From positions 1 to 64,000 of the forward strand of contig JANRKO010000038.1 in NCBI GenBank assembly GCA_033763455.1: DNA of 64,000 nt, written 5' to 3'. The notes below the pieces were generated by a model. The model did not search any database, had not been told where the DNA came from, and saw only the letters and a program-made list of their open reading frames with translations. Shown piece by piece: positions 1 through 64,000 of this stretch. Each line of letters begins with the position of its first letter. The first letter of the stretch is position 1. Origin of the DNA: Polyangiaceae bacterium (GTDB taxonomy: Bacteria > Myxococcota_A > Polyangia > Polyangiales > Polyangiaceae). Both the position numbers and the translations under genes were made by a program.

Positions 1-141
1 CGAGTACCTCACGGTTTTCTACAACCGCCAGCGAAAGCACTCGGCACGGAATGGGCTCAGCCCTGAACAGTTTGAATCTTGCAATGCAGGCCGCCTAGCG
101 GCATAACCTAACAACCTGTCCGGGAAAGCGGATCAACTCCA
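1..141 (+). mobile_element. Right end of an IS3-family insertion sequence (IRR about 116-141)
   Basis: The transposase stop is followed by CTGTCCGGGAAAGCGGATCAACTCCA, ending in the CA-3' typical of IS3 termini. Confidence 0.8.
2..106 (+). CDS. IS3-family transposase (OrfB integrase core), C-terminal end only; 5' part is outside the window
   Basis: Frame +2 reads EYLTVFYNRQRKHSARNGLSPEQFESCNAGRLAA*, matching the 'EYI..FYNR.R.HS.LG..SP..FE' terminus of IS3 OrfB. Confidence 0.85.
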   Translation, partial: EYLTVFYNRQRKHSARNGLSPEQFESCNAGRLAA

Positions 142-236
142 GTGTGTTTCTTTCGCTTTCGACGAGTCTTGCTTTCCATGATCTAACTCCGAGGATACCC
201 TCTTTGCTGGGTGTCCTGGAAATCCGGGGAAGCTCA
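142..236 (-). mobile_element. Left-end remnant of a second IS3-family element (IRL plus start of orfA), interrupted by the first IS
   Basis: The minus strand from 236 reads TGAGCTTCCCCGGATTTCCAGGACAC (TG-start IRL), then GGAG and an ATG at 179 encoding MESKTRRKRKKHT, an IS3 OrfA-like N-terminus that is cut at 142. Confidence 0.75.
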
Positions 237-1485
237 GTGACTCGATGATTGTGCCGAGTCCAGGAACAGCGTCAGGATGGTTCGTTATGGCATTTTGAGC
301 GGCGGCTAGGTCCCTCGACACAAACGTCGGAGCCCGTGCCGCGTCGAGTCCATTCTCAAGGATGGCGGGCCCATTCTTGATACTCCCGTGAAAGACCGAG
401 ACTGTCTCCTCTGCCGCTTGCGCGCTCACAACCGTCGCAGGTTTCAAACTCCGAGCAGCCGCCGCCTGCATGGCCTTGCCCAGGCCTCGGGCAGCTCCAG
501 CGCTGGCCATACCGATGGCGCCGTCGATCGCTACATCCTTAAGCGTTCCGAAATCCTTACCGCCGCTCGAAACGCCGCGCTCTGCCAGCCCAGCCGCGGC
601 ATTGGCCACCGCTCCTTGGGCGAGCACCATGCCAAGCCCAGCTTGCGGGCAGGCAGTCGCTATCGCTCCGCCGACCGCTCCACCGAATGCGGCTGCGCCA
701 ATCCGGCCCCAGTCCGTGATGTGCCCGTTGCTTTGCATCATCTGGGCAGCAGCTTGCAAACCAGCGCCCACTGCCCCCCCAACAATAGCTCCAGCCAAAA
801 CCTGCCAAAATTCCCCACTAGAATCCCGCGCCACCATCGGCGTCAGGTTCGCGTAAGCGTAAGGATTGACCGCTCCGAACTCGGCACCTAGGTAACGCTC
901 TGGTTCGTCTACAGCTACAGGGTCTCCGCTGATCCAGAAGCCCAGCTGGTGGCTGTAAAACCTCGCCCCCACTTGGTCGAGGCTCGCGCTTTTGTCGCGA
1001 ATGCCCGTGGCGTACTTCGAGATTTCGCTGGATGTATCGTAGCGACTAACGCCATACGGATAGCTCGCAAAGCGGCCCCGCACTTCCCCGGTGCCGTTCG
1101 TTTCCACGAGCGCTGATCCTAATGGATCCGAGAAAATCAGTGTATCTTCAGCCGTGAGCACCTGCACGCTGCCGCCAGGGAGCGCCGCCTTTGGGCTATC
1201 GCTGCTGCACGCGCTCACCACCAAGAGCGCCAATGCTCCCAGAGCCAAACGTGCTGGCCACACCAACCGACGTCGATAATGCCAACCGAGCACCACCAAC
1301 AGCAACGGAGCTACAAAGAAGTAACCTGTAGCGGCTACTTGGGCAAACCAGCTCCCGAAGCGCGCCAATGTTCCCGTCTTGCCGCCAGCTGCATCTCCAG
1401 CTGTATTACCTCCCTCCAATCCGGCTATTCCCGTTGGTGCCCCAGCAGCCGCCCCATTACCCGTCGCAAGCTTCGCCACGATCAA
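237..1485 (-). pseudogene. Orphan RHS-core/toxin module 2 with a probable ADP-ribosyltransferase-like tip, truncated by the IS3 insertion at 236
   Basis: Near-identical to the RHS-core region of 4489-10623 (IFSDPLGS...GARFYS...NPYAYANLTPMVARDSSG). The tip VSVFHGS...ILENG...TFVSRDLAAA resembles ART-fold strand 1/2 motifs. The last ~34 aa of the ORF-track protein are IS read-through. Confidence 0.75.
790..1480. repeat. RHS-core homology block, copy 3 (boundaries approximate)
   Basis: Long near-identical DNA shared with about 3040-3863 and about 5230-6035. Confidence 0.9.
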
Positions 1486-2339
1486 GTGGGCCCACTAACC
1501 GGAAAGTCGGAGCGACGATGCGAGTAGTGCTTGCGCTCCATAAAGGCAACGTGCTTGAGCCTTGGCAGCCTCTTTAGGGGTGTCAGGTCTCCATCCTGAA
1601 CATTCGTGGACTCATAGAACAGAACCTGCTCAAGTTCCGTCAAAGCGCTGAGCGGCCTGAACGTGTCGATGTCCTTGTCGTTGCAGAGCTGCAAGCGGCG
1701 AAGCCCTCGTAGCGCCTCTAGCGGTGCAATGTTCGTGACCTTGGGGCAATCGTTCACTTCGAGCCCAACGAGCCCGGTAAGTGACTCGATTCCGTCGAGA
1801 CTGGTCAATCTCCGCGCAACGTATAGCCCTAAGAAGCTCAGCGATCTGAGCGTTTCGATGCCTCTCAGCGTTTCGATCTTCGGGCTCGCCAGCGAAAGCG
1901 ACTCCAGACTGATCATCTTGGACATTGCGGTGAAGTCCTTTTCAGCGCACTTGTTGATGAACACCTCCTTCACTCCCTGATGTGAAAACAGAGACACAGC
2001 TCTGGGCCTCCACTCCAGGCTGCAATCCTCCAGCAAAGGTAAACCTAGGAAGAGCAACTCTGTTTTACAGTACGTGAACACTTTGAGGTAGCGAAGAAAC
2101 TTCAAATCGTTGACCGCGCTGACGTCAACGGCGTTCCAATCAGTAAGTTCGAGCCCAAGTAGATTTGGCATCTGTCTTAGAAAAGAATAGTCGCTACCAA
2201 CCCACCCCTTGGCGTAGTTCAGCTCAAGTTCTCGAATGCGCGCGCTTTCGACCGCGCCAAGGGCCAGAGGCGACCATGGCCCATGCATAACGAGCCTCGG
2301 ACCATACTTCCCCGGTTCCACGATCCAGTTAGCAGACAT
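1482..2339 (-). CDS. Leucine-rich-repeat protein, probable immunity protein for orphan module 1
   Basis: Repeated LxxLxxLxL motifs (IETLRSLSFLGL, IESLTGLVGLEV, LEALRGLRRLQL); starts 3 bp after the stop of the GIY-YIG tip; no signal peptide. Confidence 0.8.
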   Translation of the reverse strand: MSANWIVEPGKYGPRLVMHGPWSPLALGAVESARIRELELNYAKGWVGSDYSFLRQMPNLLGLELTDWNAVDVSAVNDLKFLRYLKVFTYCKTELLFLGLPLLEDCSLEWRPRAVSLFSHQGVKEVFINKCAEKDFTAMSKMISLESLSLASPKIETLRGIETLRSLSFLGLYVARRLTSLDGIESLTGLVGLEVNDCPKVTNIAPLEALRGLRRLQLCNDKDIDTFRPLSALTELEQVLFYESTNVQDGDLTPLKRLPRLKHVAFMERKHYSHRRSDFPVSGPT

Positions 2340-2342
2340 CGA

Positions 2343-3917
2343 TCAATTGCCTTCCTTCAAGAGATTCTTGCGAGCGGGACCAATTGGATTTACCTTGTTT
2401 TCTAGCTCGCTTACTCCACCGAGAGCGTCGATCCTCTTTTGCTCGGCGATCTCCCTGGCAGTCTTCCCTCCCAATACCTCCGTCGATGTCACCTGGGCAC
2501 CTTCCGGAAGTTTCCCTGACCGCGCGTGCTGCTCCAGGCGCTTGGGGATGTTGCCAGATTGCCCGACATACTTTTTCCCAGACCGGCCGATAAACTCGTA
2601 GATCCCCTCGGTTGCTTGGGCCCCCGGCTTTACACCACGCGACGCCCTATACTGCGCCTTCCACGCAGCTTCACTGCTCAGGACCGTCGCAGATTTCACC
2701 TGCGGCGCAGGCGCCTTGACTACCTTGCTCAGGCCCCGTCCAGCTTTGGCCCCGTTGGGCCCCAACATCCCGATAGTGCCGTCGACAACCACGTCCGTGG
2801 CGGTCCCGAAGTCTTTCCCGCCACTCGCGATGCCCCGCTCCGCAAGCCCCCCGATAATACTTCCCCCGGCGCGCACCAGCACCATCGCCAGCCCAGCTTG
2901 CGGACAAACGGTTGCTAACGCTCCCCCAACCGCTCCACCTGCAGTCGCCGCGCCTATCCGCCCCAAATCCGTGATGTGCCCCGTTTCGCTGTACTGACGA
3001 AACGCCTCGAGCCCGCCGCCCACCACGGCGCCTATGCCCGCCCCCACCAAAATCTGCCAAAATTCCCCACTAGAATCCCGCGCCACCATCGGCGTCAGGT
3101 TCGCGTAAGCGTACGGATTGGCGGCTCCGAACTCCGCACCCAGGTAAAGCTCAGGTTCATCTACAGCTACTGGGTCTCCGCTGATCCAGAAGCCAAGCTG
3201 GTGGCTGTAAAACCTCGCCCCCATTTGGTCGAGGCTCGCGCTCTTATCGCGAATGCCTGTCGCGTACTTCGAGATTTCGCTAGATGTATCGTAGCGGCTA
3301 ACGCCATACGGATAGCTCGCAAAGCGGCCTCGCACTTCGCCGTTGCCGCTCGTTTCCACGAGCACTGATCCCAATGGATCCGAGAAAATCAGCGTATCTT
3401 CGGCAGTAAGCACCTGCACGCTGCCGCCAGGAACCGCCGTCTTTGGGCTATCGCTGCTGCACGCACTCACCACCAAGAGAGCCAATGCTCCCAGAGCCAA
3501 ACGTGCTGGCCACACCAACCGACGTCGATAGTGCCAACCGAGCACCACCAGCAGCAACGGTGCTAAAAACAAGCAACCTGTAGCGGCGACTTGTGCAAAC
3601 CAGCTCCCGAAGCGCGCCAATGCTCCCGTCTTGCCGCCAGCTGCATCTCCAGCTGTATTACCTCCCTTCAATCCGGCTATTCCCGTTGGTGCCCCAGCAG
3701 CCGCCCCATTACCCGCCGCAAGCTTCGCCACGCGCTTATCCGCATGCACAATGTAGCGCTCGAGCTTCCCGTCCCTCACCTCGCTCCATTGATCAATAAA
3801 TACAACTTTTGACTCCTGACCGCTCGCTGCCTTCTCAACGCGTACTCGCCTCACCCCTTCGCGAGTCTGAGCTGGATTTGTTGCCCCAACTCGCTGCGGC
3901 CTCCGTGCTTTCGTCAT
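2343..3917 (-). CDS. Orphan RHS-core/toxin module 1 with a GIY-YIG (URI-fold) nuclease tip
   Basis: Duplicates the parent toxin from REGVRRVRVEK onward; the tip has GIYEF-x7-YVGQS-x5-RLEQH...E...N; the start codon is uncertain. Confidence 0.8.
   Translation of the reverse strand: MTKARRPQRVGATNPAQTREGVRRVRVEKAASGQESKVVFIDQWSEVRDGKLERYIVHADKRVAKLAAGNGAAAGAPTGIAGLKGGNTAGDAAGGKTGALARFGSWFAQVAATGCLFLAPLLLVVLGWHYRRRLVWPARLALGALALLVVSACSSDSPKTAVPGGSVQVLTAEDTLIFSDPLGSVLVETSGNGEVRGRFASYPYGVSRYDTSSEISKYATGIRDKSASLDQMGARFYSHQLGFWISGDPVAVDEPELYLGAEFGAANPYAYANLTPMVARDSSGEFWQILVGAGIGAVVGGGLEAFRQYSETGHITDLGRIGAATAGGAVGGALATVCPQAGLAMVLVRAGGSIIGGLAERGIASGGKDFGTATDVVVDGTIGMLGPNGAKAGRGLSKVVKAPAPQVKSATVLSSEAAWKAQYRASRGVKPGAQATEGIYEFIGRSGKKYVGQSGNIPKRLEQHARSGKLPEGAQVTSTEVLGGKTAREIAEQKRIDALGGVSELENKVNPIGPARKNLLKEGN
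3040..3863. repeat. RHS-core homology block, copy 2 (boundaries approximate)
   Basis: For example, GACTCCTGACCGCTCGCTGCCTTCTCAACGCGTACTCG occurs both here and at about 5984-6021. Confidence 0.9.
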
Positions 3918-3953
3918 CGATGGGCCAGCATGCTACCTGTCGCGGCCGCATCG

Positions 3954-3991
3954 GTCTTCCCCTTATCTGGGCAAGCCCAGATGGGGAAGAC
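3954..3991. terminator. Stem-loop between the Imm26-like gene and orphan module 1 (possible terminator, attenuator or RNA-processing site)
   Basis: GTCTTCCCC-TT-ATCTGGGC-AA-GCCCAGAT-GGGGAAGAC; there is no U-tract, so the function is uncertain. Confidence 0.4.
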
Positions 3992-4015
3992 GAGTTGCTT
4001 TCTAACGTTCGCTCC

Positions 4016-4492
4016 CTACTGCCCCTTAGGTCGCATTGAGATCACCCATTTGTTCGGCTTGCCTGCAAAATGATCTTGGAGGCGATCGACAACGTGACTA
4101 GCGCTCCACACGGCTGCTCGCTCAAGGGCATCCAGCTGACCTGGCATAGGTTGTAGCTCTTCAGCCCCTGTTCTGCCCACCGTAATCTTGCCCGAGATGG
4201 CGTCCTGCTTAAAAAACCAGGGCGCAACTGCCAAGTCGGGCGGCACGTCCGCCTTCCCAAGAACTGGCCACAGGCCATCGACAATGGGCTGATTCATGAC
4301 CCAGATCTTGAAAGCAACTGGCGAGCGAATGATTTCCTCGACAGAAGGCATGGAATCCCTTTTGGCAGATAGATCGAAGAACGCCATCAAGGGCTCCTCA
4401 AGCACAAGTCCAAACCCAACCCGTTCACCGTCCGCCAACGGAATTGCAACCAACTCACCCGCCACGCGTGGAATCTTGCGTCTCCGACTCAT
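4016..4492 (-). CDS. Imm26-like immunity protein
   Basis: GELVAIPLADG...FGLVL...FFD...WPVLG...LERAAVW...DRL...GKPNKW pattern of Imm26; ATGA overlap with the toxin stop at 4489-4492. Confidence 0.8.
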   Translation of the reverse strand: MSRRRKIPRVAGELVAIPLADGERVGFGLVLEEPLMAFFDLSAKRDSMPSVEEIIRSPVAFKIWVMNQPIVDGLWPVLGKADVPPDLAVAPWFFKQDAISGKITVGRTGAEELQPMPGQLDALERAAVWSASHVVDRLQDHFAGKPNKWVISMRPKGQ

Positions 4493-7400
4493 TGCTCAAA
4501 CTCCTTCTTCGCTGCTTCAATGTAGGCTGATTTTTTGGGATTCGAGGGTGATATCCCGTTTATTGCGTTGCCGGAGGTACCGCCCCGCGACTTCGCGCCG
4601 CCGTTAGCGTCGATGAGCTGCTGCTCTCGCCCTCGGATTGCAGACTTGTTGGCAGAAGACTTGTCTAGTTGTGCCGGACCGAAGCCTTGCTCGTTCATGT
4701 GATGGTTAGTGTCACGCCGAGCGATATTCTGCTCCGGTGTGCCTGTGCCACTTGTTCGCCCCGAGTAGACCTCCCCAGTTGTCGGGTTCGTTTTGGTGTA
4801 CGTTTGGTAGGTTTTGCTTCCCCCTCCAGTGCGCGAAGCCTTATACTGCGCTTGCCACGCAGATTCACTGCTCAGTACCGTCGCAGGTTTCGCACTCCGA
4901 GCGCCAGCGGCGGTCACCACCTTGACGGTGCCGCGCAGCGCCCCGCCCGAGGCTGCTCCCATTGACGCGTCCGAAGCTACCTGGTGGAGAGTCCCGAAGT
5001 CGTTCCCTCCACTCGCTATCCCGCGTTCTGTCAGGCCTCCGGCGGCGGTGGCCAAACCTCCGGTGAGCATGGCCTCCCCAAGCCCAGCCGCCGGAAGGAA
5101 GGCAAACACTGCACCCGCAACGCAGCCCCCACCGGTGGCTGCTGCTACCCGACCAAAGTCGCTTACGCTACCTGATTCCGAGTACTGACGGAACGCCTCA
5201 AGCCCGCCGCCAACCAGCGCACCCACGCCCGCCCCGACCAAAATCTGCCAAAATTCCCCCTTCGAATCCCGCGCCACCATCGGCGTCAGGTTCGCGTAGG
5301 CGTACGGATTGGCCGCCCCGAACTCCGCACCTAGATAACGCTCAGGCTCGTCTACAGCTACAGGATCTCCGCTAATCCAGAAGCCCAACTGGTGGCTGTA
5401 AAACCTCGCCCCCATTTGGTCGAGGCTCGCTGTCTTATCGCGAATGCCTGTGGCGTACTTCGAGATTTCGCTGGATGAATCGTAGCGACTGACGCCGTAT
5501 GGATAGCTCGCAAAGCGGCCCCGCACTTCGCCGTTGCCGCTCGTTTCCACGAGCACTGATCCCAATGGATCCGAGAAAATCAGCGTATCTTCAGCCGTAA
5601 GCACCTGCACGCTGCCGCCAGGAACCGCCGCCTTTGGGCTATCGCTACCGCAAGCGCTTACTGCCAGAAGCGTCAGTACTGCAAATGCCAAACGTACTGG
5701 CCACAGCAACCGACGTCGATAATGCCAACCGAGCACCACCAGCAGCAACGGTGCTAAAAATAAGTAACCTGTAGCGGCGACTTGTGCAAACCAGATCCCG
5801 AAGTGCCCGAATGCTCCCGTCTTGCCGCCAGCTGCATCTCCAGCTGTGCTACCTCCCACTAATCCTGCCCCAGCCACCCCATTACCCGCCGCAAGCTTCG
5901 CCACCCGCTTATCCGCATGCACAATGTAGCGCTCGAGCTTTCCGTCCCTCACCTCGCTCCATTGATCAATGAATACAACTTTTGACTCCTGACCGCTCGC
6001 TGCCTTCTCAACGCGTACTCGACGCACGCCCTCGCGATCGAAATGATTCCTCACGCTGGAACCATCTGCGTTGGTAACCTCTTCCAGCTGATCGACGTTG
6101 TTCCAGCGGTAGCTGCGCCCACCCTCATTCGTGAGCCTCCCCATTGCATCAAAGCTAAGCGCTTGCCCGTCGATCGTGGCCGGCACATGGGGCCGCATGC
6201 CATTGCCATAGGTGAGCACAAGCGCCGTTTGCCCTGGGATCGTGCTCTTTCGTGACAGTAGATTGCCTGTAGGCGAGTAAGTCCACGAAGTATTGCCCCA
6301 GCGACCATCCACACCAGTTAACCGGTAGAGATTGTCGTAGTGGTAAGTTTCTGAGCGGTCGAGATCGGGTGTGATATCTGGCCGGCGATCCTCCACGCCT
6401 GTAAGGTTTCCGCCCGGATCGAAGGTCCACTTGAGGTGCTCCACGAGGCTGCCGTTGGCCGATAATATCCGCTGCTCGGTGAGCCTATCGTCCGCATCGA
6501 AGTCGAACTTCTGCAACACGCCGGTGTTGAAGCGCCGCTCTTGTTCGAGGCCGTCGCCACCGTAGGTGACCTTGAGGGCGTCTCCATATTCCGCCAGCTG
6601 CCCGCGTGAATTGCGCCCTATCCGAATCGACGACCCATCTGGATAAGTGTGGAGAACTTCGCGATCCAGGTTGTCGAACTGGCTCTTGGTGACGAAGCTT
6701 TGGCCCATGATAGCTAGCCGCGTTTCGGTAATTCGCGAGCGCTCGTCGTACGTGAACTCCGCCGTGGCCGTTGCGTCCTTTGCACGTACAAGCTTGCCTC
6801 GGAACCTTAAATCCTCTGGTGCGCTCGGAGCGACGTCCCAGGTTTCCTCCACATCGAGCGTTCCATCAGCGCCCCAATCTTCGCTCACTAGGCGGCCCGC
6901 TAGATCGAAGTTGTAACGAATAATGGTGCCGTCCGGGCGCCTCCTTTCGATAAGGTTCCCTGTTGGATCCCAGATGTTCGTGTGCGTGCCGAGATCCGGA
7001 TCGTGCACGGCAGTGCGCCGCCCGCGGCCGTCGTATTCATAGCTGGCTGTATTTCCCTCGGGATCAGTGCGGCTTACGAGCCGCCCTGCCGCGTCAAATC
7101 GGGCCTTGGCCGCAAGCACTTGGCCCTTCAGGGTGCGCAGGCTTTGTACCTCTCGGCCCTGACCGTCCAGCTCCGCAATGGTCGGAGTGAGCTCGTAGCC
7201 GGCGCTCGCATCCAGCTGCCCGCCGTCCCAGGTTTTCTTTTGAAGCGGCGCGTATTCTGCTCGCGTTTCGATACCGGAGGGAGAAACCGCGCGCACCACG
7301 CGACCGAGAGCATCCGCGTATGTGGTAGAACCGCGACCGTCTTCAAGCAGTGCGCCAGAAAGCTTGGGGTCCTCAGCTATTGCGTTGGGAATGAACCGGG

Positions 7401-10400
7401 GCCGCAAGTCCTTCTTTGCTTCCCCTCGAGCATTCAGAATTCGTACTCCAGCTAACACCCATTGCGTGTCATCCACGCGAGTCAAACTGCCGCGTGGGCG
7501 CCCTAGGCCATCAGAAAGCGCTTCCCCATGCTGAATGGGCGCTGTTTCAACGCCCGTGCGCGATTCCGTCACCACCCGTGAGAGCGGTGCGCCCGGAATG
7601 TAACGATAGGTGGTGGTGGGTGCATCGGCAGGGTCGCCCGGAGCGAATACCCGCACCACGCGGCCCAGCGGATCATATTCGTACCGCCGCGTTTGCCCGT
7701 TGTATTCAGTAGCGGTGAGCAGAGTACCAAAACGCGGATCGTAAGTTGCGTGTTCGGTAAGGTCGACGGCCGATTCCAGCTTCACCTTCTCGCTCGTGAG
7801 GCCCGTGTGGTGCACCGGATCCCACTCGAATATTCGGCCACCGCCGCGAGCGTCTTTCGTTTCTATCGGCAGCCCATCGCTGTTGTAGCGAGTGGCAGTG
7901 ACCATTTCGAACTCGGTTGCGGAAGGCCCGACCCATTCCTCTTGGCGTACTAAATCACCGCGTGTGATTTGCTCCAGGGGCAAGCCCACGAAAGGCTCGC
8001 CATCGTAGTAGTTGCGCTTGAGCGCGCGGCGTGTGCCGTCCGCTTCGGTGACCTCTTCCGTTGCAACGAATCCAAACAGCCATTCTGCCGGATCGTTGGC
8101 AAAAGTACGCTGGATGAGCGTTTCATCGTTGCCATGAAGTCGATCCTCTCCGCGGACCTCCCCCCAGCGTTTCTCTCGGATCACGTTGCCGTAGGCATCC
8201 TGCTCCCACTCCGTGAGCGTCTCGCGAATGGCCGACGCAACCGCACCCTCTACGTGTTGGACGCGCTCGGCAGAAGCATAGCCGTAGTGAACAACGCCGC
8301 CGTCGAGGGCTGTTTCAAGCGTTACCTCTTGATAACTTGCGATCTTTCTTTGAAATACCTTTCCCGTTTCGTCACGCACCTCGACCAAGCTGGGAGCGCC
8401 ACGCAGGGCGTGCGTGGTGAGGCCCATATTGAAGGTAGTCTCGGAAAGAAGCGTCGGAGAAAATTCATCGCCGACCTCCTTTTGGATCCCGGCGCCGAAC
8501 CCCGCAAAAGTGCGCTCGTTCGGATCCCATGCTCCATCTCGATAAATAAACTCCGTCACGAGCGGCGGATCCCCCAATCCTGAATCTGTGGTTATCCGGC
8601 TCACGACTGGTAAACCAGCGTTGACTCGGGTGGTCCAAGGCTTGCCTGCGCTCCGTGCACTCGCGGCAAACGAAGCCGCTGTGGTGTAGCTAATGGTCGT
8701 TACCTTGCCGAGGCCATTGTCGATCTTCTGAAGGAGGCCGGCCCGACCTTCTGGGAACAATTCGAGGTATTGCCAGGCTTTTTCAGGCCCTAGCGTGGGG
8801 TCGACCCAAACAATATCTGTGCTGCCGGAGCTGTTGATATCAACGAAAAAGCTCGCTCCATTCGGACCTTTTTCGGGCGTTCCGGACAGCGTCTGCAACG
8901 CGTCAAAGTTCCCAATCGCGTTTGCTAACGCGTACGAGACGCTCGTGGTGCCAACGCGCACCAGATCGTCCCACCCGTCCCCGTCAAGATCGACGAGCTG
9001 AAATGGCGCGGCGACGTCAAATGCTGGCACACCTGTGGCTACGCGCGCAGCTTCGAAGCGGCCACGCCCTCGACCTAAGTAATACGAGAGCCCCTCCGAA
9101 CGCAGGTGGCAGATATCCTGCACGCGGTCCCCGTTAATATCGCACAGCGTCGTTTGCCCGTCTGAGAAACGGAGAGGCTGTGTGGCGTCTATCTTTCCGA
9201 CCGTAACCGGTGGCGCCCAATCTTTCCCACTAAGGTTGTAAGAAATGGCCAACCCAGCGTCGGTGGTGATCACGGCATCCGTGCGCCGGTCCCCGTCCAT
9301 ATCAGCCAAGCGCACATCCGGATCCTCGAAGGAAAAGGCGGGCACAGTTGCAATAGCGACAGCTGAGCCGAATTCACCCGCATTTTTCCCGGGCAAGTAG
9401 CGAAAATCTGCGGTGCCGCTCTTCACCACCAGATCGATCGCGGCATCGCCATCTATATCCGCCAACTGGACGCCCACGCTGCCGAGCGAAACCGAAGGGC
9501 TGTTACCCGGAGCGAAATCTTGCGGAGGCAACCAACTTTGGCCATCTTGATTCACGTACGTACGGAAGCTTCCGGCGGCTCCCACCACGAGATCCGGCAG
9601 CCCATCTCCGTTGAGATCCGCGAACTCCACTCCCGCCTCACGGGGAGACCGACCTGGCGGATCCTGCATCGCCTTGACGCCTTGGGCGCTGAGGGTTGCC
9701 TCCGTGTACGCGAGTGAAAGCTCGGGCGCCGCGGTAACCCCATCGGCTCCCACAAGCTTAATGTGCGTGAGGTGCGCGTGCGTGCCAGCCGAATATTCGA
9801 GGGAGTAGCGCCGCACGAGAGCGCCACCGTAGGTAACTTCAATCTGACTGAGCTGCTTTTCGATCAGCTGGCGAATGCCCGCCGAGTACAACTCATAACG
9901 GCTCTGGCCGGGCGAGTAAGAAAGCTCAATTTTTGCCGTAGATTCAGGCGAAAATGCGTTCCACACCACGCTCGTGAGGAGCGCATAACCACTTGCAGTG
10001 TCCCACACGTAAGCAATGCGATGGCCGTGCAGATCGAGCTGTTCACGCAAGAGGTAGCTGACAACTTTCCCGGATCCTTCTTCGGTGTAGCCGTCACCCC
10101 CGAAGCGATACGTCACACCATTTTTGGTGCGGGCTTCGAAAACCTTTCCATCTGCTGAGCGCTTCACGCGCACGAACGCACCGGATTCCTGCTCCGGCCG
10201 GAACACCCCTGGCGCGACCTCTAGCAATGCCGACGGCAAGCCGAGCCCCACCAATTCAAAGCGATCCGATGCATCGAAACGAGGCACTCCATCAGTCGTG
10301 CGGAGGCGCACCTTGGGTAAACCTCCCAAACGAAAGCCCATGCCCAACTCGCTCACGCCGCCCCCGCCATCGTACTCTAGGGAGAGTGCAGGGCCGAAAC

Positions 10401-10623
10401 CTGCCGCTGCGGGTGGGACCGCGATATCCAAGCCGAAGCTTGCCGTGCCGGCGGCGAGCGACGCCGTAAAGCTTCGCCCCAAACCCTCAATCGAACCAGG
10501 GCCCTTTGGCAGGCTGATTTTCGTTGGATCTACGCCGCTGGCTCGCAAGGGCGACGCCAAAAGGAATACGAAGCATGCGAAAATCCAGGTCGAAAGCACT
10601 CTCAAGATGATTGAACGTTTCAT
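4489..10623 (-). CDS. Sec-signal TcB/TcC-like polymorphic toxin: SpvB N-domain, FG-GAP/VCBS repeats, TcdB-mid region, YD/RHS repeats, RHS core, URI-fold-like nuclease tip
   Basis: Signal peptide MKRSIILR...PLRA; ISLPKGPGSIEGLG (SpvB); DLNGDGLPD, DMDGDRRTD and DINGDRVQD repeats; GLLQKIDNGLG; many YDxxGR repeats; tip YQTYTK...YSGRTSG...IRGREQQLID...N. Confidence 0.9.
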   Translation of the reverse strand: MKRSIILRVLSTWIFACFVFLLASPLRASGVDPTKISLPKGPGSIEGLGRSFTASLAAGTASFGLDIAVPPAAAGFGPALSLEYDGGGGVSELGMGFRLGGLPKVRLRTTDGVPRFDASDRFELVGLGLPSALLEVAPGVFRPEQESGAFVRVKRSADGKVFEARTKNGVTYRFGGDGYTEEGSGKVVSYLLREQLDLHGHRIAYVWDTASGYALLTSVVWNAFSPESTAKIELSYSPGQSRYELYSAGIRQLIEKQLSQIEVTYGGALVRRYSLEYSAGTHAHLTHIKLVGADGVTAAPELSLAYTEATLSAQGVKAMQDPPGRSPREAGVEFADLNGDGLPDLVVGAAGSFRTYVNQDGQSWLPPQDFAPGNSPSVSLGSVGVQLADIDGDAAIDLVVKSGTADFRYLPGKNAGEFGSAVAIATVPAFSFEDPDVRLADMDGDRRTDAVITTDAGLAISYNLSGKDWAPPVTVGKIDATQPLRFSDGQTTLCDINGDRVQDICHLRSEGLSYYLGRGRGRFEAARVATGVPAFDVAAPFQLVDLDGDGWDDLVRVGTTSVSYALANAIGNFDALQTLSGTPEKGPNGASFFVDINSSGSTDIVWVDPTLGPEKAWQYLELFPEGRAGLLQKIDNGLGKVTTISYTTAASFAASARSAGKPWTTRVNAGLPVVSRITTDSGLGDPPLVTEFIYRDGAWDPNERTFAGFGAGIQKEVGDEFSPTLLSETTFNMGLTTHALRGAPSLVEVRDETGKVFQRKIASYQEVTLETALDGGVVHYGYASAERVQHVEGAVASAIRETLTEWEQDAYGNVIREKRWGEVRGEDRLHGNDETLIQRTFANDPAEWLFGFVATEEVTEADGTRRALKRNYYDGEPFVGLPLEQITRGDLVRQEEWVGPSATEFEMVTATRYNSDGLPIETKDARGGGRIFEWDPVHHTGLTSEKVKLESAVDLTEHATYDPRFGTLLTATEYNGQTRRYEYDPLGRVVRVFAPGDPADAPTTTYRYIPGAPLSRVVTESRTGVETAPIQHGEALSDGLGRPRGSLTRVDDTQWVLAGVRILNARGEAKKDLRPRFIPNAIAEDPKLSGALLEDGRGSTTYADALGRVVRAVSPSGIETRAEYAPLQKKTWDGGQLDASAGYELTPTIAELDGQGREVQSLRTLKGQVLAAKARFDAAGRLVSRTDPEGNTASYEYDGRGRRTAVHDPDLGTHTNIWDPTGNLIERRRPDGTIIRYNFDLAGRLVSEDWGADGTLDVEETWDVAPSAPEDLRFRGKLVRAKDATATAEFTYDERSRITETRLAIMGQSFVTKSQFDNLDREVLHTYPDGSSIRIGRNSRGQLAEYGDALKVTYGGDGLEQERRFNTGVLQKFDFDADDRLTEQRILSANGSLVEHLKWTFDPGGNLTGVEDRRPDITPDLDRSETYHYDNLYRLTGVDGRWGNTSWTYSPTGNLLSRKSTIPGQTALVLTYGNGMRPHVPATIDGQALSFDAMGRLTNEGGRSYRWNNVDQLEEVTNADGSSVRNHFDREGVRRVRVEKAASGQESKVVFIDQWSEVRDGKLERYIVHADKRVAKLAAGNGVAGAGLVGGSTAGDAAGGKTGAFGHFGIWFAQVAATGYLFLAPLLLVVLGWHYRRRLLWPVRLAFAVLTLLAVSACGSDSPKAAVPGGSVQVLTAEDTLIFSDPLGSVLVETSGNGEVRGRFASYPYGVSRYDSSSEISKYATGIRDKTASLDQMGARFYSHQLGFWISGDPVAVDEPERYLGAEFGAANPYAYANLTPMVARDSKGEFWQILVGAGVGALVGGGLEAFRQYSESGSVSDFGRVAAATGGGCVAGAVFAFLPAAGLGEAMLTGGLATAAGGLTERGIASGGNDFGTLHQVASDASMGAASGGALRGTVKVVTAAGARSAKPATVLSSESAWQAQYKASRTGGGSKTYQTYTKTNPTTGEVYSGRTSGTGTPEQNIARRDTNHHMNEQGFGPAQLDKSSANKSAIRGREQQLIDANGGAKSRGGTSGNAINGISPSNPKKSAYIEAAKKEFEQ
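5230..6035. repeat. RHS-core homology block, copy 1 (inside the full-length toxin; boundaries approximate)
   Basis: Direct repeat of the two orphan 5' regions. Confidence 0.9.
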
Positions 10624-12251
10624 CCGCTCAATGTCTCTGCCGCAACCCCAGGTATGCCGTCGTTGGTCCCCGCCAGTCCACCATCGCCCTTGGCACCAGG
10701 TGTTCCGGGAGTAATCGTCGTGTCCATACGTGTTGGCTCGGTGCCCGTATAAACGATTCCCACCGACAAGCCTCCGGCTCCGCCGCCGCCTGGGCCGCCA
10801 GCGCCGCCAGGAGCGCCTGCTCCACCGTCGCAGCCCGACATGTAGCCCTTGCCACGCAGCCCCCCGCTTTGCCCCACTTGCCCCGCCGCTCCATCTCCGC
10901 CCTTGCCGCCATTCTTAGCTATCAACTCACACCCTTTCAGATTAACGATAGAGTTGACAGATAGGAGCGGAATGCTTCCTCCCCCGCCCTTTCCTCCGGA
11001 CCCGAGCGCTCCACCACAGCCACCGCAAGCACCACTCCCACCGCCGCCATCGGCCTTGCCCGCGCCTCCGCCTCCACCTTGACCAGGCTTGCCGGGCGTT
11101 CCGTCTGTACCGGAGCCCGGCTGCCAGAGGTTGGACGAGATGGAGCCGACACTACTTGCGCCGACACCTGGCGTACCAGCGGAGCCAGCGGTACCGACCC
11201 TTCCGCCGCCGCCGCCCCCACAGTCCGCCATTGTATCCCCCTCATTGCTGGCCACAGGAGTAGTGGCAGGAGATGAAGACCCCTTGCCACCGTTTGCATC
11301 CTGACTTCCACCGGACCCCCCCTTAGTGGTCCCCCCGCCCACGCAAACGCAAGCTTCAGGCATCAAGCCACCCGCTAGGCCGGTGGCGTCAACGCCCTTC
11401 AACGCCGGGAGGCTAAAGTCATAGCTTGCTAGGCCACCAGGCGCACCATCAGCACCATTGCCCGCCGTTAACTTAACTCGGGTCAATGTGACATTCATCG
11501 AATCCACGACGCGCGCAACGATGCTCGACTTGCCCGCTGTTGCGTTCTTCGCTTCAAATTCGAAGTCTTCAATACTCACGACCGCAGTCATCGCGCTTAC
11601 GTCCAACGCCAACCCCTCATTCGTTGGCACCACCTTCGCTCGCGCCGCCGCCCCATAACTCCACGGCGTCGCCGACCCGGGACACGCAAAGCCTCCGTAC
11701 ATCACCACGCCAGCGTTCACCACAAGCGACTCAGCGTACGTTCCTGCACACGCATACACGCGCTTATTCTGTTCTTGAGCCAAAGTTACGGCTTTAGCCA
11801 GTGTCTTCACAGGTTTCACTTTCGTCCCCGCACCGGTATCGCTACCGCTCGGCGCCACGAAAATGCCGTACAAATCGTCAGTCACGCACGCATCTTCCGA
11901 CGGCTGCTTGGTTCCGTCACACGGTGGCGGCAACGCTCCGCCCGCGCCGCCGCTCATGTTCGTGGCTCCGCCCAGCGAGCTCATTCCGCCGCTTGCGCTT
12001 CCGCCAACGCTCATCCCGCTTCCCCCAACGCTCGCTCCGCTTCCACCCACCGCCGACATTCCGCCAGGGGTTCCGGATTGGCCTGCGCCACCCCCAGAAC
12101 CTTTGCCGCCAACACCTGGTGGCGCTGCGCGAAACGGCCCGCTGGGGCACTCCTTGCTCGAATCTTCGCAGGTACCGGAGAGGCACGCTTGGGCCAACAA
12201 GGCCGGCGCGGCGAGCAGGGGAACCAACACCAAAACGTTACGTATACGCAT
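10620..12251 (-). CDS. Gly-rich (PGRS-like) lipoprotein with a DUF1565/beta-helix-like segment
   Basis: Lipobox LLAQAC; GIFVAPSGSD..AGT...PVKTL..AV motif; long GGxGG tracts; its stop overlaps the toxin ATG (ATGA). Confidence 0.75.
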   Translation of the reverse strand: MRIRNVLVLVPLLAAPALLAQACLSGTCEDSSKECPSGPFRAAPPGVGGKGSGGGAGQSGTPGGMSAVGGSGASVGGSGMSVGGSASGGMSSLGGATNMSGGAGGALPPPCDGTKQPSEDACVTDDLYGIFVAPSGSDTGAGTKVKPVKTLAKAVTLAQEQNKRVYACAGTYAESLVVNAGVVMYGGFACPGSATPWSYGAAARAKVVPTNEGLALDVSAMTAVVSIEDFEFEAKNATAGKSSIVARVVDSMNVTLTRVKLTAGNGADGAPGGLASYDFSLPALKGVDATGLAGGLMPEACVCVGGGTTKGGSGGSQDANGGKGSSSPATTPVASNEGDTMADCGGGGGGRVGTAGSAGTPGVGASSVGSISSNLWQPGSGTDGTPGKPGQGGGGGAGKADGGGGSGACGGCGGALGSGGKGGGGSIPLLSVNSIVNLKGCELIAKNGGKGGDGAAGQVGQSGGLRGKGYMSGCDGGAGAPGGAGGPGGGGAGGLSVGIVYTGTEPTRMDTTITPGTPGAKGDGGLAGTNDGIPGVAAETLSG

Positions 12252-12331
12252 AACCGCCTCCAGATGGATGATTGTTACTAGAGGAAGGTCCGACGATCCA
12301 GTTTCTGAAAAAGACCTGGTTAATCTGCGCC

Positions 12332-12682
12332 CTATTCGCTCGTGAGCCCAAGGAACAACTCGAGGCCTTGGTCGAGGGCCGCGAGCTCGTCCTTTGCGAT
12401 ACGCCCGAACACCCGCCGTATGCGGCGCTTGTCGACCGAGCGTAGATGATCGATAAGGGCGTAAGAGATCTTCGTCAGACCACTCTTGCCTGGAGAGAGC
12501 TCAGGGTAGAGCGCCCCATCGCCCTGAGTGCCAGTGATCGGCACGACCGCGATGAGCGGGAAGCGTTGATCGGCGTTGACCGCAGGGTCGCTAACCGCAA
12601 CGCATGGGCGCGTGCCGCGCTGCTCGTGGCCGACGGTCGGATCTAGCTCGACGAGAACAACGGACCCACGATCGACGATCAC
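12332..12682 (-). CDS. PemK/MazF-family type II toxin (endoribonuclease)
   Basis: RGSVVLVELDPTVGHEQRGTRPCVAVS...VVPIT...DHLRSVDKRRI; GTG start overlaps the antitoxin stop (GTGA). Confidence 0.9.
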   Translation of the reverse strand: MIVDRGSVVLVELDPTVGHEQRGTRPCVAVSDPAVNADQRFPLIAVVPITGTQGDGALYPELSPGKSGLTKISYALIDHLRSVDKRRIRRVFGRIAKDELAALDQGLELFLGLTSE

Positions 12683-12981
12683 GCCGAATCCTCTACCCAG
12701 CCATGGCCCTCGACCCATCGCACCGGCTTACCAGCAGACTCGTCGACCAAGCCCTCATCATCCGGCGGCAGGCTCACGCCCCAGTCGGCGAGCCCTGTTT
12801 CGGCAAGCTCGGCAGCCTCCGCGTGAGGGCTTGCAAGTGACCGGAGTAGCCCCTCTCGCCGTCGCCGAACGAGCTCGTGCTCGACGGCCTCGGTAATGAA
12901 GCGGCTTCGGTTCCGCTCGAAGCGATCGATACCCTCGACGAGGTCGATCGGCAGGGTGACGGTGACTCGCTCAGTAGCCAT
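12679..12981 (-). CDS. RHH/CopG-type antitoxin
   Basis: RVTVTLPIDLVEGIDRFERNRSRFITEAV; acidic C-terminus; lies directly upstream of the MazF-like gene. Confidence 0.8.
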   Translation of the reverse strand: MATERVTVTLPIDLVEGIDRFERNRSRFITEAVEHELVRRRREGLLRSLASPHAEAAELAETGLADWGVSLPPDDEGLVDESAGKPVRWVEGHGWVEDSA

Positions 12982-13143
12982 GGATTCTCGGATATGCATC
13001 AGGATATGATCATACCGATCTTCGCGCAACCCCTAAACCGCGGCCCTCTTTTGCAGCCGAGGGCCTGTGAGGCCCGGAGACGGCGTTTGGCAGGCGAACC
13101 GCGCCACCGCCCCGACCACCCCACCCACCAATTTCAAGACTGA

Positions 13144-13728
13144 CTAAGCGTCAGACACTTTTGGCAGGAACAGGCGCCCAATCTCGAGCTCGATGGCCTC
13201 GAACGGCGGAATGCGAGCGGTCGCTGCATCGCCCCACGCACCAACTTCAAGCCAACGCCCTTCGCGCAACTCAAGGGCTTCCAGGATTCGCGCCTCGGGA
13301 TCAATAATCCAATAGTGGGCAACACCATGGCGTGCGTAGAGAGCGCGCTTGTCAACACGATCGCGTGCTTCGCTTGATGGCGAAGTGATTTCGCAAACCC
13401 AGTCCGGCGGCGTTAAGATCGGACGGGCGGCACCAGGATCGGCGAGCCTTTCGCGGCGCCATCCCGAGAGATCAGGCCTTACGACATCGTGAACACCAAG
13501 CTGAACGTCGACCTCGACAAAGATCCACCAGCCGCCTGGGCCACCGCGCCCGTCGTCATCGTGAAAAGGCCCCCCAACGAACCGCCCCAGCGCGCGCTGA
13601 GAATTTGAATGTCGGGGGAGAGACGCTGGCGAGGTAACGACACGCCCGCCCAGGATCTCCGCCCGCGCATCTTCCGGCAGTTCAAGGAGGTTTTGAAAGG
13701 TGGCCAGAGCCTCTGCCGCCAGCGACAT
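13144..13728 (-). CDS. Uma2-family (DUF820) PD-(D/E)XK endonuclease-like protein
   Basis: RAEILGG...PDLSGWRRER...PDWVCEITSPS...DRVDK..LYARHGV.HYWIIDP; start refined to the ATG at 13728. Confidence 0.9.
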   Translation of the reverse strand: MSLAAEALATFQNLLELPEDARAEILGGRVVTSPASLPRHSNSQRALGRFVGGPFHDDDGRGGPGGWWIFVEVDVQLGVHDVVRPDLSGWRRERLADPGAARPILTPPDWVCEITSPSSEARDRVDKRALYARHGVAHYWIIDPEARILEALELREGRWLEVGAWGDAATARIPPFEAIELEIGRLFLPKVSDA

Positions 13729-14040
13729 CCCCAAGTAGCTAGCACAACAGGGCGACACCGCACACGCCCAGCCCCACACAGACCCTTTAGGGCCGCTTCG
13801 CCTTGGGGTGCGCCAACACGTTAAACCCCTCGATTGCGGCGGCATTCGCGAGACGATCGTCGAAGCACACGAAAGCATGGCCGGCGGGCGCTTCCGACAC
13901 GGCTAGTAGCGCGGCCGCCAGTTGCAGGGCGTCCGCAGCCCCTGCCTCCTATGCCGAGAGTTTCGCGATGTTGGCTAGCCACGGCGTCATTGAACCCGCG
14001 CTCGCTCAGCGTAAAAGCTCCGCGCAGCTGTTTTCAGCGT

Positions 14041-15741
14041 TCAGTGCGCACTTCTGGAACCTGCGTTTGCGAAGCGACGCCCCATCCAAATCCCAAGCCC
14101 CAGCAGCCCAACCAACGCCCACCGCCCGCCGTTCGAACGTGCCCCACCCTGTGCAGAGCAGCCGCCGTCTCCACTGGACGCACGCGGGACGGTTTCGTTG
14201 TAGGCATTCACGCTGGAAAGGATCATGCTTGAGTTGTCTTCGAGCACCTGCCCGGTGCCCGCTTCGGCTTGGCGAAGGATCCTTTGATTGGCGGGAGCGT
14301 CGTTTAGAACGGTAGGCCAGGTTCCAATGTTGCTTGGCCAACCGCGGAGTACTCCACCTTTTGGCAATTCAATACGCCAGGGGGCATCCGACACCGTGTA
14401 CGCAGGAGAACATTCGATGATGCGTTCAGCCGTATGCAGGTTGCTGACGGGAGGGAGCTCGGCGTTGAACCCAAACAGAGGGTCCACCGTCATTTCGTCA
14501 GCTGAGAGAGTGGAGTAAAAGCGGGTGATATGCGGGTGGGCGTTAATTAGCTGTTGGACCACCCGCATGGGCTGGATCACCGCGGCGTCGAGGGCAGACA
14601 GGAACTCCGCGGTATTGAACGTGGCACCGCAGAAAGTGCACGTTCTCAGGAAGTCATCTGCCGTGCCGGCCTGCACCGTGACGTGCTTTTTAACCACATC
14701 CCAAAACCCATCCATGCCACCGTACTGATTGCGCACATTGTTGAAGATTTCATCGGGCAAAAGCCCTGGCGATTGCCGAAACTGCTGCCAATTCGCCTCC
14801 TCGGAGGCACTCCAAATGGCCTCCTTCAAGTTGGAGGAAGGCTGAGCGTATTCGGTGACGAAGCCTTGGCCTCCGGCATCATTGGCGGCAGCGGTCACCA
14901 CGTCGTTGTAGTTCGCTGAGGCGTTGAACCAATTGATGCGGGCCTCATTCAGCTCAAGGGCGTTGTAATTTTTGGGGATAGCCTGAGCCTCGCCCAGCAC
15001 CCAGGCCATAACACCCATGTTCTCATTGGCCGCAACGGCCGTGAGCTTGATAGGGATCATGGGGTAGGTGGCGTCGTACGTGAGCACGAGAGGGCGAATG
15101 GAGCCCGTGTCTGCACCTTTTACGAGGCGGAGCGCCAAGAGCTTCAAGCCGTCGGCAAGGTAGGGGCCAAGCAAAGCTTTTGCACCGGGTGGAACATCAT
15201 ACCCATTCGCCGTGAGCCAATTGACGGCGGCATCTGCGGGATCGGGGAGGCTTGCTTCGAGGGAAATGACGGTCCATTCGAAGGAGCCTACGATGCCCAT
15301 GGCTTCAACGTTGACACCAGGGCCCTTGGTGGAATCAGCCCCAGGAGCGGAAACAGCAACATTTGCAGTACCTCGAAGCACTTGGTTGTCCGTTTTGCAC
15401 TGTCCCTCGACACGGGTAGTTAAGCTGTATTGAGGGTTGGTAGCTTGTTGAAGGCGTTGGAACGCAACGTTGGAGGCTACGGCAATCTGATTGCCCACCG
15501 GAACCGTGGAAATCGGCAAGAGCCAGGAGAAGTTCTTTGAGGGGCCTTGATATTGGATCTCAATCACGGCAGTGACCGTGCCGTCGTTATTCTTTGAGAA
15601 GATAATGCGCTCGGCAGCCTGATTCACCGGCTGCACCTGCGAACAGAAGAACCCACCACAAGCAAGCGCTTCGCTCGGCAACGCGAGTGTGCCAAAAGCC
15701 AAGAGCCCACAAGCTGCCCACTTGCCGATTGAGAATTTCAT
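14041..15741 (-). CDS. DUF2330-domain secreted protein with a MYXO-CTERM-like tail
   Basis: Signal ending ALA-CGGFFC; VNQAAERIIF; FSWLLP; WLTANGY; C-terminal GGC-linker-TM-RR; start 15741 or 15762. Confidence 0.85.
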   Translation of the reverse strand: MKFSIGKWAACGLLAFGTLALPSEALACGGFFCSQVQPVNQAAERIIFSKNNDGTVTAVIEIQYQGPSKNFSWLLPISTVPVGNQIAVASNVAFQRLQQATNPQYSLTTRVEGQCKTDNQVLRGTANVAVSAPGADSTKGPGVNVEAMGIVGSFEWTVISLEASLPDPADAAVNWLTANGYDVPPGAKALLGPYLADGLKLLALRLVKGADTGSIRPLVLTYDATYPMIPIKLTAVAANENMGVMAWVLGEAQAIPKNYNALELNEARINWFNASANYNDVVTAAANDAGGQGFVTEYAQPSSNLKEAIWSASEEANWQQFRQSPGLLPDEIFNNVRNQYGGMDGFWDVVKKHVTVQAGTADDFLRTCTFCGATFNTAEFLSALDAAVIQPMRVVQQLINAHPHITRFYSTLSADEMTVDPLFGFNAELPPVSNLHTAERIIECSPAYTVSDAPWRIELPKGGVLRGWPSNIGTWPTVLNDAPANQRILRQAEAGTGQVLEDNSSMILSSVNAYNETVPRASSGDGGCSAQGGARSNGGRWALVGLLGLGIWMGRRFANAGSRSAH

Positions 15742-15764
15742 AGACGCCGTCCTAAATGCCAAGG

Positions 15765-17288
15765 CTAAAGACCCGGGCTGCCACCTGCAGCCGGGCCGAA
15801 GATAAGCAGCTCACACTGATTCTGGAGGTTGCATCGGGTCCCATCCTGAAGGGGGCAATTGGGCGGAATTACCTGGCTGCACGCATTGGTGCTCCAGGCC
15901 CCGCACACCGCGTTCCAAGCCGCAGTGTTAGCATTGCAAGTAACAGAATTGAGAGCCTGAGGACACGCGGCAGAAGGGCAATAACACTCGCCAAGACTGG
16001 ATGGTGCGGCGGGATACTCGCAGGACGTACAGTCGCTGTAGTTCTGGCGGCACTGTGTGGAAGTGGGTGTGATGGGCCCATTCTCACCGCAAAACGGGAG
16101 CGGATCGTTATATGGGGCACAGACGTAATAGTTCTGCTGAACCCAGTTTGGGCAGATGGCGTTCCATGCCGCTTGATTGGCCTGACACGTCGCTCCTGAA
16201 ATGGGGACAGGGCACGTTCGATTGTCGCAGTAGCACTCGGCCTCAGATGCCGGAGCAGTCGGGAAGGTGCACGCCGGCGCGCAAGTATTGGTAGCAGCGA
16301 GGCAAGTGGCGGCGTTCAAGCCGGAGCAGACAGCCGGTGTTACGTCGAGGCAGCCAGTTTCAACAAACAGGGAGCACACTCCGTAATAGGCGGCTTGGTT
16401 GGCCTGACAAGTGGCGGCGTTGAGCGCCACAGGGCAAACGGATTGAGGGCAATAACAGTCGTTTGCTGTTGCTGGGATGGTAGGCGTGTCGCACAGAACA
16501 CAGTCTTCTGTCGCATTGCAGAATGTATCAGGGGCTCCGCTCGTGCCCCCACCGCCTACACCACCGGTGCCCGAGCCGCCCGTTCCTGCGCCGCCCACGC
16601 CCGTGGTGCCACCAGCTCCTGCACCGCCCGCTCCATTGGGCGCTCCGCCACTACCAATACTCACATCGTTTGGATCCACGCAGCGGTTCTTGCCCTGCCG
16701 ATTCGGATCCGGAACACAGGCCACCTGCTTAGCGCTGCAAGCTTGCGATTCTTTCGGGCATACCTTCTTATCGCAACGCTGCTTTTTGAATTCGGCTTGG
16801 TTGGTTTCGCAGCGTGCCGTGCTCATCACTACCGTATTACAAAATGGGCAATAACATTCTCCCGGATTGCGCGGAGCTGTGTCCCACTCGCAAGCGACGC
16901 AATCAGCCGCCGTCTGGCATTCATCGGTGGGCAAAACCAATTCGCCGCCGGGCCCCGTTCCGCCGTTAACCGGACCTTCGCCCCCGCTACCACTTCCCGT
17001 TCCCCCGCTACCACTGCCCTGCCCCGTGGTAGAGCCCGAACCGCTTCCTGGGCCACCCATGCCATTAGCACCCCCAGTTAACCCCGCAGAACCTCCCGAA
17101 CTACCTTTGGAGCCGCCGCTCTTGCCGGAATTGAAAGAGCTCCCACCCACGCCACTAACGCTGCCGCCACTGCCATCGCCCGAACCGTTCGCTCCCTGGC
17201 CGGGTTCCCCACCGTCGCACGAAGGCGCGAGAGCGCTGCCAAATAAGCCTAGTAGAAGGAGCCACGGGAAGCTGCGCACGCGGGTCAT
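15765..17288 (-). CDS. Cys-rich repeat lipoprotein with Gly-rich linkers
   Basis: Lipobox LAPSC; four copies of a C...P..P....[ED]CYC...C......TC..N module. Confidence 0.75.
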   Translation of the reverse strand: MTRVRSFPWLLLLGLFGSALAPSCDGGEPGQGANGSGDGSGGSVSGVGGSSFNSGKSGGSKGSSGGSAGLTGGANGMGGPGSGSGSTTGQGSGSGGTGSGSGGEGPVNGGTGPGGELVLPTDECQTAADCVACEWDTAPRNPGECYCPFCNTVVMSTARCETNQAEFKKQRCDKKVCPKESQACSAKQVACVPDPNRQGKNRCVDPNDVSIGSGGAPNGAGGAGAGGTTGVGGAGTGGSGTGGVGGGGTSGAPDTFCNATEDCVLCDTPTIPATANDCYCPQSVCPVALNAATCQANQAAYYGVCSLFVETGCLDVTPAVCSGLNAATCLAATNTCAPACTFPTAPASEAECYCDNRTCPVPISGATCQANQAAWNAICPNWVQQNYYVCAPYNDPLPFCGENGPITPTSTQCRQNYSDCTSCEYPAAPSSLGECYCPSAACPQALNSVTCNANTAAWNAVCGAWSTNACSQVIPPNCPLQDGTRCNLQNQCELLIFGPAAGGSPGL

Positions 17289-17350
17289 AAGGCCGGGAGC
17301 CTACGACGAAGCCGGAGTTCACGCCAGCCTTTCGGGCAAAGCCCGCGGGT

Positions 17351-17821
17351 TCACGCCACAGACAAGGACTTCAACCGTGCCCGTGATTCCATCACACCTT
17401 GCCCAGACATAGCCGCGGCCAACTTCAACATCGCGGCATCCGTTCGAACAACCCTAGAAAATGACGGGGGGCACAGCGGCAGCCGCCGAAGACTGCGTTC
17501 AAGAGTGAAGCGCAGGCGATGACTCAGATCCTCAAACAATATACCGAGACCTCGCGAGCGATCTTGCGGCCTACGCCCATGCACCACGCGCGCCACCACC
17601 GCGTCCGTATCGATCCATGTAGCGGTTCCTGGTAGGCGAAAAGAAACGATGAGCTTCTCACCCGTGAGCACCGGATCGGCAGGTGAAACCAACATCCCCG
17701 TCATGGAAAGATCCGTAATGGTGTCCGCGACCAACGAAAAGTCGCGCTCGCGCACGACCTGGCAGTCGGTGCGGACGCTGTGGCGGCTGGGGCGAAGGCG
17801 CGGAAACGACGAGGCTGACAT
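17351..17821 (-). CDS. PilZ-domain protein
   Basis: RPSR (RxxxR-like) and DLSMTG (D/NxSxxG) motifs; ARVV...GLGILF; start refined to 17821. Confidence 0.8.
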   Translation of the reverse strand: MSASSFPRLRPSRHSVRTDCQVVRERDFSLVADTITDLSMTGMLVSPADPVLTGEKLIVSFRLPGTATWIDTDAVVARVVHGRRPQDRSRGLGILFEDLSHRLRFTLERSLRRLPLCPPSFSRVVRTDAAMLKLAAAMSGQGVMESRARLKSLSVA

Positions 17822-17981
17822 CGGACTACTCCTTGGGGACGTATCTGGAATGCTAACGTTTGGCCCTCTGGAGTGGCCAAGTTCCCCGCAGTTCAAAGTT
17901 CGCACTTCAAGAAGGGGGTACGGATGCGAGGCTAGCGCACGGCCAGGAACGCCGGCTTCTTGCGATCTGCTACACTAAATC

Positions 17982-19217
17982 ATGCTCGATCTTGCAGCCA
18001 TTCAGGCCGCGGCCGTCGCCATCCGGGAAGGAGTACGGGTTTCGCCCTGTGCGTACTCGGAGCGCTTGAGTGAGCTTACGGGCACGCACCTCTTCTTTAA
18101 GCTGGAGAACCTACAACTTACCGGATCGTTTAAAGAGCGAGGCGCCTGCAACAAGTTGCTCTCGCTTTCAGCAGCTGAACGCGCCCACGGCGTTGTCGCT
18201 GCCAGCGCTGGAAATCACGCTCAAGGAGTCGCTTACCACGCCAAGCGCCTTGGTATCGATGCCACCATCGTGATGCCCGAGAGCACGCCTCTGGTGAAAA
18301 TCGCAGAGACGCGGCGACATGGGGGCAACGTGATCCTGTTCGGGCATGGCTACGACGACGCGTTTGAGGAAGCCATGCGCATCGTGCAGCGAGATGGGCG
18401 GGCCTATATTCACGCGTTCGATGACCCTGCGATTATCTGTGGGCAAGGCACGATTGGCCTAGAGCTCATGGAGCAGGTTCCGAATCTTGACGCCGTAATT
18501 GTTGCAGTGGGTGGCGGAGGCCTAGCTGGGGGGATTGCGCTTGCCGTAAAATCACTGAACCCAAAGGTGCGGGTAATTGGGGTTGAGGCAGAGCAGATGC
18601 CCACCCTGCGCAAGGCTCAAGAAGCCGGCAAGCCAGTGCGAATACAGCGACAGAAAACGCTCGCCGATGGCATCGCTGTGGGGCAAGTCGGCAACTACAC
18701 GTTCGACCTTCTCAATCGCTATCTAGACGACCTTGTGCTCGTAGACGACGAAGAGGTTGCCGAGGCCATTTTGCTTATGCTGGAGGGAGAAAAAACAGTA
18801 GCAGAAGGCGCTGGGGCAGCTCCTCTTGCTGCCTTGCGCCACCGCAACCTAGGCCTAACCGGGAAAACGGTGGCGCTGGTAGTAGGTGGGGGGAACATAG
18901 ACGTGAATCTGGTATCGCGAATCATTGAACGTGGGCTCACCAAATCTGGCCGCACCATGCGCCTACACGCTACGCTGGACGACGTACCCGGAACACTCGC
19001 TCGCCTCATCAGCCTGCTTGGCCAACAGAACGCCAACATCCTCCAAGTGGAACACGATAGGCGGCGAAGCGACGATTTTGGCAAGGTTTTTGTGGAAATA
19101 TTGGCGGAAACGCGCAGCTTCGAACACATCGAAAACATCGTCGCAACTCTCCGCTCAGCAGGCTTTCAAGATCTCCGTGTGGGCCTGCCGGCTTCCCTGC
19201 CCCCCACGCAAGCTTAG
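17982..19217 (+). CDS. ilvA: Threonine ammonia-lyase with a single C-terminal ACT domain
   Basis: KLENLQLTGSFKERGA, ASAGNHAQG, VGGGGL, GGNID; ACT motif DDVPGTLA. Confidence 0.92.
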   Translation: MLDLAAIQAAAVAIREGVRVSPCAYSERLSELTGTHLFFKLENLQLTGSFKERGACNKLLSLSAAERAHGVVAASAGNHAQGVAYHAKRLGIDATIVMPESTPLVKIAETRRHGGNVILFGHGYDDAFEEAMRIVQRDGRAYIHAFDDPAIICGQGTIGLELMEQVPNLDAVIVAVGGGGLAGGIALAVKSLNPKVRVIGVEAEQMPTLRKAQEAGKPVRIQRQKTLADGIAVGQVGNYTFDLLNRYLDDLVLVDDEEVAEAILLMLEGEKTVAEGAGAAPLAALRHRNLGLTGKTVALVVGGGNIDVNLVSRIIERGLTKSGRTMRLHATLDDVPGTLARLISLLGQQNANILQVEHDRRRSDDFGKVFVEILAETRSFEHIENIVATLRSAGFQDLRVGLPASLPPTQA

Positions 19218-19226
19218 GTCAAAGCC

Positions 19227-21053
19227 TCACTCCGGCTTTTGCCACGTGAGTGGCCCTTCCGCGAATGCATTCGCGGACGCAGACTTACTTGCAACCAGCA
19301 CGTAGCCATCTTCGCTCACAAAAAGCGGCCGCAGCGAGATTTTGCCCAAGATCTTGTGGTGAGTTAGATCTACAACATACGGGCTAACCACCGCCGCGGC
19401 TGTGCCCTGAATCACGTACGGCAAAAGATCCACTTCCACACCAAGATCACGCAATTCACCGTTTTCTAGGTCCACCCAGAAGAGCTTCCGCCCGCGTTTT
19501 ATCAACGCTTCCTCGCCTGGAGCCGCCCCCCGAGATGCACCGTTCGAGCCTTCACTGCCAAATGCCACCACAGCATCGTCCGGCAACAACCCCAGAAGTT
19601 TGTCCCGATCCATGTTCAAAATCGCGGTAAGTGCCCCTGGATAGAGAGGGACGTAGCGTGCTGGCGGCAACCACCGATCGAGACCAAGCGGACGCAGCTC
19701 AATGCCCAAATCCTTCACCCCGCTGCCATCAAACAGCTGTAACTTTGACAGAGCGACCGGTTTGTCGTGCGTGCAAACGAACACCACTTTACCCCGCCTC
19801 GAATCGACATGCCAGACAACCGCCGAGCACTTGGCGGAAGCCAACAACTGGCGCACGTCGCCTTTCTCCAACCACAGGCTACGGTCGGTGCCGCGCACTA
19901 AGAATTTGTCAGCAACAGGCGCGATCAACCCCGGCACACTGATTGGGGTGGCCACTCTCGGCAACGAATCCACTCTCGGCAACGAATCCGCTCTCGGCAA
20001 CGAATCCGCTCTCGGACCTTGGACAGCAAAGGTGAGCTCAGCAACCTCGTTCGTAACGGCGTCAACCGCGTCGAGCCAGGCGGGGAGCCTCGGGATCGGA
20101 ACGAACTTCTGACAGCTATAAGGCGCAGTCGCGAGCGGAATCGGTAAATCTAGGCGACCATTTTTGTTCGTGTCGTCCTCCACCCGCTTGAACAGGAGTG
20201 CGTCACCGCCGGGTGCAAACTCAAGCCGCACAAGCGCACCTCGCCCAATCTCAACCGAAACCTCAGCACCCGTTTCGAGGTGCCTTACGACCACACTCAA
20301 GTTCTCGCAACCCGAAGTGGCACAGCTTTCGCCTGAGCGTGTGCGCGGGACCTTTAAGTACGCTAAGAGCGGCCGCGTTGGATGAAACGAGAGAGCACGG
20401 TGCGCCAAGTAGAGCGAGCGATCGGAGGCAGTGTCAGCGCCGAGATCAGCCAGAGAGAGCTCAGTGTTCGCGCGGGCGTCGATGAGCCGAACAGAGCCTT
20501 CCTGCCGTACAATAAGCCACCGTCCGCTCGGATCTGTGGCCAAGAGCTCCCCCACAAGCTCGCGGCCCCCGAAGGCAATGTACGGCACCATCACGTCCCC
20601 GCTCCGTGTGCCATCAGGAGCTAACCGCACGGTGATGCTCCCGTCCCCATCCGTGTCGGCTCTGGCTTGGCAATACGCCGTCCAGGTGCCATCGGGAGCA
20701 GCAGCCTCAAACACGAGGGGGCCATCGGTGCCGAAAGGACCCCGTGAAACCTGTTGGTTCGGCGATGCCTCGGCGGACACACCCGCTGAAGACGGTACAA
20801 TCAACGCCCCGCTCATTCCGCCCGTCGCGTCAACGCCCGTCGGGGCACGCCGCGGCGCTTCTACGGACACCGCGGGTGCACCGCTCGGCGAAACCACCGA
20901 TGGGACAGCCGGGCCACACGCAAAGCCAACAACAGCCAACCCCCCCACCCACACTGCCTGCGCGGCCCTCCGAAGCGTTACACCTGTCACCGCTACTAGG
21001 GGAGACCACCAACCAAACACCTGCATCACAACTCCTCCCGAACACCGCCGCAC
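19227..21053 (-). CDS. Hypothetical lipoprotein, beta-rich or propeller-like (start uncertain)
   Basis: Long ORF with possible lipobox GFAC and DxDxDG-like motifs (DTDGDG, DTNKNG). Confidence 0.6.
   Translation of the reverse strand: MRRCSGGVVMQVFGWWSPLVAVTGVTLRRAAQAVWVGGLAVVGFACGPAVPSVVSPSGAPAVSVEAPRRAPTGVDATGGMSGALIVPSSAGVSAEASPNQQVSRGPFGTDGPLVFEAAAPDGTWTAYCQARADTDGDGSITVRLAPDGTRSGDVMVPYIAFGGRELVGELLATDPSGRWLIVRQEGSVRLIDARANTELSLADLGADTASDRSLYLAHRALSFHPTRPLLAYLKVPRTRSGESCATSGCENLSVVVRHLETGAEVSVEIGRGALVRLEFAPGGDALLFKRVEDDTNKNGRLDLPIPLATAPYSCQKFVPIPRLPAWLDAVDAVTNEVAELTFAVQGPRADSLPRADSLPRVDSLPRVATPISVPGLIAPVADKFLVRGTDRSLWLEKGDVRQLLASAKCSAVVWHVDSRRGKVVFVCTHDKPVALSKLQLFDGSGVKDLGIELRPLGLDRWLPPARYVPLYPGALTAILNMDRDKLLGLLPDDAVVAFGSEGSNGASRGAAPGEEALIKRGRKLFWVDLENGELRDLGVEVDLLPYVIQGTAAAVVSPYVVDLTHHKILGKISLRPLFVSEDGYVLVASKSASANAFAEGPLTWQKPE
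19955..20015. repeat. In-frame 18-bp tandem repeat (about 3.4 copies) encoding PR[AV]DSL
   Basis: CTCTCGGCAACGAATCC(A/G) repeated. Confidence 0.9.
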
Positions 21054-21152
21054 ATCACAACATCTCCGATGCCGAGCAGCCCCACACGCGTATCACGACT
21101 CAGTTGGGGCACGATTAGAGCCTCAGGTGGCGGTAAATTCCTGGTAAGCTGC

Positions 21153-21505
21153 CACACATGCTTCGCATGAGACGCAACCCACCCGTTGGCGCCAAGTTAT
21201 GGGCATGCGGGCACCACCACACCCCTCCTCCAACAAGTGAACACAAGATACTTCGCATGCTAAGCACCTCACCCGCACCAGCACCAGCACCAGCACCAGC
21301 ACCAAAGAAGGCGCTGAACTCACTCGCACCCAAGATTGGCTCCCGCCAAACCGCTACTCCACCCGTACACAAGATACTTCGCATGCTTAACACCTTGCTC
21401 GCAACGAAGAGGGCGCTAACCACCTCACTCCCAACAAAGAGCGGCTGCCACCAAAACACAAGATACTTCGCATGCTAAGCACCTCACTCGCACCGAAGAG
21501 GGAGG
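21153..21505. repeat. Intergenic degenerate repeat array of ~90-bp units with an internal (GCACCA)5 microsatellite
   Basis: ACACAAGATACTTCGCATGCT starts at 21241, 21367 and 21456, with a degenerate copy near 21153; GCACCA x5 at 21275-21304. Confidence 0.85.
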
Positions 21506-22035
21506 CCTCCCGAATCTCAAGCCATGCCTCGCATAAGGGGCGAGGACCCTCTCCGCTACTGGCCCTCTTGCTCAGCGTTGCCATTGCCTTCACCGGCGCT
21601 CCTTTGTGTGGTTGTGCAGACAAGTCCGACATTTCACTCACCGCCACAATGTCTGAGCCGCACGGGAGCGCCACGGCGGGCGTATTTGGCGCAACCTTTA
21701 CGGGAGACTCCACGTTGGTACTCCAAGTTGGCGAGCAATCATCCGGCACGAGCACCGTAACGCTAGAAAGCTTTTCTCTCAATAGCGCAAGCCTTGAGAG
21801 TTTGGTCTCGCCGTTGAACGCCAAACCCCGGGGAGCTCAGTTACCAATAGTGGTCTCGCCGGGGCCAGCCACAAAAGTCGTATTTGACCTCGGCCCCACC
21901 GAGCTTTCTGAAGCTCAAAGGACACGTATCTGTGGTGAATCGGTCCTCTACGTTGCCAGCATCAGCGATAGCTTGAGCGGCGGCCAAGTGAGTCAAGTTC
22001 AGGGGCCGGCGTTCACCGTGAGCTGCTTGCCATGA
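21472..22035 (+). CDS. Hypothetical lipoprotein (true start probably downstream of 21472)
   Basis: Hydrophobic stretch ending LCGC; stop overlaps the ATG of the mutase gene (ATGA). Confidence 0.6.
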
Positions 22036-23630
22036 CCCCACCAGTTCGCAAATCCAAGTTTACTACATCGAGCGGCTTTGAGGTTCCTGCCGCCCTATCC
22101 GCCGAGGAGGTGCCGCTCGCGCCTGATACGGATCTTGGGGCCCCTGGCCAATACCCCTTCACACGCGGAGTGCAGGAGAGCATGTACCGTGGGCGGCTCT
22201 GGACGATGCGAATGTTTGCGGGGTTTGGAACGCCCGAACAGACGAATGCTCGCTTTCGTTACTTGCTCGAACAGGGGCAAACAGGGCTTTCTACTGCGTT
22301 CGATTTTCCAACTCTCATGGGCTACGATTCGGATTCGCCGCGAGCACTGGGCGAGGTGGGTATGTGTGGCGTCGCCGTCGACACTGTGCGCGACATGCAA
22401 GTGCTATTCGACCAAATTCCGCTGGATCGAGTGACAACCTCGATGACAATTAACGGCCCCGCGCTTGCCATACTTGGCTTCTACGTGGCACACGCCGACC
22501 AACGCGTTATCGCTCGTTCAGCACTCGGAGGTACAATTCAGAACGACTGCCTCAAAGAATTCATTGCACAGCACGCGTGGCTCGTTCCCCCACGCCCGGC
22601 AATGCGCATCGTGACGGACATGATCGAGTTCTGCTCCCGTGAGATGCCACGCTGGAATACGGTAAGTATCAGCGGCTACCACATTCGAGAAGCCGGAGCC
22701 ACGGCCGCCGAGGAGCTAGCTTTTACCTTGGCTGATGGAATTGAATACGTCACCCACTGCATCGAACGTGGGCTTAATGTTGACTCCTTTGCTCCGCGGC
22801 TCAGCTTCTTCTTCGATGTTCACAATGATTTCTTCGAAGAAATCGCCAAATTTCGCGCAGCACGCCGTATGTGGGCTCGCCTTATGAAAGAGCGCTTTGG
22901 GGCCAAGCACGAAGCCAGCATGAAGCTGCGCACCCATGCGCAAACCGCAGGGGTATCGCTCACGGCTCAACAACCTCAAAACAATATCGCCCGTGTTGCG
23001 CTCCAAGCGTTGGCGGCAGTACTCGGAGGCACGCAATCCCTTCACACCAATTCGCTCGACGAAACCTATGCGCTCCCTACCGAAGAAGCCGTTACCATTG
23101 CTTTGCGCACACAGCAGATTATCGCCGAAGAATCCGGCGTAGCCAACACTATTGATCCGCTCGCGGGCAGCTACTACGTAGAGTGGCTTACCAACAAGAT
23201 TGAGGCAGAAGCGCTCCAGAAGATCGCCAAAATCGACGAACTCGGCGGCATGGTGCGCGCGATTGAGCAAGGCTTCCCCCAGCGCGAAATTGCGCGGTCC
23301 GCGTACGCGTTCGAACAGAGCGTGAACCGCGGAGAAAGCATCATTGTTGGAGTGAACGACTACAAGCAGGGCGGGGGCTCAAAGATCCCCACGCTGAAGG
23401 TGGACGAGAGTGTTCAAAAGTCCCAGCTTTTGGCGCTGGCCAAAGTGAAAGCCGAGCGGAGCGCCACCGACGTTGCCCGCTCTTTAGCCGAGCTTCGTGC
23501 GGCCGCTCGTGGGGACAATAACCTCATGCCAAAAGTGATCGCGTGTGGTCACGCCTATTGCAGCGAGCAAGAGATCTGCGACGTGCTTCGTGATGTTATG
23601 GGCGCCTATACGGATCCCGCGCTGTTCTGA
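22032..23630 (+). CDS. B12-dependent acyl-CoA mutase large subunit, isobutyryl-CoA mutase (IcmA)-like
   Basis: [51 protein letters not shown]; no DxHxxG cobalamin-binding domain (split type). Confidence 0.9.
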
Positions 23631-23675
23631 AATCCAGAGCAATGCCCACACCCTGAAATTCACGATTGCGAAAAA

Positions 23676-24731
23676 CTAACCGCCGTCTTTGCCCACCTTG
23701 GGGTTCACGGGCGAAACGGCGACCCAGAGGCCACTTTTTGAGGCCGGCTTAGGAGCATGAAGCGGGCGCTCTTTTTTCGGATCTTGCTCGGTGGAATAAA
23801 TTCCACTCGGATACGCATCATCACCAGTTGTAGGCGGCGCCATGCTCTCAATTGCTGGTGGAGTGAGAGAGCGTGTAGCAGCCGCACGTGCGAAGGCTGG
23901 TGGAGTGACCGAACGTGTGCCGGCTGGACGTGCAGCCGTGGGTGAGCTTTGTGGGTCAGAAATATCCACCGACTTCATCATCCCACTCGGTGAATGGCGC
24001 GATGCCTTGCGGCGCGCTTCAGGCTCGATATTCCACTGGCTCACCCGCGAATCCGCGAGCCGCGCTGACGCCAAGATCTGCTCGACTTCGGCGCTGAGTT
24101 GCCCAAATTGCACGGGCCTAGATGAATGAGGCCGATTATCACGCAGCGCCTGGGGCGGAGCCAAGACCTCTGAAGGACCTCGCACGGAGCTGTAGGTTAC
24201 CTCAACGCGACAGCGGTCACCCACACTCTGCGCAGTTGCAACGAGAGACCCACTGCTCTCCATCGCGAAGCGTTCTGCGGCGAGAACAGCACCCGTGGCC
24301 ATCTTGCCCAGAAGGCGTGTGGCTCGCGGCCGCGCATTCACGCCCAGTAACCAACCAAAACCCTGCGGTGATTTGGTGAGATCCATCACCGGCTCAACAC
24401 CCACGAACGGGCCGCCCAGCCAGCCTCGCAACCGCTGAACCGTGCCCAGCAAATCGTACCCCACCACAAGCGTGCTACTTTGAGCCAAGGCGCGAGCGGC
24501 CAACTCCTCGAACAAATGCTCCAGAACCCGCTCACCGAGCAACCCATCGAGTACGCCAAAGAACTCTTCCGCCTCATCCAAACTGACAGCATCTTGCGAG
24601 CCCTGAATGAGCACCACCTGGCTCAAACGTTCCGGGAGTGCGGCACTTAGGCGTTCAAGCACAGATGCACCGCGCGTGCGCCCAATGAGCTCCCAAACAT
24701 CACGTAAGAATTTGCGTCGAAACTGCCCCAT
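23676..24731 (-). CDS. Hypothetical protein (globular N-domain, Pro/Ser-rich tail)
   Basis: 351-aa ORF co-oriented with its neighbours; no motif recognised with confidence. Confidence 0.6.
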   Translation of the reverse strand: MGQFRRKFLRDVWELIGRTRGASVLERLSAALPERLSQVVLIQGSQDAVSLDEAEEFFGVLDGLLGERVLEHLFEELAARALAQSSTLVVGYDLLGTVQRLRGWLGGPFVGVEPVMDLTKSPQGFGWLLGVNARPRATRLLGKMATGAVLAAERFAMESSGSLVATAQSVGDRCRVEVTYSSVRGPSEVLAPPQALRDNRPHSSRPVQFGQLSAEVEQILASARLADSRVSQWNIEPEARRKASRHSPSGMMKSVDISDPQSSPTAARPAGTRSVTPPAFARAAATRSLTPPAIESMAPPTTGDDAYPSGIYSTEQDPKKERPLHAPKPASKSGLWVAVSPVNPKVGKDGG

Positions 24732-24768
24732 GTGCGGTGGGCTCCCTAAACCCGAGGGGCAGCATACC

Positions 24769-25959
24769 CTAACGTTCGAGCGCAGCCACTAGATCTCGGA
24801 TGAGGTCCGCGGATTCTTCTACGCCCACCGAAAGCCGGATCAGGGCGGGGTCGATCCCGATTTGCGACAATTCCACCTCAGAAAGCTCAAAAAAGCTCAT
24901 GATCGCTGGCTGTTCGATCAGTGTTTCCACGCCGCCGAGCGAGGGCGCCAGCGCCGCAATCTTGGAACCATCCACAACCTTGGATGCAGCAGCTTTTCCG
25001 CCCTTCACGATGAAGCTAACCACGCCCCCGCCGCCCTGCATTTGAGCGGTAGCAATGGAAAAGGACGGATGGCTCTCCAGAAACGGATAGTAGACGGACT
25101 CAACGCGCGGATGCTTTTCCAGTGCACGCGCCACTTCGAGCGCGCTGGCATTCTGTCGTACCACCCGCAGCCCGAGCGTTTTCAAGCCTCTGGAAATCAT
25201 GAACGCAGCGTGCGGATCGAGCACCGCACCGGTAATGCCCCGATGATCGCGCAGCAGCGAAATGAGGTGAGGCGCACCTACGACAACCCCACCCAACACG
25301 TCGTTGTGGCCGCTTAGGTACTTGGTGGCACTGTGCACCACTAGATCGATCCCAAACATGATCGGGCGGCAGTTAATCGGCGTAGCAAAAGTAGAATCCA
25401 CCAGCGTTTTGACGCGGCCGTGTGCTTTGCAAATCTTCGCGAGCGCTTCCAGATCTACGCAATATTGATATGGGTTCGTCGGTGATTCGCTCACCACCAA
25501 GCGCGTGTTGGGGCGAAGCGCAGCCTCTAGCCCGGCCAGATCACCCGGTTCCACAACGCTATGTTCGACGCCGAAGCGGGACATGGTTGCGGTAACGAGC
25601 TGACGCGTACGCCTGTAGCAGTCCCGAAACAACACAATGTGATCGCCCGCGCGCGTGAGGCCCAAAATGGCTCCTGTTACCGCAGCCATGCCGCTTGAAA
25701 ACGCCACCGCGTCCCCACCACCCTCCAGCACGGCCATGCGATTCTCAAATTCGCGCACCGTCGGGTTGCCATAGCGGCCGTACTCCTCGCGCTCAGGATC
25801 GGCGTCCTCGCCGCGCATGTATTGTTCAAGATCTGCCGTATCTTCGAACGTGTAAGTTGCCGTGAGCGCGATTGCTGGAGCCAGCGCGTGGTGAGGCCGT
25901 TTACGGGGTACGCCGCCGTGAACGGCCAGCGTGGAGTTAGCAACTTCCTTCTTAGTCAT
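24769..25959 (-). CDS. Cystathionine gamma-synthase family PLP enzyme (trans-sulfuration)
   Basis: EYGRYGNPT, FSSGMAA, ESPTNP, DSTFATP, HSATKYLSGH, PSLGGVE; start refined to 25959. Confidence 0.9.
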   Translation of the reverse strand: MTKKEVANSTLAVHGGVPRKRPHHALAPAIALTATYTFEDTADLEQYMRGEDADPEREEYGRYGNPTVREFENRMAVLEGGGDAVAFSSGMAAVTGAILGLTRAGDHIVLFRDCYRRTRQLVTATMSRFGVEHSVVEPGDLAGLEAALRPNTRLVVSESPTNPYQYCVDLEALAKICKAHGRVKTLVDSTFATPINCRPIMFGIDLVVHSATKYLSGHNDVLGGVVVGAPHLISLLRDHRGITGAVLDPHAAFMISRGLKTLGLRVVRQNASALEVARALEKHPRVESVYYPFLESHPSFSIATAQMQGGGGVVSFIVKGGKAAASKVVDGSKIAALAPSLGGVETLIEQPAIMSFFELSEVELSQIGIDPALIRLSVGVEESADLIRDLVAALER

Positions 25960-26029
25960 TAGCGAGCATGAGGGGTTAGCATGAACCGGTTGGGTGTAAA
26001 GGCCCGAACGATCCGTAGGCAATGAGCTC

Positions 26030-26641
26030 TTAGCGATCTGGCGCTGCCAAAGGGGTAAGCGCCTCAGCCACCAGCTCTGCAAGCTCGTTCGGCAAGGCGA
26101 GGCTCTGTGCATAAGCCTGCCCGTTCGAGCTCATCTTCTTCCACGTCTTGCTGAGAACTTCGAGCACCTTGCCGCGCGGATGTTTGGCGACGAAGTCTCG
26201 AAGCTCGTATTCCAGGAATACCAAGCAGAGGGCATCTTCGATGAGCTGCGTGTTCGTCGGACCTCGCAACCCCTGCTTTTGATTGATCCGCGCAACTTCT
26301 TCAATCGTCTCGGTATCATAACCGACACGCTCCAAGATCTCGCGGGCAGCGGCCGCATGAAAACGCCCAAGCGCCGTACGCCACTTTAGGTATCCAACGC
26401 GCCCTTCTGGGAATTCGGAGCGCGGGTGCTCGAATCGCCGCAGGTGTTGGCAACGGGCCGCCAAACGTGCAGCTTCCGGCGCTTGGGGGTCCAGGCGCAG
26501 CACCCATGCTGACAGACGCTCGGCGTGTACCAGCTGTTTTGGACGAGCGACGCCCGCCACTAGCACACGCTCAGGGTCTTCTGCGTTAGCTCTATCGAAT
26601 GCAGCGAGGGCGGCTTCAAACCGGGACATATTCGTTGGCAT
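26030..26641 (-). CDS. DUF4202-domain protein
   Basis: AFDRANAEDP, LAARCQHLRR..HPRS.FP.GR.GYLKWR, EDALCLVFL, KTWKKMS. Confidence 0.85.
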   Translation of the reverse strand: MPTNMSRFEAALAAFDRANAEDPERVLVAGVARPKQLVHAERLSAWVLRLDPQAPEAARLAARCQHLRRFEHPRSEFPEGRVGYLKWRTALGRFHAAAAREILERVGYDTETIEEVARINQKQGLRGPTNTQLIEDALCLVFLEYELRDFVAKHPRGKVLEVLSKTWKKMSSNGQAYAQSLALPNELAELVAEALTPLAAPDR

Positions 26642-26678
26642 ACAACACAGGAATACGTTGAGGGAAACAGGTCGTAAG

Positions 26679-27632
26679 TTAGCGCAATTTCTGCCGCAAA
26701 CGATCCACACCCATGGCAACCACAATGATAACGCCAGTCACGATTTCCTGCACCCAGTTGGGCACCCCCACGTGCGTACAACCAGTCTTGATGGTGGTGA
26801 GCAAGAACGCCCCGAGCAAGGCGCCAGCCACAGAGCCTTGCCCGCCGGCAAGCGAACCGCCCCCGATAACCACAGCCGCAATCACCTCTAATTCGAGGCC
26901 CACCGAGTCCGTTGGGTCCCCTACCGTGAGCGTCGAGAACTCCAAGACCCCGGCGATGCCAGCACAAAGCCCAGCCAGCACGTACACCAAGAGGCGCACA
27001 CGCTCCACCGAGATGCCACACAAACGCGCGTTGTCGGCATTCGAGCCCACCGCCACCACATGGCGCCCCCAGCGTGTGTACGCTAAGAAAAGTGCCGCGA
27101 GCGCAGCAAGGATCATCGCCAACCAAACGCCCGCCGGAAAAAGCCAGGGCTCACCTTGCTGCACGGGTGCCATCCACGCGTCCAGCCCACGAGGATTGGC
27201 GTCTATCTTCTGTTCGTTGGCGAGCCCCTTAGCCGCTCCCCTGAGCACGCTCATTGTACCCAGTGTTACGATAAACGGCGTGATGTTGAGAAGATTCACC
27301 AAGAGCCCATTCACCAAACCTGCAATAGCTCCGGTGGCCACCCCAAGGACCACCACCTCGCCGAGGCCAAGATCGGCGCGGAGTGCGCGCGCCACTACCA
27401 CGGTAGTAATCGCCACCACCGAACCCACAGAAAGATCAATACCTCCCTGCACCATCACGAGCGTCATGCCCACCGAAGCAATGGCCAACACGGCTGTTTG
27501 GCGCAACATCGTCGTGAGGTTTGCGGAGCGCGCGAAGGTATCTGGGCTTAGAAATGAAAACAAAAGGAGCAACACCAAGAGGGCCAAAAACGGCCCAACC
27601 CAGGGATTCTTGAGGAACTTGTAGCCATTCAT
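26679..27632 (-). CDS. Sugar ABC transporter permease (RbsC-like)
   Basis: GIDLSVGS, PFIVTLG, LEVIAAVVIGG; multiple TM segments. Confidence 0.92.
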   Translation of the reverse strand: MNGYKFLKNPWVGPFLALLVLLLLFSFLSPDTFARSANLTTMLRQTAVLAIASVGMTLVMVQGGIDLSVGSVVAITTVVVARALRADLGLGEVVVLGVATGAIAGLVNGLLVNLLNITPFIVTLGTMSVLRGAAKGLANEQKIDANPRGLDAWMAPVQQGEPWLFPAGVWLAMILAALAALFLAYTRWGRHVVAVGSNADNARLCGISVERVRLLVYVLAGLCAGIAGVLEFSTLTVGDPTDSVGLELEVIAAVVIGGGSLAGGQGSVAGALLGAFLLTTIKTGCTHVGVPNWVQEIVTGVIIVVAMGVDRLRQKLR

Positions 27633-29170
27633 GAGTTCAACATCGCTTCCGCCAACAGATCGTGTTCGTTGAGTGCCGAGGCTCGCCGCGCCTCACCCAA
27701 CTTCCCATGGCGCATTACCTGGATCCTATCGCAAACACCCAGAAGTTCCGGCAGGTAGCTTGAAACCATGAGCACGGCTTTGCCTTCGCGTGCGGCCGCA
27801 TCCATGAGTCGATAAATTTCGCCTCGGCTCCGCACATCAATGCCACGTGTTGGCTCATCCAAAAGAAGCACGTCCACGTTGTGATACAAGAGACGAGCGA
27901 AAGCGACTTTCTGTTGATTACCTCCCGAAAGCTCCGATGCTCTCTGCAGAGGACCTTGACACACGATACCAAGGCGAGCAATCCAATCTGCAACCACCGC
28001 CAACTGCCGTCTTGAAGAGACGTAACCAAAAGCCCCCAGGGCACTCAATCTGGATAATGTGAGATTCTCCGCCACACTCAACTTCTGGCTGATACCCTCC
28101 TGCTTGCGATCTTCACTCAGAAGGCCGAGCCCCTGAGCTAGGCGTTGAGCTGGTGTTGCAGATCTATGAACCTTGCCGATTTGGGTTTTGGGTGAAACCC
28201 CGCCCTTAAAGGCACCCACCAGCACGTCCCCGGAGCGCACCTCCGTGAGGCCAAAAATGCCGCGCAATAGTTCGCTACGCCCGGCGCCGAGCAGGCCTGA
28301 AATACCTAGAATCTCACCCCGAAATAGCTCGAGGCTTGCCCCCTTGGGGAGCTTTTCACCACAAAGGTCGGTCACACGCAAGGCGAGCGGACCTGGCTGC
28401 CGTTCGGTGTGAGCAAAAATGTCCCCAAGCTTTCGCCCCGCCATCTTCTGAATGAGCTCCTTGGGTGAAGTCTCCGCGATATCGCCAGTAGCCACGTTCA
28501 CTCCGTCGCGCAGCACCGTGTAGCTCATGGCTATCTGCCCAACTTCTTCCAGAAAGTGGGAGATGTAGATCACGCTCACTCCAGCCTGGCTCACTTCTCG
28601 AATCGCTCGGAACAGCGCGGCAACGTCCGCCTGGCTCAGGCTAGCGGTGGGCTCGTCCAGGATTAACAGTCGGCAGTTAGGTTGCGCGAGAGCACGGGCA
28701 ATAGCCACCAACTGGCGCTGGCTGGGCGAAAGCTTCGACACAAGCGTTGCTGGGTCAATCGGATTCGAAGCCGAGGTAACCCGCCAGAGCGCCTGGCGTG
28801 CCTGCGCAAGGAGAGATTGGCGCCGAACCCATCCGTAGCGCACGGGCTCACTCCCTAGGAACAGATTTTCAGCCACCGTAAGATCGGCGCACAGGTGCGG
28901 CTCCTGGTGCACCATATGAACTCCCAAGGCACGCGCTTCCCCTGGATTTTGGGGCTGATAAGGCACCCCATCCAGCTCTAATTGTCCGGCATCTGCCCGT
29001 TCCGCACCCGACACAATAGCCATCAGCGTACTCTTGCCGGCGCCGTTTTCACCCAAGAGCGCGTGCACCTCCCCTGCCTGAACAGTGAGAGACACTGCTG
29101 CGAGCGCTTGTGTCGGCCCAAAGGCACGACTCACCGCTTCCACCACGAGGCGGGGGCTTGCCATGTGCAA
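27629..29170 (-). CDS. Sugar ABC transporter tandem ATP-binding protein (RbsA-like)
   Basis: GENGAGKST, LILDEPT, LSGGNQQK, DEPTRGIDV. Confidence 0.93.
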   Translation of the reverse strand: MHMASPRLVVEAVSRAFGPTQALAAVSLTVQAGEVHALLGENGAGKSTLMAIVSGAERADAGQLELDGVPYQPQNPGEARALGVHMVHQEPHLCADLTVAENLFLGSEPVRYGWVRRQSLLAQARQALWRVTSASNPIDPATLVSKLSPSQRQLVAIARALAQPNCRLLILDEPTASLSQADVAALFRAIREVSQAGVSVIYISHFLEEVGQIAMSYTVLRDGVNVATGDIAETSPKELIQKMAGRKLGDIFAHTERQPGPLALRVTDLCGEKLPKGASLELFRGEILGISGLLGAGRSELLRGIFGLTEVRSGDVLVGAFKGGVSPKTQIGKVHRSATPAQRLAQGLGLLSEDRKQEGISQKLSVAENLTLSRLSALGAFGYVSSRRQLAVVADWIARLGIVCQGPLQRASELSGGNQQKVAFARLLYHNVDVLLLDEPTRGIDVRSRGEIYRLMDAAAREGKAVLMVSSYLPELLGVCDRIQVMRHGKLGEARRASALNEHDLLAEAMLNS

Positions 29171-29173
29171 CTG

Positions 29174-30220
29174 TTACTTCTCTCCTAGCCACTTTTTGAG
29201 ATCAGGATGCAACAATTCCTGGTACTTGGCCTCGGCGATGTTGGCCTTATCCACGAGAGCCGCGCCCGTGTCGATACGCGCTGGCACCTTTGCACCGCGC
29301 AGATGCTCCACCGTTGTTTTGATCGCAAGGTACCCCATGCGAAATGGATCCTGCAATACAAGTGCATCAATGTGCCCAGCACGCACGCCTGCCTCCAACT
29401 TCTCCGAAGCATCAAAGCCAACAAAACGGATCTTGCCCGCGAGCCCCGTTTTCTGAAGGGCGAGCAGCATGCCAAACGTCGTGGATTCATTCGGGCAGAA
29501 AACGCCGGCCACGGCGCCTTTGGCGGCCGATTGGGCCAAAAGCAGGCTTTCGCTCGCAGCAAAAGCGCTTTCCGTGTTCGCGCCTCCATATTGGTTGGCA
29601 CTCAAGATCTTGATATCTGCCTTGCCCCCAAGTGCACTCAGAAACCCTTCTTCACGCTCACGCGTGCTCGCGGAGCCCTCCTGATAACGCAAGACCACCA
29701 CTCCGCCCTTACCTGAAAGCAGCTGCACCATGCGCTCTCCGGCAAGCTTGCCGGCTGCGAAATTGTCCGTCGCCACAAAGCTCACATGCGCTGTGCCGGC
29801 AAGCCCGGAGTCGAAAACCAATACTGGGATCTTAGCGGCGACAGCGCCCGCGACAGCACCAACGAGCGCCTTGTCGTTCAAAGGGGCCAAGGTGATCGCA
29901 GATACGCCCTGCGCGGTGAAGTTCTGCACCACGTCGATCTGCCCTTTGAGATCATCCTCACGGAGCGGCCCCTTCCACAGCAGCTGAATGCCAAATTCTT
30001 TTTCCGCCTTCACAGCCCCCGCATGCACGCTCTTCCAAAATTCGTGCGTGGTGCCTTTGGGGATCATGGCAATCTTTACGACCTTGGCCGCTTCTGCCAC
30101 GGGCTTCGCGTTGCCTTCAGCCTGAGGCCGGCTGCACGCCGAACACGTAGCCCAAGCCAACCAAGTCAACCCCGCCGCAACCCAAAACCTACGGTGTGTA
30201 TTCAACATCGGCCGCAGCAT
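29174..30220 (-). CDS. Sugar ABC transporter substrate-binding protein (RbsB-like)
   Basis: IPKGTTHEFWKSVHAGA, VATDN..AG, VGFDAS, QDPFRMGY. Confidence 0.92.
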   Translation of the reverse strand: MLRPMLNTHRRFWVAAGLTWLAWATCSACSRPQAEGNAKPVAEAAKVVKIAMIPKGTTHEFWKSVHAGAVKAEKEFGIQLLWKGPLREDDLKGQIDVVQNFTAQGVSAITLAPLNDKALVGAVAGAVAAKIPVLVFDSGLAGTAHVSFVATDNFAAGKLAGERMVQLLSGKGGVVVLRYQEGSASTREREEGFLSALGGKADIKILSANQYGGANTESAFAASESLLLAQSAAKGAVAGVFCPNESTTFGMLLALQKTGLAGKIRFVGFDASEKLEAGVRAGHIDALVLQDPFRMGYLAIKTTVEHLRGAKVPARIDTGAALVDKANIAEAKYQELLHPDLKKWLGEK

Positions 30221-30389
30221 ACGCGCGAAGGTTGGGGTACCAAAAGGTGGTATGCGGGGGGGCTCAGGCGAAGGCCCGTGCGAGATCGAATGCTCCGTAG
30301 ATCAGCCGAAAAATGGGGCGCTGACCGAGGCTCCCTGATCCGGCGGGTAAGGTGTGAGCAACGCGCGTAAGTGATCGAAATTGCGCCAA

Positions 30390-30565
30390 GCGTCTCCCTG
30401 TGTGAGGGAGACGCGGGAGAGGCGTGAGCCTGGCAGCTCCGCGCTGCGACGGAGGGGTTGCGACCTGAAAAGCCCCGGGCAGCACGGTAGCTCGTTTTTG
30501 GGATTGGGGATAGACAAGGTGGAAGGGGCGGCGACTACCTACGGATGCCCAATCCCAAAACCGAG
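30390..30565. other. Structured intergenic segment with two stem-loops
   Basis: Perfect 10-bp hairpin GCGTCTCCCT-GTGTG-AGGGAGACGC (30390-30414); 17/18-bp inverted repeat at 30491-30508 and 30548-30565. Confidence 0.6.
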
Positions 30566-30824
30566 ACCTATCGGGATTTACGGAAATGCTCGAAGTTCGA
30601 CAGTAGTTAATCTCCGAAGATTCCAGACAGAGCACGACCACAGGGAGCCCAGACTCCTCAAAGAGGTGCGACCAAGCGCCGGGCGCGGAGCCAGATCGAC
30701 ACGCAGCGACCCCTCATCATCCAAATGAACATCTATGCCACCGGATCAGGGAGGCTGATCTGCCATTGACAAAACCCGAACCAAGCCCAGACGGAGGTAG
30801 TCCCACCAAGAAAAGGAGTTTCCA

Positions 30825-31358
30825 ATGATTAAGTACCTAACAGTTTCGTCCCTATTGCTGTCCTTTGCCGTCGCCGCTTGCGGCGGTGCCGCCGCGGCTG
30901 GCCCGCCAAGCAACACGGCGGCAAGCACTGCGCCTGCGCCACAGGCCGAGTCTGACATCGTGGACACCGCTGTGGCGGCCGGATCGTTCAAAACACTGGC
31001 GGCCGCGCTTACGGCCGCGGATCTCGTGGATACTTTAAAGGGGGAAGGCCCTTTTACGGTGTTCGCTCCGACGGACGAAGCTTTCGCAAAGCTACCTCCG
31101 GGGACTCTCGACAGCCTGCTCCTGCCGGAGAACAAAGCCAAGCTCCAGGCTATCCTCACCTATCACGTAGTTCCAGGCCGCGTTGGCTCGGACAAGGTAG
31201 TTGCGATGAACGCTGCGAAGACCGTCCAAGGGGCAGAGGTTAAAATCGCAAACAACGCAGAAGGTGTGATGGTGAACGCTGCGAACGTCGTTAAGACTGA
31301 TATCGACTGTTCTAACGGGGTCATCCACGTTATCGACTCTGTGCTCATCCCGGAATAG
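30825..31358 (+). CDS. Fasciclin (FAS1, MPT70/83-like) lipoprotein
   Basis: AAGGAG RBS; lipobox [32 protein letters not shown]. Confidence 0.93.
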
Positions 31359-31393
31359 GCCTAATGCATTGCGACCCTTCGCTGCTAATTCAC

Positions 31394-31430
31394 GGACGTT
31401 AGCTTCATACTAGAAACGAAGCTAACGTCC
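31394..31430. terminator. Hairpin between convergent genes (probable bidirectional terminator)
   Basis: GGACGTTAGCTTC-11 nt-GAAGCTAACGTCC, a perfect 13-bp stem. Confidence 0.65.
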
Positions 31431-31434
31431 GACC

Positions 31435-32517
31435 TCAATACACCACCGGAGGGGCGGCAAATTGCCCAGGGAACGGCTCGGCGCGTTCACGCAACCGCAG
31501 CTCTTCTTGGGGCACGCGGGAGCCAATTTCGTCGAAGAAAGCCACGCCAATCACGCCCACGTTGCGATCGTCCCCTTTGCTCGCCGCGTAAGATTCGCCT
31601 ACTCCACCGAAACGAAAAGATGCCACTTCGTTCTCACTTTGGCGGAAGCCATCGATCTGCACGGTGGCCCAGGGGCCCACTAAGTAACCGCGCTTTTCGA
31701 AATTACCGGGCTGCCCATCAATCACGTCTAACCCGTCCACCGTGGCCACAGCTTCGTAGCGGCTGCCAGTATTATTCTTGATCTCGATGAGGTAGCGCTC
31801 TCCTTCGCGGCCAGTAACGTACACATCTGAGCCGCGGCGGTAAGCTGGGAAGCTGCCACCGGAGCCGTTCACTACGCGCACTACGAGGTTGCCTTGCTCA
31901 GCGCTCCATTGGCTTTGCCCGAGCACGCGGAGTTCGCTGCGATCGAGCATGGCCTGGATGCCCTCAGCGTTGTTGTAAAAAAGGCGAGCGGTGAGAAATG
32001 GTGAGTACTCGCTGTCGCGTTGGAACGGTACCGATGAAACCCGGCTATACCGCGTTTCGCCCCAACGGGTGGCAAGGCCCGGGCGATATTGTGGCTCGGG
32101 TGCGCTCTTCCAGGCTCCTTTGGGTGCGCTCTCACTCTCCGCGGAGCTTAGAGCCCTTGAATCTCTGCGCTCCGCCGAACGATCCTGAGGAACACTTCGG
32201 GGCGGTGCCGCACCTTGCGCGGCGGGGGCCGAAGAGGGCTCCCTGGAAGTGCGGCCTCGAGGCGAGTACGAGTCTTCTGTTTGGGGCGCCACAGCCTCGT
32301 CAGCGGAAGCGCTATAACGAGCGCCGCCCGGGGGCTGGGCGTAACGAGAAGCGTTTGGAGCACTCTTCGAGTCAGCGTAGCCCTGCGATGACTCCGAGTA
32401 ACCGTGCGATTGTGCTGGCGAATTCGACCCCACCGAGCGTGGTTCCGTCTGCACCGTACCGCAGCCCCACGCCGCCGACCCACACACCACTACCGCCCAA
32501 CCAATTACGCTTCTCAT
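31435..32517 (-). CDS. Conserved hypothetical lipoprotein
   Basis: Lipobox AWGC; C-domain GERY.IE..N...VDGLDVIDG...GY...IDGFR...FRF...RNVGVIGVA. Confidence 0.75.
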   Translation of the reverse strand: MRSVIGWAVVVCGSAAWGCGTVQTEPRSVGSNSPAQSHGYSESSQGYADSKSAPNASRYAQPPGGARYSASADEAVAPQTEDSYSPRGRTSREPSSAPAAQGAAPPRSVPQDRSAERRDSRALSSAESESAPKGAWKSAPEPQYRPGLATRWGETRYSRVSSVPFQRDSEYSPFLTARLFYNNAEGIQAMLDRSELRVLGQSQWSAEQGNLVVRVVNGSGGSFPAYRRGSDVYVTGREGERYLIEIKNNTGSRYEAVATVDGLDVIDGQPGNFEKRGYLVGPWATVQIDGFRQSENEVASFRFGGVGESYAASKGDDRNVGVIGVAFFDEIGSRVPQEELRLRERAEPFPGQFAAPPVVY

Positions 32518-32585
32518 GATTCATTGCCTCCTGATAAGAACCCAACGGGAGACAGCCGCCCCCCTTACACCTTGGGTCCTGATTT

Positions 32586-33650
32586 TCAGGAAGCGACGCG
32601 AATTTTGCCCAACCAGGTGGCAAGGATCCGCTGTCCTACCTCCAGATCCGGCAGGAAAGTCCACTCATTGCGCTGGTGCGCCTGGCTCTGAGTGCCCGGG
32701 CCAAAATTGACGGCCACCACGCCGAGCTCTGAAAAGCGCGCCACATCCGTCCAGGCTTGCTTGGGCTCCACGGCTTTTACACCACTATCGGCTAACGCCA
32801 TAATGAGCGGATGGTGCCGGTGGGGTAGAGCAGCCGGTGAAAGATCCACAAATTCTACCAGAGCTTCACCTTGCACCAACGCCTTCACGCGCTCACACGC
32901 CTCCGTGAGCGTGGAATCCGGTCCGAAGCGATGATTGAGGTTGAGCTCGAAAGCGTCGGGAATAATATTCCGGGCGCGCCCACCTTGAGCCATGGTGGCG
33001 CTCGTCACGCGCGTGTAGGTGAGGCCATCTACTTCGATGGGCTCGGGTTGGAGAGCCGTTAGGCGAGCCAACAGGGCATGCGCTTTGTGAATCGCGTTTT
33101 CACCTTGCCAGGGGCGTGCGCTGTGCGCGGTGCGGCCTTGGAACGTAACTTTCGCCTGCACCGACCCACTGCAGCCAAGCTGAAGCTTATTGTCGCTCGG
33201 CTCTAGGCAGAGCGCGATATCCACGTGGGAAAGCTCGCGATCTTCGGCCAGCACCACGCCAAGCTCATTTTCTGCGTAGGGGCCCTCTTCACGAGCGTAA
33301 AACACGAGCGTCAAGTCAACGCCCGGCGGCACCGGCTTCATCGCTAAATCGAGCATCAAGGCGAGCCCGCTTTTCATGTCAGCCGCGCCTGCTCCGTACA
33401 AGCGCTCCCCTTCGATACGCGCCGGACCATCGTGCGAGGTGCGCACCACATCCAAATGCCCCGCCAACACCACGTGCGGACCGCCCGTGCCCCGGCTGAG
33501 TGGCACCACGATGGAATCCCCATAGCGCCGAATCGGGCTTGGTATCGGCTGAGCGCCGAGCTTCCGCGCTAAGAGATTACACAGCTCCTGCTCCTCGCCG
33601 ATGACCGAAGGCACCCGGCAGAGCCACAACAGGGTTTCTGCCAGCGTCAT
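32586..33650 (-). CDS. dapE: Succinyl-diaminopimelate desuccinylase (M20 family)
   Basis: LAGHLDVV, G.GAADMKSG, YAREEG, TAHSARPW, WTDVARF, FGPG...AH; adjacent to dapD. Confidence 0.88.
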   Translation of the reverse strand: MTLAETLLWLCRVPSVIGEEQELCNLLARKLGAQPIPSPIRRYGDSIVVPLSRGTGGPHVVLAGHLDVVRTSHDGPARIEGERLYGAGAADMKSGLALMLDLAMKPVPPGVDLTLVFYAREEGPYAENELGVVLAEDRELSHVDIALCLEPSDNKLQLGCSGSVQAKVTFQGRTAHSARPWQGENAIHKAHALLARLTALQPEPIEVDGLTYTRVTSATMAQGGRARNIIPDAFELNLNHRFGPDSTLTEACERVKALVQGEALVEFVDLSPAALPHRHHPLIMALADSGVKAVEPKQAWTDVARFSELGVVAVNFGPGTQSQAHQRNEWTFLPDLEVGQRILATWLGKIRVAS

Positions 33651-33674
33651 TAGCGTGAAAACTCCCCAGCGCGG

Positions 33675-34496
33675 TTATGCCGAAACGTTAAAGTCTCGCA
33701 GTGCTGCGTTGAGCGAAGTCTTACGGTCGGTGCTTTCGCTGCGCTGACCGATGATGAGCGCACACGGGATCTGATATTCACCAGCCGGGAACTTCTTGGT
33801 ACGTGTTCCCGGGATCACGATGCTCCGAGCCGGGATGCGACCCCGGACGTCTTTGGGCTCAGGCCCGGTAACGTCGATAATGGCGGTGGAAGCCGTCAGC
33901 GTAACGCCAGCGCCGATCACACATTCGCGCTCGATCAACATGCCTTCAACCACGATGCAGCGCGAGCCAATGAAGCAACCATCTTCGATGATCACGGGTT
34001 GCGCTCCCGGGGGCTCCAATACGCCACCAATACCGACGCCGCCCGAAAGGTGGCAATCTTTGCCGATCTGAGCGCACGATCCGACGGTGGCCCAAGTATC
34101 CACCATGGTGCCGGAGCCGACGTACGCGCCAATGTTCACAAAGCCGGGCATCACGATAGCACCCGCTTCAATGAAGGAGCCGTAACGCACCGTGCCCGGC
34201 GGGACCACGCGCACCGAGGCTTTATCCAAACCCTGCTTCAGCGGGATTTTATCGTAAAACTCGAAGGGGCCTGCGTGCCAGGTTTCCATTTTCGCCACCG
34301 CGAAATAGAGCAACACGGCTTCCTTCACCCAGGCGTGCGTCGTCCACTGGCCGGGCCCATCTTGCGTGCACACGCGGATTTTCCCAGCATCTAGCAGAGC
34401 GAGCGCCTCTAAAACGGCGCTCTTGTAGGATTCTTGAGCGAGCAGCGAGCGATCCGCAAACGCTTCGCGGATCTTCGCAATCTGAGCTTCTTGCAT
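33675..34496 (-). CDS. dapD: 2,3,4,5-tetrahydropyridine-2,6-dicarboxylate N-succinyltransferase
   Basis: WVKEAVLLYF, DKIPLK, RVVP, VNIGAYV..GTMVDTWATVGSCAQIG, GVLEP. Confidence 0.95.
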   Translation of the reverse strand: MQEAQIAKIREAFADRSLLAQESYKSAVLEALALLDAGKIRVCTQDGPGQWTTHAWVKEAVLLYFAVAKMETWHAGPFEFYDKIPLKQGLDKASVRVVPPGTVRYGSFIEAGAIVMPGFVNIGAYVGSGTMVDTWATVGSCAQIGKDCHLSGGVGIGGVLEPPGAQPVIIEDGCFIGSRCIVVEGMLIERECVIGAGVTLTASTAIIDVTGPEPKDVRGRIPARSIVIPGTRTKKFPAGEYQIPCALIIGQRSESTDRKTSLNAALRDFNVSA

Positions 34497-35354
34497 TTAC
34501 TTCTTCGTCCTATCAGCGAGATCGAGTGTCATCCCCTCGCTTGCTACCACAAGATCGGTATTTTCCGAGTGCCCTTTGAGCCAGGCGCGCCCACGTTCGG
34601 CGATGAGGTCCAAAGCGTCGTCGGTTCGGTCCGGATCGTGGTGAAAAAGCGCGAGCGTACGCGGGGATGCGAGCACGCCGAGGCGCAGCACATCATCCAC
34701 CACGCTGTGCCCCCACCCGCGCTTATACGGCATGTCTGTCGTGAGGTACTGCGAATCGTGGATCAAAAGATCAACGCCTTCGGCAAATTTCGCCAAATCG
34801 TCACGGGAGATTTTCTCGCCGGAAGGCGCGCTCAATTCGTTGTCCGTAAGGTACGTGAGGGAGGTTCCGTCTTCGTCTTCGAGGCGAAAGCCTTGGGCGC
34901 CCCCCGGATGATTGAGCTGCACTCGTTGAACCTTGGCTGAGCCAACCGTCCAAATTTCTTTCTCCTGCTTGATGAACTCCACCTTCGCCGGAATGTCGTT
35001 GGCGCTCACCGGAAAGTGAATGTCGTCGAAGATGCTGCGTTGAAACCGCGTCTGCCCTTCGCTAGCCAGCGGGTAGACCAAAAGCCTGTTCTTGGCGTTC
35101 CAAAGCGGACCAAAGAAGGGCAGCCCCAACACGTGATCCCAATGCGTGTGCGAGAGTAGCAAATGCACTTCCTCACCGCGATCCTCACGCAACAACACGT
35201 TCCCAAGATTCCGCATGCCCGTGCCAGCATCGAGCACCACAGTGGTGCCGTCAGCCAAGCGCACCTCGACGCAGGAGGTATTGCCTCCATACCGCACAGT
35301 TTCCGGTCCGGGTGCCGGGACCGAACCCCGAACGCCGTAAAAGGTGACCCGCAT
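34497..35354 (-). CDS. MBL-fold metallo-hydrolase (phosphodiesterase-like)
   Basis: GVRGS.P, YGGNTSCV, DAGTG, SHTHWDH, GWGHS, FHHDP. Confidence 0.9.
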   Translation of the reverse strand: MRVTFYGVRGSVPAPGPETVRYGGNTSCVEVRLADGTTVVLDAGTGMRNLGNVLLREDRGEEVHLLLSHTHWDHVLGLPFFGPLWNAKNRLLVYPLASEGQTRFQRSIFDDIHFPVSANDIPAKVEFIKQEKEIWTVGSAKVQRVQLNHPGGAQGFRLEDEDGTSLTYLTDNELSAPSGEKISRDDLAKFAEGVDLLIHDSQYLTTDMPYKRGWGHSVVDDVLRLGVLASPRTLALFHHDPDRTDDALDLIAERGRAWLKGHSENTDLVVASEGMTLDLADRTKK

Positions 35355-35672
35355 AAGCTGGGGTCCACTCTAACAAGAGGAGCGCGCTCGGGTGCAGGCA
35401 AAAAAGCACGAAGCCCGAACGCGAACATCGCCTGACCGGCCACACACCCCGGGGGCCCTCAAAAAACAGCATCCAACCGCATAAACAGAGCACCGAACGA
35501 ACCTCACATGCCCTGCCTGCGTGGCCCGGGCCGCCCGTCCGATCCCTCGCAGCAACGCACGCGCAAGCAGGTCGAAGAGAACTCCAAGGAGTCCCAAGGC
35601 GTCAACGAGGGACCTTTCCAGGACTCAGCCCAAGTGCGCCACCACTCGCAAACGTTATGTTAGACTGTTTCC

Positions 35673-36233
35673 ATGTCGAAGTTGGCCCCAGGTTTATTGC
35701 TAGCGGCACCGCCGCTCGGGGATCCGAACTTCGACAAATCTGTCGTGCTCCTGGCGTCCCACGGGGACGAGGGAGCCTTTGGTTGGGTGCTCAACGGTAA
35801 GCACCTCATGACCTTGAGTGATCTGCTGTCGCGTGCCGAAATTGTTGAAAACTCAGAGGTAGCGGGCAGCGTTCGTATTGGTGGTCCGGTTTCACAGGAG
35901 CAAGTGTGGCTCGTGTACCCCTCCAAGTTTCGCTTCGAGGATGTAGAAGGTCAATTCGAAGTGTACCCGGGCATTACAGCCACTGCATCGCGCAAAGTCT
36001 TGGAGCTTATTGCCGAAGGCAATGTGCCCGAGCCGCTGATCTGTTTGGCTGGTTATGCCGGCTGGGGCCCGGATCAGCTGGAAGACGAAATCCGACGCGG
36101 TTCATGGTTACCTACTGATGTGGATCCCCAAATTGTATTTGAGGTTTCCCCCGAGCAGTGCTGGCACCGCGCCTATGAACGCGTTGGCACAACCCCCATG
36201 GCGTTTACCACAAGGACAGTAGGGTCAGCCTGA
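35673..36233 (+). CDS. YqgE/AlgH (DUF179) family protein
   Basis: LLLAAP.LGDPNF..SVVL, GGPV, GYAGWGPDQLEDEI..GSW. Confidence 0.92.
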   Translation: MSKLAPGLLLAAPPLGDPNFDKSVVLLASHGDEGAFGWVLNGKHLMTLSDLLSRAEIVENSEVAGSVRIGGPVSQEQVWLVYPSKFRFEDVEGQFEVYPGITATASRKVLELIAEGNVPEPLICLAGYAGWGPDQLEDEIRRGSWLPTDVDPQIVFEVSPEQCWHRAYERVGTTPMAFTTRTVGSA

Positions 36234-36249
36234 GAAGCGCGCCAATTCG

Positions 36250-37209
36250 ATGAAATTTCGACTCACCCTCGGAGCGGTAGCGTTTTTCACAGCCACACAG
36301 GTTCTCGGCCAGTCGCTGAATCTGAACGGTGCTGGGTCACGTCAGGTGTTGGGTGGGCCGCACCCTACAGAAAGGGCGCCGTCCGGCACGGCTACGGGCG
36401 GCTCGGGCTCCCTACTTCCCGCTTCCACTGCTCGACCAAGCCGCCAGGAAGGAAGGAACGTGAACGGGTGCCCGGGCGAGATGGTGCGCGTCAACGCCTT
36501 TTGCATTGATCGCTTTGAGGTGGCCACCGTCGATAAGCAGACCCAGGAACCCCTCTCACCCTACTATCCCCCGAACCGCCTGCAGCTTGAGCGATCCTAC
36601 AATCTCTGGCAAATCCAAGCGAAGGTGAGCGGCGAGCCGAGCGCACGCACGATGCCGCTTCCGGATCTTCCCGAGTGGCAGCGAGCGAACCCTTTTTCGC
36701 CGCAAGCTGTAAGCCGAAAAGGTGCCGTGCCGCAAGGTTATATGACGTTCTATGCGGCCCAAGAAGCCTGCGAAAATGCCGAAAAGCGCCTTTGCTCGAA
36801 GAAGGAATGGACGCTAGCTTGTAAAGGTGAAAAGAACACACTCTTTCCCTATGGCGCGAAATTCGAACGCGCCGCTTGCAACGTCTTTCACTACTATCAC
36901 CCCGCATTTTTGCTGCACGGTTCGTCCGCAATTGGCCACACCGATCCACGCCTCAATCTAGTGCTCGAACAAGGGAAACAGCCCGTGCTCGCCACAACCG
37001 GCAGCTACACCGAGTGTGCGAGCGCATGGGGCAAAGATAGAGTCTACGATATGGTGGGCAACCTCGACGAATGGGTCGCCGACGGCGCCTTCCTCGGCGG
37101 CTTCTACGCCCGCGGCACGACCAAAGGCTGTGAAGCTGAAGTAACCAACCACTCCCCCCGCTATTACGATTACTCCACTGGCACTCGCTGCTGCAAAGAT
37201 GCCAAGTAG
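36250..37209 (+). CDS. FGE-sulfatase/SUMF1-domain secreted protein
   Basis: CPGEMV...FCIDRFE, KRLC...[21 protein letters not shown]. Confidence 0.85.
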
Positions 37210-37364
37210 CCCACGCGTACCAGCGGGTGCCATCCACTTGTTTGGTGTTCGGGGGAGGCACCTTTGCGCTAGCAAGAGGTACTTGTCATGCTAAGAATCT
37301 CCGTCGCCAACGAAAGCCACTATGTCAGGTCGAAAATCCCAACCTCAAAGCAACGGAACCTAGC

Positions 37365-37613
37365 GTGAACGCCCCTTCTTCCAAAGATCCGCTGCATGGC
37401 ATCACCTTGGAAGCGATGCTGAAGGCGCTGGTGGAGGAGCTCGGCTGGGAGCGCATGGGGCAGAGCGTGAAAATCCGGTGTTTTACGTTGGATCCAAGTA
37501 TTGGTTCGAGCCTCAAGTTCCTGCGCCGAACGCCCTGGGCGCGCGCCAAAGTGGAGCGCCTCTATCTTGCGGCGATCGTTGGGCGGGGTTGTTCGGATCC
37601 CGAGCTCGGTTGA
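37365..37613 (+). CDS. VF530/DUF2132-family small protein
   Basis: [42 protein letters not shown] start assumed. Confidence 0.88.
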
Positions 37614-37710
37614 GTTCATTCAAGGTCTGTTCGAGAACATCCTTGCCCTCACCAATTGCTCTCGAAATTTAGCCGCGAGCATCGGGGCAATTACTGAGCA
37701 CTCGCGAAAC

Positions 37711-38469
37711 CTATTCGGGAACATCCGAACGCTTGAGGTTCGCCACCACAAGGTCGCGATTCAGGCGCGCAATGTGCCCTAGGCTGATGCCCTTCGGGCA
37801 AGCGGCTTCGCATTCTCCGTGGTTGGTGCAGCTTCCGAAGCCTTCGGCGTCCATCTGCGACACCATCTTGCGCACGCGAGTGTAACGTTCCGGCTGCCCC
37901 TGCGGCAGATGCCCCAGGTGCGAGACCTTCGCAGCTGTGAACAACATGGCAGACGCATTGGGGCAAGCGGCCACACATGCTCCGCAGCCAATGCACGTAG
38001 CCGCATCGAAGGCCGCATCGGCATCGTGCTTGGGCACGGGGATGGCATTGGCATCGGGCGCCGCACCCGCACGCACGGAAACATAGCCGCCAGCCTGAAT
38101 AATGCGGTCGAATGCGCCCCTATCCACGCACAGATCTTTTAGGACTGGGAATGCCTCGGCGCGCCAGGGCTCCACCCAGATTTCTTCTCCGTCCTTGAAG
38201 CTTCGCATGTGAAGCTGGCACGTGGTGGTGAGCGCACGCGGGCCGTGGGCTGAGCCGTTGATCATCAAGCCGCACATGCCGCAGATCCCTTCGCGGCAAT
38301 CGTGATCGAAAGCTACAGGATCTTCGCCCTTCTGTTGCAGCTCCTCGTTCAGAACGTCGAGCATCTCAAGGAACGACATGTTTTCGCTGATATTGGGCAG
38401 AGGATACGTGGCGAAGCTGCCCTCCGCCGCCGCGGACTTCTGTCGCCAGATGTGCAGGGTAATCTTCAC
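37711..38469 (-). CDS. sdhB: Succinate dehydrogenase/fumarate reductase Fe-S subunit
   Basis: [33 protein letters not shown]. Confidence 0.95.
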
Positions 38470-40382
38470 TTGTAGCTCCGTTGAGAAGGTTTCACGTATT
38501 CGAACTCCAGCTTTTCCTTGTGTAGCTCTGGCGCCTCACCCACCCCTTTGAATTCCCAGGCGGCTACGTAACTAAAGGCCTCGTCATTTCGAGCAGCTTC
38601 ACCTTCGGGCGTCTGGTGCTCCGTGCGAAAGTGCCCGCCGCAAGATTCTTCCCGATTGAGCGCATCACGCACCATGAGCTCAGCAAACTCAAAGAAATCC
38701 GCCACGCGGAGCGCTTTTTCGAGCGATTGATTGAGCTCAGCTCCCACGCCCGGAATAAAGACATTTTGCCAAAATTCCTCACGCAACATGGGAATGCGTA
38801 GAAGCGCTTCTTTGAGCCCTTGGGCATCACGCGCCATGCCGCACTTATCCCAGCAAAGCTTGCCGAGCTCTCGGTGGAAGGAATCCACCGTGCGCTTGCC
38901 TTTGATGCTCAGCAGCTTAGCGATACGGGCTTCCACTTCTTTGAGCGTGGCTACGGCTTCCGGTGCTTTTGCATCGGAGGCGCCAGGCTTGATTTGCGCA
39001 AGGTAGTTGCCAAGCGTGTAAGGGATCACGAAGTAGCCATCCGCTAGGCCCTGCATCAAGGCGCTCGCGCCGAGCCGATTGGCTCCGTGGTCCGAGAAAT
39101 TGGCCTCTCCTAGCACGAAGAGCCCGGGTACGTTGCTCATCAGGTTGTAATCCACCCAGAGCCCGCCCATCGTGTAATGCACGGCTGGATAGATGCGCAT
39201 GGGCATTTCGTAGGGGCTTTCCCCCGTAATGCTCTCATACATATCAAAGAGGTTGCCGTAGCGGCTCTCAATGGTGGAGCGCCCAAGGCGAGCTATGGCG
39301 TCGGCAAAATCAAGGTACACGCCGAGGCCGCCTGGGCCCACGCCACGCCCTTCGTCGCACACTTCTTTGGCACTGCGCGAAGCGATATCGCGCGGCACTA
39401 GGTTTCCAAAGCTCGGGTACTTTCGCTCTAGGTAATAATCCCTATCTGCCTCGGCGATGCTCGATGCAGCTCGGCCCACATCTTCCTTCTTCTTCGGAAC
39501 CCATACGCGGCCATCGTTACGCAGCGATTCGCTCATGAGCGTGAGCTTGGATTGGTAATCACCACTTACCGGGATGCACGTCGGGTGGATCTGCGTGTAG
39601 CAGGGGTTAGCAAAATATGCTCCACGCCGATGTGCGCGCCACGAGGCCATCACGTTGCAGCCCTTGGCATTGGTGGAAAGGTAAAAGACGTTGCCGTAGC
39701 CGCCCGTGCAAAGAAGCACCGCGTCCGCCATTTGGCATTCGAGCTTCCCCGTCACCATGTCGCGCGTGACGATGCCGCGCGCTTTGCCATCGATCACGAT
39801 GACATCCATCATTTCGGTACGGGTATCCATCTTCACAGTGCCCGCAGCCACCTGGCGCTCCAACGCCTGGTAGGCCCCGAGCAAAAGTTGCTGGCCCGTC
39901 TGCCCGCGGGCGTAAAACGTGCGGGAAACCTGGGCGCCGCCGAAGGAGCGGTTGTCCAGAAGGCCGCCATATTCACGCGCGAACGGCACGCCTTGAGCGA
40001 CACATTGATCGATAATATTGACGCTGATTTCCGCCAAGCGGTGCACGTTGGATTCGCGCGCTCGAAAATCACCACCCTTTACCGTGTCGTAAAACAATCG
40101 GTGCACGCTATCGCCGTCGTTTTGATAATTTTTGGCGGCGTTGATGCCACCTTGCGCGGCAATACTGTGCGCGCGCCTGGGGCTATCTTGGTAGCAGTAG
40201 CAGCGCACGCGGTAGCCCAGCTCACCGAGAGTGGCAGCGGCTGAAGCACCGGCGAGCCCAGAGCCCACCACAATCACTTCAAACTTTCGTTTATTGGCTG
40301 GGTTCACCAGCTTCATGTTGAAGCGGTGCCTTTCCCAACGGGTTTCGATCGGGCCAGAGGGGGCGTTGCCGTTCAGTTCCAT
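38466..40382 (-). CDS. sdhA: Succinate dehydrogenase/fumarate reductase flavoprotein subunit
   Basis: [47 protein letters not shown]. Confidence 0.95.
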
Positions 40383-40416
40383 CGTTCAGTTAACCTTTCG
40401 CTCCGTAACGCCGCAC

Positions 40417-41112
40417 TCAGCCGACCAAGCCAAGCCAAACAGATAGGGGAATCGAGATATTGCCAAGCGTAAGGAGAATGGCCGCAGCGGCGCTCAGGCT
40501 GCGCAACCGCGGTTGCACCTTGGGGCTATTGAGGCCAATGGATTGCGTCATGCTCCAGATGCCGTGATAGATGTGGAAGCCCACGCAGAGGTTGGCCAAC
40601 ATGTAGCTTACTGCGACCCACGGGATCTGAAATCCGTTCACTAGGTTCGCGTACACATCCGTGGAGCTGTGCTCATAGTCGCCCATGGGAGTGCCGAACG
40701 TGAGATGGGCCAGGTGGTAAAACAGGTAGAAAAAGACGATCGGGCCGGAGATGTACATCGTGCGCGCCGCATACGTGGTGGCGGCGTCTTTGCGCACCTT
40801 GTAACCCACCGGGCGAGCGTCTTTGTTGCGCATCCACAACTTAAAGGCGCACACAATGTGCACGCACACAGAGGCTAAGAGCCCGAGGCGCGCGGCCCAC
40901 AGCAACTCGGGATGCGCGTGGAGCTCAGCCGAATACGCGTTGATAGCTTCTGGGCCGACGAAGATGAGGGCGTTGCCCGCTAGGTGCGCAACGAGAAACC
41001 CTACGAGTGCCAGCCCCGTCACTGCCATGAGCACCTTGAGGCCTACCGTTTGGCTGAAGAGGCTCTTGAGCCCGCTCGGCCCGATGTCACGCCATGCGTT
41101 GATCTGACTCAT
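40417..41112 (-). CDS. sdhC: Succinate dehydrogenase cytochrome b subunit
   Basis: K.LMAVTG...HLAGN, multiple TM segments with His ligands, HIYHG.WS..QS.G; start refined to about 41112. Confidence 0.9.
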   Translation of the reverse strand: MSQINAWRDIGPSGLKSLFSQTVGLKVLMAVTGLALVGFLVAHLAGNALIFVGPEAINAYSAELHAHPELLWAARLGLLASVCVHIVCAFKLWMRNKDARPVGYKVRKDAATTYAARTMYISGPIVFFYLFYHLAHLTFGTPMGDYEHSSTDVYANLVNGFQIPWVAVSYMLANLCVGFHIYHGIWSMTQSIGLNSPKVQPRLRSLSAAAAILLTLGNISIPLSVWLGLVG

Positions 41113-41531
41113 GGCGCGCAACATGATGGAGCTTATTGCCGGTTGCAATAGCTGGGAGCGAGCGCCGCGGATTTGAGAGGCGGTTGTTCGGGATTCGAAG
41201 CGCCTCTTGCCCCCGATTTTCATGCCACTTGGGGACCGTTGGTCTAGGGGGGAGTGGAAGCCTCGGCTCTAGTGCTGGGGCCGCTCTTACACAGAACCGG
41301 ACTGGCGGGACATGATTCGGTGCTTCGGGGGTCGGCCGAAGCCAGCTTGGGGGCAGTTGCGCGGAGTTGTCGTCAGAATCGTACCGGCCGAGAGTTTGCA
41401 CTGGCTTACGATCTTGCGACGTTTGGGAATTCGCAGGTGGGCTCCTTTTTCTTGTTCGCGCTCCTCAATTTTCGAGGAGTGTCAAGCCGTGGCCTTGCCG
41501 CTACGGTTACCGCCTTTTTCAGACTCACGCC

Positions 41532-41594
41532 GTCCAATTCTTTGTTGGAGCAGACGGCGGCAAGGCCGCCGCTGCTCAACTCGGATCATTGGAG
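41532..41594 (+). other. attC-like (integron cassette-type) imperfect palindrome
   Basis: R''-like GTCCAAT, 5 nt, L'' GTTG[G]AGC, AG[A]CGGCGGC-AAG-GCCGCCG-CT, L' GCTCAAC, 7 nt, R'-like ATTGGAG; 63 bp with two extrahelical bases; the core is AAT/ATT rather than AAC/GTT. Confidence 0.55.
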
Positions 41595-41619
41595 GGATTC
41601 GCGCACATGCCTCAAAGGC

Positions 41620-42030
41620 TTAGGCACGGCTCCTCGTCAGGATATATCTTCCTCCGCTTGCCTCTCCTTCGTAGAAAGCAAGCCTTCCCGGCACGCACGA
41701 GACCACAGTACCCGGCACGCGTCCAACTACGGCGTCAAGCGCATCTCCCAGCAACATGCTTCGTCCGTCTAGACTTGCATTCGCACTGACAACGTAACAT
41801 GTATCAGGGGCACCCTTGGAACGGAGCCAACTCAGAATCCCCTCTGATGTCTGGCTAGACGGAGGCAGGTTTTCAACACATTGCGGATCAAAATCCGAAA
41901 AGTGGTAAAGGGACTGAAGGAAATCCTTCCTCCGTTTCTTACTAGCCAGGAGTTCTTGAACCCGGCGTCGTTTGTGCGACACGATGAACGCCCTTGCGAA
42001 ATCGCCTTCGATATCCGGTGCCGTAGTCAA
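41620..42030 (-). CDS. Small hypothetical protein
   Basis: Strong GGAGGAGG RBS before a TTG at 42030; 136 aa with a globular-looking sequence (GAPDTCYVVS...SCVPGRLAFYEGE). Confidence 0.7.
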   Translation of the reverse strand: MTTAPDIEGDFARAFIVSHKRRRVQELLASKKRRKDFLQSLYHFSDFDPQCVENLPPSSQTSEGILSWLRSKGAPDTCYVVSANASLDGRSMLLGDALDAVVGRVPGTVVSCVPGRLAFYEGEASGGRYILTRSRA

Positions 42031-42130
42031 TTTTCCTCCTCCCACCCGTGTAGTATCCCGAATCGGCCGTATTCCCCGACGGTCACTTCCTGAGCGAGGG
42101 CAAGTAACCAAAGCACTCCGGCTATGCTCC

Positions 42131-42385
42131 TCACGACCCAGCCGCCAAGCCTTGCTCCATGAAACGATGTAGATGAAACTTCAGTTCATTACAGCTTGTA
42201 ATAACCTGAGATCCCTCGCGCTTTAGCCGGTGTTTCAGCACCTGCCAGTAGTTCTGCGCCGCCTTGTAGCTCGCCTGCTGCGTCAACACCTGCATGATGT
42301 CCACCACCGAGAACCACCAGACGTCGGCTTTCTCGTCGTAGACCCGGCGAATCTCGTGTACCTCGAAAACCGCGAAAGTCTTCAT
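42131..42385 (-). pseudogene. Truncated BRO-N (antirepressor-like) domain gene
   Basis: GGAGG RBS; FE...IRRVYDE...WWFSVVDI..VLT...NYW.VLK.RL..EGS.....C..LK, then homology is lost abruptly and a stop follows. Confidence 0.7.
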
Positions 42386-42655
42386 ACTACCTCCCGAATT
42401 CGGCCTAGCACCTCGACGCACTCCGCGTCCAGAACCGCAATCTCGATGCATCGCCGTGCCCCCGCCGTGTGGTGCCGGACCCCGCGGCCTCAACTCTCCC
42501 TCCGCGAGCGTGTTGGGAGTGTGGTCCGAGTACCGCGTGGGTTTTCAGGCTCTGGGCAGCCCGGAGACCATCCACCGTCGAGCTGGCGCTAGCGAGACCG
42601 GGCGGTCCTTTGTCGGATCGAAGTCTTTCCAGTTAGCTTGAGAAAACTTCAGCGC

Positions 42656-43195
42656 CTAGCGGACGAATAGGTCCTTCAGTTCGAGGGTGAAGCCCGGCAA
42701 CAACGGAGACTCAAGCTTGCCTTCAACCAGTTCCCTAACCTGTGCCAAGCCTTCCGCTGCTCGAACTTCTATGGCGCCTGCTTGGTCGATCAGCCAGTAC
42801 TCCCGCACGCCGGCTTCCGCGTACACATACCGCTTGGCCACCCGATCGTAACTTCGGTTTAACGACAGTACCTCGATGCAAAGGTCCGGGACCCGATCAA
42901 TCGGCCCCTCTTGGTCTGGGGGTAGCTTGCACAAAAAGACGCAAGCATCGGGTTGCAGGATTCTGCCCGGCCCGAAGCGGATATCGAGCGGCGCTTGCGT
43001 GAGAGTCACGGGCTCCGGATGTGTATCGACCCACCTGCCGAGGGCCAGCACTAAACGTCGCAAGATTTCTTGATGTCGAAAGCTCGGGATCGGCGCCATC
43101 ACTACCTCCCCATCCAAGAGCTCCACTTGCTGCATAGACTCCGGGAGAGCCAAGAACTCGGCTTCGGTTACCAGGGAGCGAGCAGCGTTTGTCAC
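42656..43195 (-). CDS. Uma2-family (DUF820) endonuclease-like protein
   Basis: EFLALPE...ELLDG, HQ, QPD, PDLCIEVLS, DRVAK...YAEAGVREYWLID. Confidence 0.9.
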   Translation of the reverse strand: MTNAARSLVTEAEFLALPESMQQVELLDGEVVMAPIPSFRHQEILRRLVLALGRWVDTHPEPVTLTQAPLDIRFGPGRILQPDACVFLCKLPPDQEGPIDRVPDLCIEVLSLNRSYDRVAKRYVYAEAGVREYWLIDQAGAIEVRAAEGLAQVRELVEGKLESPLLPGFTLELKDLFVR

Positions 43196-43338
43196 CGGCG
43201 CTGAGTATAGCTGAAGGTGCTCGGAAAGCGAACCCGCAACGGTTTGAGTCACACGAATTCTACGCGGAGGCCGGATATTTGGACGAGACAAAAAAAACAG
43301 ATCGCACGATGCTCCGACACAGAATTAGACTTCGCACC

Positions 43339-44520
43339 ATGCTGGACCAACTACTGCTCGCGACCAAAAAGGGGACGCTCATTTTCGACCGAGAAAACGG
43401 GAGCTGGAAGCCCCGCCCCATCTCGCACCCGGGGCTTGCTGTTAGCTATGTGGCGCGGGACCCACGTGACGGCACCATCTGGGCCTGCATGGACAACGCA
43501 CACTGGGGCCCTGCCCTCTCGCGATCGAAAGACGACGGCGTCACCTGGGAAGATACGAGTCGCATCGCGTACCCCAAAGGAGCTCGCTACATCGAGCAGC
43601 TCATCCCCAGCCCGGAAACCATGGCGGCAGCAGAACGGCCTATCCAGTACAAACCTGCAGTGCTCATGAAGGTCTGGAGCCTCGGCTTTGCGGGAGAGGA
43701 TCAACCGGGAGTGATCCACGCGGGAACGCTCCCAGGAGGCCTTTTCACCACACGCGATGGCGGCGAAAGCTGGGAGCTCAACCGGCCATTGTGGAACCAC
43801 GAAAGCCGCGGTGGAGATCTCTTCGCCGGCGAGGCCACCAGCAAAAATCAGTGGGGAGGCACCCCTGCGGCCATGGCCTACGGGGATTTCGTTCCAGGCA
43901 TCCACTCAGTGGTCGTAGATCCTCGGGACTCGAACCACTTCTACGTTGCTGTAAGTTGCGCTGGGGTCGCAGAAACTCGTGACGGGGGAAAGACATGGGC
44001 GGGCTGCAACCGTGGCATGCTGAATGATTACCTACCCAACCCGGAAGCCGCTTGGGGGCATGACCCTCACCTTGTGACGTTATGCCCGGGCCAACCCAAT
44101 CGGCTTTGGCAACAGAATCACAGCGGTGTCTTCACGAGCGAAGACGGCGCCGGAACTTGGAAACGGGTAAGCAAGCCCGAGGTAGCTGTCCACTTTGGCT
44201 TTCCCATTGCCGCCGATAGCAACAGCGGCAACACCGCTTGGGTAGTCCCTCTGCGCGGCGACCAAGAGCGGATGACAGTGGGGGGTGGGCTTTTCGTCGC
44301 CCGAACCGACGACGCCGGCGGCAGTTGGCAAGTATTCCGCAAAGGATTGCCTCAGGAGAATTGCTACGACGTTGTTTACCGGCACGCACTCGACGCGAGT
44401 GGAGATCGAGTTTGCTTCGGCAGCACAACTGGCAACGTGTATATGTCGGAAGATCGGGGAGAAACCTGGAGTTGCCTCGGCAACCACTTGCCACCTATTC
44501 ACTCTGTACGATTCGCTTAG
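43339..44520 (+). CDS. BNR/Asp-box repeat (sialidase-like) beta-propeller protein, cytoplasmic
   Basis: Repeated [ST]xDxGxxW motifs (SKDDGVTW, TRDGGESW, TRDGGKTW, SEDGAGTW, SEDRGETW); QQNHSG; no signal peptide; start refined to 43339. Confidence 0.88.
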   Translation: MLDQLLLATKKGTLIFDRENGSWKPRPISHPGLAVSYVARDPRDGTIWACMDNAHWGPALSRSKDDGVTWEDTSRIAYPKGARYIEQLIPSPETMAAAERPIQYKPAVLMKVWSLGFAGEDQPGVIHAGTLPGGLFTTRDGGESWELNRPLWNHESRGGDLFAGEATSKNQWGGTPAAMAYGDFVPGIHSVVVDPRDSNHFYVAVSCAGVAETRDGGKTWAGCNRGMLNDYLPNPEAAWGHDPHLVTLCPGQPNRLWQQNHSGVFTSEDGAGTWKRVSKPEVAVHFGFPIAADSNSGNTAWVVPLRGDQERMTVGGGLFVARTDDAGGSWQVFRKGLPQENCYDVVYRHALDASGDRVCFGSTTGNVYMSEDRGETWSCLGNHLPPIHSVRFA

Positions 44521-44523
44521 CCC

Positions 44524-44796
44524 ATGGCTCAGGTAACCTTCACCAAGCATTTGCAGCGCTTTTTCCCCAGCCTCGCCGCTCTAGAGGTACCCGGCGGCAG
44601 TGTGCGCGAAGTGATCGACGCACTGGAGCAGCGCTATCCCGGCCTCTCCGCCTACCTGGTTGACGAAGCTGGTAGGCTCCGCCGACACGTCAACATCTTC
44701 GTTAGGGAAGAGCCTATCTACGACCGCGAGACACTGGGCGACAAGCTCGCCCCCAACGACTCAGTGTTCATCGTGCAAGCTCTATCGGGCGGCTAG
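44524..44796 (+). CDS. MoaD/ThiS-family ubiquitin-like protein
   Basis: 90 aa beta-grasp pattern (LRRHVNIFV) ending in the di-Gly ALSGG. Confidence 0.9.
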   Translation: MAQVTFTKHLQRFFPSLAALEVPGGSVREVIDALEQRYPGLSAYLVDEAGRLRRHVNIFVREEPIYDRETLGDKLAPNDSVFIVQALSGG

Positions 44797-44853
44797 CTGG
44801 CGCGACACGTAAGAAAGATCGACGAATAGAAGCCCAGCGCGCCCCTTCAAACG

Positions 44854-45405
44854 CTACTTTGATGCGGGATGTTTGAATAGCTTACGCTGCAAGCTGCGGC
44901 GATGCAGGCCCAAGAGGCGCGCGGCCTGGCTGATATTCCCACCCGAATCCAAAAGAACCCGTTGAATGTGCTCCCACTCGGCTCTCGCAAGCGAGGGCAC
45001 TTCGTGTTCCGATGTCGAGGGCGCCACGGTGGACGTAGAAGAGCGCTCAAAAGCGGCCAAAATATCGTCGATGTCGGCGGGCTTGGTGAGGTAGTGCGTA
45101 GCACCCAAACGCACGGCTTCAAGCGCCGTTGCGATACTGCCATACCCGGTCAACACCACAATATTCGTGGTGGTGTCGATTTGCTTGAGCGCTCTTACGA
45201 GCTCAAGGCCTGACATTCCCGGCATCTTGAGATCCAAAAGAGCTAGCTCAGGGCTTTCGGTATGTGCCAAAAGGAGCGCCTGCTCTCCATCAGCCGCAGT
45301 GCGAACTTCGAAACCCCGTTCAGCAAAGGCGCTGGCGAGCCGATTTCGAAAGGTAGCATCGTCGTCGACGAGCAAAAGGGTGCGAGAGGAGTCAGGCACG
45401 GGCAT
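44854..45405 (-). CDS. RegA/PrrA/ActR-family response regulator
   Basis: LLLVDDD, DLKMP, LTGYGSIATA..A...GA..YL.KP, SLAR.EWEHIQRVL..GGNISQAARLLGLHRRSLQRKL.K. Confidence 0.92.
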   Translation of the reverse strand: MPVPDSSRTLLLVDDDATFRNRLASAFAERGFEVRTAADGEQALLLAHTESPELALLDLKMPGMSGLELVRALKQIDTTTNIVVLTGYGSIATALEAVRLGATHYLTKPADIDDILAAFERSSTSTVAPSTSEHEVPSLARAEWEHIQRVLLDSGGNISQAARLLGLHRRSLQRKLFKHPASK

Positions 45406-46696
45406 GGCTCTCGGTAAGTGGAAGCTCAATCGCGGCTCTAGTGCCGTGGTTCAGCTTTGAAGTGAACACGAAGCGCCCACCTAAACGCTCTGCAAACGCG
45501 GTGGCCAGAAAGATTCCAAGCCCCATGCCTTGCCCGGGAGGCTTCGTGGTGAAGAAAGGCTCGCCGATGCGCGGCAGCAACTCGGGTGGCACACCGGCCC
45601 CGGAATCTTCCACGACAAACCGCACCAGCCGTTGTTCTACCTCCGCACTCAAACGCACGGGCTTTGCTGAGGCATCGCTCGCGCAGAGGGCATTTTGCAC
45701 CAAGCTTACAAGAACCTGTGTGAGCCCTTCAATTGGGCACACGAGCTCGGTTTCGGTGAGAGGCAGCCTCTCCACTCGCTCAGCTTGGGTTGGGCTCAGG
45801 CGCTCGCACGTGCGGGCTAACACTTCGGACGATGTAATTCGCTCGGACGTCTCACCCATCGTTTGCCCCGCCTGAGCGCTCATGCGGCGCAAGATGTCGT
45901 GGCAACGCTCAAGTTCGGCGCGGATCAAACGCGCATCGTCCAACGCTCGTTCAGGGTTTTGGGTGATGAGTCGATCCAACTCCTTGGCGGCAACGGCAAT
46001 GGTAGAGAGCGGGGTCCCGAGCTCGTGCGCTGCACCCGCCGAAAGCGTGCTCAGCGAAGCCAACTTTTCGCTCCTTGCACGGGCGAACTCAGCCTCCGCC
46101 AACTGGGCCTCACGCTCGCGCAAAGAACGAGCAAGCTGCGCTACGAAATAAGCGATGAGCGCCGCCGCAACAGTAAAGGCAACCCACATGCCTTGCAGGT
46201 GAATCGAGAAGGCGGAGCCACCATGGTGCGCGTGCTCCAAGCCCGCAATCGGAATGTGCCAGAAAAACAGCGTGGCAAAGGCCAAAGAAGCCAATGCCAC
46301 GATACCCACGGCCCACCACATCCCTAAAACCAATGCCGCGAGCGTAACGTGCACCAGATAAAGCACGCTAAAAGGATTGGATGGGCCGCCGCTCAGGTAG
46401 AGCAATGCGGTGAGCACCAAGGTATCAAAGAGAAGCACCCACCCAATCGAGCGTGTCGATACTTCGGGGCGGCGGGTGAGCCAGAGCGAGATGGCTCCGT
46501 TGGAGGCAGCCGTTGCGAGAACTAAAAACGAAAGCGGAAAAAGCGGGAGCCCTAACTTTAAGATCCAGGCGCTGATCGCTATCGTAAGCGCCTGACCGAC
46601 CACAGCACCCCAACGCAGAGGCACAAGCCAGGCGAGCGAGATGGCGGCCGCCGAGGAACTTGCCGCAACTTTCTTCAGGGGGATCGAACGGGGCAC
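45392..46696 (-). CDS. RegB/PrrB/ActS-family sensor histidine kinase
   Basis: About 6 TM segments; SGGPSNPF quinone-site-like motif; HLQGMW; AAHELGTPL; PFFTTK..G.GMGLG. Confidence 0.9.
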   Translation of the reverse strand: MPRSIPLKKVAASSSAAAISLAWLVPLRWGAVVGQALTIAISAWILKLGLPLFPLSFLVLATAASNGAISLWLTRRPEVSTRSIGWVLLFDTLVLTALLYLSGGPSNPFSVLYLVHVTLAALVLGMWWAVGIVALASLAFATLFFWHIPIAGLEHAHHGGSAFSIHLQGMWVAFTVAAALIAYFVAQLARSLREREAQLAEAEFARARSEKLASLSTLSAGAAHELGTPLSTIAVAAKELDRLITQNPERALDDARLIRAELERCHDILRRMSAQAGQTMGETSERITSSEVLARTCERLSPTQAERVERLPLTETELVCPIEGLTQVLVSLVQNALCASDASAKPVRLSAEVEQRLVRFVVEDSGAGVPPELLPRIGEPFFTTKPPGQGMGLGIFLATAFAERLGGRFVFTSKLNHGTRAAIELPLTESHARA

Positions 46697-46735
46697 GCCG
46701 CGGGCGAGGCTAGCCGATTTGGGTCAGAGCGCCAT

Positions 46736-46750
46736 GCGACACTTTGCCGC
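46736..46750. promoter_or_regulatory. Putative RegA/RegR binding box
   Basis: GCGAC-ACTTT-GCCGC is the reverse complement of the RegR/PrrA consensus GCGGC-N5-GTCGC; it lies in the divergent spacer next to the regB-like gene. Confidence 0.65.
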
Positions 46751-46786
46751 TTGGTCAAAGCGGAAGGGCCGACAGATAGTGGCCAT

Positions 46787-47608
46787 ATGACGGCACTTTT
46801 CCGGCGATTTTCCGCTACCAGCCGGGCCTTGCTGGCGGTGTTTTTAGCCGCTCCCGCGCACGCACAGCACTGCGCGCCTGAGCTTACAGAGGCACCCCCG
46901 TTGAAAGCTACCTTTGCCCTGGCGGCCGCCAGCTATCGAACGCCTCGCTATGAGGGCAGATGGGAAGGAGCACGCGTTGGGCTTGCGGGGTCGTGGGCGC
47001 CTCTTTCGGGGCGAGTTTGGGTACCCGCCTACCGCCTGGAGCGAAACGGGTTGACGTCAACTGGCCTCGGAGACGTGGGGGTTGGAGCCTCAGCCACGTT
47101 TTGGGGCGGTGAATTGAGAGCCTACGGTGGTGGTCTAGATGTGGCCATCACGTTACCCACGGGCGCGCCGGATAAAGACCTCGGCATGGGGCACCCGATG
47201 GTGATGAGTGGTCCGTTTGGCTCATTGCGGCTCGGGCGCTTTTCACTTGGCGCAGAGCTCACGTTCGCAACCGTACTCAGCTCCGAACACGCGGGCACGC
47301 CTGCCGGACACGACCACGGCGCACACACGCACGGCCCCTCGCCCATCGTCGCGCCTATGAACGGCTCGGAAGCTGAAGCTTCAGCATTGGTTCGTTTCGC
47401 GATTTCGCCGCACTGGCGCGCGGAAGCCTCGGCCACCGGGGCAACCCCGCTCGCAGCTCATGGTGGGGAGGCGCGCCTGTTCGGCGGCGTTGGGCCAGGC
47501 TTGAGTATGGGGCCTTTGGACCTATTGCTGCGCGTTGAACTGCCATTCTACGGCGATGCTTTTCTGGTACGAACCAGCCTTGCTGCAGGGTGGGCTTTTG
47601 GCGCTTAA
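46787..47608 (+). CDS. Secreted, probable outer-membrane beta-barrel protein with a His-rich loop
   Basis: Signal peptide ending AHA-QHC; GLGDV and TLPTG motifs; loop HAGTPAGHDHGAHTH; aromatic C-terminus GWAFGA. Confidence 0.65.
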   Translation: MTALFRRFSATSRALLAVFLAAPAHAQHCAPELTEAPPLKATFALAAASYRTPRYEGRWEGARVGLAGSWAPLSGRVWVPAYRLERNGLTSTGLGDVGVGASATFWGGELRAYGGGLDVAITLPTGAPDKDLGMGHPMVMSGPFGSLRLGRFSLGAELTFATVLSSEHAGTPAGHDHGAHTHGPSPIVAPMNGSEAEASALVRFAISPHWRAEASATGATPLAAHGGEARLFGGVGPGLSMGPLDLLLRVELPFYGDAFLVRTSLAAGWAFGA

Positions 47609-47631
47609 GGCGTTTGGCCCAGCTGTCTCGT

Positions 47632-47666
47632 GCGGAGCGCGGAGCGCGAAGCGCGAAGCGCGAAGC
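47632..47666. repeat. 7-bp tandem repeat GCG(G/A)AGC x5
   Basis: GCGGAGC GCGGAGC GCGAAGC GCGAAGC GCGAAGC, between convergent genes. Confidence 0.85.
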
Positions 47667-47694
47667 GCGCAAAAAGAACACCGAATGCGAGAAA

Positions 47695-48888
47695 TCACCC
47701 CGCATCTACTAACTTTGCCAACTCAGGCAAATTCCCTAGCCATTTCTTGGCCGCAAGCACCGTGACACCCTGACCAAGCGAATAATCCGCTGCGCTCCGT
47801 GCGATCACGTACCCCTTTTCACACCCCATATCCCGCATGAAGTTGCGCAGCGCGATCGCCGCATCTATGCCCGGCGCGGTGTGCGTCTTGATCTCGAAAG
47901 GCGTTACGCGCCCGCCAACCTGCACTACCAGATCTACCTCAACGCCTGTGGCCGTACGGAAATAGAAACACTCCGCCCCTAAAGCATAGCGTCCAATACC
48001 GGCCGCAAGCTGCTCGATCACAAACCCTTCCCAACTTTCACCTCGGCCTGGGTTCACATCAAGGCGTTCGCGCGAATGTGCCCCGGTAAAGTAATGCAAA
48101 AGACCGCTGTCGCGCAGATAGATCTTGGGGGCTTTTGTTAGGCGCTTGGTCAGATTGGGTAGAAACGGAGGCAAGCGTCGAATGAGGAAGGCGTGTTCTA
48201 AAATATCAACGTAGCGATTTACTGTGTGGTAGCTCATGCCGAGAGCAGAGCCAAAGCGCGACGCGTTCCACTGGGTGCCTTGAGCGTGCGCCAGCATCGC
48301 CCAAAGCTTGCGCATTTGCGCCACCGAAACATCAACCCCCATAACGGGAAGATCACGCTCGATGAAGGTTTTGGAATAGGCGTCGAACCAGTCGAAACGC
48401 AGCTGATCATCGCGAACCAAAGCGGCCTTCGGAAAGCCTCCACGCAGCCACAGATTATCTATAGATATCTTTAGTGAGCTAGCATGAACCTCTTCCCAAG
48501 TGAGCGAGCCTAGCTCGACGAATGCAACCCTGCCTGCCAGTGTTTCCGCGATATTCTTCATGAGCAACGGGGACGCTGAACCCAACAAGAGATAACGCCC
48601 GTTCTTGTTCGGGTGTTCGTCCACAAACCCTCGGAGCACCTCCAACACGGAAGGGACCAGCTGCGCCTCGTCCAAGATGGTTTGGTCCCCAAGGTTTCTC
48701 AACCGATCTTCCGGATCCGCAAGGAGTGGTTCGCGTTGAGCAGGTCGCTCGACGTCCACGTACGTCCACCCCGGCCTAGCGGACCGAGCGAGCGTCGTCT
48801 TTCCGACTTGGCGAGCCCCTAAGATTGCAACAATTGGAAATTGCTTCAGCTTTCGCTCCAACTCCAACCGGGCCGAACGGGGGATCAC
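47695..48888 (-). CDS. AAA-family ATPase with a C-terminal DUF4143 domain
   Basis: GARQVGKTT, ILDEAQ, LLGSAS, E.LAGR, GGFP, K.PKIY.RDSGL, FRT..G.EVD, EIK. Confidence 0.9.
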   Translation of the reverse strand: MIPRSARLELERKLKQFPIVAILGARQVGKTTLARSARPGWTYVDVERPAQREPLLADPEDRLRNLGDQTILDEAQLVPSVLEVLRGFVDEHPNKNGRYLLLGSASPLLMKNIAETLAGRVAFVELGSLTWEEVHASSLKISIDNLWLRGGFPKAALVRDDQLRFDWFDAYSKTFIERDLPVMGVDVSVAQMRKLWAMLAHAQGTQWNASRFGSALGMSYHTVNRYVDILEHAFLIRRLPPFLPNLTKRLTKAPKIYLRDSGLLHYFTGAHSRERLDVNPGRGESWEGFVIEQLAAGIGRYALGAECFYFRTATGVEVDLVVQVGGRVTPFEIKTHTAPGIDAAIALRNFMRDMGCEKGYVIARSAADYSLGQGVTVLAAKKWLGNLPELAKLVDAG

Positions 48889-48949
48889 CTTCGCAATTTA
48901 GAATTGGCACTTCTAAATTGCAAGATACTTGTGCCAAAAAGTCGCTTGC

Positions 48950-49194
48950 CGGGGGGGCCGGTGTTCTACTATGGCGACAACACAGACAACCCCGAGAAGA
49001 CCTATCTTCTGAACGAGGTACTTCCCACAACCGAGGGCCAAGGAGAGATCTTATTTTGGTTCGGACCCGGCAACGCTAATCGGGGAGAGCTTAGGCACCT
49101 CGAGCTCAGCGTGGACGAAAATGAGCTCAGCTTTGAGGTTTGGAAGGACGCCTACGGCCCGCTTATCTTTACGCTGACCCGTGTCAGCCGTTGA
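48950..49194 (+). pseudogene. Probable 5'-truncated gene fragment (5' boundary approximate)
   Basis: Protein-like frame PGGPVFYYGDNTDNPEKTY...FEVWKDAYGPLIFTLTR with no convincing start or RBS; family not recognised. Confidence 0.35.
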
Positions 49195-49313
49195 GCCGCG
49201 GCCCCCGGGCGATTCTGGCGTTCGGGGTCGTAACCTGGCCGCTGCGCGCCCATGCAGCGAGGCTCTGGTGCCCCGCACAGAGCTGACGCTCAGTACAAAA
49301 GGGAACCCGGAGC

Positions 49314-49703
49314 TTAAGGCGCTCCACAAGCTAACCATTCACCAAGCCGCTTGCGCTCGTCGAGGCTGGGTTTCAGATTACCGGGGGGCATCGCCGTGTT
49401 GGTACCCAAAGGCCCTGCAGCTGCATTGGAATCGATGTGCTCTAACGCGGAGCGAATGCCACCGACAGTGTCAAAGTCGTGGTCGGAGGGGGCACCACTT
49501 CTAGAAGTCCCCGAAAGTGCGCTCGAATGGCAGCTCGTACAGTAGGTCTGCATGAAGGTCTTGCCGAAGCTTTCATAGGTCAGCGTGCTGCCGGCTGCGC
49601 ACACGGCGCCGCTTGGGGTCACGGGCTCGGAGTGGTGGTCATCGTCGCTGCAACCGAAGAGCGCCAAAGCTCCGACTCCAAGCCAATACATCCTCTTGTT
49701 CAT
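49314..49703 (-). CDS. Mono-haem c-type cytochrome lipoprotein
   Basis: AAGGA RBS; lipobox LFGC; CTSCH; MPP distal Met; start refined to 49703. Confidence 0.85.
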   Translation of the reverse strand: MNKRMYWLGVGALALFGCSDDDHHSEPVTPSGAVCAAGSTLTYESFGKTFMQTYCTSCHSSALSGTSRSGAPSDHDFDTVGGIRSALEHIDSNAAAGPLGTNTAMPPGNLKPSLDERKRLGEWLACGAP

Positions 49704-49798
49704 CCGCCATCCTTTACCGAGATCCCTTCTCCGAGCGCAATGTGACAGGATGTCGCAGGGTCCCGAGATCCCTTGAGCGTGGCTTCGTACCATTGCAA

Positions 49799-50284
49799 TC
49801 AACGTCCTATGTAGATGCTGCGTGCCACGTAGCAACAGGTATCGTCGCCCTGGGGAGCGGAAGTCTTGATATCCGCTACGCTGTGGGGTGTGAATTGGGC
49901 CAGGATGTCGAGCCAATTCGGAGGTTCTTGGTACACCACGCACACTCCGTCTGCGGGCGCCCGTGTGCAGAAATCGAGTCTTGTATGAGGGCCGCCGCCG
50001 CCCGAGAGAAGGGGCTCGCTCGACTCACAGGAAATAGCACCTTGTCCCGCCGCCAGCTCACACAAGGGCTGGGGGGTAACGGATGCCCCGAGGTCGACCT
50101 GAATCGTCGGCGCACGCGGATCTCCGTTGCCTAAGTCTGCAGCGCCCGCCCTTCCTCCTCCCACGCCATGTCCCACGCCGCCGGTACCGTCGACACTGGC
50201 GCGAGGCTCGTTGGAGGGTGAATGGCCACACGACAGTGCCAGCAACGCGATGAGCCAGCCGCTACGGCGCAGTTCAGGAAGCAT
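49799..50284 (-). CDS. Hypothetical Cys-containing lipoprotein
   Basis: RR plus a hydrophobic stretch and LALSC lipobox; CCY near the C-terminus. Confidence 0.55.
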   Translation of the reverse strand: MLPELRRSGWLIALLALSCGHSPSNEPRASVDGTGGVGHGVGGGRAGAADLGNGDPRAPTIQVDLGASVTPQPLCELAAGQGAISCESSEPLLSGGGGPHTRLDFCTRAPADGVCVVYQEPPNWLDILAQFTPHSVADIKTSAPQGDDTCCYVARSIYIGR

Positions 50285-50448
50285 GGGACATGCTACCGCA
50301 TTTGACGCGTCCCATCGACCAGAGATCGAGAAGTTCACGAGCTCTCTGCGACCTCGGTGCTCGCTAACTTCTTTTAACTGGCGTTTTCCTCACGCGGACG
50401 CGTGGCTTGCCTGTCGCCCAATCGACGTTAGCAGAACGTCTCCAACTT

Positions 50449-50483
50449 GGTGTCAATTGTCAGTTCCATTTACAATTGACACC
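50449..50483. promoter_or_regulatory. AT-rich perfect inverted repeat (operator-like) in a divergent spacer
   Basis: GGTGTCAATTGT-11 nt-ACAATTGACACC. Confidence 0.5.
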
Positions 50484-50696
50484 TCTGCTGACCCAAATAT
50501 CTCAAAATAGCAGCACTTCCAGCTAGTGAGCGAAGGCTTCTTGAGGCGCTCGAATCCCTCCTCCCCACGAGTATCCCCTTTCCCGACAAAGGCCCGAAAG
50601 CGCGCTCGAATGTCGCAGGGTCCGGGAGGGGTCCCCGGCTGCCGTGCTTGAGTTCAGCGACCAAGTAAGGTCTGCTGAGCACGGAGTTGTAGAAGG

Positions 50697-51773
50697 GTGA
50701 GCGTTGCCATTCGTCTCGAAAATGTGAGCGTTCGTTTCGGCGAAACGACGGCACTCGGCGGCGTGACGCTCGACGTTCTGCCCGGAGAGCTCATGCTGCT
50801 CGTGGGGCCGAGTGGTTGCGGCAAGAGCACCCTGCTGCGCAGCGTTGCGGGATTCGTGGCGCCCGGAACCGGGCGCGTGCTGTTTGACGGGCAAGACGTG
50901 ACTCAGGTGCCACCACACCGGCGCCAGGTGGGGATGGTCTTCCAGAGCTTCGCTTTATTCCCGCACATGAACGTGACGGAAAATGTCGCCTTTGGCCTTA
51001 AGGAACAGCGACGTCCAAAGCCAGAGATAGCGGCACGCGTGGAGGAAGCCCTCGCCGATGTTCGCTTGGGGGAACTAGCAGCGCGCCGTGTGGATCAACT
51101 CTCAGGCGGAGAGCAGCAACGGGTGGCGTTAGCCCGTGCCCTCGTCACGCGCCCGCGCTGCCTGTTGCTCGACGAGCCTCTTTCAAACCTGGATGCCGGG
51201 CTCCGCCACTCAATGCGGGATGAAATCCGTCGAATCTGTAAGGTGCATGGCCTCACGACTTTGTACGTAACCCACGATCAAAAAGAAGCCTTCGCCATCG
51301 CGGACCGCATCGCTATCCTGCGGGGCGGGCGGCTAGAGCAATTAGGCACGCCCTGGGAAGTGTATCGCACGCCAGCTTCGCGCAGCGTGGCCACTTTCCT
51401 GGGCGAAACGAACCTCATCCAAGCCAACGTGAGCTCCTGCACCGCCGACACCTTACACGTGAAAGCTGGCGAGCTTGAGTTCTCCGCCAACCCACGCCGT
51501 AACTTTGAAATCGGCACACCCGTGCTTCTTTCCATTCGGCCAGAGTGCATTCAGCTCGCGGATGGGCCGGGGCAAGCTCCCGCCTTTCAGGTTACAGTAA
51601 CACACTCCAACTATCTCGGAGAACTCTCCGAACATGAGCTCGTGCACGGCAATCTGAAGCTTCGGTCGTATGAGCTCAATCCTCGGCTCCCGGCTCGCAG
51701 TGCCGGCAGTGTGCTTTGGGCCCGGGTCGCTCCAGCGGATGTGGTCGTCTTGGAACCGGATATTAGCCCATGA
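50697..51773 (+). CDS. ABC transporter ATP-binding protein (FbpC/PotA-like, TOBE domain)
   Basis: GPSGCGKST, LSGGEQQRVALARAL, LLDEPLSNLD, VTHDQ. Confidence 0.93.
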   Translation: MSVAIRLENVSVRFGETTALGGVTLDVLPGELMLLVGPSGCGKSTLLRSVAGFVAPGTGRVLFDGQDVTQVPPHRRQVGMVFQSFALFPHMNVTENVAFGLKEQRRPKPEIAARVEEALADVRLGELAARRVDQLSGGEQQRVALARALVTRPRCLLLDEPLSNLDAGLRHSMRDEIRRICKVHGLTTLYVTHDQKEAFAIADRIAILRGGRLEQLGTPWEVYRTPASRSVATFLGETNLIQANVSSCTADTLHVKAGELEFSANPRRNFEIGTPVLLSIRPECIQLADGPGQAPAFQVTVTHSNYLGELSEHELVHGNLKLRSYELNPRLPARSAGSVLWARVAPADVVVLEPDISP

Positions 51774-53362
51774 AAGCCGCGCTACCGGGCCTGTTTCTGC
51801 TCGTAGTGCTGTTAGTTCTGCCATTCGCGCTACGTCCGGCCGCGGTTGCAGACGCTCCGGATGCCGAAACGGTGGTTGTAATTACCCCGCACAACGAGGC
51901 AATTCGCTATGAATTCGAGCGTGGCTTTCAGCGCCACATGTGGAAAAAGCACCATCGCCGAGTTCGCATCGACTGGCGCACTCCGGGAGGGGGCTCGGAA
52001 ATCACACGTTATCTTGCCTCTGAATACCGAGCGGGATTTGAACTTTATTGGACGCGCGATTTGAAGCGAAAGCTCAGCGAGAAAGTCTCCACAGCTTTCT
52101 CCAATCCAAAACAAACACCCGTGGGCACGGACGAAGCCGCCACCGCACGCCGGGAGTTTCTAAGTTCAAATGTTGGCGCCAAGGTAGACGTCTTATTCGG
52201 AGGCGGAAGCTACGATTTTTCACAACACGCCGCAGCGGGACGACTCGTGGATTCAGGGATCCTTCAAAGGCACCCGGAGATTTTCGGCGCCTCTGGCATT
52301 CCACAAACGCTCGGAGGCGAACCCTATTGGGACAAGGAAGGGCGCTGGGTGGGCGCTTGTGTGTCGGGCTTTGGCATCTGCTACAGCCCGAACACCCTAC
52401 GTACCTTAGGTGTCACCCAGCCGCCGAGAAGCTGGGCTGATCTGGCCGATCCGCGCCTTTTGGGGCACGTGGCGTTGGCAGATCCAAGCAAAAGCAGTTC
52501 CGCCAACAAGGCTTTCGAGATGTTGGTACAGCAAGCGATGGCGGATCGAGTGACAAAAAATGGCACGCCTGGCAGAGGCAGCACGCTTGAGGCTCAAAGC
52601 CTGGCGGAGGGGTTTGAAGAGGGGCTGCGCCTCATCCGCCGCATCGGTGGAAACTCCCGCTACTTCACCGATGTGGGGTCAAAAGTTGTTCAGGACATCA
52701 CTTTGGGCAGCGCGGCTGCCGGTATGTGCGTCGACTTCTATGGTCGGTTCCAGAGCGACCCCTCCGCCCCGGTGCGCATCGGCTTTGTCCTGCCCGAAGG
52801 CGGCAGCTCACTCGGTAGTGATCCCATCGGTCTGTTGCGCGGTGCGCCTTCACCCGAGCTCGGGCAAGCCTTGATTGACTTCGTAATGAGTGTCGAAGGC
52901 CAAGCGATCTGGGCTTACCGGCGCGGCGTTCCACTCGGCCCTGAGCGTTACGCTCTTCGCCGCCTACCTATCCTCCCCGCGCTGTACGCGCCCGAGCATC
53001 GCGCGCAGCGTTCGGATCCAAACGATAACCCTTACACAAGCGCCAGCTCATTCACCTACCACCCAGCCTGGACAGGCGCCTATTTTCGAGCGCTTGCCTT
53101 CGTAGTGCGGGTTATGTGCGTCGATACCGAAGACGAGCTGCACACCGCATGGGAAGCGCTCGTACAAGCGGGCTTCCCTCCCAAGGCCACTGCCCTGTTC
53201 GACGACATGTCAGCAGTTTCGTATCGGGTAGTCACGCAAGAAATTGCACCCGCTCTCGGGAGCGGTGCAGCGCTCGACGAAGCCAACTTGCAGGGCCGGC
53301 TCGTTGCACAACTTAAGGCGCAATACGAACGGGTTGCGCTGTTGGCCAGGAGCGGCCAATGA
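51770..53362 (+). CDS. ABC transporter substrate-binding protein (Fe3+-type family)
   Basis: N-terminal hydrophobic anchor; ITPHNE, DVLFGGG, P.SWADL, ADPSKS, DPIGLLRGAP; ATGA overlaps on both sides. Confidence 0.8.
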   Translation: MKAALPGLFLLVVLLVLPFALRPAAVADAPDAETVVVITPHNEAIRYEFERGFQRHMWKKHHRRVRIDWRTPGGGSEITRYLASEYRAGFELYWTRDLKRKLSEKVSTAFSNPKQTPVGTDEAATARREFLSSNVGAKVDVLFGGGSYDFSQHAAAGRLVDSGILQRHPEIFGASGIPQTLGGEPYWDKEGRWVGACVSGFGICYSPNTLRTLGVTQPPRSWADLADPRLLGHVALADPSKSSSANKAFEMLVQQAMADRVTKNGTPGRGSTLEAQSLAEGFEEGLRLIRRIGGNSRYFTDVGSKVVQDITLGSAAAGMCVDFYGRFQSDPSAPVRIGFVLPEGGSSLGSDPIGLLRGAPSPELGQALIDFVMSVEGQAIWAYRRGVPLGPERYALRRLPILPALYAPEHRAQRSDPNDNPYTSASSFTYHPAWTGAYFRALAFVVRVMCVDTEDELHTAWEALVQAGFPPKATALFDDMSAVSYRVVTQEIAPALGSGAALDEANLQGRLVAQLKAQYERVALLARSGQ

Positions 53363-55059
53363 AGGCTCGCAACGCCACGGCATTTTTGGTGTTTGGTGTA
53401 AGCGCCGCCATATTTCTCTTGTTCTTTCTATGGCCGCTTTGGGAGAGCGTGCGCGGGGCATTTGTAGACCGGCACGGCAGCTTCACCTTGGCCTACATCC
53501 AGGCTGTTTTTCAGAACCCTGTTTATCTCTCTGGCTTCAAAAACTCGCTCTTGGTGGCTCTCGGGGCCACGTTCTTGGCGGCCATTTTGGGCATACCTCT
53601 CGCCCTTTTGTTCCAGCGTTATGAGTTCCCTGGGCGCGCCTTGCTATCTACTTTGATTCCGTTGCCACTTTTCGTACCGCCTTTTGTTGGTGCGCTCGGA
53701 GTGCAACACTTACTCGGACCAAACGGCGCACTGAACGCTTTGTTGCAGGCCCTCCACCTGGCAGATCCGGCTCACCCGATGGATTGGCTACGCGACGGTC
53801 GTTACTTTGCCGTGATCGGGCTTACCGCGCTGCACCTCTACCCAGTCCTCTATTTTAACTTAAGCGCAGCACTCGCGAGCCAAAACCCAGATTTGGAACG
53901 CGCCGCCGAAACCTTTGGTGCCCGCGGCCTACGAAAGCTCTGGCGAGTCACGTTGCCACTCACCGCACCGAGCCTGTTCGCTTCGCTCACCACCATATTC
54001 ATCTGGTCGTTGACGGAATTGGGCGTCCCTTTGATGTGCGACTACGGTCGCGTCACTTCCGTTCAAATCTTCGCAGGCCTCAAGGATATCGGCCAAAATC
54101 CCCTGGTTTACGGGCTCGTTACCGTCGCGCTCGTGGCCACGCTTGGCCTGTATGCTTTGAGCCGGCTGTTGTTCCCGAGGGTCAATACAAGCGCGGGAGT
54201 TAAGGGCTATGCGCGGTTCGAACGCGTCAGGCCTCGCTTATCCGTCCGCCTTCTGTGCACGAGCGGCGCCCTGCTCATCTTGTTCATTGCGGCTTTGCCA
54301 AACTTCGCCGTGGTGCTGCTCGCCTCCTCGCGCGATTGGTATGGCACAGTGCTCCCAACGGGCTTTACCTTGGACCATTTCCAGTCGGCGCTAGGGCACT
54401 CCATGGTGGTGCCGTCGATTGCGCAGAGCCTGCGCTATGTGTCTTTGTCAACGGCGTTTGACTTAGTTCTAGGGTTCAGCATCGCCTGGGTCGTGGTGCG
54501 CACCCGAGCCCCAGGAAGGAAGCTGCTGGATGCGCTTGCCATGCTTCCTCTCGCGGTACCCGGGCTGGTGTTAGCGTTTGGCTACTTAGCGATCTCACGC
54601 GAAGGCCGCCCCCTATACGTGTTCAATCCAATCCGAGACCCAACCATCCTCTTAGTAATCGCGTATGCCATGCGGCGTTTGCCGTTCGTACTTCGCTCAG
54701 CTGTGGCGGGGCTCACAGAGCTTGATCCAAGTGTTGAAGATGCAGCGCGGAGCTTGGGCGCAAGGCCCGCGCGTGTACTCACACGTGTCACCCTGCCGCT
54801 CGTATTGCCTCACCTTTTGGCGGGCGGAGTGCTCGCCTTCGCGTTATCGCTGCTGGAGGTTTCAGATTCGCTCATTTTGGCCCAAAAGCAGGCCTTTTAT
54901 CCCGTTACCAAAGCGATCTACGAGCTCTCCCAGCTGCTCGGCGAAGGGCGCCTCTTAGCCTCCGCGCTCGGCGTGTGGGCCATGCTTCTCTTAGCCACCG
55001 CCGTTTGGCTCGCGCAACGCCTGGCCCGTGGCCGCTCGGGCGGCATGTCTGATTTGTAG
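53359..55059 (+). CDS. ABC transporter permease with two MSD domains (FbpB-like)
   Basis: Two EAA loops (LERAAETFGA, VEDAARSLGA); PPFVGA; ELGVP; many TM segments. Confidence 0.9.
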   Translation: MKARNATAFLVFGVSAAIFLLFFLWPLWESVRGAFVDRHGSFTLAYIQAVFQNPVYLSGFKNSLLVALGATFLAAILGIPLALLFQRYEFPGRALLSTLIPLPLFVPPFVGALGVQHLLGPNGALNALLQALHLADPAHPMDWLRDGRYFAVIGLTALHLYPVLYFNLSAALASQNPDLERAAETFGARGLRKLWRVTLPLTAPSLFASLTTIFIWSLTELGVPLMCDYGRVTSVQIFAGLKDIGQNPLVYGLVTVALVATLGLYALSRLLFPRVNTSAGVKGYARFERVRPRLSVRLLCTSGALLILFIAALPNFAVVLLASSRDWYGTVLPTGFTLDHFQSALGHSMVVPSIAQSLRYVSLSTAFDLVLGFSIAWVVVRTRAPGRKLLDALAMLPLAVPGLVLAFGYLAISREGRPLYVFNPIRDPTILLVIAYAMRRLPFVLRSAVAGLTELDPSVEDAARSLGARPARVLTRVTLPLVLPHLLAGGVLAFALSLLEVSDSLILAQKQAFYPVTKAIYELSQLLGEGRLLASALGVWAMLLLATAVWLAQRLARGRSGGMSDL

Positions 55060-55129
55060 GCCAGGCCGGGTTACCAAGGTCAGCGGTAAACCTTTGGCGA
55101 AACGAATGTCTTACGACCTTCCCGATCTG

Positions 55130-56761
55130 CTACTCAGTTGAAAGCAGCGGCCGATCGAAGGGCGCCGTCTCCGCAGCTACGCGCGGATCCGTCAGCCCGT
55201 TGCGCATGAAGTCGATGATGTCCGCGATTTCGTCTGGCGTGAGCTGCAACGGGAGAATGGTCGGTGAGATCGGCACACCTGCGATATCGGGGTCGTTCAC
55301 CAGCCCTCCCATATTGTAGAGCTCCATCAGTTTTTCCAGTGAAATACCTGGGCCAGCTCCTGAATGCGTGAGCCCCGAAGCCTCACGTAACCCCACGTTG
55401 CGCAGGGTGGGTGTACGTATCGCGCCCGGCGTCGAAGCAATGGTATCGAACGGGTAACGGCCCTGGTCCCAGGCGGGCTTGTGGAAGCCAATAAAGTGAA
55501 AAGCTCCGTCTGCAAAGGTGGGTGGTTGGTGGCAAAGCGAACAGCGAGCCTTGGTATGGAAGAGCTCAAAGCCGCGTACTTGTGCCGGAGTGAGCGCAGC
55601 ATCATCTCCCGCGTTCCAGCGGTCCCAGGCCGTTTGGTTCGAAAGCAAGCGCCGTTCGTGGGTGGCGATCGCAAAGGCAATTCGGCGAGTGTTGATTTCG
55701 TCAGTTGGGCCGGACGTTTGCTGAGAGCCGAAGGCGGCAGCGAACAATTTCGGATAAGACTTATCGTTTGCCAGGATGAATTGCAGTAAATCTGCGGGGA
55801 TTTGTCGCGCAAGCTTGAGGGGTTCGGCGCCGGCCAAACGCGCGTGCAATGCAGGCCACGCGGCGCCTTCACACGCCATTTCGACGGGCGACATTGGTGG
55901 CCCAACAGCCTGGTTTTCGAGCGCCCCGCCGTAAGTGATGGGAAACGTACCGGGGTTGTCCGGATCTTCGAATGCGGTAAAAGATGGGCAGCCCTGGGAG
56001 CGGCATTCGGCTCGCCCGTCCCAAAACAACTGCGGGGAAAACATTGCATCCAGATAGGTGGGAGCCTTGCGGCCGGTAACCTGCACCGCAAGCCCCGTCT
56101 TTACACCCTGGGCGTCGCAACGCACCACGCCAAGGGAACCTCGTACGTCGTCGGCCGTGTCGAGCAAGGTATCTGGGCCCGGAAGGTGTGCTGCTACTTG
56201 AGCTGAGCGCGGATCGGTGCCACCAGCATTTGGTCGATGGCAGGTTCCGCAAGCAACCGTGCTGTCGCCACCTAACTGTTCATCCCAGAACAGGATCTTG
56301 CCGAGCAGGGCTTTCGTTTCAGAGTTGGGATTTTCGACCGGGTACGGGCTTGGTCCGTAGGAAATGAAGCGAGGGACAAACCCGGCTGCTCCTGCACTGG
56401 CTCCACCCCCACCCGCCGTACCACCAGAGTTCGTACCCGCGGCACCGCCCGTAACTGCTACCGCGCCGCCAGTGGTGGCATTGCCCGCACCTCCGCTGGT
56501 TTCAGAAAAGCCAGCCGCACCCGCCATCGCAAGCTGGCCCGCTTTGCCGCCCTGAGCTGACGGCATAGCCCCCGTCCCAACCGCGCCTGCGACGCCCAGT
56601 GTGCCCCCAACTGCACTCGCTCCCCCCGTGTGCGCTCCGCCCGTGCCAGCCGTGGAGTTAGTATCGTTCAGCGGGCCAACAGGCTTCTCCTCGCAGGCAC
56701 CCACAGTGAAGCCCGCAAGTAGAAGCCTGAATAGCCACTTTCGGGAGAATGCTTCGATCAT
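55130..56761 (-). CDS. Di-haem cytochrome c peroxidase/MauG-family lipoprotein
   Basis: Lipobox VGAC; LGKILFWD; CGTCH; LFWDGRA; PVEM; CSLCH; TPTLRNV. Confidence 0.9.
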   Translation of the reverse strand: MIEAFSRKWLFRLLLAGFTVGACEEKPVGPLNDTNSTAGTGGAHTGGASAVGGTLGVAGAVGTGAMPSAQGGKAGQLAMAGAAGFSETSGGAGNATTGGAVAVTGGAAGTNSGGTAGGGGASAGAAGFVPRFISYGPSPYPVENPNSETKALLGKILFWDEQLGGDSTVACGTCHRPNAGGTDPRSAQVAAHLPGPDTLLDTADDVRGSLGVVRCDAQGVKTGLAVQVTGRKAPTYLDAMFSPQLFWDGRAECRSQGCPSFTAFEDPDNPGTFPITYGGALENQAVGPPMSPVEMACEGAAWPALHARLAGAEPLKLARQIPADLLQFILANDKSYPKLFAAAFGSQQTSGPTDEINTRRIAFAIATHERRLLSNQTAWDRWNAGDDAALTPAQVRGFELFHTKARCSLCHQPPTFADGAFHFIGFHKPAWDQGRYPFDTIASTPGAIRTPTLRNVGLREASGLTHSGAGPGISLEKLMELYNMGGLVNDPDIAGVPISPTILPLQLTPDEIADIIDFMRNGLTDPRVAAETAPFDRPLLSTE

Positions 56762-57597
56762 TGAAGATTGATAAGGCCGCAGGCGATTTTGGCACCAGCT
56801 TGTGGATCACCGGCTGCGTGAACCATGAAGGAGAATTGAGTGACATCTGTGTCGGTATCACCCCCACCCACCGTCCACGTGGTTGTTGCCTTCGAAACTT
56901 CGTGCGTTCCGACGCCGTCCGCACAAGTATAATTGCCCAGATTTTCGCCGTTAGGCTGCCAATGGCCCCCAGCATTAGCCGCAGCGGTTCCCCCGCAATC
57001 CTTGACCAAGTGCAAATGCGAAGCGTGCGGGCCTGCAGGACAATTCGTTAGCGCGATCACCAGCGTTACGGTGTTTCCAACCTGTGTAAAAGTGGCTGTG
57101 CCGGCAATTTGACTACCATCAACGGCCGTGATCGTAGCGATGGCTACAGGATTGGCAGAGCCGCCACCTCCAGTGCCGCCCGCGTTGGGCGTGCCACCAC
57201 TTGCTGCTCCACCACTTGCTGCCCCACCACTTGCACTTGCTGCTCCACCACTTGCACTCGCTGCTCCACCACTCGCACTCGCTGCTCCACCACTTGCACT
57301 CGCTGCTCCACCACTTGCACTCGCTGCTCCACCACTCGCACTCGCTGCTCCACCACTCGCACTCGCTGCTCCACCACTCGCACTCGCTGCTCCACCACTC
57401 GCACTCGCTGCTCCACCACTCGCACTCGCTTTGCCCCCACTGGCTTGAGCCGCTCCGCCGGTACCAACCGAAGGTTTTCCGCCGGTGCCGCCACCCGTGC
57501 CGCCGGTGCCAGCGTCATCGCTGCAGGAAACCGATGCGACAGCAGCGCTGCCGATGGCAAGCGCGATAAGAAGACCTTGGATGCGAAGTGAAGTCAT
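56758..57597 (-). CDS. Cu/Zn-SOD-fold (SodC-like) lipoprotein with a long Ala/Ser/Gly tether
   Basis: Lipobox SVSC; GTATFTQ, HASHLH, C...AGGHW, LGN, VHAAGD, IACG; start refined to 57597. Confidence 0.82.
   Translation of the reverse strand: MTSLRIQGLLIALAIGSAAVASVSCSDDAGTGGTGGGTGGKPSVGTGGAAQASGGKASASGGAASASGGAASASGGAASASGGAASASGGAASASGGAASASGGAASASGGAASASGGAASASGGAASGGAASGGTPNAGGTGGGGSANPVAIATITAVDGSQIAGTATFTQVGNTVTLVIALTNCPAGPHASHLHLVKDCGGTAAANAGGHWQPNGENLGNYTCADGVGTHEVSKATTTWTVGGGDTDTDVTQFSFMVHAAGDPQAGAKIACGLINLQ
57220..57429. repeat. In-frame 21-bp tandem repeat, 10 copies (ASASGGA)
   Basis: TGCTCCACCACT(C/T)GCACTCGC units. Confidence 0.95.
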
Positions 57598-57920
57598 AAA
57601 ATTCGTATTCCTTGGGTGGGAAGAAACCGGCACACGGGGAGCGGCAGGCGGCGTAGTTATATCCAAGTTGCAGGACTCGGAAACTCCCAATTGCAAGTTT
57701 TCCAAGCTCTATTTCAGGCCTTTCTACCGCAAGCCGCAAAACTCTAAGTGTTGCTGGAAGCCGCAACCCGCGGCGCTTACGCGACAATGCCATGGGGCGC
57801 GTCCCCATAGTGTGGTCTTGTCGCCCACAGGTACACCACACACACCAGCGACAAACGCGCACGTTCAACGGCACCCCAAACGTGGCCTGGTGGGTCCTTG
57901 CGAGTCAGACTAAGTGTCCC

Positions 57921-58949
57921 TTGGCGCGTCCTCCGACAAACCGCAGCTCTGGCCGGATTCGATGCTTCAGCCCCGCGCTTGCTCTGGGTTTGCTGGCTGC
58001 GGCATGTGGCCCGTTGAACAGCGAGGAGCCGGTCATTTTTTCAGTCATGCCGGCCCAGATTGCTGCCGGCACCACGCCAGAGATCCAAGTACTTGGCAAC
58101 AATTTCTTCGCCTCGGCAGGCGTGGACCTCAATTCACGTAAGGATGTTTCAGTGAACACATCGTTTCAGATCCACGTCGGAGATCTCGCGGCGCAAGAGG
58201 TTCATTTTTGGGGGGTTCACAAGCTCACGTTTATGGCGCCCGTGGGTCTGGTCCCGGGGTTGCATTCACTCACCGTGGAGACGCCCCACGGTAAACGCGC
58301 CATCTTGGAGCGAGCCATAACGGTGTTAAGGCCGGAACTCCCTGGCAGCGGTGGGACTGGCGGCAAACCGAACTTAACCTTTAGCGGCAGCGGAGGAGTG
58401 ACAAACACGGCTGGCGGCAGCCGTGGCACCATGAACACCGGCAGTAGCAGCAGCACGAGCGGTGGCGCTACCAACACCACAGGCGGCTCCCGCGGAACCG
58501 GCACCTTACCGGGTTGCATTCAGCAGACGTACGGACCATCCACTTTCTTGTTCTGCCCGGACCAATTCGTGAACTGGGACGAGGCGCGCGCGTTGTGCCA
58601 AAGCCTCAATATGGACCTCCCTCGCATTAATTCCGCGGCCGAGAACAACTTCGTGCTGATGGGCATGCAAGCGGCTCAAGTCGACTACATCTGGCTGGGC
58701 GCCAATGATCGAACGGCGGAGGGCTCTTGGTGTTGGCTCAACGGAGATCCGCTGTGGACAGGCGAGGTAGCGGGTATGCCCGTTGGCAACGCGTACACCA
58801 ATTGGGACGCGGGACAACCCGACAACAACAGCCCACTTGCCAAAGGCGAAGACTGCGCGCTACTGCAGGAAGACATCACGGTCGCTTTCTGGGCGGACCA
58901 TGAATGCAGTCGTCGATTCACAGGACTGGGGTGCCAAGCAATCCCCTGA
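57921..58949 (+). CDS. C-type lectin domain lipoprotein with an N-terminal IPT/TIG-like domain (start uncertain)
   Basis: LAAAC lipobox; W.EA...C, L..INS..EN, WLGAND...EG.W.W, NW..GQPDN, EDC, WAD..C. Confidence 0.8.
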   Translation: MARPPTNRSSGRIRCFSPALALGLLAAACGPLNSEEPVIFSVMPAQIAAGTTPEIQVLGNNFFASAGVDLNSRKDVSVNTSFQIHVGDLAAQEVHFWGVHKLTFMAPVGLVPGLHSLTVETPHGKRAILERAITVLRPELPGSGGTGGKPNLTFSGSGGVTNTAGGSRGTMNTGSSSSTSGGATNTTGGSRGTGTLPGCIQQTYGPSTFLFCPDQFVNWDEARALCQSLNMDLPRINSAAENNFVLMGMQAAQVDYIWLGANDRTAEGSWCWLNGDPLWTGEVAGMPVGNAYTNWDAGQPDNNSPLAKGEDCALLQEDITVAFWADHECSRRFTGLGCQAIP

Positions 58950-58994
58950 AGCGAGAGCTTGCAATGCACCTGCCGCTTCACGCCAACTACAAGC

Positions 58995-60191
58995 CTAGTT
59001 GGCTGGGCACCCGCGCACTTTGCTCACCGAAAAATTCGCAAAGAGCACAGTATCCTCTTCGGGGCGCAGCGCGGCGCTATCAGCAAGGCTGCGATAAATA
59101 CCCCATTTGGGGCGAACGAAATCACCCGCACGCCAAAGATCGAGATTCGTTCTATCAACGTCGATGAGCACGGTACCGTCAAGCGTCTTTATCGTGAGCT
59201 TCAGGCTCCCAGTATCGGTGAACGTCGCCAAGACCGAAGCCTCCAGCCACTGCCCGCGCGCGGCGGTCCAAGAAGTGGATCCGAGAACTTGGTCAACCGC
59301 GGAATCTGCCTGGCGAATCTCCATGATATCAGTTCCGTTGCCCTTTTTAGCCCCGGTAATGGTGACAAGCGGGTGACTATCATCGCCCCCCACCGCCTTG
59401 AGCTGAAAGAAATGCGAAAAGTTCTTGGAAACAGGCATTGCGGCGTCGATCTTGAACTTCCAAGTAATCAGAAATGTCTCGGCGAGCCGAGCCTTGAGCG
59501 ACTCCGCAGAGCCATCATAGGTTTTGATCTCGTTGCGCTGGCGATCTGTCGCCCCCGTGTCGCGATCCCAATCATCATCCCGGTGGATCTTGAATACGAA
59601 ATGGTTGCCAACGGTGCCATCGCTGGCCTCTAGAATATGGGGAACGGCTGGGTGGTTAATCGCGTATAGATCCGGCGCTTCGATCGCCGCCGGCCCAAAC
59701 GCATCGTAGATGCGCATGTAAGTGTCGACTCCTCCGGGACCATCGGCGTCGAGCAACACCGTGGAGAGCACCTCCAGGCCGCCAGCACACGCGCCACCTC
59801 CAGTGCCACCACCTCCCGATCCACTCGTGCCGCCCGATGCGCTAACACTTCCTCCAACGCCAACGTTGCCGCCTGCCGAGCCAACAACTCCCCCGGTCCC
59901 GCCCAGAGCGGCAGCGTTTCCGCCCGTCGAACCAGTAACCGTACCGCCACCGGTACTGCCGCCACCGGTACTGACTCCAACGCCACCTGTGCCCACCACG
60001 CCAGCGCGCCCGCCAGTCCCACCCATTCCCGCTCCGCCGCTCGCCGAAGAGGCGCCTCCGCTCACCCCTCCGCCGGGCACCAGCAGTTCTCCCCCAGAAC
60101 GCGTTTCGTTGCCGCAAGCGAAGCCACTCAGAATCGCCAAAGGGAGCGCTATCATCCAACTAGAACGCGCGAAGGCGGTCGTCTTCATCAT
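58995..60191 (-). CDS. Polysaccharide lyase-like (jelly-roll) lipoprotein
   Basis: Lipobox GFAC; Gly-rich linker; DRQRNEIK, WKFKI, HFFQLK, RPKWGIYR. Confidence 0.7.
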   Translation of the reverse strand: MMKTTAFARSSWMIALPLAILSGFACGNETRSGGELLVPGGGVSGGASSASGGAGMGGTGGRAGVVGTGGVGVSTGGGSTGGGTVTGSTGGNAAALGGTGGVVGSAGGNVGVGGSVSASGGTSGSGGGGTGGGACAGGLEVLSTVLLDADGPGGVDTYMRIYDAFGPAAIEAPDLYAINHPAVPHILEASDGTVGNHFVFKIHRDDDWDRDTGATDRQRNEIKTYDGSAESLKARLAETFLITWKFKIDAAMPVSKNFSHFFQLKAVGGDDSHPLVTITGAKKGNGTDIMEIRQADSAVDQVLGSTSWTAARGQWLEASVLATFTDTGSLKLTIKTLDGTVLIDVDRTNLDLWRAGDFVRPKWGIYRSLADSAALRPEEDTVLFANFSVSKVRGCPAN

Positions 60192-60322
60192 CAGGTATCT
60201 ACCATACTCTAGACTGCGCCGGCCGTCAGTCGATTCGAAGCCTTCCCCCGCCCCGTGCCCAGCCGAGGTAGACGCGTCGAACGGGGTCGAGGTATGCGGC
60301 AACCGATATGCAACGTTGGCCA

Positions 60323-61195
60323 ATGGATCTTCGCACGCTTGAGGCCATTGTGCGCGGGCTTGCAACCCACATACCGCGCCCACGTAAAAGCGGCGGGAGT
60401 ACTGCCTTGCCGCGTTATTGCTATACGGTGTGGGGCCGGCACCTAATCACCCTCCGCAAAATGGGCTGTACGCTCACCGATGCCAAAGTACTGGAGCTTG
60501 GCCCGGGCCATTCGCTCGGCAGTAGCTTGTGCGCGCTCTTCACTCTGGCTCGGGAAGCCCACGGCTTGGATCTTTTTGCTGTTCGGCAACCTGGCGCCGA
60601 AAACAGGATGCTCCCCGAACTTTCCGCGATGTTCCAGAGAAGGGAAGATTTGCCAGGCCGCAATGAATTTCCGAAGGCAAAGCCTTACCTTGAAGACCTT
60701 GCGCTGCCAGACGGCGAGCCCATCCGCAACGTAGACCGAGCGGACCTGGAAAGCAGGCTCCGATATCACGTGGAGGAGATCCATACCTTCGGAGATGATG
60801 GCAGCTTCGATCTTATCTTTTCTCAGGCGACGCTTCAACATATCGAAGACGTCGAGGGTTACTTCCGAGCGTTCGCTCGACTGTTAACCCGAGGTGGCTG
60901 GATGTCACATCAAATCGATTTTTCGTGCTTCGAAACCGCGAAACGCTGGAACGGGCACTGGCTCTACCCAGGCCCCCTCTGGCGCGTCATGCGCGGGAAT
61001 TATTGCCTCACCAACCGACGGCCGCTCTCCCATTACTTGGAGCTCGGTGACAGGTTCGGCTTCCGCTTGGTTGGTACGTTACCTACGCTCGACCGGACAG
61101 GCTACCCGTACGAAGCGCGCCGCGCTTGGTGTCAGGACTTCACACAGGCCGACTTCGAAACAAGCGGCGCGATGCTGGTTTGGCAAAAGGAATAA
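60323..61195 (+). CDS. Class I SAM-dependent methyltransferase
   Basis: VLELGPG, FDLIFSQATLQHI, LL..GG.M.HQID. Confidence 0.85.
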   Translation: MDLRTLEAIVRGLATHIPRPRKSGGSTALPRYCYTVWGRHLITLRKMGCTLTDAKVLELGPGHSLGSSLCALFTLAREAHGLDLFAVRQPGAENRMLPELSAMFQRREDLPGRNEFPKAKPYLEDLALPDGEPIRNVDRADLESRLRYHVEEIHTFGDDGSFDLIFSQATLQHIEDVEGYFRAFARLLTRGGWMSHQIDFSCFETAKRWNGHWLYPGPLWRVMRGNYCLTNRRPLSHYLELGDRFGFRLVGTLPTLDRTGYPYEARRAWCQDFTQADFETSGAMLVWQKE

Positions 61196-61279
61196 GACAG
61201 CGAGCACCTAGCCAGCAGCGCCGCGAAGATCAACGAACATGCGCGCGGCTCTGCCAATGCCAGTTGCGGCTCTGATCCG

Positions 61280-62371
61280 CTACTGAGAACACACAGTTTC
61301 AAACAGAGCCTCCCAACGAGGAATGATCTGACGGGTGTCGAAGCGTTGCCGGATGCGTTCGCTCGCGGCTGCCGACATGCGCGCGCGAAGAGCCGCGTCC
61401 TGCAATAGCGTAACGGTGGCGGCAGCGAGCGCAGCAACATCTCCGGCCGGAGCCAACAAACCCGTGACTCCATCGTCGATCACTTCTTCACCGCCAGCGT
61501 GTGTGGCTACAACAGGCAGCCCTAACCCTTGCGCCTCGATGACCGCATTGGGCGAACCCTCGTGGTCGCTCGTTGTAAGCATTATCGTCGCTTTGCGCAT
61601 GAGGGCGAACGGATTCTTCTGAAAGCCTAGCAGCTTGACGTGCGGCTCCAACCCCAAGTCCGCGAGTTGAGTGCGCGTGGTCGTGAGGAGGTTTCCATCC
61701 CCAGCAATCCAAAGTTCAGCGTCAACCTTGCGCCTCACCCATTCAAAGACCTTGAGTAGTAGATCGGGGCGCTTATCGAGTTGGAGCCTCCCAACCGCCA
61801 GAATGATTGGCCGCTCAGTTGCAGTGGGCTCCCAAGGAACGTTCGCCAACGTGTCAATGAACTCAAAGTCAGCCGGATTAGGGATCATTGTGGTCCTACC
61901 CCTTGCAAAGGGATAAACATATTCCAGCTCGCGTTGCATGCGGAGAGAGTTGGGGGCAAACTGATCAGCGTCGCGAACGAACGCATGCGAAAACAGCTTG
62001 CGTGCCACACCGTCGTGATACCGGGGACTTGTGCCAATCCGGGCCACCCACCTTGGCCGCATGCGGGTGAGGCGCAAGGCGCACCCCGTAATGATGTTGG
62101 CGGAGGTGAGAGTGCTAAGGAGCAATTGCGGGCGCAGTTTGGATATTAACCCAGCGAGGCGGTGGATAATGGCGGGCCCGGTGGCGGGGCCGTCGTAGCC
62201 AAGGCCATGGACTGGCACGTCTTCGGGCAAGGGGAAGGCGATATCATTGCGCATCAAGGCAAGTTCTGGCGAAAAGCGCGAACGATCTAAGTGAGCCACC
62301 AGGGTTGCGGCAAAACGCTGAGCGCCGCCGCGCGCCATGGATGGGCTAACGACAAGTACTCGCACCTTCAC
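61280..62371 (-). CDS. GT4-family glycosyltransferase
   Basis: GGAQR, IPNP, VGRL...K, GF..NP, EGSPNAVIEA...G.PVVAT; GTG start overlaps the upstream stop. Confidence 0.9.
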   Translation of the reverse strand: MKVRVLVVSPSMARGGAQRFAATLVAHLDRSRFSPELALMRNDIAFPLPEDVPVHGLGYDGPATGPAIIHRLAGLISKLRPQLLLSTLTSANIITGCALRLTRMRPRWVARIGTSPRYHDGVARKLFSHAFVRDADQFAPNSLRMQRELEYVYPFARGRTTMIPNPADFEFIDTLANVPWEPTATERPIILAVGRLQLDKRPDLLLKVFEWVRRKVDAELWIAGDGNLLTTTRTQLADLGLEPHVKLLGFQKNPFALMRKATIMLTTSDHEGSPNAVIEAQGLGLPVVATHAGGEEVIDDGVTGLLAPAGDVAALAAATVTLLQDAALRARMSAAASERIRQRFDTRQIIPRWEALFETVCSQ

Positions 62372-64000
62372 AGGGTACCTGTTCGAGAGGAATGTTGGTT
62401 GGGAGGGAGCCACTCGGTCATCGCACGGAGGGCGCCTGTTAGCATATTTCGGGGGGCGCGTTCGAAACCATCCAAGACTTCAATGTGCCCGTCGCAGTCG
62501 TAGGTGTGCGTGCCGAGGCAGCCGTCGAACCAATCCGCCTCAATGGTACCTACTTCGTGCTCGGCGTAGTGCTCCTCACTGAGCTCATCAATCTGGTGCA
62601 GGATGATCCGGCCTCCATAACGTTCGGAGGAATCTTGCCCTGGCCGAATCAACGCTCCATTTCGTAAAAAGACACGCCCCCCAGGCCTGGCTCCACGTAC
62701 GTTTGAAACCAGCGGGTTCTGCGGATGGCGAGTAAATGGCCCGAACGGGTTGCGTGAATAGAAGAGGTGGAGCTCATCGGCGGCCGAGGTCGCACCCTTG
62801 GGCGCGATGTTCGCAAGGATCCAGAATCGGTCGTTAGCTTGAAACCATGTCGCATCCACTGCATCCAGGGAATCAATAAGCACGCGGTCGAACACCCATT
62901 CATGAGGAAAAGCCAGCGCCCTCCAGAGCTCGATCCTGCGTTTTGCGCGGCGCTCGGGAATAATGTAGACCTCACCCTCCCACGTGAAGACGTAGGGATA
63001 CGAAAGATGATCCTCAGTGGCGAACGCGACCTTCGGCTCCGTTACCTGAGAATTGGCCTCATCAATGCTCACCCAAGAGATCAATGCTCGGCCCTGTTTG
63101 CGCACGTAATCCTCAAAGAACATGTACGTGCGCCCCTGGTGTCGCACGAGGGAAGGGTCGGCGTAGAACCTATCTCTGGGCGGGATTATGAAGTTGAACG
63201 GACCAGGCGCGCCCCCACTCTGTTGAGCTGTCCGACGCCAACCAATTCGCCAGGACTTCTGAGTACTGAGATCGAGAGCCACACGCTTCGCTGCGCGGCG
63301 GGCAAACTCGCCGCACCAATCAATGACCTCTGCACTGCTTGGAGGTGGGCTCTCATGAAACCCAGCTTGTATGGGCCCTTCACGAAAGGTCGCGAGAGAT
63401 TCAATTGCCCCCCAGCCACCCGTACGGAGCGCGCTCAAACGGCGCAGCGCGAATTCCGATGCTTTCCAATAGCCAAGGTTCTGATTCATGTGCAGCGAGA
63501 ACTCATGCAGACGGGAAAATGAACGATAAATGGTTCGCTTCTCGCCATTTTCGAGCGTCACCAGTAATTGCGTGATGCCAACCCGGCGCCCATCAAGCAT
63601 TTCCCTAAATGCAGTGGACGCGCGCCCGAATCCCGGCCCATCGCCGAGCTCTAGCGACCAAATCCCGTACTTGGCGTGGCGTGCGAGGGCCGCCGGAACA
63701 TCTCCCTGCAAATCCAAGAGCACATCAAGCGCTGCATGCTTCAACCTGCCCTCCGCCGTGCCATACCCGTCTTCGGACAAGGGCAGCAAGGGCAAAGGTC
63801 GCAGCATTTCGGATGCGTCTTCTTGTTCGAAGGCGTCCGTGGTGCCGCCCAGGCTCTTGGTCAGCTTTCGGTCCAACCATTCATACGCTTGAAACAAGCT
63901 CCCGCGTCGCCCTTGCGGGGAAGAACCGAAGAAGGATTTTTGCCTGGGCGTGTCACAGAGGACAACGAGAGCGCACTCCACGTCGCCGCTCTCCAAGATC
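62368..64000 (-). CDS. GINT1-N/GH43-like beta-propeller protein of a polysaccharide cluster; 5' end runs off the window
   Basis: FYADP, FFEDY, HLSYPYVF, IPE, VDAT, HPQNP, ARPGG, RPGQD, YG, HTY. Confidence 0.75.
   Translation of the reverse strand, partial: ILESGDVECALVVLCDTPRQKSFFGSSPQGRRGSLFQAYEWLDRKLTKSLGGTTDAFEQEDASEMLRPLPLLPLSEDGYGTAEGRLKHAALDVLLDLQGDVPAALARHAKYGIWSLELGDGPGFGRASTAFREMLDGRRVGITQLLVTLENGEKRTIYRSFSRLHEFSLHMNQNLGYWKASEFALRRLSALRTGGWGAIESLATFREGPIQAGFHESPPPSSAEVIDWCGEFARRAAKRVALDLSTQKSWRIGWRRTAQQSGGAPGPFNFIIPPRDRFYADPSLVRHQGRTYMFFEDYVRKQGRALISWVSIDEANSQVTEPKVAFATEDHLSYPYVFTWEGEVYIIPERRAKRRIELWRALAFPHEWVFDRVLIDSLDAVDATWFQANDRFWILANIAPKGATSAADELHLFYSRNPFGPFTRHPQNPLVSNVRGARPGGRVFLRNGALIRPGQDSSERYGGRIILHQIDELSEEHYAEHEVGTIEADWFDGCLGTHTYDCDGHIEVLDGFERAPRNMLTGALRAMTEWLPPNQHSSRTGTL

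Follow-up and report, generated by a model that had tools for sequence, protein, structure and literature searches.

A 2044-aa RHS toxin and both orphan modules downstream of it, all encoded in one 64-kb stretch of DNA (the whole of the sequence analysed, hereafter the window), carry a ~100-aa insert that follows the last strand of the shell and precedes the final hairpin and plug. The sequence of this insert suggests an undescribed way to anchor or split RHS toxins. We judge the chances evenly balanced that the insert is a two-part membrane-topology cassette, in which a putative stop-transfer helix is followed by an internal type II signal. There is no settled account of how Sec-exported RHS toxins are retained at the producer surface, how they spare the producer itself and how their cargo is set free; the review literature, in its available text, only presumes contact-dependent delivery at the cell surface. 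Here a whole clade carries a conserved sequence device exactly at the shell-plug joint.

An insert between shell and plug

The toxin runs from a predicted type I signal peptide through SpvB, an FG-GAP propeller, TcdB_midN and the RHS shell to the insert, the final hairpin and plug, the pre-toxin region and the C-terminal toxin. The features of the locus, in window positions, are these:

10620..12251, minus strand: upstream gene, 543 aa, a Gly-rich predicted secreted protein with a signal peptide and possible lipobox, the stop of which overlaps the toxin start (from sequence)
4489..10623, minus strand: full-length RHS toxin gene, 2044 aa (open reading frame and translation)
10537..10623, minus strand: predicted N-terminal type I (Sec) signal peptide, ~residues 1-29 (hydrophobic peak at residues 3-28)
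5797..5886, minus strand: Gly/Ala-rich flexible linker, residues 1580-1609 (from sequence; length and sequence vary among homologues)
5722..5796, minus strand: helix 1, hydrophobic and of TM length, residues 1610-1634, the proposed stop-transfer segment (Kyte-Doolittle 19-mer peak 2.02)
5692..5721, minus strand: Arg-rich loop or n-region YRRRLLWPVR, residues 1635-1644, net charge +4 (from sequence)
5650..5691, minus strand: h-region (13 residues, ending VSA, 1645-1657) and lipobox-like VSA-C up to Cys1658 (from sequence)
5608..5649, minus strand: polar Gly/Ser/Asp/Pro tether (GSDSPK...), residues 1659-1672 (from sequence)
5257..5607, minus strand: last shell hairpin (1673-1706) and RHS-associated core or C-terminal plug (1707-1789) with conserved Asp (TIGR03696, 33.6 bits vs a cut-off of 32.5)
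4774..5253, minus strand: Gly/Ala-rich hydrophobic pre-toxin region, ~residues 1791-1950 (consensus kept across modules)
4492..4773, minus strand: variable C-terminal toxin domain, ~residues 1951-2044 (DNA identity to the orphans gone after 5224)
4016..4492, minus strand: immunity gene Imm26 (Pfam Imm26, 1.2e-11)
2343..3917, minus strand: orphan module 1, 524 aa, with shell end, insert (Cys153, 3459-3461), plug, pre-toxin region and GIY-YIG-like toxin (open reading frame)
1482..2339, minus strand: leucine-rich-repeat protein downstream of orphan 1, a candidate immunity protein by position only (LRR Pfam matches)
133..1485, minus strand: orphan module 2, 450 aa, with insert (Cys93, 1207-1209), plug, pre-toxin region and toxin (open reading frame)

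Pfam matches in the toxin were RHS_repeat (3.5e-32), TcdB_toxin_midN (8.2e-25), FG-GAP_3 (3.6e-16) and SpvB (3.2e-10), the YD/RHS shell repeats were also matched in NCBIfam (TIGR01643, 6.2e-26), and the PDB matches were TcdB2-TccC3 and YenB. Full-length family members have predicted type I signal peptides at the N-terminus, and homologue N-termini are comparable to that of the toxin, with an A-x-A-like end directly ahead of the conserved SpvB start.

The shell's last strand ends at residue 1578, after which the original prediction had described a Gly linker, a TM helix, a basic RRR, a second hydrophobic segment ending in LAVSA-C and a GSDSPK tether, all of which the toxin translation bears out. 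The Cys codons it placed at 5650-5652 (TGC, Cys1658), 3459-3461 and 1207-1209 agree with positions computed from the open-reading-frame starts, and the h-regions do differ (LAFAVLTLLA vs LALGALALLV) with VSA-C kept. Its placing of the insert before the core motif IFSDPLGS (beginning at residue 1682) stands with one refinement: a final beta-hairpin separates the insert from the plug, which TIGR03696 matches at 1707-1789. TM and signal segments were assigned by Kyte-Doolittle windows and regular expressions. Among 4448 control windows drawn from the shells of 32 family members, just 29 held a 17-mer that reached the hydrophobicity of helix 1. VSA-C, the +4 loop and the 13-residue h-region together have the composition of a type II signal (against the consensus pattern as generally known), and +2 is not Lys in any of the window's copies, but the element sits at residues 1635-1658 of 2044 and not at the N-terminus as in a bacterial lipoprotein. 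The full-length toxin (P0001) has five Cys in total; C494 and C505 are conserved together as a pair, and among the conserved Cys C1658 alone has no obvious or conserved partner.

An AlphaFold2 model of an orphan was poor overall (mean pLDDT 56, pTM 0.29) and gives local support only: two helices (100-129 and 131-153, pLDDT 61-82) stop precisely at Cys153, the linker and tether fall below pLDDT 50, the linker being without secondary structure, and the pre-toxin region is modelled as long helices (pLDDT 82-88). This model was built from alignment A1, which is orphan-based; a second alignment, A2, holds the C-terminal 1199 residues of the toxin with 33 homologues.

Conservation of the insert and its short relatives

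Every one of the 34 homologues found has the same succession of parts, from linker and helix through the basic loop and short h-region to a small residue, the Cys and a polar tether. Across a comparison set of 37 sequences the Cys is aligned in 36, the exception (P0034) having a Cys a few residues downstream with G at -1; it is invariant in A1 (24/24 rows) and A2 (34/34 rows), and the element was present in 20/20 modules checked in DNA sequence, which belong to the window and to 14 MAG loci of Polyangiaceae type (L001-L016). Conservation of the Cys and lipobox in homologous inserts, on which the original prediction had made itself depend, was found in each set. In the canonical non-Tc RHS proteins compared, just 10-15 residues fill the insert site, in agreement with the earlier statement that canonical shells carry no such insert. 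On these alignments the recurrence of the insert is not chance. The family consists of large RHS toxins of uncultured soil myxobacteria.

Pairwise identity is 0.22-0.27 in the insert vs 0.55-0.60 in the flanks, with the Cys column kept in 34/35. By this comparison conservation is confined to the hallmarks of a type II signal, namely the positive n-region, short h-region, G/A/S at -1, Cys and polar tether, and the residues themselves drift. G, A or S occupies -1 in 37/37 sequences, yet the strict lipobox [LVI][ASTVI][GAS]C (the consensus as generally known) is matched in only 20/37; in a wider set, -1 is V in P0045 and Q in P0064, P0066 and P0190. The h-region spans 11-21 residues (median 14) vs 19-46 uncharged residues around helix 1 in the 37 sequences, and the loop is net positive in 37/37 (K/R 1-5, D/E 0-2), with R at three columns in 21-25 of 34-35 sequences. 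In 36 sequences the D.LGS motif follows the Cys at a distance of 27-52 residues (median 30), and the tethers are polar. Lys at +2, an inner-membrane retention signal in M. xanthus, occurs in 4 of the 37; like the departures from the strict lipobox and at -1, it counts against the cassette reading.

The site tolerates appendages, since other Sec-exported SpvB-RHS relatives have soluble inserts in this loop; Pfam gave no name to the 'DGxIxAADA' inserts of these other lineages. Such tolerance is one of the points that would suit a rival explanation, in which the two helices are a permanent, uncleaved hairpin anchor that tethers the cocoon to the inner membrane by the pre-plug loop, the Cys being kept for some other reason. 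Two successive hydrophobic helices, joined by a positive loop and flanked on both sides by flexible linkers, would fit such an anchor, yet it has no need for an invariant Cys, for G/A/S at -1 or for a second segment of just 11-21 uncharged residues. The Cys, moreover, has no conserved disulfide partner, and an inner-membrane tether offers no route to the target cell, and we consider this explanation unlikely. The original prediction had offered both a helical-hairpin tether and an internal Lgt/SPase II site; the anatomy behind both stands, and the comparative data favour the second.

Helix 1 is present in every full-length member aligned and in 63 of the 66 relatives with at least 90 residues ahead of the Cys, whereas 13 of 88 element-bearing relatives have the Cys at position 35 or earlier, begin directly at the signal and have no helix 1, so that the insert co-varies with the exported upstream sequence. 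Ten of these 13 start with M, most with M and basic residues, and P0047, P0073 and P0074 share the same signal-first N-terminus at 62-66% mutual identity. We rejected the idea that the signal-first forms are one old stand-alone clade: on the core tree they fall at separate places between full-length relatives, and its well-supported branches require at least 10 changes. Many of them may be 5'-truncated orphans or partial gene calls and not working lipoproteins.

These short forms bear on a further rival, by which the signal works only in lone modules, where 5'-truncated orphans yield small lipoprotein toxins, and the full-length toxin carries it as recombination homology. The M-plus-basic starts, the common N-terminus of P0047, P0073 and P0074 and the 85-100% DNA identity from shell end to plug between the main gene and the orphans would all be accommodated. 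Helix 1 in nearly all longer forms, including all full-length members aligned, is expected only if topology matters when the signal is fused, and without helix 1 a single hydrophobic segment that follows an exported shell would keep plug and toxin from leaving the cytoplasm. The orphans of the window, for their part, begin about 60-105 residues ahead of helix 1 and not at the signal, and the short forms are scattered and possibly partial, so we rate this rival as improbable.

An internal start codon within helix 1 could also produce a separate small lipoprotein from the large gene. In-frame GTG/TTG codons do occur in helix 1 of the window's three copies, and 14/20 modules have an in-frame start codon no more than 12 codons from the n-region, but a Shine-Dalgarno-like motif lies ahead of such a codon in 1/20 modules, 6/20 have no such codon, and there is no conserved Met or Val column. 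On the motif and codon counts we rejected this reading, to which we give next to no probability. A promoter scan gave 0 sites, and a terminator scan fewer sites than in shuffles.

Predicted topology and the closest known systems

Helix 1 fits a stop-transfer segment because the shells have N-terminal type I signal peptides, and for the cassette we infer a topology, with lipidation, LspA cleavage, outer-membrane sorting, a purpose and a possible link to outer-membrane exchange, along the following lines. The shell (residues 30 to ~1578) would be exported through Sec by its N-terminal type I signal, helix 1 would halt transfer and send the chain back to the cytoplasm, and the Arg-rich loop would remain inside. 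The segment after the loop would act as an internal type II signal peptide that re-starts export of the final hairpin, plug and toxin, placing Cys1658 at the periplasmic face, where Lgt would add a diacylglyceryl group and LspA would cut in front of it. Two pieces would result, a shell ending in a membrane hairpin and a lipid-anchored hairpin, plug and toxin. Such an arrangement would hold the cocoon's plug end at the membrane beside the translocon during toxin loading, and the lipid anchor on the toxin-bearing piece could let the Lol pathway carry that piece to the outer membrane. That the element is the first natural internal type II signal, that LspA cuts between shell and plug, and that the lipidated piece goes through Lol to the outer membrane and possibly into outer-membrane exchange, is a fuller version that we put forward tentatively, as possible but somewhat doubtful.

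If true, this LspA-cut, Lol-sorted version would provide release or delivery of RHS toxins by the lipoprotein pathway, with neither a T6SS nor a TcA injector. Processing of the internal signal would mean that an internal signal behind a stop-transfer helix can be a substrate for Lgt and LspA, that lipoprotein predictors limited to N-termini would miss such cases, that an RHS cocoon can form from two chains in the periplasm, and that a lipid anchor ties RHS toxins to myxobacterial lipoprotein-based toxin traffic. If it is not processed, the insert would still stand out as a hairpin anchor of an unusual kind, the loop being occupied by soluble inserts in other lineages. A point against the cassette is that after cleavage the shell piece would stay in the inner membrane through its hairpin, and the exit of cocoon or toxin is unexplained.

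No natural internal type II signal is known to us; literature searches of incomplete coverage found none, nor any description of an internal lipobox in RHS toxins, and within their reach a lipoprotein (signal peptidase II) site in an internal position would be without precedent. Polyproteins split at internal signals use signal peptidase I, for example the rhizobial cytochrome b/c1 precursor, in which a stop-transfer helix is followed by a cleavable signal that re-exports the downstream part.

Among known systems, Tc toxin B/C (TcdB2-TccC3, YenB-YenC2) has the same cocoon arrangement, with SpvB, FG-GAP propeller and TcdB middle region N-terminal to an RHS shell, followed by an Asp-bearing plug and a variable toxin. 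The present toxin, in contrast, is a single chain, predicted to be Sec-exported, with a signal peptide and the TM helix/lipobox insert, and the 64-kb window holds no TcA-size open-reading frame and no TcA-type Pfam match. Unlike Tc, it looks like an inter-bacterial polymorphic toxin because of its immunity genes and orphan cassettes. Large Sec-dependent Rhs/WapA-type toxins, among them Rhs proteins linked to kin discrimination in M. xanthus, share the signal peptide, YD shell, C-terminal polymorphic toxin, immunity gene and orphans, and the available part of one review reports M. xanthus Rhs delivery as independent of T6SS (PMC10433427). The descriptions of these toxins, in their available text, mention no internal membrane segment or lipobox, whereas the present family has the element between shell and plug in every member.

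By the features given in the available text (PMC5562445), the toxin can also be likened to SitA, a myxobacterial lipoprotein toxin of outer-membrane exchange with a type II signal and lipobox ahead of a polymorphic toxin module and a downstream immunity gene, and the lack of Lys at +2 in the window's copies is a further likeness. The SitA signal is N-terminal, however, and SitA has no RHS shell or plug. The bacterial teneurin-like YD-shell proteins of Myxococcota are likewise YD-shell toxins, predicted in the available sections of their description to be lipid-anchored through SEC/SPII signals (PMC13018210). Their type II signal lies at the N-terminus of the whole protein, whereas the present toxin has a type I signal at that end and carries the type II-like one inside the chain, after ~1630 residues. 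With regard to outer-membrane exchange, the view that traAB is confined to Cystobacterineae is wrong, as the available part of one source records it in the Polyangiaceae genus Sorangium (PMC6372800); a Pfam scan of the 64-kb window showed no traAB.

Plug, toxin modules and neighbouring genes

All three window modules match TIGR03696 (33.6-36.4 bits vs the cut-off of 32.5), the D/P and D/G columns of the plug are invariant or nearly so in A1 and A2, and the A1 profile matches the TccC3 core (E 1.3e-4). Because its Asp and Gly columns are conserved, the plug must still act as plug and protease. The two Asp motifs are 29 residues apart in the toxin, as counted from sequence. In T6SS Rhs effectors (RhsA, Rhs1, Tse5), according to the available part of one account, 18-19 residues separate the two motifs, and a similar aspartyl-protease plug closes the shell, the toxin being cut off and kept inside (PMC10684867). 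The present toxin differs from these effectors in its predicted Sec export, and Pfam and NCBIfam scans found no PAAR or VgrG domain in it.

A further likeness to T6SS effectors is in the pre-toxin region, where the A1 profile gave a weak match to the Tse5 C-terminal chain (E 1.7e-3). Searched against the PDB, this profile matched nothing beyond the plug and that chain, phmmer with residues 1530-1800 found no match among PDB sequences, and an Atlas search with the pre-toxin region gave no score of at least 0.9. Because this region is hydrophobic, Gly-rich and conserved in the modules, and its weak match is to a pore-forming fragment, membrane activity may be part of the system, which would favour a reading of the hydrophobic pair as cargo or a target-directed device, carried within or upon the producer's cocoon and inserted into the target membrane to help the toxin cross, as the N-terminal TM helices of some T6SS Rhs effectors may do. 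Those helices, where present, are N-terminal and not in the pre-plug loop. Since the shell is predicted to be Sec-exported, the producer's translocon would catch a TM-length helix first, and a target-membrane device leaves the lipobox-like Cys, the positive loop and the missing helix 1 of the signal-first forms unexplained, all of which makes it very improbable in our estimation.

The variable C-terminal toxin, the adjacent Imm26 gene and the two orphan cassettes are the marks of a polymorphic toxin. Both orphans are 85-100% identical to the main gene at the DNA level up to the plug and diverge beyond it; for orphan 1 this identity extends over 6045-5225, except in the h-region (70%). The C-terminal domain of the full-length toxin had no Pfam match even at E <= 1, and the window's toxin domains received no Pfam name except a GIY-YIG match in orphan 1, which lies below the Pfam cut-off. 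In a plasmid collection only the toxin end of an orphan was matched, in one Ralstonia record. Relatives of the 543-aa upstream gene were found near RHS genes of the family at four further loci, directly upstream in L009 and nearby in L002, L005 and L017.

A TcB/TcC-like RHS toxin locus with a putative membrane insert

Minus-strand genes of 2044 aa and 158 aa lie in the first 12 kb of the window together with two shorter open-reading frames on the same strand, and the remainder of the window holds housekeeping genes. The features of the locus, and of the insert within the main toxin (P0001), are:

4489-10623, minus: main toxin gene, 2044 aa (ORF translation)
4016-4492, minus: Imm26 immunity protein, 158 aa (domain match)
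2343-3917, minus: orphan 1 ORF
133-1485, minus: orphan 2 ORF
4774-5253, minus: conserved, hydrophobic, Gly/Ala-rich pre-toxin region (P0001 residues ~1791-1950; same region in both orphans)
P0001 residues 1580-1609: Gly/Ala linker
P0001 residues 1610-1634: hydrophobic helix of 25 residues (helix 1)
P0001 residues 1635-1644: basic stretch with four Arg
P0001 residues 1645-1657: h-region of 13 residues, ending VSA
P0001 residue 1658: Cys1658, codon TGC at window 5650-5652
P0001 residues 1659-1672: Gly/Ser/Asp/Pro tether

P0001 runs from an N-terminal hydrophobic signal through SpvB, FG-GAP, TcdB_midN and RHS repeats to an RHS-associated core, its N-terminal half matching the solved chains of TcdB2-TccC3 and YenB; neither a TcA-size ORF nor T6SS genes were found within the 64-kb window. 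The locus encodes an RHS polymorphic toxin of Sec type that resembles TcB/TcC, accompanied by a single immunity gene and a pair of orphan modules. At DNA level both orphans repeat the main gene in direct orientation, with 85-100% identity from shell end to plug, and diverge beyond the plug.

The insert follows the last shell strand, which ends at residue 1578, and precedes the final hairpin and plug. Rechecking the ORFs, translations and Cys codon at 5650-5652 found every coordinate of the original prediction correct, and translation of both orphan ORFs confirmed that they retain the same insert arrangement with a different h-region, as had been claimed. The h-region is the single patch of lowered DNA identity between main gene and orphans (70-73% over 60 nt, 5645-5704, in surroundings of 85-100%), for which a small mosaic left by gene conversion and a relaxation of constraint are possible causes; across this patch the two orphans share 97% DNA identity. 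P0001 has five cysteines: one in the N-terminal signal, two in the propeller that form a conserved pair with a spacing of 11 residues, another in the variable part, and Cys1658. The AlphaFold2 model for orphan 1 is of low overall quality (mean pLDDT 56) and locally informative. It places confident strands where the shell ends, disorder in the linker and the tether, two helices between these (100-129 and 131-153; pLDDT 61-82), of which the second terminates exactly at Cys153, and confident strands for the last hairpins.

Several neighbouring genes were also noted. The LRR gene between the orphans (1482-2339, minus) is the sole candidate immunity gene for orphan 1; directly at its end orphan 2 begins with a TTG start, and the orphan 2 toxin end (within 133-1485, minus) has no family match in Pfam. 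Also close to the toxin locus are a MazF/PemK-type toxin gene and two genes for putative endonucleases of the Uma2 family (12332-12718, 13144-13878 and 42656-43291, minus). The 543-aa gene upstream (10620-12251, minus) overlaps the toxin start codon and encodes a possible accessory protein, without a Pfam match, that carries a signal peptide which may include a lipobox, as well as extended Gly-rich stretches; its relatives adjoin family RHS genes in four loci of related MAGs (L009, L002, L005 and L017).

Conservation of the Cys and the proposed topology of the insert

A search with P0001 residues 1530-1800 yielded 34 other proteins, mostly ~2000 aa, with 36-77% identity over the queried part, and in a MAFFT alignment all 34 showed the same succession of insert features. 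When the window's three modules were added, all 37 sequences had G, A or S directly before the Cys, 1-5 Lys/Arg and 0-2 acidic residues in the loop preceding the h-region, and 11-21 residues (median 14) between the last charged residue and the Cys; 20 of the 37 satisfied the strict lipobox consensus pattern. Pairwise identity was 0.22-0.27 in the insert vs. 0.55-0.60 for the flanking regions. The aligned position held Cys in 34/35 sequences, the exception, P0034, having its Cys a few residues downstream. Aligning the window fragment with 33 near-full-length homologues gave an invariant Cys (34/34; P0009, P0011, P0014, P0017 and P0020 excluded as N-terminally incomplete, P0043, P0065, P0067 and P0076 added), as did a second alignment of 24 short members (24/24), bearing out the predicted conservation of Cys and lipobox in homologous inserts. 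An uncleaved hairpin anchor formed by both helices would account for the helices, but leaves unexplained why the Cys is invariant, the -1 residue small and the h-region short; a device directed at the target-cell membrane likewise leaves the lipobox unexplained.

Position +2 is Gly or Ser in most of the family and Lys in 4 of the 37 (P0029, P0030, P0035 and P0036), whilst V or Q replaces G/A/S at -1 in P0045, P0064, P0066 and P0190; such residues could mark altered sorting or processing loss in sub-lineages.

Full-length members carry type I signal peptides at the N-terminus, just before the conserved SpvB start, so the shell is expected to be exported N-to-C via Sec. A signal peptide functions only with its n-region in the cytoplasm, therefore an internal signal behind an exported domain requires a preceding stop-transfer helix. 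Among the 66 relatives that have 90 or more residues ahead of the Cys, 63 possess helix 1, scored as a 17-mer with KD of at least 1.5 (exceptions P0052, P0075 and P0159), against a background of equally hydrophobic 17-mers in 29 of 4448 control windows from shells, and 13 relatives with the Cys at position 35 or earlier have a basic n-region at the very start and no helix 1. This distribution fits the stop-transfer rule, and we regard the topology logic as well supported by sequence comparison. Three short forms (62-66% mutual identity) have a common start; in the core tree, short forms are scattered among full-length relatives. As many of them probably represent orphans that were truncated or genes that were called incompletely, they serve here solely as evidence for the topology rule. 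A signal functional in truncated orphans only would leave the retention of helix 1 in full-length proteins unexplained. Internal translation initiation within helix 1 is unlikely, as 6 of 20 modules have no in-frame start codon there and only one has a Shine-Dalgarno-like motif ahead of such a start.

Proposed processing and delivery

Our preferred reading is that the second hydrophobic segment functions as a type II signal, with Cys1658 lipidated by Lgt and cleavage by LspA directly ahead of it. This would give a shell piece with a membrane hairpin at its end and a lipid-anchored piece comprising hairpin, plug and toxin. In both alignments the catalytic Asp and Gly columns of the plug are conserved, thus the C-terminal piece must retain the ability to seal the shell and to cleave off the toxin, the roles described for plugs of solved Rhs proteins (PMC10684867). 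The open plug end would be held at the membrane beside the translocon, letting the toxin pass straight into the shell. Speculatively, such loading may matter because all modules share the pre-toxin region right behind the predicted aspartyl cleavage site. This region has no Pfam match, a weak profile match (E 1.7e-3) to the pore-forming C-terminal fragment of Tse5 and, in the orphan 1 model, long helices (pLDDT 82-88); it may help the variable toxin to cross a membrane. The M. xanthus +2 sorting rule, as quoted in PMC5562445, would direct most family members to the outer membrane, and as traAB occurs in Sorangium (PMC6372800), delivery via outer-membrane exchange is possible in principle.

Processing at Cys1658 and the delivery route are both proposals from sequence. 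Internal membrane segments or lipoboxes in RHS toxins are not mentioned in the available portions of Zhang et al. 2012 (PMC3482391), the SitA paper (PMC5562445), a 2023 myxobacterial-killing review (PMC10433427) or a 2026 paper on bacterial teneurin-like proteins (PMC13018210). The last of these describes N-terminal SEC/SPII signals in Myxococcota YD-shell proteins, so lipid anchoring of YD shells is an idea already proposed, although for the opposite end of the protein. A full-text literature search, with thin coverage of subscription papers, gave nothing relevant on an internal lipobox, or on an internal signal with lipoprotein signal peptidase.

Distribution and other occupants of the loop

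The insert is real, conserved and clade-specific. Exhaustive phmmer with residues 1575-1795 returned 737 proteins at E ≤ 1e-3, of which 25 reached E ≤ 1e-30, and 88 of 187 proteins matching the family core HMM passed a simple test for a signal-like Cys, several failures being false negatives or gene calls starting inside the h-region. At DNA level the element was present in all 20 examinable modules, from 14 of loci L001-L016 and the window. In a scan of one genome per species, relatives were seen only in uncultured Polyangiaceae, Polyangiales, Myxococcales or 'Deltaproteobacteria' MAGs (L001-L018), with weak, core-only matches in Actinomycetes; a single peptide pattern was used, hence a lack of matches elsewhere does not equate to absence.

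Canonical RHS proteins among the matches have just 10-15 residues at the site, in agreement with the expectation that canonical shells carry no such insert, whilst other Sec-type SpvB-RHS proteins carry soluble inserts of 65-170 residues there, making the loop a recurrent insertion site, filled with membrane segments in this clade. Soluble inserts before the last hairpin occur in P0113, P0114, P0116, P0154, P0174, P0147, P0145, P0175 and P0158, some of them SpvB-type with N-terminal signal peptides. They are of two kinds, one 65-85 residues long and bearing either 'DGxIxAADA' or an Asp-rich motif that resembles a calcium site, and a different one of 150-170 residues; neither kind has a Pfam match. 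From these sequences the loop looks like a general attachment site for anchoring or binding modules. The short protein P0128 has an N-terminal lipoprotein-type signal followed directly by a canonical RHS core (YYxHxDHLGG type), which suggests that shell-less modules of lipobox, core and toxin exist outside the family too.
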